From a virus (taxonomy: Duplodnaviria > Caudoviricetes), in the IMG/VR virus record IMGVR_UViG_3300037484_000062, positions 1 to 41,169 of that record: a stretch of DNA of 41,169 bases; one strand, given 5' to 3'. Under the pieces are notes generated by a model. It was not told the origin of the DNA and did not search any database. It saw only the letters and a list, made by a program, of their open reading frames with translations. The position numbers and the translations under genes are program-made. Positions 1 through 41,169 of the stretch are shown piece by piece (position 1 is the stretch's first letter; each line of letters starts with the position of its first letter).

Positions 1-240
1 TCGAGCAGGTAGACGTACACGGTGCCAGTGCTGAATGCGCTCAGCGTCCCGCCCACTGTGAACGTGATCGAGTGGTAGGTCATCAGGACGTAGACGGACG
101 CAAGATTAGTTTGCGTTGAGACCGTTGACCCAACGAACTTGTACCGCCGCGCAGTTTCGATGTCGAAGCGGGTGGTGTCTGGATCACCAGCCCAACGCTT
201 GAAGAACCGACTGGCATCTGATTGAAGGAGGTAGATCCCG
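1..240. repeat. Terminal direct repeat, left copy (circular assembly overlap)
   Basis: 1-240 matches 40930-41169 except T125 vs C41054; it lies inside a coding sequence. Confidence 0.95.
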
Positions 241-1745
241 ATCTCGCTGTCTCCAGTACCGAAACCAAGAAACATCGGCTCCCACTTCACCCCACCCTCG
301 GCAGCCAAACGCTCAACCAGTATTGCCGGTGGCGTTTGAATTGCAGTAGCAACGATGGGGATAAATGTCGTTGACTGACCGATGGAGGAGATGAAGAAGG
401 CTGTCTCTGGAATAGTGACTGCGGTAGCAGCAGTCACGAATTGCTGTGCAAGAGCGGCGGTCCCAGTTGTGATTATGGGCCAGATCACAGTCCGGTTGTG
501 GCTACCAACACCTCCGGCCGCCTTCCCACTGGTGTAGTTGACAAGCACGTACCCGCAGAGTTGCGCCCCAAGATCGACCGTGTCTGTGCGGTAGATGTCC
601 GCCGTGAGAGTGTTCTTGCCCCTCGCAAGCGTGAAAGCTGCGTCGTTTCGGACCATACAGGCATTTGAGCCCGCATTTACAATCCCAATATTTGTGTACG
701 CGACAAACGATCCCGTCCCAAGACGGCAGTACAAATCGGCAATGGTCCCCACCTGCGTCCAGAAGAAGTAAGCGGCCATTGACTTCGTTGTGATGGTGGT
801 CGGTTCCTCAATCCATAACGTCGCGGAAGCTCTCTGGTAGTCGGACGCGGTTTCTCCACCCATGACGCCGAGGAGATCGAATGGCAACATGACCGAGTTG
901 TAGATTGTGGTGCTGGTGCTTGCGTTGAACTCGTAGGTTACGACCAACCACGCCTGGAAATGGTTGAAGTTCACCGCCGAACCCCAGATATAGAAGCCGT
1001 GGGTCGCGTTCGTGGTGAACGTCACGGTGTCATTCACTCGGATAAACATGTTGCAGGACGAACCATGCTCGTAAGCGTAGCTGGCAAACGCGGTGTCAGT
1101 GTCGACCTGCATGTTGAGCACCAGATCGGTCGTGGACCCGGCGTCGTTCCCCTGCGCCACGATGACCTGCTGCCTGTACACCTTGCTTGCCTCTGGCAGT
1201 TCTGTGTCAAGTGCCGGGATGGTGTCGTTCGCCGTACCCGGCTTGGAAGTACCCATCGCTCCAACTGGGCAGTTGAGCGGGATACGCACGGTCTTGATCT
1301 GGGTGGTGCTGGTGTCGTCATATTCGTAGGTGATGATGAGCCGCGTCGAGAGGTTGACATGCGACGGATCGAGTGGGGTAGCTGTATCCAGGTCGCCCAA
1401 GAACCGCACATCGCACGTCATTGACGTTCCAGTCCAGTTCGTTGTGAAGTACGCAGTGAAGTCTCCGGTCGCAATCAGCGTCTGCTGCTCACCACCATTG
1501 GTGATCGTGTTGGTGTTGTCGACCGTCGAGTACCCTACGGCTCCGAGTTGGAGGGACAACTGCCGGCGCGTGTAGTTCCCGAGCGTCGTGTTCCGGTCGT
1601 GGAACACTGTCTCGAGGATCACGCTCTTGAAGACGATGGATGACTCCGGCAGGTAGACCGTGATCTGCGGCTGGTTCGTGTCGGTGGCGTCGGTGCAGTC
1701 CGCCGTCTCTGCCCAAAATTCGACCGTTTTCATCGAAGTTGGCAT
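1..1745 (-). CDS. Large Thr-rich beta-type virion protein (about 632 aa), 5' part; continues across the circular junction to 40776
   Basis: Manual translation from ATG 1745 (MPTSMKTVEFWAET...) is open to the window edge and joins in frame ...YVLMTYHSITFTVGG...YLLDRTTKEV...ADGSAS*; the ORF track misses it. Confidence 0.85.
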   Translation of the reverse strand, partial: MPTSMKTVEFWAETADCTDATDTNQPQITVYLPESSIVFKSVILETVFHDRNTTLGNYTRRQLSLQLGAVGYSTVDNTNTITNGGEQQTLIATGDFTAYFTTNWTGTSMTCDVRFLGDLDTATPLDPSHVNLSTRLIITYEYDDTSTTQIKTVRIPLNCPVGAMGTSKPGTANDTIPALDTELPEASKVYRQQVIVAQGNDAGSTTDLVLNMQVDTDTAFASYAYEHGSSCNMFIRVNDTVTFTTNATHGFYIWGSAVNFNHFQAWLVVTYEFNASTSTTIYNSVMLPFDLLGVMGGETASDYQRASATLWIEEPTTITTKSMAAYFFWTQVGTIADLYCRLGTGSFVAYTNIGIVNAGSNACMVRNDAAFTLARGKNTLTADIYRTDTVDLGAQLCGYVLVNYTSGKAAGGVGSHNRTVIWPIITTGTAALAQQFVTAATAVTIPETAFFISSIGQSTTFIPIVATAIQTPPAILVERLAAEGGVKWEPMFLGFGTGDSEIGIYLLQSDASRFFKRWAGDPDTTRFDIETARRYKFVGSTVSTQTNLASVYVLMTYHSITFTVGGTLSAFSTGTVYVYLL

Positions 1746-1951
1746 CACTCTCTCCCTTCGAGCTTCATCAGGCGCTTGTCGAGCCCGTCGAATCGCGCCC
1801 GAATCTCCGCTCTGGTCGTGGCGACCTGCCGAGTGAACGGCTCGCGGTTCTCCGCGTAGGCTCTGGTCGCGATCTCAGTGGAGCGGATGACTTCCTTCAT
1901 CAGGGCCTCAAGGGCGATCAGGCGCTTCTCGAGGGAGGCTGTGGTTGCCAT
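1745..1951 (-). CDS. Hypothetical coiled-coil protein (68 aa)
   Basis: ORF in the late operon; TGATG coupling to the next gene. Confidence 0.7.
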   Translation of the reverse strand: MATTASLEKRLIALEALMKEVIRSTEIATRAYAENREPFTRQVATTRAEIRARFDGLDKRLMKLEGRE

Positions 1952-1967
1952 GATTCGACACCCCCAC

Positions 1968-2372
1968 CTAGTCCTGCGTGATCGACAGGGCTGCCGTGGC
2001 GAAACTTGAGGTTTCCCCTACTGCGACAACCCTCGGAGTCGTCAGCGCCTTGAAGGCGTAGAGAGTCCCCGCCGTCTCAGCTGAGAAAATCCCAAAGCCC
2101 ACGGCCTCGGCCCAGTCAGCTCCACTGGCCGGCCCGAAGGTGACGACCGCGTCCGGGTTGAGCGTTCGATCCGTCCGCACGAAGGTCACGGCCTGCCGAG
2201 CATAGCCACCAGCCCCAGTCAACTCAGTCCCACCCGTTCCGGCATTGGCGGTAGGGAGCACCGAGAAAAGCCCAAGCCACCAAGCAGTCGGTCTGGTCGG
2301 CGCAGCGCCAGCGGTGAAGTACCAATCCAGAAGGTTCTGTTCCGTCCCGGTCGTGAAATCCTGATTCGCCAT
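1968..2372 (-). CDS. Small virion structural protein (fibre/tail-associated, 134 aa)
   Basis: Motif ...LGLFSVLP...GGTELTGAGGYARQAV..., of a kind common in phage structural modules; GAAGGAG RBS. Confidence 0.65.
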   Translation of the reverse strand: MANQDFTTGTEQNLLDWYFTAGAAPTRPTAWWLGLFSVLPTANAGTGGTELTGAGGYARQAVTFVRTDRTLNPDAVVTFGPASGADWAEAVGFGIFSAETAGTLYAFKALTTPRVVAVGETSSFATAALSITQD

Positions 2373-2403
2373 TTTCTACTCCTTCATGCGCCTGGTGATG
2401 CTG

Positions 2404-2724
2404 TTAGAACGCTCTCCAGATCGGGTAGATGGTGCGGTCAGCAGCCTCACCGGAGCCCGTCCCAATCTTCAGGTAGTTCACGCCTGAGAACCAGAGGGGG
2501 TCGAGCATGGTGACCACCCCAGAGGTGACGGTGATCGACAACGCGGCTCCGTCCCACCAGACGGGGTAGAAGTTCACCCCATCCTGTGACCCCAGAAAGG
2601 TGACGGCGGTACTCGTCATGGTTGGGATGATCAGCCCGCAGAGATCCATGAAACGCTTGTCCACGGCCTCCGACAGGTTGTCGTCCGCGCTGATGTCGAT
2701 GAAGAAGTACAGGTCTGTTGCCAT
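2404..2724 (-). CDS. Hypothetical, probable small beta-sandwich virion protein (106 aa)
   Basis: GGAGG RBS; beta-rich; directly after TerL. Confidence 0.65.
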   Translation of the reverse strand: MATDLYFFIDISADDNLSEAVDKRFMDLCGLIIPTMTSTAVTFLGSQDGVNFYPVWWDGAALSITVTSGVVTMLDPLWFSGVNYLKIGTGSGEAADRTIYPIWRAF

Positions 2725-2743
2725 CGTCGTCCTCCGATTATGA

Positions 2744-4138
2744 TTATATGCCCTTCCACTGCATCTGCTCAGAGGAACGACGATCTTTCACGATGCCGTC
2801 GTTTCGCTCCAGCGCCTGCCCGAACGTCTCGTCGATGTTCCACACCGTGGGCTCCGGCACGCGGACCCGCCCACGTGGCACCGTCATGCACGCATACCGG
2901 AAGGCGTCCGCCGGGTGTGATGTCCAGTCGTGCACCGGCTTCGCACTCCACAGTCGGTTGTGCGTGTCCCATTCCTTCCGGTAGTGCCGCAGCGCCTTCA
3001 CGCCGTCCGCACACTTCGTCTTGTCAAATCGGCTCCTCGGGATCACCAGCCGCGCCGCCTGCACCCCTTCGTCGACGCTCAACCTCGGCACGATGCGGAA
3101 GAACACCCCGAGGTCAGCAGCCGTCTGCCAGCGGCTCGTGCCCGTCCCAAGCTCCCGCACCTTGATGTCGTGCGGCGCCCAGTGCTCCTTGTACACGTAG
3201 GGCTTGGTCTGGAGCACCTTCACGTAGTGATCCAGACCCTCCCCGCTGCTCGCGTAGAAGTCGATCCAGTGCACGTAGCTGTCCACCACCTGGTAGAACC
3301 ATATCGCCGTCGCGTCCCGCATCCCGAGGTCCCACGACGTGTGCACCGGGTACTCCCGCCGCCAGAGAACGTCGCCAATGCGACCTTCTCTCTCCGCCTC
3401 GTCCAGCTCCCGCCCCCAGTACGCCCCTGTGAGGGGCGCACTGAAATCGCAGTAATACTCCTGCCGGATCAGCTCGTCCGGCATCCCGCTCCGCCGATCC
3501 TCAGCGATCAGAGCTTCCGTCACCACCGGGGTGCCGTCAGCACGCCGCGTGTCGTCCACCGTGAGAGTCTCACTGAACCACGTCTCGCTCTCCCGCGCCT
3601 GCGCCATCACGTCGTAGAAGTGGTTGTAGCCTCGCGGCGTGCTGATGAACGCCGCCGTGCCGTCGTTCTCGTTCAAGATCGGCCGGATGTAGTCCCAGCA
3701 CTGCGGGTCCGCCAGCGCATACTCCGAGAAGATCACCAGCGCCGGGTTCGCCCCCATCAGCTTGTCCGGCTGGTCCGATCCCACGCACTGGTAGATGCTC
3801 CCCCCGTGCTCCTTCTTGAACTGCAGCAGCATCTGATCGTCCCGCCGCTTCTCGATCAACTCCGGGTGGAAATAGTCCAGGAAGCCGTGTCCCTCACTCG
3901 TCATGCCGTTCCACACCACCCGCCGCGCCTGGTTGAACTGCGGCAAGAGGTGCCACACCAGACACGACCGCTCCAGCATGAAAATCTGCGCGATGTTCAG
4001 CATCAGCAGATCCTTGCCAGCCCGCCGATGCCAGCACAGCGCAGCCCGCTTCTTCCCATCCTTCAGCAGCGCGTCCCAGCACGGCCGCTGATACCCGCGC
4101 GGCTTGAACCCCAGGTGCGGGATCACCAGGTCAGCCAT
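2744..4138 (-). CDS. terL: Terminase large subunit
   Basis: Walker A-like WHRRAGKD, Walker B VIFSEY, motif III ISTPRG, nuclease WDLG and HDWTSHPADAFRY. Confidence 0.95.
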   Translation of the reverse strand: MADLVIPHLGFKPRGYQRPCWDALLKDGKKRAALCWHRRAGKDLLMLNIAQIFMLERSCLVWHLLPQFNQARRVVWNGMTSEGHGFLDYFHPELIEKRRDDQMLLQFKKEHGGSIYQCVGSDQPDKLMGANPALVIFSEYALADPQCWDYIRPILNENDGTAAFISTPRGYNHFYDVMAQARESETWFSETLTVDDTRRADGTPVVTEALIAEDRRSGMPDELIRQEYYCDFSAPLTGAYWGRELDEAEREGRIGDVLWRREYPVHTSWDLGMRDATAIWFYQVVDSYVHWIDFYASSGEGLDHYVKVLQTKPYVYKEHWAPHDIKVRELGTGTSRWQTAADLGVFFRIVPRLSVDEGVQAARLVIPRSRFDKTKCADGVKALRHYRKEWDTHNRLWSAKPVHDWTSHPADAFRYACMTVPRGRVRVPEPTVWNIDETFGQALERNDGIVKDRRSSEQMQWKGI

Positions 4139-4586
4139 CAAAGTCCTTGTTGATCACCACGTTCACCTGCGTCTGATTGGTTGCGGCTCCGCGCTCCCCA
4201 CCTATGCGTCCATCCAAGATGATCTCCTCAGCCGCTCGAGCGTATGCCAACTGACCGGCGTATGCCAACTGACTCTCGTCCAGAGCACGCTTGTGCACCG
4301 CGTGCTGGACTTGCTCCAGCGCGCAGCCCTTCGCAAAAAGGTACTCGCCGTAGAACCGTGTGAACGCCGGATGACCAGCCGCTCCCCACCTCTTCACCTG
4401 CTGCCACTCATGCACCGTCATGCCACTCTTGAGAGCTGCAGCAGCCTCACTACCACCATCTCTCAAGCACTGCAGCCCCCACCCCAACTCGCATGGCTCA
4501 TCGCGCAAAGCCACCAGGCTGCGAAGACGGGGGGTCAACTTGTCAGTGTCAGGGGGTACAACAACCAGCGGGGCACGCTGTGCCAT
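4131..4586 (-). CDS. Putative terminase small subunit (151 aa, probably leaderless)
   Basis: Immediately upstream of and overlapping TerL; C-terminal TQVNVVINK strand is typical of TerS; ATG 4586 lies 7 nt after a -10 box. Confidence 0.6.
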   Translation of the reverse strand: MAQRAPLVVVPPDTDKLTPRLRSLVALRDEPCELGWGLQCLRDGGSEAAAALKSGMTVHEWQQVKRWGAAGHPAFTRFYGEYLFAKGCALEQVQHAVHKRALDESQLAYAGQLAYARAAEEIILDGRIGGERGAATNQTQVNVVINKDFDG

Positions 4587-4592
4587 AGGAAG

Positions 4593-4621
4593 AGGATATG
4601 TCGATGGGGTGGTGAAGTCAA
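4593..4621 (-). promoter_or_regulatory. Sigma70-type late-arm promoter TTGACT-N17-TATCCT
   Basis: -35 at 4621-4616, -10 at 4598-4593, 17-nt spacer; predicted +1 at about ATG 4586. Confidence 0.65.
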
Positions 4622-4630
4622 GCGGCGGGA

Positions 4631-4644
4631 TTGGCAAATCTAGG
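4631..4644 (-). promoter_or_regulatory. CCTAGATTTGCCAA motif, copy 1 (upstream of late -35)
   Basis: Exact reverse complement of 7241-7254. Confidence 0.55.
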
Positions 4645-4689
4645 GGAGGTAGGAGCAGAGCAGCAGGGGAGTGTAGGAATCCATCCAAG

Positions 4690-5400
4690 CCCCTTGGTGC
4701 GTTGGGCAGCGCGGGTGGGGGGCATCTGGGTCAGCGGCCGTGCTGCGGTGAGCCGGCGCGGCAGGGAGGGGGTGCCTTAGGTCGCGTCGTATCCTCGCCG
4801 CCTTGCCGCGCAGCGTGACGCGTGCTGCGTCATAGCAGCTTGAGCATAGCGCGGTGAGGGTACCAGTGTGGACGCATCCTAGAGGCTGCGGGCATTGCCG
4901 CGTCGCAGCATACCAGCATGCCGCAGTGTGTCTCAGATATTGCTGATATCTCCGAGCCTCTATCGCTCCACTTGTACCAAGGTAAGCATACTTAACTGAG
5001 AAAAGGTAGCTAGATGTAAGTAATATATAGTTATGAATATATATCGATATAATCAGAAAGAGAAATAACCCGTCTCAACCAGATATCACTTACGCCTAAT
5101 GTACCCTATGGAGTATACTGCACCCTGCAAAATAAGCAATATTGCGCAAAATGGCGAAAACCCCTTGCCACCATTGCATCGTCTCAGCGTGTCTCAATAG
5201 AGATATTGCAGACTGTGCCAGAGATGAGAAGTGCACTCAACAACCCCATTTTGCCGTATCATCTCTTGAATTGATCGCCGTTCGCATTTGTGCGCTCTCC
5301 CATCTCTCCTCGGAGATATGCCAGAAATATGGCCCCTGGTCTCAGGTAGTCTCACCGGCTCCCTCGGCGCCCATCCGAGATATCCCGAGAAATTCCGACT
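4690..5400. other. Non-coding divergent control region; candidate origin or packaging region
   Basis: No credible ORF; AT-rich core at about 4980-5150; repeated GTCTCA and AGATAT hexamers. Confidence 0.6.
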
Positions 5401-5407
5401 CAACCCC

Positions 5408-5436
5408 TTGACATGCTAACGCGGACACCTTATATT
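5408..5436 (+). promoter_or_regulatory. Early sigma70 promoter TTGACA-N17-TATATT
   Basis: Near-consensus boxes, 17-nt spacer, upstream of the first early gene. Confidence 0.8.
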
Positions 5437-5487
5437 AACGTCATGGAATCCGACTATCAACGCACTACCGGGGCTGGAGGCTATGAA

Positions 5488-5739
5488 ATGAAGCGGGACA
5501 GTGGTTATCTGGCAGTGTACGGCGCGGCGGTGAAGCAGGCGCAGCATCTCAGTGATTCCACGCTCGAGATTGAGTTGTGCGCAATGGCAAGCGTCAATGC
5601 GAGTGGCGCCAAGTATGACGCCTTCGAGGATACGATGATGGACCGTCTCGCCGCGATCCACGGGGACCATGGTATCCCCGACCACTTCATCACGTGGACG
5701 GACCCGGAGAATGTGGAGAGAGGGTATCCCCATGCGTGA
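5488..5739 (+). CDS. Hypothetical early protein (83 aa)
   Basis: GGAGG at 5476-5480, ATG 5488. Confidence 0.7.
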   Translation: MKRDSGYLAVYGAAVKQAQHLSDSTLEIELCAMASVNASGAKYDAFEDTMMDRLAAIHGDHGIPDHFITWTDPENVERGYPHA

Positions 5740-5827
5740 CCGCTGTGCTGTGTTGCTTGCCGCCTGCGCCGTGGTGGCGTTGGCCTATGGTTTCCTATTC
5801 CTGGTGTTCTCACTGACTGGAGGTTGA
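5732..5827 (+). CDS. Small membrane peptide (31 aa, MRDRCAVLLAACAVVALAYGFLFLVFSLTGG)
   Basis: Fills the gap between neighbours; one hydrophobic helix; below the ORF-track cutoff. Confidence 0.55.
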   Translation: MRDRCAVLLAACAVVALAYGFLFLVFSLTGG

Positions 5828-5829
5828 CC

Positions 5830-6132
5830 ATGATCCGATTCATTCTCGTTCACTACGTTTCAAAGATGGACGTGAACGGCAACCGATACTGGCTGACACG
5901 GTACACGAGCACGCTCACCGGCCGCAGTCTGCTGGTGAGCACGCCGCACGATAGCAATTCGCGGGCGGTGCTCGACATGCGCTGGCCGGAAATCTTTGAC
6001 GCGGCCGAAGTGACGCTTCCCATCCGTGAGTGGGATCGCATGCGGAAGCGGGCAACGATGGTCAATACGTGCATGGACGACGCGGTACGGGTCGCCGTGC
6101 TCGAGCTGGAGACGGAGCCTGAGCCTGAGTAG
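5830..6132 (+). CDS. Hypothetical early protein (100 aa)
   Basis: GGAGG RBS; D.NGNRY motif. Confidence 0.7.
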   Translation: MIRFILVHYVSKMDVNGNRYWLTRYTSTLTGRSLLVSTPHDSNSRAVLDMRWPEIFDAAEVTLPIREWDRMRKRATMVNTCMDDAVRVAVLELETEPEPE

Positions 6133-6201
6133 GCACACTCACCGCCTGCACCTGTAGCGGGCGGTACGCTGTGCCCACATCGGGCGAGGGAGGGCAGAAC
6201 G

Positions 6202-6402
6202 ATGTGCGACGTGAAGGTAGAGAATCACGGATCAGTGATAGTGTTCGAGGCGCAGACTCCCGAGGTGCGGCGGATCATGCATGACGAGCTGGAGACGGAA
6301 TCGTGGCAGTGGATGGGCCGGGACCGATTGTGTGTTGACCACGGCATGGCGGAAGGGCTCTACGATTACCTCGTTATGCACCTTGGGCTCGACGTTGAGT
6401 AA
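6202..6402 (+). CDS. Hypothetical early protein (66 aa)
   Basis: GGGAGGG RBS; VENHGS...WQWMG...VDH. Confidence 0.7.
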   Translation: MCDVKVENHGSVIVFEAQTPEVRRIMHDELETESWQWMGRDRLCVDHGMAEGLYDYLVMHLGLDVE

Positions 6403-6580
6403 GACTGCGCCTACCAGAGCCCGCATGGGTGCGGGCTCATGTCGCCCCACCCCTACAGCGGCCGGACCTGGGCGCCGGCCGCCCCGTCACCATAGCCCAC
6501 CTGCAACAGTACCGGCGGTCAGTGAATGGCCGCCGGTATCCTGCCCTATCACTAACAGTACGACCGGATGGAGGGAGGGC

Positions 6581-6922
6581 ATGATGGAATCATGTCTAGT
6601 CTGCGGAAAAGCGTTCACTGTGCGATGGACCGACACGCACGGTATTGCGGCGTGCTGTTTCTGCAACACGCCATATCGGATCTACCACTACGACGGAGTG
6701 CACCGGGTGGAGAAACCGCCGGAGTGCATGTTCGATCCTGAGTGGTTGCCATTGTGCCGGGAGTATTTCTCGGCCAAAGGGCTCCGCATCCCCAATGACT
6801 TCAACATACCGGGAAGCTCCTACGACCCCTGCACGGACGAGGACTACGACGCGGCGCACGAGTTCATCGGAGCGGCGGTGGCTGAAGGGCGAGCACCCGC
6901 TCCACGTCCGCCCAGCTCGTGA
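6581..6922 (+). CDS. Putative zinc-binding protein (CxxC...CxxC)
   Basis: GGAGGGAGGG RBS before ATG 6581; CLVC and CCFC motifs. Confidence 0.65.
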   Translation: MMESCLVCGKAFTVRWTDTHGIAACCFCNTPYRIYHYDGVHRVEKPPECMFDPEWLPLCREYFSAKGLRIPNDFNIPGSSYDPCTDEDYDAAHEFIGAAVAEGRAPAPRPPSS

Positions 6923-7154
6923 CCACGGCAGCGGTCGCGCCGGCTGCCCGCCAGCGGTCCAGCTCGGCCGCTTGCAAGGCCGTCAGGCGGCCCCCAGGAC
7001 GCTTGACTTCGAGGGCCAGGAGGTGGCCTTGGTAACAGCAGAAAACGTCAGGGAGGCCCGCCGAGTAGGGGCCGCCGTGCATCTTACGGGCGTAGCATCC
7101 AGGGAGGGCGTTCAGCTTGCGGAGGATGGTGCGAACGATGGCCGACTCGAGCAC
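6864..7154 (-). CDS. VRR-NUC (PD-(D/E)xK) nuclease / Holliday-junction resolvase-like (96 aa)
   Basis: ESAI...GLPD...LEVKRPGGRLTALQ motif; GTG start just after an extended -10 (TGT-TACACT, 7170-7162). Confidence 0.85.
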   Translation of the reverse strand: MLESAIVRTILRKLNALPGCYARKMHGGPYSAGLPDVFCCYQGHLLALEVKRPGGRLTALQAAELDRWRAAGATAAVVTSWADVERVLALQPPPLR

Positions 7155-7219
7155 AGGCAACAGTGTAACAGAGCGGACGGTCATCAACTGGATGACCAAC
7201 AACAGATTCGGTCATAGGC

Positions 7220-7248
7220 TTGACAGGCCGTTTCGAATAACCTAGATT
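7220..7248 (+). promoter_or_regulatory. Sigma70 promoter TTGACA-N17-TAGATT, -10 overlapped by the CCTAGATTTGCCAA motif
   Basis: -35 at 7220-7225, -10 at 7243-7248; precedes the cassette operon. Confidence 0.75.
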
Positions 7249-7269
7249 TGCCAACAGTAGGGAGGGTCA

Positions 7270-7521
7270 ATGACAGAACACCAGCCATGCAAGCAACACG
7301 AGAGCAAGGCGGTGCACCGCAGCGAGGGCGTGCCCTTCTGCAGAGACTGCGAGATCGACACGCTGCGCGGCCTGCTGCGCGAGGTGGTGAACTGCCCCGA
7401 GTCGGAGTATGAGCAAGAGGGTGAATACTACATCGTGGAGATTCCCGCCGCGCTCTGGAACAAGATCCTGCCGCTCCGCACGCCGCCGGTTGTGGTCGTC
7501 AACGGTGAGGTGAAGCCATGA
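7270..7521 (+). CDS. Hypothetical cassette protein (83 aa) with CxxH...CxxC, ending GEVKP
   Basis: GGGAGG RBS; ends in the junction element. Confidence 0.75.
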   Translation: MTEHQPCKQHESKAVHRSEGVPFCRDCEIDTLRGLLREVVNCPESEYEQEGEYYIVEIPAALWNKILPLRTPPVVVVNGEVKP

Positions 7522-7690
7522 GCGAGTCCATCGACAAGCTGAAAGAGGATCTGTGGTATCTGCTCAACGTAGCCAGCATGAGCGGAGATTCCGGGGCGGT
7601 GGCTGCCGCAAAGGCGATCGAGGCGGCGCTCGACGAGCTGTCCATTCTCAGGCTCCGCACCTTGGGTGAGGTGAAGCCATGAGCGAGTCC
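7504..7690 (+). repeat. 26-bp perfect direct repeat GGTGAGGTGAAGCCATGAGCGAGTCC at 7504-7529 and 7665-7690
   Basis: Read directly from the sequence; flanks a 54-aa gene. Confidence 0.9.
7518..7682 (+). CDS. Hypothetical cassette protein (54 aa, MSESIDKLKEDLWY...LGEVKP)
   Basis: ATGA overlaps at both ends; not in the ORF track. Confidence 0.75.
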   Translation: MSESIDKLKEDLWYLLNVASMSGDSGAVAAAKAIEAALDELSILRLRTLGEVKP

Positions 7691-8353
7691 GTGTTGGCGT
7701 GGCATTTTCTACCCAGAAACAAGCACCTGCAGTTTGGTGATCGTCCGGTGCTTGTGCGCCCCGGTCAAACGCTACGGCGCGATCCCGAGAAGTTGGAGAT
7801 GTGCAAGTACGGGTTGCACGCATCAGTGCGCCCGTTGGATGCACTCTCCTACGCCCCTGGTCCAATCGTCTGCCGGGTGCGCTTGGGTGGCCGGATTCTC
7901 CATGGCGATGACAAGTGCGTGGCTTCTCGCCGCACGGTGCTTTGGATGGCAGACGCCGACAAGAGACTTCGGCTGTTCGCGTGTTGGTGCGTGCGTAACA
8001 CGCTGCTACCAGACGGCCATGTGGTCTGGGATCTGCTGACGGATGAGAGATCGCGCCATGCGGTCGAGGTGGCGGAACGGTATGCGCGTGGCAGGGCCAC
8101 CCAGAGAGAGCTTGCCGCAGCCTGGGACGCAGCCGGGGCCGCAGCCGGGGCCGCAGCCGGGGCCGCAGCCAGGGCCGCAGCCAGGGCCGCAGCCGGGGCC
8201 GCAGCCAGGGCCGCAGCCTGGGCCGCAGCCAGGGACGCAGCCAGGGCCGCAGCCAGGGACGCAGCCTGGGCCGCAGCCTGGGCCGCAGCCAGGGCCGCAC
8301 AAAATAAACGGCTTGAACAGATGCTCATGGGACTCATGCACAAGGAGGGTTGA
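7679..8353 (+). CDS. Phage protein with C-terminal AA(W/R/G)(A/D) alanine repeats (224 aa)
   Basis: C..GLHAS...DAL.Y domain, RLFA.WC...D.RSR.AVEVA, tetrapeptide repeat tail. Confidence 0.8.
   Translation: MSESVLAWHFLPRNKHLQFGDRPVLVRPGQTLRRDPEKLEMCKYGLHASVRPLDALSYAPGPIVCRVRLGGRILHGDDKCVASRRTVLWMADADKRLRLFACWCVRNTLLPDGHVVWDLLTDERSRHAVEVAERYARGRATQRELAAAWDAAGAAAGAAAGAAARAAARAAAGAAARAAAWAAARDAARAAARDAAWAAAWAAARAAQNKRLEQMLMGLMHKEG
8114..8299 (+). repeat. 12-bp tandem repeat G(C/A)CGCAGCC(G/A/T)GG, about 15.5 copies
   Basis: Read directly from the sequence. Confidence 0.9.
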
Positions 8354-8354
8354 G

Positions 8355-8654
8355 ATGCGGAACAGCTATTTCTTCACTGGTGCGAACGCTCTGAAGGACC
8401 TGAAGGTGATGCACAAGCACTGGGATGCCGTGGGGATGCTCCTCGGGCGGCTCGAGGCGCAGGGGGAGTTCTCGCTCGGCAAGCACGGGCGGTTCAATCT
8501 GCCTGAGTGGACCGAGGTCCTGGACTTTGGTCGCACGCGCATCAAGGTGGTGGGCATGGCCGGTCTGCCGATCCACTGCGTGGACGCCTCGACGCTGCGG
8601 GCGACGATCTCCTACCCTGACCAGGAGGAAACTGTGGAGGTGTCCAGTGCCTAG
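8355..8654 (+). CDS. Hypothetical protein (99 aa)
   Basis: AAGGAGG RBS, ATG 8355. Confidence 0.7.
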   Translation: MRNSYFFTGANALKDLKVMHKHWDAVGMLLGRLEAQGEFSLGKHGRFNLPEWTEVLDFGRTRIKVVGMAGLPIHCVDASTLRATISYPDQEETVEVSSA

Positions 8655-9003
8655 CCGGACTGAGGTTGAGATGCTGCGGGCGCGTATCAGCCAACTGACC
8701 GAATTCCTGGACTCGGAGACGCTACGGGTCAGCGAGCTGCTGGTGGAGAACCAGGAGCTGCGGAGTCGGCTCAGCCGCAAGTGGAACGGCCAGCGCCATC
8801 CCTTCCAGTGCCCGGTGTGCCGGCGGTACGTGAAGCTGCTGGAGGCCCAGCTCGACATGAACGACCAGGTCCTGTACGTGGTGGCAGCGTGCAAGACGCA
8901 CGGGCGGGTGACGCCTACTGGGAAGTGGACGGTTGACGACCTGAAGATCTCGCTGCCAACTGAGGAGCGGTCAATGCGCGTGGTACCAAGGGGGAACCAG
9001 TGA
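8647..9003 (+). CDS. Coiled-coil plus zinc-ribbon protein (CPVC...CKTH)
   Basis: GGAGG RBS, GTG 8647. Confidence 0.65.
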   Translation: MPSRTEVEMLRARISQLTEFLDSETLRVSELLVENQELRSRLSRKWNGQRHPFQCPVCRRYVKLLEAQLDMNDQVLYVVAACKTHGRVTPTGKWTVDDLKISLPTEERSMRVVPRGNQ

Positions 9004-9308
9004 ACCGCATCATCCTCATCAGCAAGACGCCGCTCGGCCTGTTCGACGCTGAGGTCTGGGTCACGGCCAAGGGTGACGGCCAGCACATCGACGCCGTGGC
9101 CGTCGACATGGGAATCTGGGAGGCCATCGAGAAGGTCGTCGAAGCCTACTGGGACGACTGGGGCGGCGAGACGCTGATCGCTGCCAAGGCCCTCGTCGAG
9201 CAGCTCGGCTCTAAGGAGGCCAACCACCTGCCGTGGCGAGCTGTGCCCGACAAGCCGGCGCCCGTCCACGTCGGCAGCTGGACGCAACAGACAGGGGAGG
9301 AGAAATGA
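9000..9308 (+). CDS. Hypothetical protein (102 aa)
   Basis: GTGA overlap; high GC at third codon positions. Confidence 0.7.
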   Translation: MNRIILISKTPLGLFDAEVWVTAKGDGQHIDAVAVDMGIWEAIEKVVEAYWDDWGGETLIAAKALVEQLGSKEANHLPWRAVPDKPAPVHVGSWTQQTGEEK

Positions 9309-9562
9309 CCAAGAAGAACACCGAAGTGCGGGCGACGACGCTGCAGCGGGTTGACCACCTCGAGAATGGGAGCATCCCAGCCCTTGAGGTGAGGGTTGAA
9401 TTCTTGGAGAAGCAGACGGAGTACCTACGTCGCAGCATAGAGGCGGCAGAGCGCCACCTCGATGGCGAGTCGCACCATCTGACCGACCTGCGTATCGCAT
9501 TCGATGACCACCGCCGCATGACTTTTGGTCAGCGGCTGAGGTGGCTGCTCTGGGGCGGCTGA
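9305..9562 (+). CDS. Hypothetical coiled-coil protein (85 aa)
   Basis: GGAGGAG RBS, ATGA overlap. Confidence 0.7.
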   Translation: MTKKNTEVRATTLQRVDHLENGSIPALEVRVEFLEKQTEYLRRSIEAAERHLDGESHHLTDLRIAFDDHRRMTFGQRLRWLLWGG

Positions 9563-9627
9563 TGGCGACGGCAATCATCTTCATCGTGGGGCTGCTGGTC
9601 GGTTACTGCTGGGGCCGGAGGTGGTGA
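9562..9627 (+). CDS. Small membrane peptide (21 aa, MATAIIFIVGLLVGYCWGRRW)
   Basis: TGATG coupling at both ends; hydrophobic. Confidence 0.5.
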   Translation: MATAIIFIVGLLVGYCWGRRW

Positions 9628-9851
9628 TGGCCTTGTCCTACGACCCTGCGACCATCCTGGGCTTCGCGCTGGAGTGGTTCGACAAGCACGAGCATCGGCG
9701 CCCGCGCTGCACGTGCTCGACCAACGCCAACGTCACGGAGACGCTGTCGACCGCAGTGCACAAGCCCGAGTGCCCGGTGTACGCCTTCACGCAGGAAGGA
9801 TGGCGGTGGGCAACCGATTGGTATTATGAGATGCACAATGACGGACATTAA
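9627..9851 (+). CDS. Hypothetical protein with CxC...HxxxC (74 aa)
   Basis: GGAGG RBS, TGATG coupling. Confidence 0.65.
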   Translation: MALSYDPATILGFALEWFDKHEHRRPRCTCSTNANVTETLSTAVHKPECPVYAFTQEGWRWATDWYYEMHNDGH

Positions 9852-10317
9852 AGAACGCTTCTGGTCGAAGGTTGACATTCGTGGACCCGAAGAATGCTGG
9901 TTCTGGAGAGCTGGGAGACTCGCAAGTGGCTACGGAGCGTTCTGGGTTGGCCGGACAATGGTGAACGCGCATCGCGTGGCTTGGAAACTGGCCTACGGTG
10001 AAATACCAGATGGCCTATTTTGCTGCCACACTTGCGATCAACGCCCGTGCTGCAACCCGCAGCACTTGTTCATCGGGACTAACTCAGAGAATATAAGAGA
10101 CGCCGTGAAGAAGGGCAGACTGACTAGAAGGAGGGGAGAGGACCATCCTTGTGCGAAGCTGACTCAATCCGATGTGAGATCCATTCGTGAGCGTCTAGTA
10201 GAGGGGTCTTCTGAGAGGGAAATAGCAGGAGCGTTCCAGGTGAGTAGACGGTGTGTCAGAAACATCAAACTAGGGCGGAGTTGGGCTTGGCTAGGAGGAT
10301 GTAATGACCACCCCTGA
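9838..10317 (+). CDS. Free-standing HNH homing endonuclease with C-terminal HTH
   Basis: RFWSKV..CW.W..GYG..AHRVAW..CHTCD...CCNPQHL..GT.SEN..D..KGR; lower GC than flanks. Confidence 0.9.
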   Translation: MTDIKERFWSKVDIRGPEECWFWRAGRLASGYGAFWVGRTMVNAHRVAWKLAYGEIPDGLFCCHTCDQRPCCNPQHLFIGTNSENIRDAVKKGRLTRRRGEDHPCAKLTQSDVRSIRERLVEGSSEREIAGAFQVSRRCVRNIKLGRSWAWLGGCNDHP

Positions 10318-10627
10318 CGCCTCCGTGCTGCTCTCCATGCTGCTGTTCGAACCCGGCATGGTGACGCGCTTCCCGCTGCCGGCGGCGCCGCAGCCTGAGT
10401 GCCGTGTCATGTGCCCATGCGGGCAGACGCCGAGGTTCGGGGACGGCGGCAACCTCACGACCATCACGTGCTACCACCGGCTGTACACGAGTGCGGAGTT
10501 CTCAGGGCACGTGTGGATCGGGCGCTGCCCGAAGTGCGGGAAGGTGTTCTACGCGGCGCGGCGGGACGCTGGGCTGCTGCCCAACAAGCCGCTGGTCATC
10601 CATCGGCACAAGATAGTGACCAAGTAA
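10304..10627 (+). CDS. Putative zinc-binding protein (CPCG...CPKCG, 107 aa)
   Basis: AGGAGG RBS; Cys motifs. Confidence 0.7.
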   Translation: MTTPDASVLLSMLLFEPGMVTRFPLPAAPQPECRVMCPCGQTPRFGDGGNLTTITCYHRLYTSAEFSGHVWIGRCPKCGKVFYAARRDAGLLPNKPLVIHRHKIVTK

Positions 10628-10641
10628 GGAGGGCCGGAAGG

Positions 10642-11097
10642 ATGCGTTCTTTCTCACGGGCTATTGGTTCGATCGCCATCATTGGTGCCCTTCCGGTCCT
10701 CCTGTTTTCCACGCCGGTCGAGGCGCAGCAGACACCGACCTCCATCTGGACAACACCGACCGCCACCAGGACACGGACAGTCACGCGCACGCCCACCAGG
10801 ACACGGACGCCGACGATCACGATGACTCCGACCGTCACCCCGGCGCCCACCTGGCCGGCCGTCTGCGAGACTCCGGTGTTCAAGGGCAACGACCTGATCT
10901 CCGTGCGGGTGCAGTACGCACACCAGGCGACCCCTGGCGTCCCCTACGTCAAGAAGTTTGGGCCGCTGCACTTCGATGACGACGGCCTCGCCGTGATCCG
11001 CGCCGAGGGTCACCCGAGCGAGTGCGTCTGGAGGTTCCACGTGGTGTTCGCTGACGGATTCGAGAGCGGCACGCTCGCCGCGTGGGGTGAGCCATGA
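10642..11097 (+). CDS. Secreted protein: signal peptide, Thr/Pro linker, C-terminal FADGFESG..W motif (151 aa)
   Basis: MRSFSRAIGSIAIIGALPVLLFSTPVEA|Q; TPTRTRTPT repeats; ends VFADGFESGTLAAWGEP. Confidence 0.75.
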   Translation: MRSFSRAIGSIAIIGALPVLLFSTPVEAQQTPTSIWTTPTATRTRTVTRTPTRTRTPTITMTPTVTPAPTWPAVCETPVFKGNDLISVRVQYAHQATPGVPYVKKFGPLHFDDDGLAVIRAEGHPSECVWRFHVVFADGFESGTLAAWGEP

Positions 11098-11360
11098 GTG
11101 AGATCAAGCCAAATGCCAACGGCACCTGTTCCCCGGACTGCCCGAGCTACACGCTCCTGGACACTGGGGGTGAACTGATCCCTGTATGCACGGCCAACGG
11201 AGACCACGTGACCGGAGAGGATGAGCATTGCCACCCCGGCCATGAGCGCCTGCAGGCGGCGCTGGACGCGGCGCGGAGATTGAGGAGCGCGGCGTCTCCC
11301 TCCGACATTGATCGTGCATTGGCTGACCTTGACGCCGCCCTGGATAAGGTGAAGCCATGA
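11094..11360 (+). CDS. Cassette protein (88 aa): Cys-rich N-terminus, ERLQAALDAA, ends DKVKP
   Basis: ATGA-coupled; junction motifs at both ends. Confidence 0.75.
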   Translation: MSEIKPNANGTCSPDCPSYTLLDTGGELIPVCTANGDHVTGEDEHCHPGHERLQAALDAARRLRSAASPSDIDRALADLDAALDKVKP

Positions 11361-11722
11361 GCGACGCACCACTAATCATCTATCTCCAGTGGTATCGCCC
11401 GGAGCCCTCCGACGTGACGTGGTGTGCTGACCAGATCAGTGACGACGACGTGAAGTACGTGAGGGCTGACGAGATCGAGCGCCCGCGATCCGTGCATTGC
11501 AAAGACTGCTGCTGTGCTCGTTCCTGGGAAGCCCTGGGGATCACCGAGTACACCGGACGCAGCATCCCCGAGGAGATCGAGCGCCTGCAAGGGGTGCTGG
11601 ACGCGGCGCTGAAGAGGTGCCGCAAGACGCTCGACGACACCCGTGGATATCCAATCTGGAGTATGTGCGGGGGTGCGGAGAAACGGCTCGGAAGATCCTC
11701 CGCTCTCTGGACGGTGTGGTGA
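11357..11722 (+). CDS. Cassette protein (121 aa) with EIERLQGVLDAA; GVVKP tail lies in another frame
   Basis: IYLQW...VTWC.D.I..DDVKYVRAD domain; stops at the middle TGA of the junction element. Confidence 0.75.
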   Translation: MSDAPLIIYLQWYRPEPSDVTWCADQISDDDVKYVRADEIERPRSVHCKDCCCARSWEALGITEYTGRSIPEEIERLQGVLDAALKRCRKTLDDTRGYPIWSMCGGAEKRLGRSSALWTVW

Positions 11723-11726
11723 AGCC

Positions 11727-11987
11727 ATGAGTGACACCAGAGTCAAGGTGTTTTTTGACCATGATGGGGGCGGGCCGAAGTGCGGACAGTGGATAGAGGC
11801 TTGCGACGGCGAACATTGTCTGATGCCGTGGGAGGAGTGGGAGCGCCTGCAATCGGTGGTGCGTCGGGTTGCCGCGCTCGCTGACGTGAGGAGCATCCTT
11901 GAACTGTCCGGGGAGTGGGTCGCTCTGATCCAGCAGGCCCGCACAGTCCTTGGTGCGAAGCCGGAGGACGGTGAGGTGAAGCCATGA
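11727..11987 (+). CDS. Cassette protein (86 aa) with ERLQ, ending GEVKP
   Basis: Starts at the junction-element ATG 11727. Confidence 0.75.
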   Translation: MSDTRVKVFFDHDGGGPKCGQWIEACDGEHCLMPWEEWERLQSVVRRVAALADVRSILELSGEWVALIQQARTVLGAKPEDGEVKP

Positions 11988-12277
11988 GCAACTTCAAATT
12001 CCGAGGTGCCAAAATCGAGGCGGTGCGGTTTGACAGCGGCAACAGCGTAGTCGCCACAATCTCAGCGTGGCGCGGGAAGGGGATTGGTAGCAACGCGACT
12101 TGCCACACGGTGGAGATCCGGTGCTGCCCCGGCGCGATGCATCAACTGATGGAGAAGTACGTCGAGGCGTGCAACTACCGACTGGCACAGGCAGAGGGCA
12201 ACCATCGGTGGAACAAGGAGCGCGTTGCGAAGGCGTGGAATGCGTTCGCTAGGACGGCCGGTGAGGTGAAGCCATGA
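11984..12277 (+). CDS. Cassette protein (97 aa) ending GEVKP
   Basis: Junction elements at both ends. Confidence 0.75.
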   Translation: MSNFKFRGAKIEAVRFDSGNSVVATISAWRGKGIGSNATCHTVEIRCCPGAMHQLMEKYVEACNYRLAQAEGNHRWNKERVAKAWNAFARTAGEVKP

Positions 12278-12681
12278 AGGACCAACAGCAGCCTCCGTGG
12301 GATGGCATTGAGGCGGCGATGCACGATGAGTTGCTCGGCAACAAGACGGCCATTCCGCTCCTTGGAGACTGCCCACGGCATCAGGGGGAATTGTGGAGGC
12401 ACGCACCGTGCCCGATGTGCGAGCGTGACGCCACCATCGCCCGCCTGCAAGCGGAGCGTGACCGTTCCGTACTGACGGCGATGGAGCGAAACACGGAGAT
12501 TCACAATCTGCAAACGGTGCTGGATGCGGGGCGGGAGAGGTGCCTTGACATCATCACGGACGTGGATGGTTACGAGAACGATGACGCTTACGGTTTCCGC
12601 GTGGCAGCACAGGAGATTCTCAGTGTTCTGGTCGGTGAGGTGAAGCCGTGCCCGACCTGCCACGGTAAGGTGAAGTCATGA
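12274..12681 (+). CDS. Cassette protein (135 aa): CPRH...CPMC, coiled coil, GEVKP-CPTCH-GKVKS
   Basis: Reads through a mutated junction element at 12634. Confidence 0.75.
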   Translation: MKDQQQPPWDGIEAAMHDELLGNKTAIPLLGDCPRHQGELWRHAPCPMCERDATIARLQAERDRSVLTAMERNTEIHNLQTVLDAGRERCLDIITDVDGYENDDAYGFRVAAQEILSVLVGEVKPCPTCHGKVKS

Positions 12682-12872
12682 GCTACCGAGAGATGGTGAT
12701 TGACGCCGGGTTGAACCCTGACAGCGACGAGGGTCGGCAGCTTGCCGCCCATATCGAGGAGGAGGAAAGGCGCCTATTTGCTCGCTGGCAGTGTCGGCTC
12801 TGTGGTGCGTACAACGACCACGACGAACCAATTTGCTTCTGCACGTACGACGAGGATTGGACGGTGAGGTGA
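12678..12872 (+). CDS. Cassette protein (64 aa) with a RanBP2-like W.C..C...N......C..C zinc finger
   Basis: WQCRLCGAYNDHDEPICFC; stops inside the junction element at 12863. Confidence 0.7.
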   Translation: MSYREMVIDAGLNPDSDEGRQLAAHIEEEERRLFARWQCRLCGAYNDHDEPICFCTYDEDWTVR

Positions 12873-12912
12873 AGCCATCTTCAACGGAGAGCAACACGAA
12901 AGGGAGTGAACC

Positions 12913-13002
12913 ATGAACACCACGACGGCATTGCTCATCATCGTTCTGCTGGTTCTGCTCTTCGGCGGCTGGAACTACTACTGGCCGGGGAGGCGCGACT
13001 GA
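12913..13002 (+). CDS. Small membrane peptide (29 aa, MNTTTALLIIVLLVLLFGGWNYYWPGRRD)
   Basis: AGGGAG RBS; TGATG coupling to the helicase. Confidence 0.6.
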   Translation: MNTTTALLIIVLLVLLFGGWNYYWPGRRD

Positions 13003-15509
13003 TGCGACTCGTCTGCCTTCCTGACCGCCTGTGCCTGACCGGGTCCGATGCGGTGCACTCGGCCCGTTTTGGGGCGATCCCCGGCGCTCGCTGGAACAAG
13101 GGCCTGATGTGCTGGGAGTACCCGAGGTCGCCGTTCGCGGCGAGGGCGGTTGTGGGGATTGCAGAGCGGAAGGGCATTGCCTGCGATCTGAGCAATGAAG
13201 CGACCATGATCCTCCGCCAGTTCGATGCCATCATGCACGCTAAGAAGTGGAAGAGCGAAGAGACTCCCATCCCCTCGGACAAGTGGGATACAGAGACTGA
13301 ACCTTGGGCACACCAGCGGCGTGCATCCCATTTCATCGCTCCGATGGTTGCCGCCTACCTCGCGCTGGACATGGGCACAGGCAAGACACTGGTGGCGATC
13401 AACGAGATCCTCGAGACTGAGGCTCAGCAGACCCTGATCATCTCCCCACTCTCCGTACTCGACGTGTGGGTGGACGAGTTCAGAACCCACTGCAGCCCCA
13501 CCAGGATGCCCCACGTCTGCGTCCTGACCAAGCCGACTACCGAGGGCAAGGCCAAGGAAGCACAGCGGCAGCAGGGGCTGGCACGGGCCGAGTCCAGGCC
13601 GCTCGTAGTTCTTGTCAACTATGAGTCGGCCTGGAGAGGGGGGCTGGGTGAGTGGCTGCTGAAGCAGACCTGGGACATGGTGATCCTCGACGAGTGCCTG
13701 CCAGCCGGCACACAGATCGCCACCCAAAATGGTCAGAAGCCGATCGAAGGGGTGACCGTTGGGGACGTTGTACTCGGGATGGACGGAGATCAAATCGTCA
13801 AAACAACTGTGCTGAATACCTGGGCGCGTGATACAATGGCACCATTGGTTGAAGTGGGACCAATCAAGGCGACTGGCAACCACCCGATCTGGACACGAAG
13901 GGGGTACGTCGATGCCTCACAAACGGTGCCATCCGATCACGTGCGAATACTGCGGAGAGACGGTCCTTCAGGACAATCCTTCGAGGAGGTTCTGCTCGAA
14001 GAGTTGCCGCACCAGAGCCATGTGGGAAGCGAGCCCGGAACTTCGAGAAGCGCAGTCGAAGAGGATGCAACTCCTGCGGCAAGATCCGTCCGTGCAGGAA
14101 AAACTCCGCGCCTATCTCGAGGGTCCAACCAACCCGCTCCGAGATCCAGCGGTGATCCAGAAAGCGCAGGAAGCAGCAGCGGCCAGGGGGTTCGAGCATC
14201 TGAACGGCGGGAATGGCAAGCCCATCGCCCAGCAACAGCAGAAACTGTTCTCTATGTTGGGGGCAGGATGGTCACTGGAGTACGTTTTGAGGACCGGCAT
14301 GGTGCCTCACCACTACAAGATCGACATCGCCAACCCGACAGCCAAGGTAGCAATCGAGGTGGATGGGACAGGGCACCAAGCGAAGAAGATCATGGAAGCA
14401 GACAGGCGGAAGGATCTCTTCCTAGCCAACCAGGGATGGATGGTGATCCGGGTGCGGAACGAGCATGTGACACCAGCCGTCGCGTCTTCAATTTTGAAAC
14501 TGTCACAGGCAATTACTTCGCCAACGGACTCCTAGTTCATAACTGTCACAAGGTGAAGGGAAACTCCACGCAGATCAGCCGCTGGGCGTCGCGCTTGCAC
14601 CACTCCGCGAGGCGCAGGCTCTGCCTCTCCGGCACCCCGCTGCCGAACAACCAGCTCGACGTGTTCGGGCAGTTCCGCTTCCTCGACCCGGCGCTGTTCG
14701 GCTCCAACTTCACCAAGTTCAAGGCGAGGTACTGCCGCATGGGCGGGTACGGGAAGTACGAGATCGTGGAGTGGCTGCGCCAGGACGAGTTCAAGCTCCG
14801 CATGGACGCGATCACTTTCCGTGTGGACAAGTCTGTGCTAGATTTGCCAAGTACCATGTGCATCGACCGCTACTGCACGCTCGAGCCGGACAGCGAGGCC
14901 GCTCGGGTGTACAGGGACGTGAAGAACGAGTTTGTGGCAGACGTGCAGAGCGGCGTGGTGACTGCGGCCAATGCGCTCACCCGCCTGCTCCGCCTGCAGC
15001 AGATCACGAGCGGTTTCGTGGGCGTCGAAGGCCACGGCGAGCAGTGGCTGGGCGACCACAAGCGTGACCTGCTGCACGAGGTGCTCGAGGGCATCGACCC
15101 GAGCGAGCCCGTGGTGGTGTTCTGCCGGTTCCGCAGGGACCTGGAGAGTGTGCATTACGTGGCCGAGAAGCTGGGCCGCGCCTGGGGCGAGTTGTCAGGG
15201 GTGCAGAACGACCTCGTCGCCGGCAAGCTGCCCGAGGGCATCAAGGTGCTCGGCGTGCAGATCCAAGCGGGCGGGCTGGGCGTCAACCTGATCGCCGCCC
15301 GGTACTGCATCTTCTACTCGGTCGGATTCTCACTGGCCGACTACGAGCAGGCCAAGGCGCGGGTGCACCGGGGCGGGCAGACCAGGGCGGTGACCTACGT
15401 CAACCTGATCGCCAAGGGCACGGTGGACCGACAAGTCTACAGCGCCCTGGACGCGAAGCGCGAAGCGGTGGACGAGATCATGGACGCGATCAAGAGAGGT
15501 GAAGTATGA
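13002..15509 (+). CDS. SNF2-family (DEXH) helicase containing an intein
   Basis: DMGTGKT, ILDE|CH, LSGTP, GGLGVNL, QAKARVHRGGQ; start reassigned to ATG 13002. Confidence 0.92.
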   Translation: MRLVCLPDRLCLTGSDAVHSARFGAIPGARWNKGLMCWEYPRSPFAARAVVGIAERKGIACDLSNEATMILRQFDAIMHAKKWKSEETPIPSDKWDTETEPWAHQRRASHFIAPMVAAYLALDMGTGKTLVAINEILETEAQQTLIISPLSVLDVWVDEFRTHCSPTRMPHVCVLTKPTTEGKAKEAQRQQGLARAESRPLVVLVNYESAWRGGLGEWLLKQTWDMVILDECLPAGTQIATQNGQKPIEGVTVGDVVLGMDGDQIVKTTVLNTWARDTMAPLVEVGPIKATGNHPIWTRRGYVDASQTVPSDHVRILRRDGPSGQSFEEVLLEELPHQSHVGSEPGTSRSAVEEDATPAARSVRAGKTPRLSRGSNQPAPRSSGDPESAGSSSGQGVRASERREWQAHRPATAETVLYVGGRMVTGVRFEDRHGASPLQDRHRQPDSQGSNRGGWDRAPSEEDHGSRQAEGSLPSQPGMDGDPGAERACDTSRRVFNFETVTGNYFANGLLVHNCHKVKGNSTQISRWASRLHHSARRRLCLSGTPLPNNQLDVFGQFRFLDPALFGSNFTKFKARYCRMGGYGKYEIVEWLRQDEFKLRMDAITFRVDKSVLDLPSTMCIDRYCTLEPDSEAARVYRDVKNEFVADVQSGVVTAANALTRLLRLQQITSGFVGVEGHGEQWLGDHKRDLLHEVLEGIDPSEPVVVFCRFRRDLESVHYVAEKLGRAWGELSGVQNDLVAGKLPEGIKVLGVQIQAGGLGVNLIAARYCIFYSVGFSLADYEQAKARVHRGGQTRAVTYVNLIAKGTVDRQVYSALDAKREAVDEIMDAIKRGEV
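13695..14543 (+). mobile_element. Intein (283 aa) inserted in helicase motif II (DE^CH)
   Basis: Block A CLPAGTQI, block B ATGNHPIW, block F VFNFET...NYFANG, block G LVHN followed by Cys +1. Confidence 0.92.
13912..14535 (+). CDS. DUF559/Vsr-like endonuclease with N-terminal zinc finger, nested in the +1 frame of the intein (207 aa)
   Basis: CEYC...FCSKSC; YKIDIA...VAIEVDG..H......DRRKD.FL...GWMVIRV; GAAGGGGG RBS before ATG 13912. Confidence 0.85.
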   Translation: MPHKRCHPITCEYCGETVLQDNPSRRFCSKSCRTRAMWEASPELREAQSKRMQLLRQDPSVQEKLRAYLEGPTNPLRDPAVIQKAQEAAAARGFEHLNGGNGKPIAQQQQKLFSMLGAGWSLEYVLRTGMVPHHYKIDIANPTAKVAIEVDGTGHQAKKIMEADRRKDLFLANQGWMVIRVRNEHVTPAVASSILKLSQAITSPTDS

Positions 15510-15763
15510 CGTGGGACGAATGGGTCGAGGCGAACCCGCTGAAGCGGTGGATGGTGGAGCACGAGGTGAGCCAGGTACAGGTGGCGTCCCACTTCGGACG
15601 CTCCCCGTTCACCATCTACACCTGGCTGCGCGGCATCCGGCCGGACTTCCACAACGCGGACTGGTTCTGGGAGGGGATGCGGACGCTCACCGACGACGAC
15701 GACATCGAGGCCAAGTGGCGGGCGTGGGAGCAGATCAAGCCCCAGATCGGAGGGAAGGCATGA
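15506..15763 (+). CDS. Cro/XRE-like HTH DNA-binding protein (85 aa)
   Basis: LKRW...VSQVQVASHFGRSPFTIYTWLRG.RP. Confidence 0.75.
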   Translation: MTWDEWVEANPLKRWMVEHEVSQVQVASHFGRSPFTIYTWLRGIRPDFHNADWFWEGMRTLTDDDDIEAKWRAWEQIKPQIGGKA

Positions 15764-16158
15764 CCCCAGACGAGATGCTCGAGCAGTTCGTGACCCTCGA
15801 GAAGGACAGGAGGGCGACCGAGGATGCACTCGACGGCATCAAGCAGCAACTCACCGCGCTGCAGGAGCCGCTGCAGGAGCACTTCATGGCGCAGGGCATC
15901 CAGCACATCCGGGTGGGTGGGCTGACGGTGTACCTCGAGACGAAGCCCAAGGTGCGGCCACGCGACGGCAAGGAGCGGGTCATCGAGGCGCTGCGGAACA
16001 CGGGGCACGAGGAGTTGGTGAAGGTGGACTACCACTGGACGCAGCTCAACGCGCTGGTGAAGAACTACATGGCGGACGGCGCCGACCTCCCGACCGAGCT
16101 GGCCGAGGCGGTCGAGGTGGTGGACGAGTACGCGATCAGAACAAGGAGGGCATCGTGA
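15760..16158 (+). CDS. Conserved-type phage replication-region coiled-coil protein (132 aa)
   Basis: ATGA overlap; position before the SSB-like gene. Confidence 0.7.
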   Translation: MTPDEMLEQFVTLEKDRRATEDALDGIKQQLTALQEPLQEHFMAQGIQHIRVGGLTVYLETKPKVRPRDGKERVIEALRNTGHEELVKVDYHWTQLNALVKNYMADGADLPTELAEAVEVVDEYAIRTRRAS

Positions 16159-16358
16159 GCAAGGTACTGATAACTGTGCAGGTCACGCAGGACGGCGAAG
16201 ACAAGAGGCTGGAAGGGAATCGGACATTCTGCCGGCAGTTCTGGTGCACAACCATGGGGGACCTCACAAGGTCGCTCGACACGGTGGAGTACGAGGCGTC
16301 CCAGATGTTCGAGTTCGCTGCAACCAACGAGCCTGAGAAGGAGGGCGACGATGAGTGA
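16155..16358 (+). CDS. Hypothetical protein (67 aa)
   Basis: AGGAGG RBS, GTGA overlap. Confidence 0.6.
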   Translation: MSKVLITVQVTQDGEDKRLEGNRTFCRQFWCTTMGDLTRSLDTVEYEASQMFEFAATNEPEKEGDDE

Positions 16359-17100
16359 GAAGGGCAAGATGACGGTGTACCTGGACGAGGAGAAGAGTGA
16401 GTTCCTCGTCCTTCAGCGCGGGATCGAGGCCACCAAGGCCATCGTGCAGACCAACCTCGGGGGCGAGCCGATCCGCGTCACCGACCTCGACCGGGCGATC
16501 AACCCGGCGGGCAAGTCCACCAAGTGGGAGATCCCCGGCCTGGGCGACGAGATGGAGCAGGTGGGTGAGATCACGGGTGTGGTGATCTGCCAGCAGCCCT
16601 ACCGCATCTACTGGAAGGGGGAGTACAAGGGCGGCGGGTCACCGCCGGACTGCGTGAGCCTCGACACGATCCACGGCCAGGGCGTCCCCGGCGGCGAGTG
16701 TGGCAAGTGCCCGTTCAACGAGTGGGGCAGCGGGAAGACGCCGAACTCCAAGGCGTGCAGCTTCCGCCGCCGCGTGTTCGTGCTCCGGCCCACCGAGATG
16801 CTGCCCATGCAGCTCACCCTGTCCCCGATCAACGCCGGGGCGCTGAAGACCTACGGCCTGCGCCTGATGAACAAGCGCCAGCTCCAGCTTCAGCACGTCA
16901 TCACCCGCGTCAGCCTGACCACCGCCACCAGCAAAAACGGCTTCGACTACGCGAAGACGACGTTCGCGCTCGTCGACGTGCTGGCCCCCGACGTGGCCGC
17001 GCAGATGGACGCCTACCGGCACTTTCTCGAGCCGCAACTCCTCGGCCTCGCAATCCTCGACGAGCCGGCGCAGCAGCCGGAGGAAGACGTGCCGTTCTGA
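16351..17100 (+). CDS. Putative ssDNA-binding/annealing protein (249 aa)
   Basis: PDC.S.D...C..CP.N.WGS....KAC motif; acidic SSB-like tail EEDVPF. Confidence 0.65.
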   Translation: MSEKGKMTVYLDEEKSEFLVLQRGIEATKAIVQTNLGGEPIRVTDLDRAINPAGKSTKWEIPGLGDEMEQVGEITGVVICQQPYRIYWKGEYKGGGSPPDCVSLDTIHGQGVPGGECGKCPFNEWGSGKTPNSKACSFRRRVFVLRPTEMLPMQLTLSPINAGALKTYGLRLMNKRQLQLQHVITRVSLTTATSKNGFDYAKTTFALVDVLAPDVAAQMDAYRHFLEPQLLGLAILDEPAQQPEEDVPF

Positions 17101-17981
17101 TGATCCCGCTGGCCTGGGTCAAGCGGTATCAGGAGCTGGGATTCATCGTGCACCCCTGCTGCCCACCGACGCATCGGTGCCAGTCGCCTGGGAAGATCCC
17201 CTACGACCCCTACGAGCGGCAGCACATGGTGAGCTGGCAGAATCATCCGCAGTTCACGCTCGAGAAGTGGGCCGAGTGGCTCGACCTCGAGCCGGAGATC
17301 AACATCGGGTTCCTGACAGGATCACCGAGCAGGATCGTGGCGGTCGACATCGACGACGCTTCGGGAGAGGAGATGTTCCGTGGCACGGTCAGCGAAGAAG
17401 AACGCCAGACCTGGACGTTCACAACTGGGAAGGGCGCTCGAATTCTATACCGGGCGAACGTGGGCGGAGTGCGATCAGCTCGACTTTCCAACGGAACTGC
17501 AAGTGTTGAGATCCTTGGGGATGGACGGCAAAGTGTCTTACCACCTAGTGTTCACCCCTCCGGTGCAAGCTACGGATGGATTGGTGCTCTTTCTCCGAGA
17601 ACTCGCCCAGTCCGTGAAGCTCCCGCTCGTGTTCTCCTACCCGTATCAGACATTGACTCCGAGCGCGAAGACTGGCAAGCCAAAGTCGAAGCCCCGACGC
17701 CCGAAGGCTCCCGCAACGAAACCCTCACCCGCCTCGCCGGCCATCTCCTCGCCCCGGCCAGCGTCCCGGCGGACGAAGTCTTCCTCTGGCTGAGGCTCTA
17801 CAGCGCAGCCAACTGCAAGCCGCCTCTCTCCGAGGCGGAGATCAAGATGATCGTGCGCTCGATCCAGACCCGGCAGGAACGCTCCGACGTGCAGGCGGAG
17901 ATCGAGACGCGGCGCCTGATGCGCGAGCACAACCTCAAGTGGCACGACGCTGAGATGATGCGGAGGGGGATGTGTGGCTAA
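17100..17981 (+). CDS. Bifunctional primase-polymerase (Prim-Pol) with PriCT domain (293 aa)
   Basis: GK.P, NIGFLTG..IVAVDID, T.KG, VLPPSVHPSG..Y.W, EGSRNETL..LAG, C.PPL...E. Confidence 0.88.
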   Translation: MIPLAWVKRYQELGFIVHPCCPPTHRCQSPGKIPYDPYERQHMVSWQNHPQFTLEKWAEWLDLEPEINIGFLTGSPSRIVAVDIDDASGEEMFRGTVSEEERQTWTFTTGKGARILYRANVGGVRSARLSNGTASVEILGDGRQSVLPPSVHPSGASYGWIGALSPRTRPVREAPARVLLPVSDIDSEREDWQAKVEAPTPEGSRNETLTRLAGHLLAPASVPADEVFLWLRLYSAANCKPPLSEAEIKMIVRSIQTRQERSDVQAEIETRRLMREHNLKWHDAEMMRRGMCG

Positions 17982-19263
17982 GTACAACTACTGCCCAGCG
18001 GTTGTCGACCCAACCAACTGGATACACAAGTACGTGCAGTACGCCAAGGACTGCACCGACGCGCCGCATGACTACCACGAAGCCTACGCGGTCATGCTGC
18101 TGTCGCTGCTGACCCAGGGCCTGAGCCTCGAAGTTTCCACCACCCCAGGTGGCATCCGCACGAACCTCTACATGCTGATCTACGGCAAGAGCAGCATCAT
18201 GCGGAAGTCCACCGCGATGAAGCTTGCCAAGGATGTGCTCAACCGGGTGGTGGGCGGGGTGATGCTCCCTGAGAACTTCACCCCTGGTGGCTTAGAGGAG
18301 GAGATGGCGAAGCGCAGCAGCCAGCCGGCGATCCTCTTCGTGGACGAGTTCGCGGGCATCATGGACAGGATGCACCACCAGTCCTACATGGCGGGCACCA
18401 GATCGTTCCTGCTCACCGTGCACGGGCACGACGACTGGCGGTACGTCAGGCGCGAGAAGAAGGGCAAGGAGGACTGCTGGGAGGTCCACGATCCGCACCT
18501 GTGCATCGTCGGTAACTTGACCACGGCGTTCATGTCACGGATGAAGATCGACGACATCGAGGATGGGTTCCTCGCACGGTTCGCCATCATCGGCCCCCAG
18601 GACAAGCCCGACCGCATGAGCCTCAAGGACCTCCAGCCGACCGATCCCGGCAAGCGCATGGACATCGCGAACGAGTTGCAGGCCATCCACAAGCGAGCGA
18701 AGTTCGCCGCTGAGAAGTGCCCTGCGGCCTGGGTGGACGGCAGGGCGGTGACCGCGCTCGATGAGTTTCAGGCAGAGACAGAAAACGCGCAGATGAAAGC
18801 GGACGATGCGACCACCATCATGCTCGAGCGGGTGAGCGAGATGAGCATGAAGCTCGCCATGATCATCGCTGCCGGTCGGCCCAACGGCTTCGGCAGCGAC
18901 GGGCGGCTCGAGGTGCTGGTGACGGACGCAGAACAGGCGGTGAGTATGGCAAGGAAGTGGGCGCACTGGGCGACTGAATTTGTGCAGCAGGCGACACCAG
19001 CCGAGGTCAATCGCCACATCGCGAAGGTCAGCGTGTGGATGGCCCGCAACGGCGGGGAGCTGCCGAGGTGGAAGGTGGCACGGGTACTTGGGCTGTCGAG
19101 CTACAAGGTCGACGAGGTGCAGAGCGCCATGATCGACCGCAACCTGTTGAGCGTGGCCGAGGTCTGCCGGAACGGCAGCAAGAAGCCGACGCTGATGTGG
19201 ACGCTCAAACCGATCGAGGAGCCAGCGGACACGCTGCCCGAGGTCAAGTTGTCGGAGACGTGA
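17974..19263 (+). CDS. DUF3987/YfjI-like P-loop helicase, partner of the primase (429 aa)
   Basis: NLYMLIYGKSS..RKST, LFVDEF, DGFLARF. Confidence 0.75.
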   Translation: MAKYNYCPAVVDPTNWIHKYVQYAKDCTDAPHDYHEAYAVMLLSLLTQGLSLEVSTTPGGIRTNLYMLIYGKSSIMRKSTAMKLAKDVLNRVVGGVMLPENFTPGGLEEEMAKRSSQPAILFVDEFAGIMDRMHHQSYMAGTRSFLLTVHGHDDWRYVRREKKGKEDCWEVHDPHLCIVGNLTTAFMSRMKIDDIEDGFLARFAIIGPQDKPDRMSLKDLQPTDPGKRMDIANELQAIHKRAKFAAEKCPAAWVDGRAVTALDEFQAETENAQMKADDATTIMLERVSEMSMKLAMIIAAGRPNGFGSDGRLEVLVTDAEQAVSMARKWAHWATEFVQQATPAEVNRHIAKVSVWMARNGGELPRWKVARVLGLSSYKVDEVQSAMIDRNLLSVAEVCRNGSKKPTLMWTLKPIEEPADTLPEVKLSET

Positions 19264-19264
19264 G

Positions 19265-19561
19265 ATGAAGAAGAAGCGATGGGCGCAGTGGTATTGTGTA
19301 GACAAATCATCTGGGGAGCGGCATGAGCTATCACGAGAAAGCGTGCGCCATGCTCTCCGGAAAGCGTACCCGAACTGCGGCGGTTTTCTCAGGGAGGTTG
19401 AGAAAGCGGTCCTAAGCGGTGACAATGGGCTCAATTGCCAGATCCACGGGCTGTTCACCTACCACGAGGCTGTGGCTAAGGACATACTATGCGGGGACGA
19501 AAAAGCCCCCGCTCTCACCGGGGAGAAGGAGGGCACGAACCCCGATGAGGGCGAGGTTTAA
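19265..19561 (+). CDS. Hypothetical protein (98 aa)
   Basis: Last + strand ORF; GGAG RBS. Confidence 0.55.
   Translation: MKKKRWAQWYCVDKSSGERHELSRESVRHALRKAYPNCGGFLREVEKAVLSGDNGLNCQIHGLFTYHEAVAKDILCGDEKAPALTGEKEGTNPDEGEV
19500..19534 (-). terminator. Probable intrinsic terminator ending the late arm
   Basis: GCCCTCCTTCTC-CCCGGT-GAGAGCGGGGGC-TTTTT (imperfect stem) just after the last late gene. Confidence 0.55.
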
Positions 19562-19569
19562 CTTGGGTC

Positions 19570-20187
19570 CTACTTCTTGCCGCTCTCCGCAGCTGTCGCT
19601 GCCGCATCAGCAGTAGCGAAGATCGACGCCTGCATCGCCTGACTCTTGTCGTAGCTCCCCCGGCTTGAACCCAGCCAGAAGTTGAACGCCTGGTTGGCCC
19701 ACCCGAGGGCGCCACCAACGAGCATGAAGGCCAAGTTCTGAGCGAACTCGTTGTCGGAGAACCATTCTCCTCGCATCAGGATCATCGCAACCAGCCCGAA
19801 GAACACCACGAGGCTCAGGTAGGTCAGCACGGTGGGCGTGTTGTCCATCGTGGAGCTTTTCATCTGTCGGGCGCTCTGCACGTCCGCGATGTACAGGTCC
19901 TGCTCCTGGATGTCCAGCTCCTCCATCTTGATGAGGAACTCCTGCTCGGCAGTCTTCAACTTCAGGAGGATCTCGGGGTTGCCGCTTCCAACCTGAGCCG
20001 CGATCTGATCGACGGCGCCAGGATCGGAAGAATCCACGGTGCCAAGCACGGTGCTCAGGACGTTCACCGCCAGCGACCCGAAAGGGCCACCGATTAGACC
20101 TCCTGCGATGGTCGGCGCCACCTTCTTTAGTGTGGCAAACCACGGCTGCGTGGCAATCTTCTTGAGGCTCTTTCCGAACTTGCTCAT
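19570..20187 (-). CDS. Putative holin (3TM/GTA-holin-like, 205 aa)
   Basis: VAPTIA..GGP.G, D.QSAR, TM helices, FWLGSSRGS..K motif. Confidence 0.7.
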   Translation of the reverse strand: MSKFGKSLKKIATQPWFATLKKVAPTIAGGLIGGPFGSLAVNVLSTVLGTVDSSDPGAVDQIAAQVGSGNPEILLKLKTAEQEFLIKMEELDIQEQDLYIADVQSARQMKSSTMDNTPTVLTYLSLVVFFGLVAMILMRGEWFSDNEFAQNLAFMLVGGALGWANQAFNFWLGSSRGSYDKSQAMQASIFATADAAATAAESGKK

Positions 20188-20399
20188 AGCAGCTTCCCGA
20201 TGAGGTAGCCGATCACCAGCCCGACGAACAGCCCGGTGCCGACCCCTGTCCAGAGCCACACCTTCCCCTGGTGCTCTACCTCGTTGGTGACCCACTGCGC
20301 GAGGTCAGGATCAGTGATGTACTTCTTCACGTTGTCCGACATCTTGGTCTGGAGAACCCACTGCTCGAGGGCGTCCGTCACAGAGTCGATGAGTTTCAT
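20184..20399 (-). CDS. Small C-terminally membrane-anchored protein (71 aa)
   Basis: MKLIDSV...LFVGLVIGYLIGKLL; coupled overlaps. Confidence 0.6.
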   Translation of the reverse strand: MKLIDSVTDALEQWVLQTKMSDNVKKYITDPDLAQWVTNEVEHQGKVWLWTGVGTGLFVGLVIGYLIGKLL

Positions 20400-21016
20400 C
20401 ACTTCTCCCCAGGCCACGAGATCGGCGGGATCGGCCCACCTGGGGTGCCGGCGCTGCCAGCACGGTTGGGCTCTCCCAGGCTGCGGTAGACGTTCCCCAA
20501 CTCGGTTATCACCGCTGGCAGCCACGGCCAGTCCACGACGTAGCCGAGCTGGTTGCCGCCGCGCTTGCCGAGCCAATACAACGCGAACCTGTGCGTCAGC
20601 TTCGCGCACTCTCCCGGAGTGAGGTTGCCGAAGTCGTTGATGTCGGCGTCCTCCTCCTCGGTCTTGGTCACGCTCAGCATGAGGGACACCATCTTGTCGA
20701 GCGCGTTGGTGGTCCTCTCGTAGGTCTTGTAGTCTCCGACCAGCATTGGATCCGGCAACTGCATGGTGAACTGCGTGTCGTCCCCGAGGGCCGCTGCCCG
20801 CTGCTCGCACTGGTCAGCCCACCAGGCCCAGTTCTCCTCAGACTCGATGAACGGGCTGGCCTGCATCTCCAGCAACGCACGGATCACGGCGGCTGCGTCG
20901 GCGTAGAAGGTCGCCCGATTGTACCTGCCTCCACGCTCCGTGATCGCGTCCCCGACCAACTTGTAGAGCTGGCCCGCTGCATCCAACACCCGAGTCTTCG
21001 CTTCGAAGTACGACAT
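20399..21016 (-). CDS. Hypothetical protein in the lysis region (205 aa)
   Basis: AGGAGG RBS; high GC at third codon positions. Confidence 0.7.
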   Translation of the reverse strand: MSYFEAKTRVLDAAGQLYKLVGDAITERGGRYNRATFYADAAAVIRALLEMQASPFIESEENWAWWADQCEQRAAALGDDTQFTMQLPDPMLVGDYKTYERTTNALDKMVSLMLSVTKTEEEDADINDFGNLTPGECAKLTHRFALYWLGKRGGNQLGYVVDWPWLPAVITELGNVYRSLGEPNRAGSAGTPGGPIPPISWPGEK

Positions 21017-21018
21017 TT

Positions 21019-21493
21019 CTAACCTCCTAAATAGTCAATGGCCGTTTGTAATAGGGTTGCATCATCCCTGAAACATCCGAGGCCAACGTTGCAGACACGA
21101 CACAACAAACCCCTCACCTTACCGGAGTCATGGTCATGGTCAATATGTAGCCTCTTACCAGGGGGGTGGTGGACATCCACAGATGTAGCACATGCCTCCG
21201 CTGGAAGAGTAGAGATTCTCGTAGTCCTCAATAGTCACCCCGTAGCGCCTCAGGTAGTAGTTGGCTCTTGCCCGCGTAATGACCAGATCCTTGTTCTTTT
21301 CGTACCACTTCCTTTGGCATTCCCTCTGGCCTGCTTTAACTGCTGGTATGGCTTCGTGCGCTTTCTTCTGCTCGAAGAGCTTCTCTCTGTGCTCAGATCG
21401 GTACTTCTTGTTGTACTCTTTCTGCTTCTCTCTGTGCTCAGATCGATACTTCTTGCCGTACTCTTTCTGCCTCTCTTTGTCCTTGGATGACAT
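21019..21493 (-). pseudogene. Endonuclease VII-type homing endonuclease split by a +1 frameshift
   Basis: RYG.T..Y.......G.CYICG in one frame; [21 protein letters not shown] in the next; switch at the C6 run 21161-21166. Confidence 0.8.
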
Positions 21494-21496
21494 CTG

Positions 21497-22021
21497 CTAC
21501 CCACCCCCAATCTTTATCGTAGTCCCCCCAGATGGAGGGGTGGTTGGTGGGAAGAACTCATTGAGACGCGGGACACGACTCAGAACCTCGGTTGCGTACT
21601 GTTGACCAGCCTTGCTCGCTGGCGACCCTGCGTTGTAGGCTGCCAGCAACTCGCTGTCGGGCGGATAGCCGAACCGCTGCCGGAGCCACAGGAGGTGCCT
21701 GCACCCGTACTCGAGTCCGAGCGCCGGGTCGCACAGGCAGGCGAGGAAAGGCTCACGGCAACCCCGCTCGCGTGCGACCGCGCCCATGACCTGCATGAGG
21801 CCCCAGGACGTGCGCTGCTGGTTGACCTCAGTGGAGTACGAGACACCACGCGGAGGCGTCACAGGGCCTCCTGCGGGCCACAGCCAGATGTAGTTCGGCT
21901 CGTGCCTGGTCGCCCACTGCTGCCCGCCTGACTCCTGCTCCACGACCGCCGCGACTAGCACCGGCTTGAGCCCGTGGCGGGCGGAGGCGTCCTTGATGGC
22001 GGCGACGAGCAATGGGGTCAC
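21497..22021 (-). CDS. Endolysin, lytic transglycosylase (SLT) family
   Basis: AVVEQES, SWGLMQVM, LAAYNAG motifs. Confidence 0.9.
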   Translation of the reverse strand: MTPLLVAAIKDASARHGLKPVLVAAVVEQESGGQQWATRHEPNYIWLWPAGGPVTPPRGVSYSTEVNQQRTSWGLMQVMGAVARERGCREPFLACLCDPALGLEYGCRHLLWLRQRFGYPPDSELLAAYNAGSPASKAGQQYATEVLSRVPRLNEFFPPTTPPSGGTTIKIGGG

Positions 22022-22389
22022 TTCAAGTCCCTCACTTCCGCCCTACCGAGCGTCCCCTCGATCCTCGCGAGCCGCTGGTTGATCTCGTCGAGCCTGTCTG
22101 CAAGCGCGGCTGCCGCCAGCGCATCTTGGAGGAGGACGCGGGAGTCGATCATGCGCTCGATCTGCGGGATGGCCTCCTTGTGGAACCGCTCCAGCTCACG
22201 GGTGAAGACGTTGCCAGCCGACCAGTTCACCATGCCCCACACGATCGCGATGACCCCGATGAGCTTGGTGATGTTCCCAAGGACGAGCTGCGCCGTGCTG
22301 AGGTTCAAGGACCACACGGTCTTCGGCCCCCCATTCCCATCCCCATTCAGCTCCGTCTTCGACACTGTGGCCCTCCGTTCTTCAAACAT
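22018..22389 (-). CDS. Single-TM coiled-coil protein (lysis-associated)
   Basis: TM segment followed by a coiled coil; upstream of the endolysin. Confidence 0.65.
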   Translation of the reverse strand: MFEERRATVSKTELNGDGNGGPKTVWSLNLSTAQLVLGNITKLIGVIAIVWGMVNWSAGNVFTRELERFHKEAIPQIERMIDSRVLLQDALAAAALADRLDEINQRLARIEGTLGRAEVRDLK

Positions 22390-22408
22390 GGTCTACCTCA
22401 GCGTGGGG

Positions 22409-22747
22409 TCATCGGTTATTCTCGGAGACCTGACGTTGCAGATCCTTCAGGATCAACTCGATGTTGGTGAGCTGCTTGTCCATGTCGCGCATCAGGATGA
22501 GTCGGTCGCGCTCCACCAGGAGCTTGTTGAAGTCGATCTTCTGGTCGATCAGAGTGCTGACCTCCCCCATGTTGCGCGTGTGGTAGATCTCGAGCTTCTG
22601 CGCGAGCACGGAGCTTCCGATCCACGTCGAGATGGCCCACACCGTGCCGACGATGATGCAGAGTTGCACCAGAATGACGAGGACAATGTTCAATGTCACC
22701 GTCTTCTTCACGATGCTCCCGTTCCCGTCCCTGAGAATGTTACCCAT
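22409..22747 (-). CDS. Single-TM coiled-coil protein (lysis-associated)
   Basis: TM segment followed by a coiled coil; similar layout to its neighbour. Confidence 0.65.
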   Translation of the reverse strand: MGNILRDGNGSIVKKTVTLNIVLVILVQLCIIVGTVWAISTWIGSSVLAQKLEIYHTRNMGEVSTLIDQKIDFNKLLVERDRLILMRDMDKQLTNIELILKDLQRQVSENNR

Positions 22748-22773
22748 TGGAATCTCCCCTCCACATGGTAGCT

Positions 22774-24126
22774 TTATCGCAGCCTCTCAATTGAGAACCA
22801 TGAAGCGTCAGCCGGAATCAACAGGTCATCGAGGATCTCTGCGCTACTACTTGATGCGTTCCTCTGGAAAACGTGGATAGACACCTCGTCCCCAGCAGAG
22901 AACCTGTTGATATACTCCAGATGGACCCAAGTTGTGTGGTCGTCGACATACCCCGAGTACACAGCAGAGCCATTGATCACGTCGCCGTTGATTGCAATCG
23001 CCACGACGACATTCACGATGTCACCAGCGCCGTCATTCTTCGTTGTCACACCGATGTTTGCAACAATCCTGTAGCGTCCGTTCTCTGGGATGCGTGCATA
23101 CTCGATGGGGCTCCCTGCTGGCTGGAAGTACCCGGCATCATCGTAGTCGCTCAGTGCTGACCAAGTGAGCGGCTCAATGTTGGCGTGGGTCAGCTCCTGC
23201 GGGCTGTCCATCCACGTCCGACCGCTGTCCCCGATCACGCTTCGCGACGACGTGGTGAGGTTCCAGTAGAAGCCGTCGTACACCACCGTGTAGGAGCCGC
23301 CGACAGCAATCTCACCGCCCTTCAGGTACTGCCCGTCGTACTTCACGATCTGTGGGCCGATCTCGTTCACGTCGAGGACGACGCTGCCAGTGTTAGTGAA
23401 CGCCGCAGTGAACCGTAGCGACTGCCCAACCGTGATCTGCGTGATCTCCGCATCGGTGGTCAGCTCGATGCTGTTCGCCGTGCCGCCTGAGGTCGTCGGA
23501 GGCGTGGAGATGTAGAAAGTATCGAGCAGGAACTGTCGCCAGCGGCGGGCGATTTCCGCAGGGAAGTGCGTCGCCCAGTCCTGGTAGTAGGTGATGTAGT
23601 TCTTCGACGTGTTCGGAGCTGGGCCGACACCGAAGCCCGGAATCAGCGGGACCACCACCTCGGGGTCGTACCCCGTCACCAGCACCTGACCGGCCGTCAC
23701 CCAGACGGCCAGGGAGTTGACGATGGTGTCATACCCAGTGACGGTGACCACACCCTCCTGAGTGACCTTCACGACTGTCGCGAGTGTGCCCACCGCGTCG
23801 AATCCCGTAACGATGACCTGCCCAAGGGTGGCGTTGACCAGGACGCCAGTTATGAGGACTGGGTTGACGTTATACCCGGTGACGATGACCTGCCCGACGT
23901 TGCACAGCACGTCGATCTTCGCTTGATGGATCTCTGCTGGGTAGGCGGTGACCGCCACCGTGCCAAGCGTCGCGGCGATTACTGGCGCGATGATGCTCGC
24001 CGCGAAACCAGTGACGGTGACAACCGCACTCTGGGCGCTGGCCAGCGTCCGCTTCCAGTCCTTCATGGCGAAGGCTGGGGTGACGGCTTCGACGATCACG
24101 CTGCCGAGAGTGGCGTCGACAATCAT
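22774..24126 (-). CDS. Tail fibre-like protein with N-terminal beta repeats and a C-terminal beta-sandwich (450 aa)
   Basis: Repeats like ATLGQVIVTG(F/Y); F.AA.TN.G...YDG domain; C1q-like C-terminus. Confidence 0.65.
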   Translation of the reverse strand: MIVDATLGSVIVEAVTPAFAMKDWKRTLASAQSAVVTVTGFAASIIAPVIAATLGTVAVTAYPAEIHQAKIDVLCNVGQVIVTGYNVNPVLITGVLVNATLGQVIVTGFDAVGTLATVVKVTQEGVVTVTGYDTIVNSLAVWVTAGQVLVTGYDPEVVVPLIPGFGVGPAPNTSKNYITYYQDWATHFPAEIARRWRQFLLDTFYISTPPTTSGGTANSIELTTDAEITQITVGQSLRFTAAFTNTGSVVLDVNEIGPQIVKYDGQYLKGGEIAVGGSYTVVYDGFYWNLTTSSRSVIGDSGRTWMDSPQELTHANIEPLTWSALSDYDDAGYFQPAGSPIEYARIPENGRYRIVANIGVTTKNDGAGDIVNVVVAIAINGDVINGSAVYSGYVDDHTTWVHLEYINRFSAGDEVSIHVFQRNASSSSAEILDDLLIPADASWFSIERLR

Positions 24127-24135
24127 GCCAAGCTC

Positions 24136-24612
24136 CTATGGGGGTGCCAGCTTGAAGATCCCGTTCGCGTTCCAGCTCACGGTGATGGGGCCGTCGTTGT
24201 TGTTCACCGGCCCTGCCATGTCCACGTAGAGCACCAACGGGTCGGCTGGGTCCGTGATGGTGTCGTCGTACAACACCGCCCAGTAGGCGCCCGTGAGCCC
24301 ACCCACTCCGCCACCCGCCTGAGCCCAGGTCACGTCGTCTGCGTCGAACGATGCCGTGCCGTCAGCCTCGTTGGCGCTCTGGTTCGCGAGCGCCGCTCCG
24401 CCTGCTGTGTAGCCGGTGCCGCTCACCTCGTTGGCGCTGAGATCGGCCCACACTGGGGTGGCGAGGGCGGCGGTCGGGGGCACCGCGTTGGTGATCAACG
24501 CGAGCTTGAAGGTGTCCCCGCCCGTGTCGAAATCCATCGCCTTCTGGGACGTGAGTGTCCCCATAAGGTACTTCTTGAACTCCTCGAAGAGGACTAGGTC
24601 GCCACGTGCCAT
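24136..24612 (-). CDS. Small virion structural protein (158 aa)
   Basis: DTFKLAL...NEVSGTGYTAGGAAL...FDADDVTW...AVLYDD...W...GIF. Confidence 0.7.
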   Translation of the reverse strand: MARGDLVLFEEFKKYLMGTLTSQKAMDFDTGGDTFKLALITNAVPPTAALATPVWADLSANEVSGTGYTAGGAALANQSANEADGTASFDADDVTWAQAGGGVGGLTGAYWAVLYDDTITDPADPLVLYVDMAGPVNNNDGPITVSWNANGIFKLAPP

Positions 24613-24624
24613 GTCGCGCCTCCA

Positions 24625-25623
24625 TCAGTAGATGCGTTCGATTGCCATCCAGGTTGAGTTAGCTTCCGTCCCGTTGCCATACACGGATCGGGAATGTCCA
24701 GTTGTGTTTGAGTGAGTCACCTTGACGGTGACGAGGTCATTCTGTGTGAGCGCTCCCTCCCAGAAGAAGTTGACGTTTGGGCTCACGAAGTAGGGAGAGG
24801 CTGTGAACGTCGCAGGGACGGTTGTCCCTGGAGCTGCGGCATACCACCGTGTCCCATTCACGGCCACCGCTGCTTGAGCGTAGGATTCCCCAAGGTTAGC
24901 CGACTCAGACGACCACCGGATGAATCCAGTTACCAGGTAGCGCCCAGTCACAGGGATCACGAAAGCGTCCGACGAGGTTAGATTCAAGTAGGCGGAGTCA
25001 TCGTAGAGTTCCGTTCGGAAGAGGACTGTTGTTGCAGTATTGACGGAGATTTCTTGAGCTGAACTCATGCACGCCTTCGCCCCTCCGAACGTCGACCCAC
25101 TACCGCTCCCACCGCCCATCAGTTGGAACTGCGTCCCGTCGTAGATGGCGGTGTACAGACGGTTGACGACGATCAAGCCAGATGTCAGCGGAGCGCCGTT
25201 GTAGTAGATGTTCTTCGCACCGAGGTTGTTCACGTTCAGCGTGGATGGCCCGCTGTTGGTTCCAGCAGCCTTGAAGTTGAACTGCTGACCAGAGGCGTAG
25301 CCGGCCGGGGAAGGGATCAGGAGCATCGCGTAGGCGTTCAGGGTGTAGCTGGCTGTGGCGTAGTTGAAGTCCCCGTTCTGCACCTGCCACGCCGTGGCGT
25401 ACTCGTCCCGCTGCGTCGCCTCGTCCACCCCAGTGTGCTTCTTCCCACCCATTGGCAGGTTGTCGGTCGGAGTGTTCTGCCCGCCCTTGTGCAGACAGGC
25501 GTTGATCCCCGTCTCGAAGTTGTCATCCTCCTCGTCCATCCGCGTCGAGAGGATGTCGTACCCACCAGCCTCGTCCTCCGTCCAGTCGTGGACGCGACCG
25601 AAGATTCCACCTGACCATCCCAT
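24625..25623 (-). CDS. Tail fibre protein (332 aa)
   Basis: N-terminal podovirus-type attachment region (G.F.R..DW...RMD.E.D.F..GIN.CL.K.GQ); FKAA.TN.G..TLNVN domain; C1q-like C-terminus. Confidence 0.75.
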   Translation of the reverse strand: MGWSGGIFGRVHDWTEDEAGGYDILSTRMDEEDDNFETGINACLHKGGQNTPTDNLPMGGKKHTGVDEATQRDEYATAWQVQNGDFNYATASYTLNAYAMLLIPSPAGYASGQQFNFKAAGTNSGPSTLNVNNLGAKNIYYNGAPLTSGLIVVNRLYTAIYDGTQFQLMGGGSGSGSTFGGAKACMSSAQEISVNTATTVLFRTELYDDSAYLNLTSSDAFVIPVTGRYLVTGFIRWSSESANLGESYAQAAVAVNGTRWYAAAPGTTVPATFTASPYFVSPNVNFFWEGALTQNDLVTVKVTHSNTTGHSRSVYGNGTEANSTWMAIERIY

Positions 25624-25627
25624 AAGG

Positions 25628-27790
25628 CTATCTCCTCTCCTGCCAAGCTGTGACACTGCCAGGGTTGAGAATCCCCCCCTGGTGCTGCAATCCGCCAGAC
25701 TGCGCCGGTGGCTGCGTCGGCTGCTGGTAGTTCTCTCCGTTCATCATGCCGGACATCCCGGCGAGGAACTGCGTGAGGGCCGCTGCGTCATCGTCGTCCA
25801 TCGAAGCAATGTCCCCGGCCAACCTCGTGATCATCGGCCCGATGTCGACGGCCGGTGCTGACATTCCTCTGGCGAGATTCCTGATGACCTTCTCGTTGAG
25901 CAGCAGGTGGGTCGCGTACTTCGGGGTCATCAACGCGAGGGCGCCGAAGATCAGGAAGCCGCCTGGGATGCTCTTCGTCGCGACGCCAGCACCCGTCGCC
26001 AGCGCGATGTTCAACGGGCCGAAAGCCTCGGCCTGGGTGAACCTGCTGTACTGCGTGACCGGCGCCGAGCCGAACCCCGGCATCCTCCGCGACGCCTCGA
26101 TGATGGCCTCCATCGAGTCGCGGATCTCCGTGCCCTCAGCACCGAGGAGCACCGTCCGCATCTTGTCGTCCATCTTGGACAGCCGCCGGATCGCGTAGAG
26201 GACGTTCGGGTCGCCGGCTGCCCCATCGACCCCGGCCTGTGGGAACATCATCTCGCTGAAGATGTACTTCCTGGCGTGGTCCCACTCCGGCGAACCAGCC
26301 CCGAGCGCCGCCTTGAGGTGTGCCGCCTTGACGACATCCCGACCGTTCACGATGCCGGAGAGGGTGGCGGAAATCTCCGCCGGGGTCCCGCCGGCTGCGG
26401 AGAACTTCTTGTAGAAGTCCTCGAGCGTCGTCTCGACGATCCGCATCTTCGCGCTGTAGAAGTTGTTCGCCCGGTCGAACTTCCTGAGAGCCTCTCCGGT
26501 CGGGTCCATCGCGGCACCAGCCCGCAGATCCTTCGAGAGGGCGGCGTAGACCTTCTTCAACTCCGCTCGTGGGAGGTCGGGGTTGGGATCGACTCGGCCG
26601 AGCAACTCCCCGACGCGAGAGCGCAACTCCTTCAACTCCTCGAACGGGGCGTCGAGCTTGATGTTGATCGGGGAACCGTTTGGCATGAAGAGTTGGTAGC
26701 CGTACTGATCGTTAACGGTTCCACGGAGGACATCAAGTCGTTGCGTGACGAGCGGCTTCACCAGCGGGTTCTTCTGCGACGTGAGGTCGTCCAGTGTGCT
26801 GGAGAGATTCGTCCACGGGATTCTGGTGTTCGGTGGGAAGACGCTCTCGAAGTCCTTGTACAGGACCTGCGCCTTGTCGTACCACAGGTCGTCCTGCCGC
26901 TTCAGCCCGCGCTCGATGAACCGCCCGGTGCTCGTGACATCTGGGAGGACAACCTCTCCAGCCCGATTCACGCCGAGCAAGCCGCTGTACCTCTGCTTCA
27001 TGTCTCGGAGCGCCGCATTGGAGGCGGCGTGGATCTTGTCGCTGGAGAATCCGCTCTTGGCTGCCCAGTTGTACACGCCGCCCCAGTCGAACAGCCCACC
27101 CTTGGCGACGAGGTCGAGTCGTGGGGGGTGGCCAATCGACTTCAGGAGGTCGATGTTCGACATCATCACGTCCGGCGGGGAGCCGCCTCTGAGCGTCCAC
27201 CTGCGGATGGCAGGGGCCACGTCAAAGATCGTGCGACCGATCATCTCTCCGGCCACGTTCCGACCGAAGATCCCAGCGCCTCGACCCAGCGTCCTCGGCT
27301 CCGGGGTGGTGCCCTTTACTGTCTTCTGCCAATCCTCCGCCGCCTGATCCCCAGCGACACCACCAACCCCTGCGCCGATAGCCCCGCCAAAAATGGAGCC
27401 TACAGGTCCAAGTCCAGCCCCAATACCACCCCCGGTGATGGCCCCGGCGGTCGACCCCCCGAGTTCCCCGGTGAGGTCACTCATCGAGTTGTACTTGCTC
27501 TCACGCATCGGCCCGGCCTTCGGAATCAGCGCGGCGGCTGAAGCCGGATGACGTGCCAGCAGGCCCATGCTGAGCACAGGAGTCTTCGCCAGATTCCTCG
27601 CCGTCCCGACCGCGCTGGAGAGGCGGCTCAGGATTGGTGCATCCACCATCTTCTCGGGAGTGACCTTGTACTCACCACGAGTGGCCTTCTCCTTCGCGAG
27701 CCACTTGTCGAACTCCTCAACCGATGGGGGGCTGACATCGAACCTCTTCCCATCAGCGAACGTAACGGTGAGCTTCCCGATGTCGCCCAT
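25628..27790 (-). CDS. Internal virion / DNA ejection protein (720 aa)
   Basis: Large helical protein with Gly-rich TM-like segments; synteny. Confidence 0.65.
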   Translation of the reverse strand: MGDIGKLTVTFADGKRFDVSPPSVEEFDKWLAKEKATRGEYKVTPEKMVDAPILSRLSSAVGTARNLAKTPVLSMGLLARHPASAAALIPKAGPMRESKYNSMSDLTGELGGSTAGAITGGGIGAGLGPVGSIFGGAIGAGVGGVAGDQAAEDWQKTVKGTTPEPRTLGRGAGIFGRNVAGEMIGRTIFDVAPAIRRWTLRGGSPPDVMMSNIDLLKSIGHPPRLDLVAKGGLFDWGGVYNWAAKSGFSSDKIHAASNAALRDMKQRYSGLLGVNRAGEVVLPDVTSTGRFIERGLKRQDDLWYDKAQVLYKDFESVFPPNTRIPWTNLSSTLDDLTSQKNPLVKPLVTQRLDVLRGTVNDQYGYQLFMPNGSPINIKLDAPFEELKELRSRVGELLGRVDPNPDLPRAELKKVYAALSKDLRAGAAMDPTGEALRKFDRANNFYSAKMRIVETTLEDFYKKFSAAGGTPAEISATLSGIVNGRDVVKAAHLKAALGAGSPEWDHARKYIFSEMMFPQAGVDGAAGDPNVLYAIRRLSKMDDKMRTVLLGAEGTEIRDSMEAIIEASRRMPGFGSAPVTQYSRFTQAEAFGPLNIALATGAGVATKSIPGGFLIFGALALMTPKYATHLLLNEKVIRNLARGMSAPAVDIGPMITRLAGDIASMDDDDAAALTQFLAGMSGMMNGENYQQPTQPPAQSGGLQHQGGILNPGSVTAWQERR

Positions 27791-27792
27791 AG

Positions 27793-29076
27793 CTACTCCA
27801 CAGGCTCCACCCAGTCAGGCTGGTCGCTCTCACCCTCGCCAGCGATCATCTTGAGGTTCGCCACGATGATTTCGTCCAGTGCAGTCTGGGCCTCTTCAAT
27901 GGGCATCTCACCAGAAGCGACGCTCGTATTGAGCATTCGCTCCCATTCCTTCTTCGCGCTGCCGAGCATCGTGATGGTGGCGTCGATCTTCGCCTTGTAG
28001 GCGACGGGACCATCAGACTTCGTCGCCATCTCGAGCAGTAGGCGCTTGATCTCGGCCTGACTCATCTGGGCGCCTGTCATGTCGTGGATGTGCGTGTTGA
28101 TGGTCGACTGCATGTCGCGGTCCCACGCCTTGTAGGCTCCGAAGTCCTTCCACGACTCCTCTGGGATCGCCTTCCCGACCGTGCTGGAGAGGAGCTTCGA
28201 CTTGTCGATGGCACCCTTCGCGAACTGCCAAGCCTGAGTCTCGATGTACGACCAGTCGGGCTTCCACTGGGAGCGGACACTCTCCAACCTGTCCATAGTG
28301 ACGTTCGCCTTGGAGATGTTCTTCTGAAGGTCCGTCCGCATTGCAGGCGTCGGCTTGCCCATGTCCCCAGTGTTGACCGTTACCCCTGCCCCAGGCTTGT
28401 TGTACTGGGTCATCATCCCCGTGTTCTCCCACGGCTCGTCTGACCCCTTGAGGTGCCGGTGCAGGTAGGCCACCTCGAAACCAGCTTTGGCTGTCGCCTC
28501 TGGATCGAGGATGTCCTTCCACTCGTAGTCCTTCTCTCCTGGGATGGTGATGCGTTCTGTCTTCCCGCCTGGTCGGGTGACCTCGTATGTGCGGCCAGGG
28601 ACGTACTCGTGGACTTCCGTCTTCTGGCTTTCTGTCCGCTGGAACTCGTAAGAGCCCGTCTCCGGGTTGAGCAACCATGCCCCGCCAGCGGAAGGGACCG
28701 GAGGCGGCACCTTCCCCTGCTGCGGCGCCAACATGTTCAGCCCCATCTCCTCCCCCTCCGGCAGCCCGCTCCGCATGAGCGCCTTGGCCTTCGCCAGTTG
28801 TGCGTTCTGCGGGTTGATCAGGCTCGGGGGAGTCATCTGCCGCATCTGGTCCTGGCGCAGGGTTGGTGTCTGACTGAACGGAAGCGCGTTGCCGCCCATG
28901 TGCTCGGGGATGGGCATGGACTCACCGACGCCGCCGAGCACCGCCGCCAGCTCGCTGACCTTCTTCCCGGCGAAGGGCTGCTTCTCTTCGGGGAACTGCT
29001 TGAGGAACTCTTCGATCGCCTTCTTACGGCGCTTGTTCGCGATGGAGTAGCGGATCAGGTCACCAAGGATTGGCAT
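27793..29076 (-). CDS. Internal virion / DNA ejection protein (427 aa)
   Basis: Synteny; GAQMS..E..RL motif. Confidence 0.6.
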   Translation of the reverse strand: MPILGDLIRYSIANKRRKKAIEEFLKQFPEEKQPFAGKKVSELAAVLGGVGESMPIPEHMGGNALPFSQTPTLRQDQMRQMTPPSLINPQNAQLAKAKALMRSGLPEGEEMGLNMLAPQQGKVPPPVPSAGGAWLLNPETGSYEFQRTESQKTEVHEYVPGRTYEVTRPGGKTERITIPGEKDYEWKDILDPEATAKAGFEVAYLHRHLKGSDEPWENTGMMTQYNKPGAGVTVNTGDMGKPTPAMRTDLQKNISKANVTMDRLESVRSQWKPDWSYIETQAWQFAKGAIDKSKLLSSTVGKAIPEESWKDFGAYKAWDRDMQSTINTHIHDMTGAQMSQAEIKRLLLEMATKSDGPVAYKAKIDATITMLGSAKKEWERMLNTSVASGEMPIEEAQTALDEIIVANLKMIAGEGESDQPDWVEPVE

Positions 29077-29089
29077 TGGCTACTCCTCC

Positions 29090-30289
29090 TTAGCCGAAGA
29101 AGCTGAAAATGTTGCTGATGAGGTTGCTGTAGAAACCGGAGTCCGTCGCGTGCGCCGCGTTCTGCCCACCCTGGTAGGTTCCGGCGATTCCGCTGACATC
29201 AACCTGTCCAGGACCGTAGAAGCTCCCGAGATCCCCTGCGGACCCCTGCGGCTGTGACAACCCGAGGATGGACGCCAACTGGCTGAATTCGGCACCCCGC
29301 GTGCCCATCAGCTCGTTGTAGAGCTGCCCGCGAGTTCCCATCTGCTCGTTGAACAACTGCCCTCTCGTGCCCTGCTCGGCCCCAAGCTGGGCAAGTCGCT
29401 CAGAGAGGGTTGTCGCCCGCCCCTGGTTCCCGACGCCCACCTGGGCGAGCAGCTCCGATAGGCCCTGCTGCCTACCCTGCAGCCCGGTCCCAAAGAGGGA
29501 CATCTGCTCGTTCAGGCCCTGCCCTCGCACGCCCATCGCGTCGGAGAGCATCCGCGACATCTCCTGCCCACCACCGATCACGGCCTCGTTCGCCGCCTGC
29601 TGGTAGGCGCGGGAGCGACTGTCGTCGAAGCGGTTGAACTCGTCCGTCCTCTCCTCGGCGCCTACCGGCATCCCACGGTTCGCGTACACCTCGGCAAGGC
29701 GCTGCTCCTGCTCGTTGTACATTGGATCGAGCAGGCTGGTGCTGCGCTCGTAGAGGCTTTTCTCCACGTTCCCTCGCAGGGCGTTCAGGTCGCCCTCGCC
29801 TGGGATCTCCTGCAGCGACCCGAGATCGAGGCCCTCATAGCCGGGGAGGCCCTCGAGATTCAGGGAGTTGTACTGAGGTGGGAGAGACTCCAACCCGAGG
29901 TCGTAGCTCATATCGGGGAGGCCCTCACCGATCCCAGGCAGGCCCCCGATCACGTCGCCATACGCGGCGCCGCTGGAGGGATCTCCAGTACCACCACCAG
30001 CAGCTCCGCCACCTGCAGCAGCAGGATCTCCTGGGTTGCCGATGTTCGTCGGCTGCGCCCCGTACATCCCGAGCAACTGCGACAGCGCCCCACCACGCAT
30101 CCCCATCTGCTGGTTCATCAGGGCCAGCATCTCGGGTGACATGGTCTGCGTGACGTTGGTATTGTTGGGGCCGCTGTACTCGACCGATCCGTAGGGGGTG
30201 TACTGATTCAGGCGATTGTACTCGGCGTTCGCCTGGAACATCTCCTCTGGGTTGATGATCCTCCCGCCGCCACCCTTACTCGTGCTCAT
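29090..30289 (-). CDS. Internal virion / DNA pilot protein (399 aa)
   Basis: NQYTPYGS motif; Gln/Gly-rich amphipathic repeats. Confidence 0.65.
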   Translation of the reverse strand: MSTSKGGGGRIINPEEMFQANAEYNRLNQYTPYGSVEYSGPNNTNVTQTMSPEMLALMNQQMGMRGGALSQLLGMYGAQPTNIGNPGDPAAAGGGAAGGGTGDPSSGAAYGDVIGGLPGIGEGLPDMSYDLGLESLPPQYNSLNLEGLPGYEGLDLGSLQEIPGEGDLNALRGNVEKSLYERSTSLLDPMYNEQEQRLAEVYANRGMPVGAEERTDEFNRFDDSRSRAYQQAANEAVIGGGQEMSRMLSDAMGVRGQGLNEQMSLFGTGLQGRQQGLSELLAQVGVGNQGRATTLSERLAQLGAEQGTRGQLFNEQMGTRGQLYNELMGTRGAEFSQLASILGLSQPQGSAGDLGSFYGPGQVDVSGIAGTYQGGQNAAHATDSGFYSNLISNIFSFFG

Positions 30290-30292
30290 GGA

Positions 30293-30661
30293 TCACCACC
30301 GAGCGGCGCGAGTAGGACCGCCGCCGCCATACCCGATGCTCGGCTTCCCGCCGCCGCCTGCCGTGCCGATGGAGGGCTTGCCGCCGGGAGACTTCTGGAA
30401 GTTGCCGCCCATCTGCATCCCGCTGCCACCTGTCATCGTTGGGTTACCAGCGAGGACGGAGGCGAGATCGCTTCTCTGCCCGGTCGGGGTGTACCCCATG
30501 CCGCTGTCCGCGCTGAGCGTTGGCCCGCCCCCGCTGTTCATCATCCACGGCTTGCCGGACATGGAGTTGGAGAACTGTGGGTACTTAGCCGCGAAGCTCG
30601 CTGCCCCCGGCATCTGGTTCCCGGTGCCCCTGCCCTTGCCTGAGTTCGCACCTGCGCCCAT
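30293..30661 (-). CDS. Gly-rich low-complexity virion-associated protein (122 aa)
   Basis: GGAGG RBS before ATG 30661. Confidence 0.5.
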   Translation of the reverse strand: MGAGANSGKGRGTGNQMPGAASFAAKYPQFSNSMSGKPWMMNSGGGPTLSADSGMGYTPTGQRSDLASVLAGNPTMTGGSGMQMGGNFQKSPGGKPSIGTAGGGGKPSIGYGGGGPTRAARW

Positions 30662-31091
30662 ACCGACCTCCGTCAAACTCGTCCTTCAGCAGACCGAAGA
30701 CGAGTGCGTCCCGGTCACCGAAGTGTTTCCTGATCCTGCCTTCTTCTTTGAAGCCCAGGGTCTGGATGAGTCTGACGGAGCGCGTGTTCGTCTCGTCGAC
30801 GAATGCTGTCACCCTACAGGCATCCAAGGGGCTGTTGAATGGCACCCTGAGAACGTCGTGTGCGAGCCTCGGCGTGATGATCGTCCCCGGCTCGATGGCT
30901 GTGCTGAATGAGATGTTCTTTCCACTGAAGTCATGCAAGACGAAACCGGCGAGAATGCCCTTCTCCTGATCCGCCAAGCAGTAGGCGTAGGGCTCGTGGA
31001 ACATGTCCGTGCGCTCCCCGATGCGGTCGGCCACCCACTGGAGGACGACGCCGACCCCATGCGGGTTCTCGGGGAAGTACAGACCCCTCAC
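30585..31091 (-). CDS. GNAT-family acetyltransferase (virion-module type)
   Basis: RVTAFVDETNTRS..L...LGFKEEGRIR; located after the tail tube genes. Confidence 0.8.
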   Translation of the reverse strand: MRGLYFPENPHGVGVVLQWVADRIGERTDMFHEPYAYCLADQEKGILAGFVLHDFSGKNISFSTAIEPGTIITPRLAHDVLRVPFNSPLDACRVTAFVDETNTRSVRLIQTLGFKEEGRIRKHFGDRDALVFGLLKDEFDGGRYGRRCELRQGQGHREPDAGGSELRG

Positions 31092-32683
31092 AGCCGCTCT
31101 CCAATCTTGTAGAGCCACGTCATTCCGAGAAACTTCACTGCCTGCTTGAGGTTAAGGTACTGCTTCATCCCACCCACAGTACCATATCCCTGAATCACTT
31201 CCCAGTTAGCTAGCGTTTTATCTGCAGCCGACCACGGGGATCCCCAAGGAGATCCCCAAGGTGTCCCCACCTCTTCGACTGCCAGCGGGGGCTGCTGGTT
31301 GCGGAAGGGCTTGAAGTCCACCTCGAAGATGTTCTTCACGTTGATCGGGCTGTTGGTCTGCAGGAACTGCCGAGTCCCGACCAGCGTCTTCCGCTGCGTC
31401 AGACCGAGCGTCGTCCACGCAGGCTGCATGATGGTCTGAATGGAGGCGCCTGCGTCTGTCTTCGCCGTTGTGGTCATCTTGTAGACGCAGCCGTTCGCCG
31501 CCCCGAAGTACAACTCGTTGTTATACACACACCACGTGAAAGCGTTGATGTCCGTGAACCGACACCACGCGCTCGTCACGTAGTTGAAGACGTGCTGTCG
31601 AAATTTCCCGAGTCCCTGCGGGATGTTGAAGATGATCAACCGGCCCTCGGGCCATGCGATGGCCTCCCACCCCTCCTGGTCGCGGTTCGCGGCCAACTCC
31701 TGCTGGAGGGCACCGTTCGCCTTCGTCCGGGTGACCTTCGCCTCCATCCCGGCCAGCACCTCGGAGAGGTTCACGTAGTCGAGGTCCGTGACCATGAAGA
31801 GGTCGGGGCCGAACTTCACCGCCGCCCGCTGATCCAAGAGTGCACCGATCCGGTAGATCCCGACGATGGCCCAGTCCCCACCTGTGGATGGAGAACTGCC
31901 CTGGTAGATGATCGCTTCGCCGCTCGACATGATGAACACTGCGAAGTCGTCCGGGCCGCTGCCACCGTCCCGCGTCCACGTCTCCATCGACAGCAGGCTG
32001 CCGCCAAACTGCCCAACGCGGGAGAGCGGAAACTTGGCCAACACCCCGCCGATTGCATTGAGCGCCGAGTACCAAACGTCCTGTGAGCCCTTCTCCCAGT
32101 ACCATGTCCGGTTCTTGAAGACGTTGATGCCAACGAGATTCTTCACGTCGTCAGGTCCAGAGAGTGGGAATTCTGCGCTCCCAGGTGCGTACCATTCTGT
32201 CGCGACGTCTCCTCCGGCGTACATGAACGGGCCATCGTAGCCGTTCACGACGACGAGCTTGTTGTCGAACTGCGCCCAGTTCCATCGGGCGCTTGTCAAC
32301 GCAGTCGGAGTCGTGATCGTGTGCGGATCAGCAGGGTCCGTGATGTCGGTTGCGCTGCTTCCATGAAAAGCGATGAGCTTCCGAACGGTGGTCCTCGTGT
32401 AATCCGGCGCAGTCCCAGCGTTCACACCCTCGTACACGACGAGCGTCTTCACGTCGTTGGTGCCAGTGATGTCGATGTACAACTCGTACCCTGGTCTGGA
32501 CTTCACGTAGCCGAGGTCAGGAATCCAGTTGTCGAGGACCACCGCGTCGGTCGGCTCCATGTTGTCGATGGAGTCCCGCGTGTTCCACCCCCCGATGGGA
32601 GCGTCGATATGCACCTCCTGCGCCTGACGCTGCCGCATCCCGCGCATCTGGTAGTCCTGCCCGGAGATCCTCTGGCTTCTCAA
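31088..32683 (-). CDS. Tail nozzle / packaged-DNA stabilisation protein (P22 gp10 / tail tubular B-like, 531 aa)
   Basis: APIGGWNTRD..M...A..LDN.IP; beta-propeller character; synteny. Confidence 0.8.
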   Translation of the reverse strand: MRSQRISGQDYQMRGMRQRQAQEVHIDAPIGGWNTRDSIDNMEPTDAVVLDNWIPDLGYVKSRPGYELYIDITGTNDVKTLVVYEGVNAGTAPDYTRTTVRKLIAFHGSSATDITDPADPHTITTPTALTSARWNWAQFDNKLVVVNGYDGPFMYAGGDVATEWYAPGSAEFPLSGPDDVKNLVGINVFKNRTWYWEKGSQDVWYSALNAIGGVLAKFPLSRVGQFGGSLLSMETWTRDGGSGPDDFAVFIMSSGEAIIYQGSSPSTGGDWAIVGIYRIGALLDQRAAVKFGPDLFMVTDLDYVNLSEVLAGMEAKVTRTKANGALQQELAANRDQEGWEAIAWPEGRLIIFNIPQGLGKFRQHVFNYVTSAWCRFTDINAFTWCVYNNELYFGAANGCVYKMTTTAKTDAGASIQTIMQPAWTTLGLTQRKTLVGTRQFLQTNSPINVKNIFEVDFKPFRNQQPPLAVEEVGTPWGSPWGSPWSAADKTLANWEVIQGYGTVGGMKQYLNLKQAVKFLGMTWLYKIGERL

Positions 32684-33450
32684 CTGCCGAACCCTGTGTC
32701 AGGGATGTTCAGGGCGAACATCGAGTCATTCTGCAGCAGACTCAGAGTCTCCGCACCGCCATCGTGCGACCCCCGCTCGAGCACCAGCGCGTTGTACTCC
32801 TCACGCTCATCCGCGTAGCTCATGCCAAGTATTCGCAGCAGGCGCCAGAGTGCCGCAGCCTCCACGACGTCGTCGTCGATGACTGTGTAATCGTCATCTG
32901 ACTTCCACTCAGACCCCAGCGGCCACCCAAGCACACCCATGTTCATGATGTAGTCGGTGGTGATGTACTCGTAGAAAATCTCGATGGCTTCTTCAGCGGC
33001 ATTGGGGTACGTCGTGCTCGCCGTATCAGGGTAGAGTTGGAGACGGGGCTGCTTGAACGGACGCATGATCACACGGTCCTGACCAGTGATCCGGCAGATC
33101 CTGTACAACCCTGTTATCCCAGTCAACCCGGACATGTACATCTGCCACTTCTCAGGGCCGACTGGCCCGATCAGCTTCTGCCCATTTGTTCGATCCCAGA
33201 TCGTGTTGTTCACAAAGCGATCGAAGTCTGGAGGCATGTCGTAGTATTCAGAGCCAGTCGTCTTGAATGAGTATTCAAGATGCAGCACAGCCCAGTCCAC
33301 GTCCCGGTAGGCATCCTTTTGGCTGCCATCCTTGATGGCCTGGAAGATAGTCTGAACGGTGCGCTCGGTACTGCCGACGATGGTGGTAGGGACGGGGAGG
33401 CCAGCCTTGATTGCAATGGCCTGCCCGATCTGGAGGAGGTTGGTGCTCAT
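32680..33450 (-). CDS. Head-tail adaptor / tail tubular protein A-like (256 aa)
   Basis: Y.MP.DF.RF...T.WDR....L.GP.....W; synteny. Confidence 0.75.
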   Translation of the reverse strand: MSTNLLQIGQAIAIKAGLPVPTTIVGSTERTVQTIFQAIKDGSQKDAYRDVDWAVLHLEYSFKTTGSEYYDMPPDFDRFVNNTIWDRTNGQKLIGPVGPEKWQMYMSGLTGITGLYRICRITGQDRVIMRPFKQPRLQLYPDTASTTYPNAAEEAIEIFYEYITTDYIMNMGVLGWPLGSEWKSDDDYTVIDDDVVEAAALWRLLRILGMSYADEREEYNALVLERGSHDGGAETLSLLQNDSMFALNIPDTGFGS

Positions 33451-34025
33451 TTCTCCTTGCCTTCCAGCACCTCAAGCCTATGATGCATCTTCTCGATGGT
33501 GCTTTCAAGATCCTTCACCTGGCTTTTCAGCTTTCGGTTCTCCGCCGATACCTTTTGGACGCTGATCTCCCCCCGCTGGCTCTGGACGTAGACGCGGGCC
33601 TTGTTGCGGAGGTCCGTCATCCCAGAGCCCATCCCCTGGAGGTAGACATCAGGTAGTTCTGCGAACTGCTCTACCGTGTGCACTTCGCTCGACTTCAGAG
33701 TTTTCACTTGACCTGCCGTGGCCTGCGCCCACTCGGCAATCGGCGTACCGTCGATGTCCTCAATGCCGCCCTTCCCGCTCTCCGAGAACTTCTTCCACGA
33801 CTCCGGCCACCGGATCTTGTCGCAGTCCTGCACCGGCCGGATCACGCGCTCGAGCTTGTTCCCCGGAGCGAGAATCTCCACAAACGGGACATCCTTGTAG
33901 ATTTTCTTCCCGCTTGCCTCCGACGCCTCGTTGTCCAGCATGGCCTCGTACCTGAAGAGAGGGATACACGCATCCCGCTCCTGCTTGCCCCCAAAAGAAA
34001 ATGTGGAATCGTCGAAACTCGGCAT
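33447..34025 (-). CDS. Conserved-type phage protein after the capsid genes (192 aa)
   Basis: GTPIAEW...V.TVEQFAELPD (HhH-like) plus a coiled coil. Confidence 0.7.
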   Translation of the reverse strand: MPSFDDSTFSFGGKQERDACIPLFRYEAMLDNEASEASGKKIYKDVPFVEILAPGNKLERVIRPVQDCDKIRWPESWKKFSESGKGGIEDIDGTPIAEWAQATAGQVKTLKSSEVHTVEQFAELPDVYLQGMGSGMTDLRNKARVYVQSQRGEISVQKVSAENRKLKSQVKDLESTIEKMHHRLEVLEGKEK

Positions 34026-34039
34026 CGTGCCCTCCCATG

Positions 34040-34067
34040 AAAAGGTGGGGAGCCGAAGCTCCCCACC
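34040..34067 (-). terminator. Rho-independent terminator after the capsid genes
   Basis: GGTGGGGAGC-TTCG-GCTCCCCACC-TTTT: perfect 10-bp stem with a cUUCGg loop. Confidence 0.88.
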
Positions 34068-34076
34068 AGTCGTTTA

Positions 34077-34559
34077 CTACGCGGCGGCGCTCAGGCCGAC
34101 CCTCGGCTGATCAATCTCCACAGCGGTCACTCCACCAGAGCCGGACGCTGCCGCAGCCCGTGCCGTCTGGATCTCGGACAACCCGGTGCCCGTCGCGCCG
34201 GCTGAACCGGCAGTCGCGTTCGTGTACAGGCCAGCGTTGTCACCAACGGACGCAACGAGGAGGCCGGCTCCCTTCCCACGGGTCTGATACCAGCCGTAGG
34301 TGCTGGCGACCGTCAGGGCCATCGCAATCCCGACAGGGCCGATGTCCCCGTCCGCGAGCAGGGTTGTGGTGTGATCAGCATAACTGATGAGCACCCAACT
34401 GCCAACCACTGTGCTCCCGACACCCTTCAGAAAGATGAACTCGCCAATGGTGTCGGAGACGGTGTCCCTCGCCGTGCACCGCTGACCGAGGGTGTATTCC
34501 GCAGTGGTATACACCTTGGTGATGTCTACGCCTACCAGATCAGTCACACGCCATGCCAT
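34077..34559 (-). CDS. Capsid cement/decoration protein (160 aa)
   Basis: Directly after MCP and before the terminator; YGWYQ..G motif. Confidence 0.7.
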   Translation of the reverse strand: MAWRVTDLVGVDITKVYTTAEYTLGQRCTARDTVSDTIGEFIFLKGVGSTVVGSWVLISYADHTTTLLADGDIGPVGIAMALTVASTYGWYQTRGKGAGLLVASVGDNAGLYTNATAGSAGATGTGLSEIQTARAAAASGSGGVTAVEIDQPRVGLSAAA

Positions 34560-34568
34560 ATTGACCTC

Positions 34569-35528
34569 CTACGCCTTCCACAGGATGCCCTGGAGACTGG
34601 CGTTGCTCATGGTGAGATTGCCGGCGAACACGATGGGCACCACGAAGGCGTCCTGGTTCACCGCTTCGCGCCGCTCCAGCGGGACAAAGTTTCGGTCGAC
34701 GTGCGGACGGAAGTAGATGTAGTCCGTGTTGAGGAAGTACATCGAGTTCGCGTAGTGACCGCTGTCGCCGTCGTAGAGCACGCTCGCCGTGTTGTACGCC
34801 AGCTCGGAGAACCCAGCCTTCGCCTTGGTGTCGCTGGTGATTCGCTGGATCGCCTGCATGGCGCCCCAGAACACGGAGAACGCCCCAGCGTCCGCTGTGA
34901 TGAGGTCCGGCTTGTCCGTGCCCCTGGTGCACTTGAGCCACAGCTCGTTCATCTTCGCGAGGATGGTGGAGGTCGACATGGTGCCGTCCTGCAGCGTCTG
35001 GTTCTGCCAGAATGCCCACGTCGCCCGGTCGATGCCACCAACTGTGCCGCTCGTCGGCACCTTCGCCACCTGCGCCTGCAGGCCGGTGATCTGCTTGCTG
35101 CTCGTCCCGGTGCCATCCGAGTAGATGCCGGTCGAGATGTTGTTCTTCATCGTCTTCATCGCGTTGCTGATGCGCTTCTCGAGCAGATTGATCACCGCTT
35201 CCTTGCCGGTGTTCTGCACGTCGACCTCGAGCCCGCTCGCCGTGACCACCACCGCCGCCTGCTTCCAGGGGTACTCGGCAGCCGACATCACGTCGCTCGG
35301 GTTGATGTCCAGGACCTCGTAGCCGGAGTAATACTTGAACGTCCCGTTCTCGGCATACTCCAGCTCCTCGATGATCGCTCGCCCTCCCGACACGGTCTTG
35401 ACGTGACCCTTCGAGAGCAGACGGGAGAGCAGAGCATTGCCGTTGGACACGTTGTCCGCGAGTTCCTTGTTCCTGTGCAACAGAGTCGTGGTGACGATCT
35501 CTGTGTACGTCGCGTTCGGGGATGCCAT
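34569..35528 (-). CDS. Major capsid protein (HK97 fold, 319 aa)
   Basis: TTTL......LADNV...NALL..L; YSGYE.L; DG.G...KQI.GL; after the scaffold gene; strong GAGGTGA RBS. Confidence 0.9.
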   Translation of the reverse strand: MASPNATYTEIVTTTLLHRNKELADNVSNGNALLSRLLSKGHVKTVSGGRAIIEELEYAENGTFKYYSGYEVLDINPSDVMSAAEYPWKQAAVVVTASGLEVDVQNTGKEAVINLLEKRISNAMKTMKNNISTGIYSDGTGTSSKQITGLQAQVAKVPTSGTVGGIDRATWAFWQNQTLQDGTMSTSTILAKMNELWLKCTRGTDKPDLITADAGAFSVFWGAMQAIQRITSDTKAKAGFSELAYNTASVLYDGDSGHYANSMYFLNTDYIYFRPHVDRNFVPLERREAVNQDAFVVPIVFAGNLTMSNASLQGILWKA

Positions 35529-35536
35529 CTTTCACC

Positions 35537-36553
35537 TCACATTGTTCTTGGTTTTTCGTTTGCCTTGTCCCAGGCTGCGGACAAATCGTCGTGCAGCGTC
35601 TTGCCGCTTTTCGGTCGCTCCTCTGTCGCAGTAGATGACCCATGTACCTTGGCGTTCACTGCACGCCGCGCCTTCTTCGCTGCCGCCTTCTCGGCCTCGA
35701 TCCGCTTCCTGTCTTCGGCGGATCGGTCGCGGGCCAGCGCCCGCTGCCGAACGGTCGGGTCAGCGTAGACGGCCTGATCGTACAGTTCTGCCAGGGCGGG
35801 AATGTCCTCACCGCGAGTGGCGTACCCTTCAGCGATCCGGGTCATGGCTGGCTCGACCTCCTCGAAGAACTCGTGGTCCTTCTTGAAGATGTCGATCTGC
35901 TTCTCCCATGCCATCACTCGTCCCTGAAGCGCCTGCCGCTCGCGATTCGCCATCTCCTGCCGAATCGAGCGCACCTCCGTGAGTGCCGCACTGTCCTCCG
36001 TCCTGGGCTCCGCAGCCATGCTCTTGCCCAGGTCGATCCCGTAGGTATCTGCGATGAACCGGATGGCTTCGTGCGGCTTCTCCTGGAGCATCTTGTGCGC
36101 TCCAACGAGCCGGCGAATCGCATCGGCCTCGCTGACACCGAAATACTGCATCTCTGCTCTCGCAGGCTCCAGAGCACGCCGAATCTCCGCCACCTCCTGG
36201 AGCTTCCGCGTGTAGTGGGCCTGGAATTTCTTGTCCTTGCTGATGAGGAACTCCTGCGCCTCCTTCGGCATCTTCCCGAAGGACGCCTTGTCCTCGTTCG
36301 TCCAGTGCTCGAGCGGCTGCAGATCCCCAGCCTCCCACGGAGTTTTCTCCTCCTCGACGGGCTCCGGGGCCTCTTCTGGCTCCTCCGCAGGCTCAGGGGC
36401 TTCCTCGGGCTGCTCTGGCGATTCTGGAGGCACCTCCTCCTTCTCCTCCGGCTCCTCCTCGGCCTCTTTCTCAGCCTTCTCGGCCACGGACTTGTCCCAC
36501 TCCTCGGACATCGTCTCGTGCAGCGTCTCCTGTAGCGTCTTTTCCTCACTCAT
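35537..36553 (-). CDS. Capsid scaffolding protein (338 aa)
   Basis: Acidic Glu/Pro-rich N-terminus; helical; immediately before MCP. Confidence 0.8.
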   Translation of the reverse strand: MSEEKTLQETLHETMSEEWDKSVAEKAEKEAEEEPEEKEEVPPESPEQPEEAPEPAEEPEEAPEPVEEEKTPWEAGDLQPLEHWTNEDKASFGKMPKEAQEFLISKDKKFQAHYTRKLQEVAEIRRALEPARAEMQYFGVSEADAIRRLVGAHKMLQEKPHEAIRFIADTYGIDLGKSMAAEPRTEDSAALTEVRSIRQEMANRERQALQGRVMAWEKQIDIFKKDHEFFEEVEPAMTRIAEGYATRGEDIPALAELYDQAVYADPTVRQRALARDRSAEDRKRIEAEKAAAKKARRAVNAKVHGSSTATEERPKSGKTLHDDLSAAWDKANEKPRTM

Positions 36554-36803
36554 GGCTTACTCGCCCCCCCTTTTCGCGTTCTTTCATCCACTTTGGCGCC
36601 TCGTTCCCCACCTCGATCATCCCGTGCTGCTTCAAAAGCGCACGGTGATGTGACCTAGACGTGACCCAAGAGCCGTCGATCCCCACCGCCTTGTACGGCT
36701 GGATGTCCGGCATGATGTTCGGACCCTTGCTCTCCTTCGGACGGCGCACCTCGTCCGTGATCTCCACGACATTCCCGTCACGGTAAGCCCAAATCCGTCT
36801 CAA
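36546..36803 (-). CDS. Small conserved-type protein between portal and scaffold (85 aa)
   Basis: DI.PY....DG....SRS.HR..LK.HG.IEVGNE. Confidence 0.7.
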   Translation of the reverse strand: MRRIWAYRDGNVVEITDEVRRPKESKGPNIMPDIQPYKAVGIDGSWVTSRSHHRALLKQHGMIEVGNEAPKWMKEREKGGRVSHE

Positions 36804-38752
36804 TTTGCCTTCTCGTTTCCACCGGAGGCGTTGATCCGCGCCGTGTCGCGGTTGATCAGGGCCTCGATGTGCTTCTGCTCGATCTTCTGGGACTCGATCT
36901 GTCCGCTCTGCATCAACTTCGCCTGCTCGAGCTGCAGCTTCTGGGCCTCCAGCGCCTGCTCGCCTTCGATCTTCATGCGCTCGAGCTTCAGCTTCTCCTG
37001 CTCGATCTGCATCTTCATGGCGTTGGCCGCTGCGTTCGGGTCCTCCTGCGGCTGCGGCGGCTGACCACCCATCTGCTCGAGCTTCTCCTCGAGTTGCTGT
37101 CCCACCCGGAAGCGCCGAGCCGCGAAGAGGATGATCTCCTTGGCAACGTCCGGCGTCATCAGCCCGCCGCTGACCGCCTGCGTCGCCGCACCCATGAACC
37201 CGGACAGCCCGGTCAGGAACTCAGCGAGGTCAGCTTTCTCCCGATCCTCGTCGCGGGCGATGGTGGAGTCCGTCTCCACGTCGATCCTGAACCCGCGCAT
37301 CAGGTCATCGCGCAGGAGTTGCGCCACCTGCTCCATCCCCTGCCCCTCGGCCAACCCGCTCTGCACCCCGGTGATCATCATCAGCGTCTTCGCGTCGAAG
37401 TGCTCCGCAATCACCTCTGCCATGATTGCCAGCGTGTCGCGGGCGAACTTCTCGACGTTGCGCTGCTTCTCGCCCAGGCGCCCCGTTGCGTACCCGGCCC
37501 GCGCCTCTGCCGCACCCTTTGTTTCACGTGGAACAGCCACCCCGCGTAGGATGTCAACGATGCCGGTGACCTCGTAGATCATCTGCATCGTCTTCTCCCG
37601 CTGCATGGACAGCCCCTCGATCACTCCGATAAGAGGATCGTAAGGGAGCCACGTGATTGCACCGTTGGACCCGCCAGCCTGCATGAACGATGCGTAGTTC
37701 TCGCAGGGGATCATCTCGTTCTCAGTGCCGCGCACCAGCTTGGAGATTGCGTCCTTGGCGTTCGCGTCGTACACTGCCGCCGCCCGCAACACGCTCGTCA
37801 ACTTGGTGATCCTGTCCGTCAGGGTGTTCACCTCGGCAGCCTGCCGCTCGTACATCTTGTACTCGGGGATGGGCTCGAGCGAGCCCGTCGTCTCAATCAT
37901 GTACAGCGGCTTCGGGCAGGGAAAGAACTGCTCCAGCTCCAGCGGGTCCTCCAGCGGTGTCTCGAGGAACTTGTCGTGTCCCTCGGCCACCTTGTAGACC
38001 TTGCGCGTCCGCTTGTTCCAGAACTCCCACACCCTGGCGCAGTCCCGGCGCTCGTACTGGTCCCGATACTCGTGCTCGTCGTCCCTCGCGATGTCGCTGA
38101 CCAACGGGATGTCGTCCGCAACCTCTTTCCCGAACTGCTCCTCGAGATCGTGCTTCGTCAGGTCGTGACCCCGCGCCACCCACCACACGTCCTCCCAGCA
38201 GCGGCCGTCCGAGTGGAAGAAGTCCTTCCAGTACAGGTGCTCGATGTACACCTGCTCGTACGCCTTGCGCTCGGCCATCACCTCTTCGCCGTCGTCGTCG
38301 ATGCCCTCGGAGTATTCCTCAAACTCCGCGTCGTACACCACCCACACCTGGCCGCGACCCGGCAACAGGAAGTCGCTCACCGCTCGGCGCATGGCCGGCG
38401 TGTACTCGTGCCCGTCGCACTCCATGAAATAATCCAGCGCCCGCTCCATCACCTCCGCCGCCACTCTTGCCGGTGGATCAGGCTCGAGGAAGCGTCTCCT
38501 CACGATTGGCTTCGGCGTGTTCGAGTAGATGAAGGGGCGCTGGGTTTCCACATTCGCCCACAGGATGTTGAAGCGGTCACTCGCCACGTTGATTCCGTCA
38601 CCCTCTCCACGATAGAGGCTGATCACCTTCTCCCCGCGCTTCAGCCATGAATTCATCCGGTTCTGCGCTGAGGACAACTCGTTGAGGATGACCTCTACGT
38701 CGTCCCCACCAGGCCCTTCTTCCTCGACCATCTCTCTCGTGGGTTCAGCCAT
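36800..38752 (-). CDS. Portal protein (650 aa)
   Basis: FNILWANVET..P.IY...P, FFPCPKP, IYEVTGI.DI.RG, FRIDVETDST; C-terminal coiled-coil barrel. Confidence 0.88.
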   Translation of the reverse strand: MAEPTREMVEEEGPGGDDVEVILNELSSAQNRMNSWLKRGEKVISLYRGEGDGINVASDRFNILWANVETQRPFIYSNTPKPIVRRRFLEPDPPARVAAEVMERALDYFMECDGHEYTPAMRRAVSDFLLPGRGQVWVVYDAEFEEYSEGIDDDGEEVMAERKAYEQVYIEHLYWKDFFHSDGRCWEDVWWVARGHDLTKHDLEEQFGKEVADDIPLVSDIARDDEHEYRDQYERRDCARVWEFWNKRTRKVYKVAEGHDKFLETPLEDPLELEQFFPCPKPLYMIETTGSLEPIPEYKMYERQAAEVNTLTDRITKLTSVLRAAAVYDANAKDAISKLVRGTENEMIPCENYASFMQAGGSNGAITWLPYDPLIGVIEGLSMQREKTMQMIYEVTGIVDILRGVAVPRETKGAAEARAGYATGRLGEKQRNVEKFARDTLAIMAEVIAEHFDAKTLMMITGVQSGLAEGQGMEQVAQLLRDDLMRGFRIDVETDSTIARDEDREKADLAEFLTGLSGFMGAATQAVSGGLMTPDVAKEIILFAARRFRVGQQLEEKLEQMGGQPPQPQEDPNAAANAMKMQIEQEKLKLERMKIEGEQALEAQKLQLEQAKLMQSGQIESQKIEQKHIEALINRDTARINASGGNEKAN

Positions 38753-38796
38753 CACTTCCTCCGTCCACCGCGCTTCTTCTTACCGCAAGGCATGGC

Positions 38797-40776
38797 TCAC
38801 CTCCACCCGTGGTGTCGACTCAGCAGCAGTAGCCACCTTGAGTGCCGTGCAGAGTCTCCAGAACCCGAACTGACCGTCATGTCTCCGGTGAGTGTCGATT
38901 GGGCAGCGATCGCCCCAGCGAGGGCTCTATCAACACTCATGTCTCCGGTGAGTGTTGAGGTCGCCGCGATCGAGCCCCCAAGGACCCCGAGGTCTTCATC
39001 CCCGTACGCCCCAATGTTCCAGCCAACCTGAAGGTCCTGATCCACGACGTTGACTGCGGCGGGCCATACGCTGTTGGGATTCAGAGCCCACTTGTAGGTG
39101 TCCCCGAGGTCGACGCCTGATCCGAGGCATGGAGAAGTTGATTGAAGCCGGAAATCCCCAGTTGCCGGAGCTACAAATAGTGGGTCGGCCACAGTTGAGT
39201 TGCAGTCCATCGAGAATGCGGAACAGGCTTCAGCGATGGTGTAGAAAACGGTGTCGCGCTTGATGACATCGGGGTTTGCGTCGGACCTTAGATAGCAGTT
39301 GTAGTCGCACTCAAACCCCGTATAGTCCGTGGCGGTAAGCGTGATACACGTCGTGGCCGAGCCCACGATGATGTTGTTCTTGATCTTCGAGTTCTGAGTG
39401 CCGAGGGTGGTTTGGAAGTTGATGCACTGATTTGACACTCCCCCACCGTCGAAGATGTTGTTGTAGATCAGCGTGTCGTGACACGCGACTCCCCCGGTGT
39501 CCCAGATTTGGAGCAGGATGTCCGTGCCCGTTGTGTTGACCGTCTTGTAGATGACGTTGTGGTGAACCTTACAACCGTAGGAACTACCGGAGATCAGAAT
39601 CTCCCCACCCCAAGTCCCAGACTGGGCGTTGTCGTGGAACAGGTTCCTGAAAATCTCGTTGCTGTGAGAGCCAAGCTCAATCAGCAGCCCAAGATTGGTG
39701 TTGTCGTAGACGTGGTTCTCATAGATCTGGTTGCCAGCGCATCCAATGTCCAGGTCGATGCCCTGGAACTCGTTTGAGTAGGTGGCGTTCCCATAGATGA
39801 ATGAATCATCCACGTACAGGAGCTTGATCCCGTAGCCGTCAAATGGAGCCTCTCCAAGATAGCCAGTTACCCTGGCGTGATGCGTCACACAGTTGGAGAT
39901 TGTGAATCCGACTCCGTGCGTTGCCTCTGCCCCAGTGGCAGAGATACTGTGCGCTCCATTGTATGAAGCTACACAGTTGTCGATGGTGCCGTAGTTGCCA
40001 GAGACGTTGATGCCATGACCATTGTTCCAGTGCGCTGCACAGTTTTGGAAGATGATGTGATGGCAGTCAACGCCGCCAGTGACCCTGAATCCACCCACGT
40101 AGCCGGTGCCAGTGCCGTGGCGGGCCTCAAGTCCGTCCACGGTGAGGTAGCTCTTTTGGTAGACATAGAAACACCCTCTCTGTGAGGCCTCGATCAGCAC
40201 CCCAGTAGTATCTGGGTCTCCAGAGTCGTCCCGTATGTAGATCGTGTTGTAGCCGAGCGAATCAGCATCCCCGTAGAAATACTGATGGTCAGTCAGCCCA
40301 GCCACTGAGGCACCCTCTGCACAACTCACATCATCCAGAAAAACGAGGTCGGTACTTGGATCATCGAGACTCGGATCCCCAAGAGCAGCCGTCCGGCAGT
40401 AGTAGCAGTTCGTTCCTACGCCGCTCGCCGTCCATGCGTACGAGGCAGACGAGATGTCCGTCGATCCCTTGATAACTGGAGATCCGCTCCCCAGGTAGGT
40501 GATCGGTGAACCAGCCGACCCGCTTGAAGGCGGCGATATTCGTTCCCTGTAGACTCCACCAGAATCAGAAATGATGATGCTACACGGACCAGTGAACGTC
40601 TCCGCGTTGTGGACGGTGACGTTCATGCTCGTCGCTGCGGCCGCGTCGCTCGTCGCATCCTCCTTGGTCGCCGCCGTTCCGTCTGCGCGAACGTAATAGG
40701 TGGGCCCAGTAACGACGCTGCCGACGATGTTGAACGCCGCCCCTGGGTTGCGTGCAGCGATGTCAGCGAATGCCAT
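38797..40776 (-). CDS. Right-handed parallel beta-helix (pectin-lyase-like) spike or depolymerase-like protein (659 aa)
   Basis: TYYV..DG, repeated N...GI / I.NN..Y.N rungs, DPLF......DFRLQ..SP....G; C-terminal GSIAATSTLTGD repeats. Confidence 0.8.
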   Translation of the reverse strand: MAFADIAARNPGAAFNIVGSVVTGPTYYVRADGTAATKEDATSDAAAATSMNVTVHNAETFTGPCSIIISDSGGVYRERISPPSSGSAGSPITYLGSGSPVIKGSTDISSASYAWTASGVGTNCYYCRTAALGDPSLDDPSTDLVFLDDVSCAEGASVAGLTDHQYFYGDADSLGYNTIYIRDDSGDPDTTGVLIEASQRGCFYVYQKSYLTVDGLEARHGTGTGYVGGFRVTGGVDCHHIIFQNCAAHWNNGHGINVSGNYGTIDNCVASYNGAHSISATGAEATHGVGFTISNCVTHHARVTGYLGEAPFDGYGIKLLYVDDSFIYGNATYSNEFQGIDLDIGCAGNQIYENHVYDNTNLGLLIELGSHSNEIFRNLFHDNAQSGTWGGEILISGSSYGCKVHHNVIYKTVNTTGTDILLQIWDTGGVACHDTLIYNNIFDGGGVSNQCINFQTTLGTQNSKIKNNIIVGSATTCITLTATDYTGFECDYNCYLRSDANPDVIKRDTVFYTIAEACSAFSMDCNSTVADPLFVAPATGDFRLQSTSPCLGSGVDLGDTYKWALNPNSVWPAAVNVVDQDLQVGWNIGAYGDEDLGVLGGSIAATSTLTGDMSVDRALAGAIAAQSTLTGDMTVSSGSGDSARHSRWLLLLSRHHGWR

Positions 40777-41169
40777 TAGCTGGCACTCCCGTCAGCCGAC
40801 AACCCCGTGTGCGTATCATCCTCGTACGCAGCCGCGATCAGGGTTGTGCTGACATTGTCAAACCACGTGAACGAGTAGGCCCCATCCCCGCTTCGCGATG
40901 TCGCCAGCAGCACTTCCTTCGTCGTGCGGTCGAGCAGGTAGACGTACACGGTGCCAGTGCTGAATGCGCTCAGCGTCCCGCCCACTGTGAACGTGATCGA
41001 GTGGTAGGTCATCAGGACGTAGACGGACGCAAGATTAGTTTGCGTTGAGACCGCTGACCCAACGAACTTGTACCGCCGCGCAGTTTCGATGTCGAAGCGG
41101 GTGGTGTCTGGATCACCAGCCCAACGCTTGAAGAACCGACTGGCATCTGATTGAAGGAGGTAGATCCCG
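40776..41169 (-). CDS. 3' part of the 632-aa virion protein that starts at 1745
   Basis: The 78-aa ORF 40776..41012 is the in-frame C-terminus of the gene crossing the junction. Confidence 0.85.
   Translation of the reverse strand, partial: GIYLLQSDASRFFKRWAGDPDTTRFDIETARRYKFVGSAVSTQTNLASVYVLMTYHSITFTVGGTLSAFSTGTVYVYLLDRTTKEVLLATSRSGDGAYSFTWFDNVSTTLIAAAYEDDTHTGLSADGSAS
40930..41169. repeat. Terminal direct repeat, right copy
   Basis: Matches 1-240 with one mismatch. Confidence 0.95.

Follow-up and report, generated by a model that had tools for sequence, protein, structure and literature searches.

The window analysed here, the whole 41,169-nt stretch of viral DNA (Caudoviricetes; IMG/VR record IMGVR_UViG_3300037484_000062), carries small genes built around two shared sequence blocks. 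Block B (~35 nt) comprises a gene end with the ending GEVKP-stop, a Shine-Dalgarno sequence and an ATGA overlap with the next gene; the block runs in frame, and its 3' end is an 18-nt motif. Block A (~40 nt) lies mid-gene in 4/6 genes of 11094-12872. The features are as follows.

7220..7248, +: sigma70-like promoter candidate, from a consensus scan only (10/12 match; 4 found vs 1.6 expected), upstream of the small-gene region
7270..7521, +: 83-aa gene lacking block A, block B at its end; homologues in L056 and G001/G002
7504..7521, +: block B core, exact
7518..7682, +: 54-aa cassette gene flanked by two B copies
7665..7682, +: block B core, exact
7679..8353, +: 224-aa DUF7666 gene with a 12-nt repeat, start supplied by block B
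10642..11097, +: 151-aa gene on the left flank with a hydrophobic N-terminus and a short-form B end
11086..11097, +: short-form block B
11094..11360, +: 88-aa A+B family gene
11244..11275, +: block A copy
11343..11360, +: block B variant, first stop TAA
11357..11722, +: 121-aa A+B family gene ending at the middle stop
11579..11610, +: block A copy
11695..11730, +: full-length block B (upstream arm and core), without first stop
11727..11987, +: family gene of 86 aa, carrying the 5' half of block A
11841..11872, +: block A copy, 3' half degenerate
11970..11987, +: block B core, exact
11984..12277, +: 97-aa gene lacking block A, a whole-gene cassette between exact B copies
12260..12277, +: block B core, exact
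12274..12681, +: 135-aa mosaic gene with two A and two B copies
12439..12470, +: first block A copy of this gene, 5' half
12502..12533, +: second block A copy
12634..12651, +: read-through block B (without third stop), joining a tail module
12664..12681, +: block B variant
12678..12872, +: 64-aa gene, middle-stop end
12863..13002, +: block B, tail module, short-form B and 29-aa membrane-peptide gene
13002..15509, +: intein-containing SNF2 helicase on the right flank; the L058 version starts directly in block B
16351..17100, +: predicted OB-fold single-stranded DNA-binding protein, a candidate annealing helper (PMC11795197)

A tRNA search of the window found none, and an Rfam search gave no match. 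The 18-nt motif had been reported in a preliminary description, and its placement proved accurate: exact copies lie at 7504, 7665, 11970 and 12260, copies with 1-2 mismatches at 11343, 11713, 12634, 12664 and 12863, and truncated forms near 11086 and 12904. At up to 3 mismatches there are 9 matches, all on the + strand, against a mean of 0.10 in 100 shuffles. The motif is restricted to two small-gene stretches of the ~41-kb phage; these had been taken for a single continuous cassette array, which does not hold because no copy occurs across 7683-11085. In the consensus, TGA triplets at motif positions 3, 8 and 16 do place one stop in each frame, as read off the sequence, while 6/9 window copies retain all three: the first stop is absent at 11713, and the third at 12634 (an intragenic, read-through copy) and 12863. 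The gene endings (GEVKP and its like, with two middle-stop genes) are as earlier described. A plain ribosome-binding site, with the spacer equally common at all starts, had been named as the alternative. Among starts with a Shine-Dalgarno match of at least 5 nt, GAAG[C/T]C precedes 7/42 in the window, all 7 within the motif stretches, which contradicts that alternative; the counts are 6/69 in G001 (5 in its array) and 1/65 in G002, where gene calling missed array starts.

Block A and the half-gene shuffling associated with it were missed by the preliminary description, which called the genes between motif copies largely unrelated; genes 11094, 11357, 11727 and 12274 have this block in common. 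It encodes a predicted long helix, the best-predicted one (residues 21-45), and the reading frame is always kept in both blocks. Its synonymous sites are conserved: the Gln codon is CAA in 28/29 cases vs 28/85 at other Gln positions of the same genes, GCG is used in 22/22 vs 104/290 elsewhere in those genes, CGC in 20/22 vs 73/261, and the fixed sites include a codon that this phage seldom uses (10% in core genes). Such codon conservation shows common descent or conversion, not its own cause. Avoidance of PstI-type sites was considered as a cause of CAA and dropped, the window holding 21 such sites; a Chi-like reading was likewise dropped, comparison with Chi motifs having revealed neither strand bias nor enrichment. 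Block A is also retained in a wider family of 213 representatives, often without the GEVKP end, which is present in 23/98 of the new members; these 98 were judged by reading sequences, while the module counts given below cover 76 proteins.

Both blocks occur in the arrays of L056, L058, L062, L068, L081, L088, G001 (L084) and G002 (L092). Two of these array-bearing phages, G001 and G002 (completeness rated 71-73%), differ from the window in backbone, the window terminase, portal, capsid, helicase and primase having no match in either; despite this, window 12857-12998 is 84.5% identical to G002. Gene content changes at the blocks, as had been proposed for the motif as a recombination joint. Between the same flanks, L058 has one cassette and the window seven genes, the start context and C-terminal tag of the left flank gene 10642 being found in L058 as well. 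The homologue of gene 7270 in L056 ends in block B ahead of a different downstream gene, and its homologues in G001/G002 have no B ending. L062 and L068 agree at 99.4% identity as far as block A and diverge from there, L062 continuing with the G001 back half (94%); all comparisons are of metagenomic assemblies, and a misjoin at a block could mimic a single case such as this one. In other pairs the sharing is limited to one part: an A-to-B half in L056/L081 (87%), a B-to-A half in L068/G001 (88%), an A-to-A insert in L062/G002 (81%) and one front half in G001/G002 (97%), whose back halves differ. Gene 12274 has the order front half, A, middle insert, A, back half, read-through B, CxxC tail remnant, B; its middle insert is common to P0008, that of gene 11357 is found again in P0099, and the front part of gene 12678 is fused in frame in P0048 to block A and a different back half. 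Front and back halves alike, as well as middle inserts and zinc-finger tails, reappear with unrelated partners.

Grouping of the 76 proteins gave 58 families of front halves, 54 of back halves and 13 of inserts. Halves are shared in 37 of 2278 scorable pairs, one half only in 35/37; the pairs are not independent, the module borders are defined by our own motifs, and whole-gene copies more than 90% identical are merged in the database, whose clusters hold 1-2 members. In 10 within-cassette shared segments, each required to have at least 40 non-block bases, 18/18 interior ends lie inside blocks, which occupy ~26% of the array DNA; because BLAST extends through shared blocks, the test is limited to no end lying inside a variable module, and 2/10 segments (70% identity) are possibly stitched from blocks. 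Over all 24 shared segments, 14/43 interior ends lie outside blocks, 12 of them in flank or edge genes and 2 in short B extensions. In a stricter run, 12/29 ends lie in blocks of both partners (p ~0.05). Shared variable segments run from block to block, and modules reassort between phages. GenBank phages had no match to 11094-13002, a genome collection scanned with two block-B patterns gave 0 loci, and viral scans based on the helicase and on the homologue of gene 16351 revealed no closer relative. The closest relative, G003, does not extend to the array; a 40-kb relative is represented in the protein index by P0070; and a block-A pattern scan of viral contigs returned, among 15 stretches, only the G001 phage and 9 unrelated single matches.

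The cassette proteins are mosaics around a helical/coiled-coil segment with a shared C-terminal tag. No PHROG/Pfam family matched more than 5/51 members among the matches listed (25 of 59 weak Pfam rows), and a fold search with a cassette protein model gave no match at E<=0.001. The Ead_Ea22 domain (PF13935) was found in 0/3 records at E<=0.1 (control 3/14), a cassette profile matched lambda Ea22 at a probability of 0.2, and an Atlas lead to Ead/Ea22 reached only 0.79. Our guess, which we think somewhat doubtful, is that these proteins have a helical scaffold in common and act early to modulate the host or counter its defences.

We propose, with a probability of roughly 0.75, that the locus is a small-gene array of modules bounded by two in-frame blocks and re-paired across phages, likely by recombination at the blocks. 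Crossing between two A copies would yield a chimera whose front or back half is new, or would add or remove a middle insert; crossing between two B copies would lead to gain, loss or reordering of whole genes or, with loss of the third stop, to addition of a tail. The products would remain in frame and translationally coupled. The motif, the blocks, the module reassortment and the synonymous conservation are observed directly; both the coupling and the recombination route are what we infer. The likely driver is short-homology recombination by host or phage proteins rather than a site-specific integrase, since searches revealed neither an integrase or resolvase nor a folded att site.

The preliminary description had instead proposed a frame-independent connector, in which three stops are selected to end any incoming ORF and couple it to the next gene. 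Stops in three frames are indeed present in the consensus, the first or middle stop is used by 4/32 genes examined (one and three, respectively), and two altered first stops are still stop codons. Users include array-edge genes in L062, G001 and G002, a small ORF of 33 aa in L088 and window gene 12678; the edge gene of G001 and the L088 ORF come on top of the 4/32. Against this, 28/32 upstream genes end in the single GEVKP frame, 7/33 block B copies lack the first stop, and a 2-nt shift of an ordinary block-B tail accounts for gene 11357, one of the window's two middle-stop genes. The middle TGA lies inside the Shine-Dalgarno sequence and the third is the ATGA overlap, so both are explained without selection for frame independence. 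The joint thus survives from the earlier proposal and frame independence as a design is improbable; because each of the three stops is used somewhere, they may act as a fail-safe. Integron cassettes form small variable gene arrays behind a promoter, altered at repeated joints, and the present locus resembles them in its small variable genes, the promoter candidate ahead and the changes at repeated joints; block A or B might then be the site of a host- or helper-supplied site-specific recombinase. The block A core is strongly conserved and near-palindromic, and one window copy folds at z = -2.7. However, 25 copies of block A have no consensus pairs, four B junctions fold no better than shuffles (z -0.7 to +1.2), crossover points vary inside and beside the blocks, and the joints, unlike those of integrons, are coding and split genes, with neither IntI nor an attC-like hairpin detected. 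The array had been described as integrase-free, and the tyrosine integrase PF00589 was indeed found in 0/3 records (control 14/14; the records may be incomplete, and an enzyme may come from the host), with no resolvase in 3/3 and no RecT or ERF annealing protein in the search. A recombinase site is accordingly hard to credit.

The blocks could also be kept for protein or translation reasons alone (a helical scaffold, a strong start), with reassortment following neutrally from the repeats of a gene family that has expanded. This agrees with shuffling and disputes only its being adaptive. The best-predicted helix in block A, its retention across the wider family with so few GEVKP ends, and a 19-mer of block B occurring singly at ordinary bacterial operon junctions are in keeping with it, while the fixed synonymous sites in A, including the phage-rare codon, and the attachment of genes without block A, and of the helicase, to block B argue against it; we regard it as unlikely, though a serious contender. 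The data are short-read metagenomes and the blocks are repeats of 25-45 nt, so reassortment might be an assembly artefact, but the shared modules are 81-97% identical rather than identical and come from different datasets, and the G001 array is unchanged in L002/L009, L006/L084 and L069, which makes an artefact very improbable.

Among known systems, PeSL shuffling in the T4-type phages RB49 and phi1 (Arbiol 2010; PMC2839356) is similar in that short repeats serve as joints for homologous recombination in an accessory region, and small genes are gained, lost or replaced with breakpoints at the repeat, no integrase being identified in the sections consulted. PeSLs are described there as intergenic promoter-terminator units that move whole genes, with excised mini-circles demonstrated (PMC2839356). 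By contrast, the present joints are coding and in frame, one of them mid-gene, so that half-genes form chimeric proteins, and the repeats have no promoter and terminator stem-loop; a scan found no promoter- or terminator-like site at them, the one promoter candidate lying upstream at 7220. Start Associated Sequences of cluster K mycobacteriophages and cluster EF Microbacterium phages are asymmetric one-orientation repeats at the ribosome-binding position of non-structural genes, conserved beyond the need for 16S pairing and proposed to act in translation initiation (PMC3203893, PMC7302621). Block B shares their position, single orientation and restriction to non-structural genes, but it differs from the 13-bp consensus (PMC3203893) and lacks ESAS inverted repeats, the upstream DNA being coding; exchange, a conserved coding tail and a mid-gene partner block are not reported for these sequences in the sections consulted. 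The small early Ead/Ea22 proteins of lambdoid phages, oligomeric (tetramer) and pro-lysogenic according to the consulted parts of their descriptions, are likewise mosaics of a coiled-coil, an optional insert and unrelated C-terminal domains, with a C-terminal tag +GE of significance stated as unknown (PMC7093339, PMC10834534). In lambda Ea22, this tag is encoded by a Shine-Dalgarno-like run followed by GTGA. Homology was not detected, and Ea22 is described as one gene per genome, whereas here as many as five members of the family follow one another in tandem, and both halves vary. A literature search, with most subscription journals outside its scope, found no report of phage arrays in which half-genes are shuffled at a coding block inside the gene.

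Because the front-half, back-half and insert families counted above surround two fixed joints, new genes appear to arise by recombining halves, besides whole-gene acquisition. A further, tentative reading, to which we give somewhat less than even odds, is combinatorial diversification, a phage counterpart of same-phase exon shuffling: two frame-fixed coding joints would build small effectors on a common helical scaffold, drawing halves, inserts and zinc-finger tails from a pool common to unrelated phages of one host, and would be kept by selection for new host-binding or counter-defence proteins; the Ea22 +GE tag would then be a trace of a similar joint. Phage accessory regions are rich in tiny orphan genes, and in these arrays the component parts can be listed directly. 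The idea of linker sequences in modular evolution becomes testable below the level of the gene, shared C-terminal tags such as Ea22 +GE gain a possible explanation, and the arrays offer a natural library of small variable proteins for anti-defence screening. If the shuffling is true, a common pool of parts would let phages assemble new small proteins.

The junction motif of the preliminary description was recovered at its reported positions, with nine copies of the 18-nt sequence at three mismatches or fewer against 0.10 by chance, plus two short forms. The spacer within it is particular to the arrays: of the 42 window starts that match the Shine-Dalgarno sequence well, 7 have this spacer, and every one of these lies in an array. 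Taken alone, the 19-mer is also present at junctions in ordinary bacterial operons (single copy in most of 48 loci), and is thus by itself a workable Shine-Dalgarno sequence and ATGA overlap. The repeated unit extends beyond these 18 nt. The motif is the 3' end of block B (about 35 nt), which ends genes in GEVKP-stop, and a second common stretch (block A, about 40 nt), located by repeat finder and alignment, lies mid-gene in window genes 11094, 11357, 11727 and 12274 (named by start coordinate). Scans of viral and metagenome contigs identified further arrays bearing this motif in G001 (L002, L006, L084, L069) and G002 (L092), two phages with a different backbone, and in contigs L056, L058, L062, L068, L081 and L088. 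The array genes follow one plan, consisting of a variable front half, block A, a variable back half and block B, and some contain two A copies flanking a middle insert. Some B copies without the third stop read into a tail, often of CxxC zinc-finger type, which closes with another B. In a modelled family member (mean pLDDT 78.6), block A falls in a long predicted helix and block B in a short one. A profile search gave 68 proteins at E<=0.01 and 213 representatives in a 50% library; a GEVKP-type end is present in 51 of 66 proteins counted.

The window is a single virus record of 41,169 bases with identical terminal repeats, which suggest a complete genome, though the record is classed as linear and 77% complete. 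The minus strand encodes terminase, portal, major capsid and tail proteins; genes for an SNF2 helicase, a primase-polymerase and a helicase/primase are on the plus strand. The arrays lie within a series of small plus-strand genes located upstream of the SNF2 helicase. Features of the window are as follows.

1-240 and 40930-41169, 240-nt direct repeat, copies identical
4940-5440, possible origin or control region: an AT-rich gap separating divergent gene blocks, each strand having promoter-like sites
7220, promoter candidate preceding the arrays
7504-7682 and 11086-12916, plus strand, the two stretches holding the motif copies
8114-8300, Ala-rich repeat within a DUF7666 gene, encoded by a 12-nt tandem repeat
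9838-10317, HNH endonuclease gene inside the small-gene region
13002-15509, plus strand, SNF2 helicase containing a long insert and, near residue 232, a match to the Hint (intein) domain
21379-21468, tandem pair of 45-nt copies with 93% identity, within a small minus-strand ORF

In the closest relative (G003), the major capsid gene (L118:2449-4263, minus strand) is split by about 0.9 kb containing an antisense 199-aa HNH-like ORF; this interruption, which gave no match in an Rfam search, is probably an intron.

Cassette gain and loss at the motif had been proposed, and gene content among relatives does differ there: the interval from a secreted-type gene to the helicase holds seven genes in the window but a single cassette in L058, whose helicase start sits inside block B. 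Half-genes also reassort. As far as block A, L062 and L068 have 99.4% identity; beyond it they differ, L062 continuing into a back half that G001 has behind another front half. L056 and L081 have only an A-to-B half in common, L068 and G001 only a B-to-A half, and L062 and G002 only an A-to-A insert (another insert is common to L058 and L082), while G001 and G002 share one front half with differing back halves. Of the 43 interior ends of the 24 shared segments, 25 fall within blocks in both partners, 4 within a block in one partner only, and 14 outside, counting the start triplet region of B as block; blocks make up 26% of array DNA. Twelve of the 14 outside ends lie in flank or edge genes and two are short extensions of B, and for the 10 within-cassette segments with at least 40 non-block bases, 18/18 ends are in blocks. 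A stricter, more fragmenting run placed 12/29 ends in blocks of both partners (p ~0.05). Among 76 proteins (2278 scorable pairs, two short calls being replaced by their locus genes), the front half alone is common to 13 pairs, the back half alone to 22, and both to 2.

The window's own array genes are likewise mosaics, the insert of gene 12274 recurring in database protein P0008, the front of 12678 in P0048 and, by reading of the sequences, that of 11357 (its insert) in P0099. Between the window and G002, a segment of B, a tail and a 29-aa membrane-peptide gene has 84.5% identity, although the five window core proteins searched gave no match in G001 or G002. Other scattered patches are also shared, which points to one host gene pool. 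The flank genes at window 10642-11097 (151 aa) and L058:66-1217 (383 aa) are alike in start context and C-terminal tag, not in body, and homologues of the C-terminal part of the former are located elsewhere in G001 and G002. The tag, presumably a bacterial secretion-type signature, may hint at the host.

Codon usage in block A copies, located by peptide, differs from that in the rest of the same genes: CAA for Gln in 28/29 versus 28/85, GCG for Ala in 22/22 versus 104/290, and CGC for Arg in 20/22 versus 73/261. In window core genes, CAA accounts for 10% of Gln codons. The copies are not independent, and the bias therefore shows that copies with unrelated flanks descend from a recent common ancestor or have undergone conversion.

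The motif had been described as a connector terminating incoming genes in any frame. Of 32 listed upstream genes, 27 stop at the ATGA overlap and one three bases later in the same frame, while three use the middle stop and one the first; the middle stop is used twice more, by an edge gene of G001 and by a 33-aa ORF of L088. Stop loss in the 33 correctly registered copies affects the first stop 7 times, the middle one once and the third 5 times. In window gene 11357 an otherwise normal block-B tail is shifted by two bases from the reading frame, through either mutation or assembly error. Thus the extra stops catch edge genes and frameshifts, yet the system is frame-preserving, with 28/32 upstream genes in one frame. 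The earlier interpretation is upheld in part, and extended by block A and half-gene reassortment. At L088:129-252, loss of the middle stop from a B copy lets the upstream ORF continue across it, so that it overlaps a 33-aa hydrophobic ORF read in a different frame.

In agreement with the proposal of an integrase-free array, no tyrosine integrase or resolvase, nor ERF or RecT, was found in the three records searched (G000-G002). Block A copies gave no consensus fold, junctions fold no better than shuffles, and some joins (gene 7270 family) overlap B only in part. These observations fit homology- or microhomology-driven exchange, which would occur between co-infecting phages and between copies within one array. 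Patches of <50 bp are argued, in PMC2839356, to suffice for exchange in T4-type phages. The predicted fold of gene 16351 resembles the phiC31 directionality factor (Z 7.7, rmsd 4.2, 157 aligned) and T4 gp32 (Z 5.0), both with weak scores; a related TG1 protein is shown in PMC11795197 to be a single-stranded DNA-binding protein. The gene 16351 product is no more than a candidate recombination helper.

Among the matches listed, no PHROG or Pfam family joins more than 5 of 51 cassette proteins, and a fold search gave none at E<=0.001. These proteins are small and early-type in position, share a helix and include many Cys-rich inserts, which prompts the tentative suggestion, somewhat less probable than its converse, of a host-modulating or counter-defence role.

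Among known systems, the array works like PeSL shuffling, but its repeats carry no promoter or terminator, placing it outside PeSL. The outcome resembles that of an integron, but without integrase or attC. Ea22 proteins have a similar mosaic build and common C-terminal tag, but no homology of the array proteins to them was detected. The +GE tag of Ea22, described as unexplained in PMC7093339, is spelled at the lambda ea22 end (L119:1048-1062) by a Shine-Dalgarno-like run followed by GTGA, suggesting, from this one genome, a joint similar to block B. No description of the two-joint form was found in the main texts of the literature searched. Beyond published whole-gene PeSL shuffling, small proteins here appear to combine in-frame halves at two coding joints.

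What the first reader, a model, noticed from the sequence alone, without database searches (positions are those of the whole stretch)
13695..14543. Helicase intein whose endonuclease is a separate gene overprinted in the +1 frame
Seen: the intein (C1...HN|C) interrupts the DECH motif, and its frame stays open for 283 codons. The region between blocks B and F is Ser/Gly/Arg-rich with no LAGLIDADG or HNH motif. The +1 frame holds a complete 207-aa zinc-finger plus DUF559/Vsr-like nuclease (ATG 13912 with a GAAGGGGG RBS, stop 14535) that overlaps splicing blocks F/G. Established: canonical inteins carry their homing endonuclease in frame. Inference: about 620 bp is dual-coding, the nuclease is translated independently of the helicase, and the intein frame is kept stop-free only to allow splicing. 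Similar second-frame architectures may already be reported for some phage inteins, so novelty needs a literature check.
Basis: partly seen in the sequence, partly recalled or inferred. Interest (0 to 1): 0.82.

Follow-up and report, generated by a model that had tools for sequence, protein, structure and literature searches.

The report
Intein hiding a frame-shifted homing nuclease
A phage helicase gene carries an intein (a protein insert that likely splices itself out) whose middle also encodes, one base out of frame, a separate predicted DNA-cutting enzyme that likely spreads the insert; this layout is real and common in phages, but inteins with out-of-frame nucleases have been described before.

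Summary
Confirmed. A 283-codon intein (13695-14543) splits the Walker B motif (DE|CH) of a phage SNF2 helicase. The +1 frame encodes a 207-aa zinc-finger plus DUF559/EDxHD-type nuclease (13912-14535). It is not an assembly error: 130 of 160 related loci are contiguous inteins in the same register, none in +2, and six cultured-phage loci checked carry it unannotated. Selection acts on the nuclease frame (pN/pS 0.21-0.63, host frame 1.0-2.0). A Vibrio phage pair shares the intein at 96% in exteins 77-78% alike, the mark of recent homing. One correction: the intein frame is not pure filler. In most members the nuclease's GWxVxRF codons also spell the intein's pre-block-F segment, with strong codon bias; this copy lacks that segment, so its splicing is less certain. 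Out-of-frame intein nucleases are in print (2025-2026 preprints); I found no paper on this same-strand Vsr-like family. This scan found the same family before on other DNA. Translation, splicing and cleavage are untested. New variant of a known kind.

The parts
13002..13694 (+). SNF2-family helicase N-extein (231 aa, ends ...ILDE of Walker B)
   Evidence: Pfam SNF2-rel_dom E 5.5e-21; PHROG 62 DNA helicase; start codon chosen from sequence
13695..14543 (+). Intein, 283 aa: Cys1, block B Thr60-x-x-His63, block F from about 14484, His282-Asn283
   Evidence: AlphaFold model with Hint strands and a disordered middle, Foldseek hits to inteins/BILs, best E 2.6e-6
13897..13904 (+). Shine-Dalgarno-like GAAGGGGG, written in the R-R-G codons just after block B
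   Evidence: sequence; anti-SD pairing -12.1 kcal/mol, strongest of 114 loci
13912..14535 (+). Overprinted +1-frame ORF, 207 aa: C11/C14/C28/C32 zinc finger, helical linker, GGNG motif, Vsr-like/DUF559 nuclease domain (D138, E149, D151, H155, D164)
14434..14460 (+). Nuclease GW-x-V-x-R motif; in most relatives the same bases encode the intein's pre-block-F segment, which is degenerate in this copy
14544..15509 (+). Helicase C-extein (starts Cys-His; Helicase_C domain)
   Evidence: Pfam Helicase_C E 1.5e-8; 217 of 317 residues identical to P0012

Best explanation
The helicase gene carries a contiguous intein whose middle also encodes a separate +1-frame Vsr-like (EDxHD-type) nuclease; the intein likely splices out to restore the helicase's DECH motif, and the nuclease is likely translated from its own ribosome-binding site and predicted to cut intein-free helicase alleles so that repair copies the whole element (homing). 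Shown: both frames, their conservation across about 116 distinct elements, selection on the nuclease frame, a recently transferred copy in Vibrio phages. Inferred: translation from ATG 13912, splicing, cleavage and its target. Most of the intein-frame product across the overlap is disordered filler that must only avoid stops, but in most members one stretch (nuclease GWxVxRF = intein RV[ED]S[VI]E[IV]) likely serves both proteins, which would lock the register at +1.
For: 130 of 160 related loci are contiguous inteins with the nuclease in +1, none in +2; 15 more agree but lack one detectable end; 116 distinct at 95% identity, 59 at 50%. 102 of 112 sit right after a Walker-B-type DE, in SF2 helicases, DnaX-like clamp loaders, terminases, UvrD and a D12 methylase. 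In 14 independent pairs pN/pS is 0.21-0.63 in the nuclease frame and 1.00-1.97 in the intein frame. D138 and E149 are kept in 116 of 116, D151, H155, D164 in 115 of 116 (E149/D151 were partly in the search patterns, D164 and GGNG were not). Profile hits to 3HRL (E 3.3e-7) and I-Bth0305I 3R3P (E 0.0099), with H155/D164/D138 spaced like H213/D222/D196 (numbering inferred). SD-like pairing at 72% of 54 single-ATG starts against 23% of 1330 control ATGs. Vibrio phages 1.088.O and 1.027.O: intein 1023 of 1068 bases identical, flanking exteins 322 of 411 and 297 of 384; in the overlap 31 synonymous/4 non-synonymous codons in +1 against 5/29 in the host frame; an intein-free allele is 94% identical to one of them. 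Dual-use stretch: Gly wobble G in 90 of 108 against 428 of 1298 other Gly codons, Leu as TTR in 82 of 89 against 689 of 1502; it aligns with the strand-like segment of in-frame inteins and through them with solved inteins 7CFV and 6RPQ.
Against: No expression, splicing or cleavage data. This copy lacks the consensus pre-block-F segment (reads GMDGDPGAE) and the model builds no strand there, so its splicing may be weak or use another segment. Foldseek gave no nuclease match at E <= 0.001 (best relevant 3HRL and 3R3P at E 0.013). No close intein-free allele of this helicase was found (nearest 45% identical, site DEAH), so homing of this copy is not shown. The public gene call for this ORF is 171 aa, i.e. 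a later start (P0003). The codon alignments were made in the nuclease frame, and members are related, which inflates the p-values.
Confidence: 0.82

Rival explanations
1. The nuclease is made by a programmed +1 ribosomal frameshift as an N-extein/N-intein/nuclease fusion, not from its own start.
For: In the window the +1 frame opens at 13816, 32 codons before the ATG, so a shift is physically possible; locus L095 has the nuclease fused in frame to the N-intein.
Against: 103 of 114 loci have an ATG before the zinc finger, with SD enrichment; start positions differ between lineages (about -10, +9, +21, +25 to +37 codons from block B), unlike a fixed shift site; I did not search for slippery motifs.
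Confidence: 0.07
2. The architecture is real in the family, but this copy is a fading one: the nuclease or the splicing domain no longer works well.
For: Degenerate pre-block-F segment and shorter C-terminal region than most members (36 codons from the GW motif to the intein end against 44-52 in most); long branch in the quick tree; shortened relics exist in the family (5 of 46).
Against: All splicing and nuclease catalytic residues are present; the independent relative P0012/P0004 keeps the same layout with 81% identity in the nuclease frame against 62% in the intein frame; helicase exteins are intact and must be joined for Walker B to form (established helicase knowledge).
Confidence: 0.09
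3. Two compensating sequencing or assembly indels moved an ordinary in-frame intein nuclease out of frame.
For: No reads over the intein were available; an in-frame form exists in UvrD inteins (5 of 160 loci).
Against: Same register in 130 of 160 loci, in six cultured-phage loci and in the closest independent relative; both frames are open over the whole overlap.
Confidence: 0.01

Closest known systems
Non-canonical actinobacteriophage inteins (Gosselin, Arsenault, Gogarten; bioRxiv 10.1101/2025.01.02.630785; abstract, passages, sections 8 and 15 read; supplements closed)
   Same: Contiguous intein with a nuclease ORF in another frame, unstructured intein-frame middle; one type is VSR-like with an HHpred match to 3R3P; signs of continued homing.
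   Different: Their VSR-like type is on the antisense strand and their same-strand type is endonuclease VII-like in frame 3; hosts named are DNA polymerase, minor capsid, terminase and thymidylate synthase, and the forms are called rare. Here: same strand, +1, mostly Walker B sites of helicases and clamp loaders, over 100 distinct elements. Their supplementary tables, which I could not see, may list individual members.
Cyanobacterial dnaX intein with overlapping endonuclease (Phillips, DeSimone, Gogarten; bioRxiv 10.64898/2026.09.14.751524; abstract, sections 3, 11, 17 read; traces the idea to Gorbalenya 1998, not read)
   Same: Same-strand overlapping ORF ('+2 ORF') with putative Shine-Dalgarno, low dN/dS in the nuclease frame and raised dN/dS in the intein frame, disordered intein-frame middle.
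   Different: LAGLIDADG nuclease, one host gene, cyanobacterial chromosomes; called a rarity. No dual-use motif or split derivatives described in the sections read.
Vsr-like / EDxHD homing endonucleases and fractured genes (Dassa et al. 2009, PMC2677866, passages and section 16 read; I-Bth0305I, PMC3239194, passages read)
   Same: C-terminal Vsr-like catalytic domain with matching Asp/His/Asp spacing; nuclease 3' end overlapping the C-intein coding region.
   Different: There the intein is split and the nuclease free-standing between the halves or in a group I intron, with NUMOD-type N-terminal repeats; here the intein is contiguous and the N-terminus is a zinc finger. Their model does not include a dual-coded contiguous state.
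ShiLan element in phage methylases (PMC11855218; search listing and start of abstract only)
   Same: Insertion whose nuclease is hidden in another reading frame while the host frame stays open.
   Different: HNH nuclease; not identified as an intein.

Membership tests
Class 1 intein | Cys/Ser1, block B TxxH, penultimate His, terminal Asn, +1 Cys/Ser/Thr | tested here: met
   C1, T60-G-N-H63, H282, N283, C+1; TIGR01443 above cut-off
Class 1 intein | Hint fold | tested here: met
   Model strands at both ends, pLDDT about 90; Foldseek best E 2.6e-6 to 2LWY, then gp41-1, DnaB inteins
Class 1 intein | Strand-like segment preceding block F | tested here: inconclusive
   Present in 82 of 108 relatives as x[VIL]xx[VIL]x[VIL]; not recognisable in this copy, not built in the model
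Class 1 intein | Protein splicing | not testable with these tools
   Needs expression assay
EDxHD / Vsr-like homing endonuclease | Vsr-like catalytic domain | tested here: met
   DUF559 E 1.9e-10; 3HRL E 3.3e-7, 3R3P E 0.0099; Foldseek only E 0.013, target TM 0.77 and 0.61
EDxHD / Vsr-like homing endonuclease | Catalytic Asp, His, Asp (D196, H213, D222 of I-Bth0305I) | tested here: met
   D138, H155, D164 with the same spacing; kept in 115-116 of 116
EDxHD / Vsr-like homing endonuclease | N-terminal NUMOD-type repeats as in I-Bth0305I | tested here: not met
   No NUMOD family among Pfam hits up to E 1; weak FCS/YacG-like zinc finger instead. So it works like I-Bth0305I but is a different subfamily
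EDxHD / Vsr-like homing endonuclease | Cleavage of the element-free allele | not testable with these tools
   Only indirect: recent transfer pattern in Vibrio phages
Non-canonical intein with out-of-frame homing endonuclease | Separate nuclease ORF over an open, unstructured intein frame | tested here: met
Non-canonical intein with out-of-frame homing endonuclease | Purifying selection on the nuclease frame, relaxed on the intein frame | tested here: met
Antisense VSR-like intein type of Gosselin et al. | Nuclease on the antisense strand | tested here: not met
   Same strand, +1
Fractured gene (split intein with free-standing nuclease; Dassa 2009) | Intein broken into two ORFs by stops | tested here: not met
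   Window frame is open; met in relatives L071, L076, L167

The most novel reading that the evidence does not exclude
This is one large, old and still homing family of dual-coded inteins, missed by annotation, whose +1 register is locked because the nuclease's conserved GWxVxRF codons also encode part of the intein's C-terminal splicing domain; and it is a direct precursor of natural split inteins, which arise when stops accumulate in the filler frame while that shared stretch is kept behind a new start codon (L044 with one stop; L071, L076, L167 with many, all in the original phase).
Probability: 0.45. Interest if true: 0.7.

Novelty: new variant of a known kind. Interest (0 to 1): 0.52.

Why it matters
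The papers read call out-of-frame intein nucleases rare; here one family holds over 100 distinct elements in at least five kinds of host protein, and GenBank records of cultured phages miss the nuclease gene, so such inteins look nuclease-less to annotation. The family shows dual-coded, shortened, split and in-frame states side by side, which makes the proposed routes between them (out-of-frame to in-frame; origin of split inteins) testable. Corynebacterium phages phi673 (intein) and phi674 (no intein, exteins 99% identical) grow on the same laboratory strain and give a ready homing test.

Tried and rejected
Reads: one DNA run listed with a 0.07 share, no RNA holder listed; laid at 80% likeness it covered nothing of the intein: no test of assembly or expression. 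Close relatives with DNA: none for the nuclease in viral contigs; nearest intein-free helicases only 45% identical. Promoter scan 12800-14700: no sigma-70-like site, 2 terminator-like hits against 1.2 +/- 1.0 in shuffles; no strong hairpin claim for the start region. PHROGs has no family for the nuclease at E 1e-5. Direction of evolution: the careful tree did not finish; the quick tree (142 rows) has 14 starred of 139 branches and does not force more than one origin for in-frame, broken or intein-less forms; FastTree makes the four distinct in-frame UvrD inteins one clade on splicing domains (support 1.0) and nests L071/L076 among +1 forms at only 0.74-0.87, without a root: direction unresolved. 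A search for DNA of the methylase inteins P0019/P0021 found none. Literature searches; none returned a paper on a same-strand Vsr/DUF559 nuclease in contiguous helicase inteins; the phi673 paper (PMC6132909, passage read) notes the intein but no nuclease in it. The library lacks most subscription papers. The last part of script crashed, so the frameshift-window statistic was not obtained.

Full report
Observation. The window is a 41,169-base virus record of a tailed phage: terminase, portal, major head protein and primase genes are found by PHROGs (36 ORFs scanned). In its replication module a SNF2-family helicase ORF (ATG 13002 to 15509, 835 aa) is interrupted after ...ILDE by a 283-codon insert that starts with Cys and ends His-Asn before Cys-His. 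The +1 frame holds a 207-aa ORF from ATG 13912 to TAG 14535 with a DUF559 hit (E 1.9e-10) and a weak zinc-finger hit. The SD-like GAAGGGGG is written in the codons just after block B and the stop codon in the L-V codons of block G. AlphaFold gives the intein frame a Hint core with residues 93-264 of the model disordered (Foldseek), and the +1 product a confident model (mean pLDDT 84.6). In the overlap the GC content at third positions of the host frame falls from 0.80-0.91 in the exteins to 0.45.

Not an artefact. Reads were not available. But the nuclease alignment A1 retrieved the best 80 of 268 viral and the best 80 of 253 metagenome loci (the metagenome scan covered 17 of 64 parts). Of these 160, 130 are contiguous inteins with the nuclease in +1 and none in +2; 15 agree but have one end cut off or undetected; 5 are in-frame; 5 are broken or split; 5 have no intein (the intein-end profiles were seeded from the viral loci themselves, and checked with NCBIfam on four inteins). 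After removing near-copies there are 116 distinct +1 elements at 95% and 59 at 50% identity, window included. In genome contigs 7 of 8 loci are contiguous +1 and one is split. A search from the intein side gave 46 distinct inteins with both ends among 80 loci: 36 full +1, 5 shortened +1, 5 other; it is biased to this family because the confirmation used the whole intein frame. Among cultured phages 42 records match; the six loci I opened (Corynebacterium phi673, Pseudomonas MR14, Vibrio 1.088.O, 1.027.O, 104E43.1, CP-T1) all have an open helicase frame and a +1 nuclease ORF, and none annotates the nuclease. The window's closest relative, from another assembly, has the same two frames (P0004 on P0012, 174 of 174).

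Hosts. 102 of 112 inteins sit directly after a DE, 81 in DE|CH. Hosts sampled with Pfam are SNF2, ResIII/DEAD-type helicases, DnaX-like clamp loaders, a strawberry-notch-type AAA_34 protein, terminases, UvrD and a D12 methylase (a subset of 35 extein or ORF pieces, 11 without a hit).

Selection. In 14 non-overlapping pairs of at least 60% identity, third codon positions of the nuclease frame are the most variable; pN/pS is 0.21-0.63 in that frame and 1.00-1.97 in the intein frame. Window against nine closest loci: 42-50% identity in the nuclease frame, 19-27% in the intein frame. Synonymous shuffling predicts 962 intein-frame stops over 127 loci; none is seen, although those loci were chosen as open. 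Catalytic residues are nearly invariant and are spaced like D196, H213 and D222 of I-Bth0305I. Of 114 loci, 103 have an ATG before the zinc finger; 72% of the 54 single-ATG starts have SD-like pairing against 23% of 1330 control ATGs.

Homing. Vibrio phages 1.088.O and 1.027.O share the intein at 1023 of 1068 bases while their exteins match at 322 of 411 and 297 of 384; 1.027.O's exteins match the intein-free phage 141E35-1 at 94%. That pattern is what recent homing gives (inference). phi673 and phi674 differ by the 302-codon intein in helicases otherwise 99% identical; the empty site in phi674 reads DEVHH. For the window's own copy no close empty allele was found.

The intein frame is mostly filler, but not all. 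At the nuclease's invariant GWxVxRF motif the silent positions are strongly biased: Gly wobble G in 90 of 108 (other Gly codons 428 of 1298; the invariant GGNG glycines are near uniform; 3 of 11 in loci that are not dual-coded), Val wobble purine in 89 of 97, Leu as TTR in 82 of 89; the bias holds in 56 representatives at 50% and 24 at 45% identity. The intein frame then reads RV[ED]S[VI]E[IV]. This aligns with the segment that in-frame UvrD inteins carry after their nuclease, which in turn aligns with the segment before block F in solved inteins 7CFV and 6RPQ. That it is a beta-strand of the Hint fold rests on these alignments and on my own knowledge of the fold. Shortened relics keep it (L172, L179, L190, L197, L203), and split forms start their C-intein just before it (L071, L076, L167). 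An RNA-level or codon-pair cause is not excluded. The window's copy is among the minority without this segment, a real caveat for its splicing.

States of the family. Split forms L071 and L076 have 30 and 26 stops in the intein frame yet keep both halves in phase over 325 codons; L044 has one stop. In-frame forms are one clade of UvrD inteins. Trees do not settle the direction.

Mechanism. Shown: two open frames, conservation, frame-specific selection, a transfer pattern. Inferred: the precursor splices to give a 552-aa helicase with DECH restored; ribosomes also start at ATG 13912 on the same message; the zinc-finger/Vsr-like protein cuts an intein-free Walker B allele in co-infection, and repair copies the element. 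Confidence 0.82; rivals are a fading copy (0.09), frameshifted fusion (0.07) and assembly error (0.01).

Known or new. Out-of-frame intein nucleases are in print: antisense LAGLIDADG, antisense VSR-like and frame-3 endonuclease VII types (bioRxiv 10.1101/2025.01.02.630785), and the same-strand LAGLIDADG of cyanobacterial dnaX with dN/dS and SD evidence (bioRxiv 10.64898/2026.09.14.751524). Vsr-like nucleases between split inteins date from Dassa et al. 2009 (PMC2677866). Six searches found no paper on a same-strand +1 Vsr-like family in helicase inteins; bioRxiv supplements were closed and could bear on this. Earlier notes of this scan report the same family on other genomes; I looked at them after my own family analysis and they did not change my reading. 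Verdict: real, a new variant of a known kind, interest 0.52; the size of the family, the shared stretch and the phi673/phi674 pair are what a specialist would value.

Noticed in passing
L071:747-1721, L076:548-1522, L167 (about 1700-2970): Natural split versions: N-intein ends in a stop at the nuclease start, the nuclease is free-standing, and the C-intein has its own Met just before the shared motif; halves of L071 and L076 are still in phase.
   Followed up: partly
L073, L074, L117, L123, L133: UvrD-type helicases with a contiguous intein carrying the same Vsr-like nuclease in frame, without the zinc finger; one clade on splicing domains.
   Followed up: partly
L095:1982-3117: Nuclease fused in frame to the N-intein, ending in a stop; C-intein in another frame with its own Met. 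Split intermediate or a single-base error.
   Followed up: partly
L247:1180-2277 and L233:1252-2055: Inteins with a long +1 ORF of another nuclease class: HNH hit E 2.8e-5 in L247, weak E 0.005 in L233. Host gene not identified by Pfam.
   Followed up: partly
proteins P0019, P0021: D12 methylases with a related intein whose disordered middle differs from the Vsr-type pattern; by eye it could be the out-of-frame trace of a GIY-YIG gene (motif recalled, not tested; no DNA found).
   Followed up: partly
L172, L179, L190, L197, L203: Shortened inteins (171-192 aa) with internally deleted +1 nuclease relics that keep the C-terminal shared stretch.
   Followed up: partly
L250 and L253 (phi673, phi674): The intein-free helicase has Val where the intein-bearing one has the +1 Cys, so the Cys would have to be co-converted in homing.
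   Followed up: yes
window 9826-10317 (+): Free-standing HNH endonuclease ORF, 163 aa (PHROG hits).
   Followed up: no
window 2744-4141 (-): Terminase large subunit gene lies far from the portal and head genes at the other end of the record, suggesting a circularly permuted contig.
   Followed up: no
L120, L148: Free-standing copies of the nuclease placed directly before helicase-like genes, without an intein.
   Followed up: no
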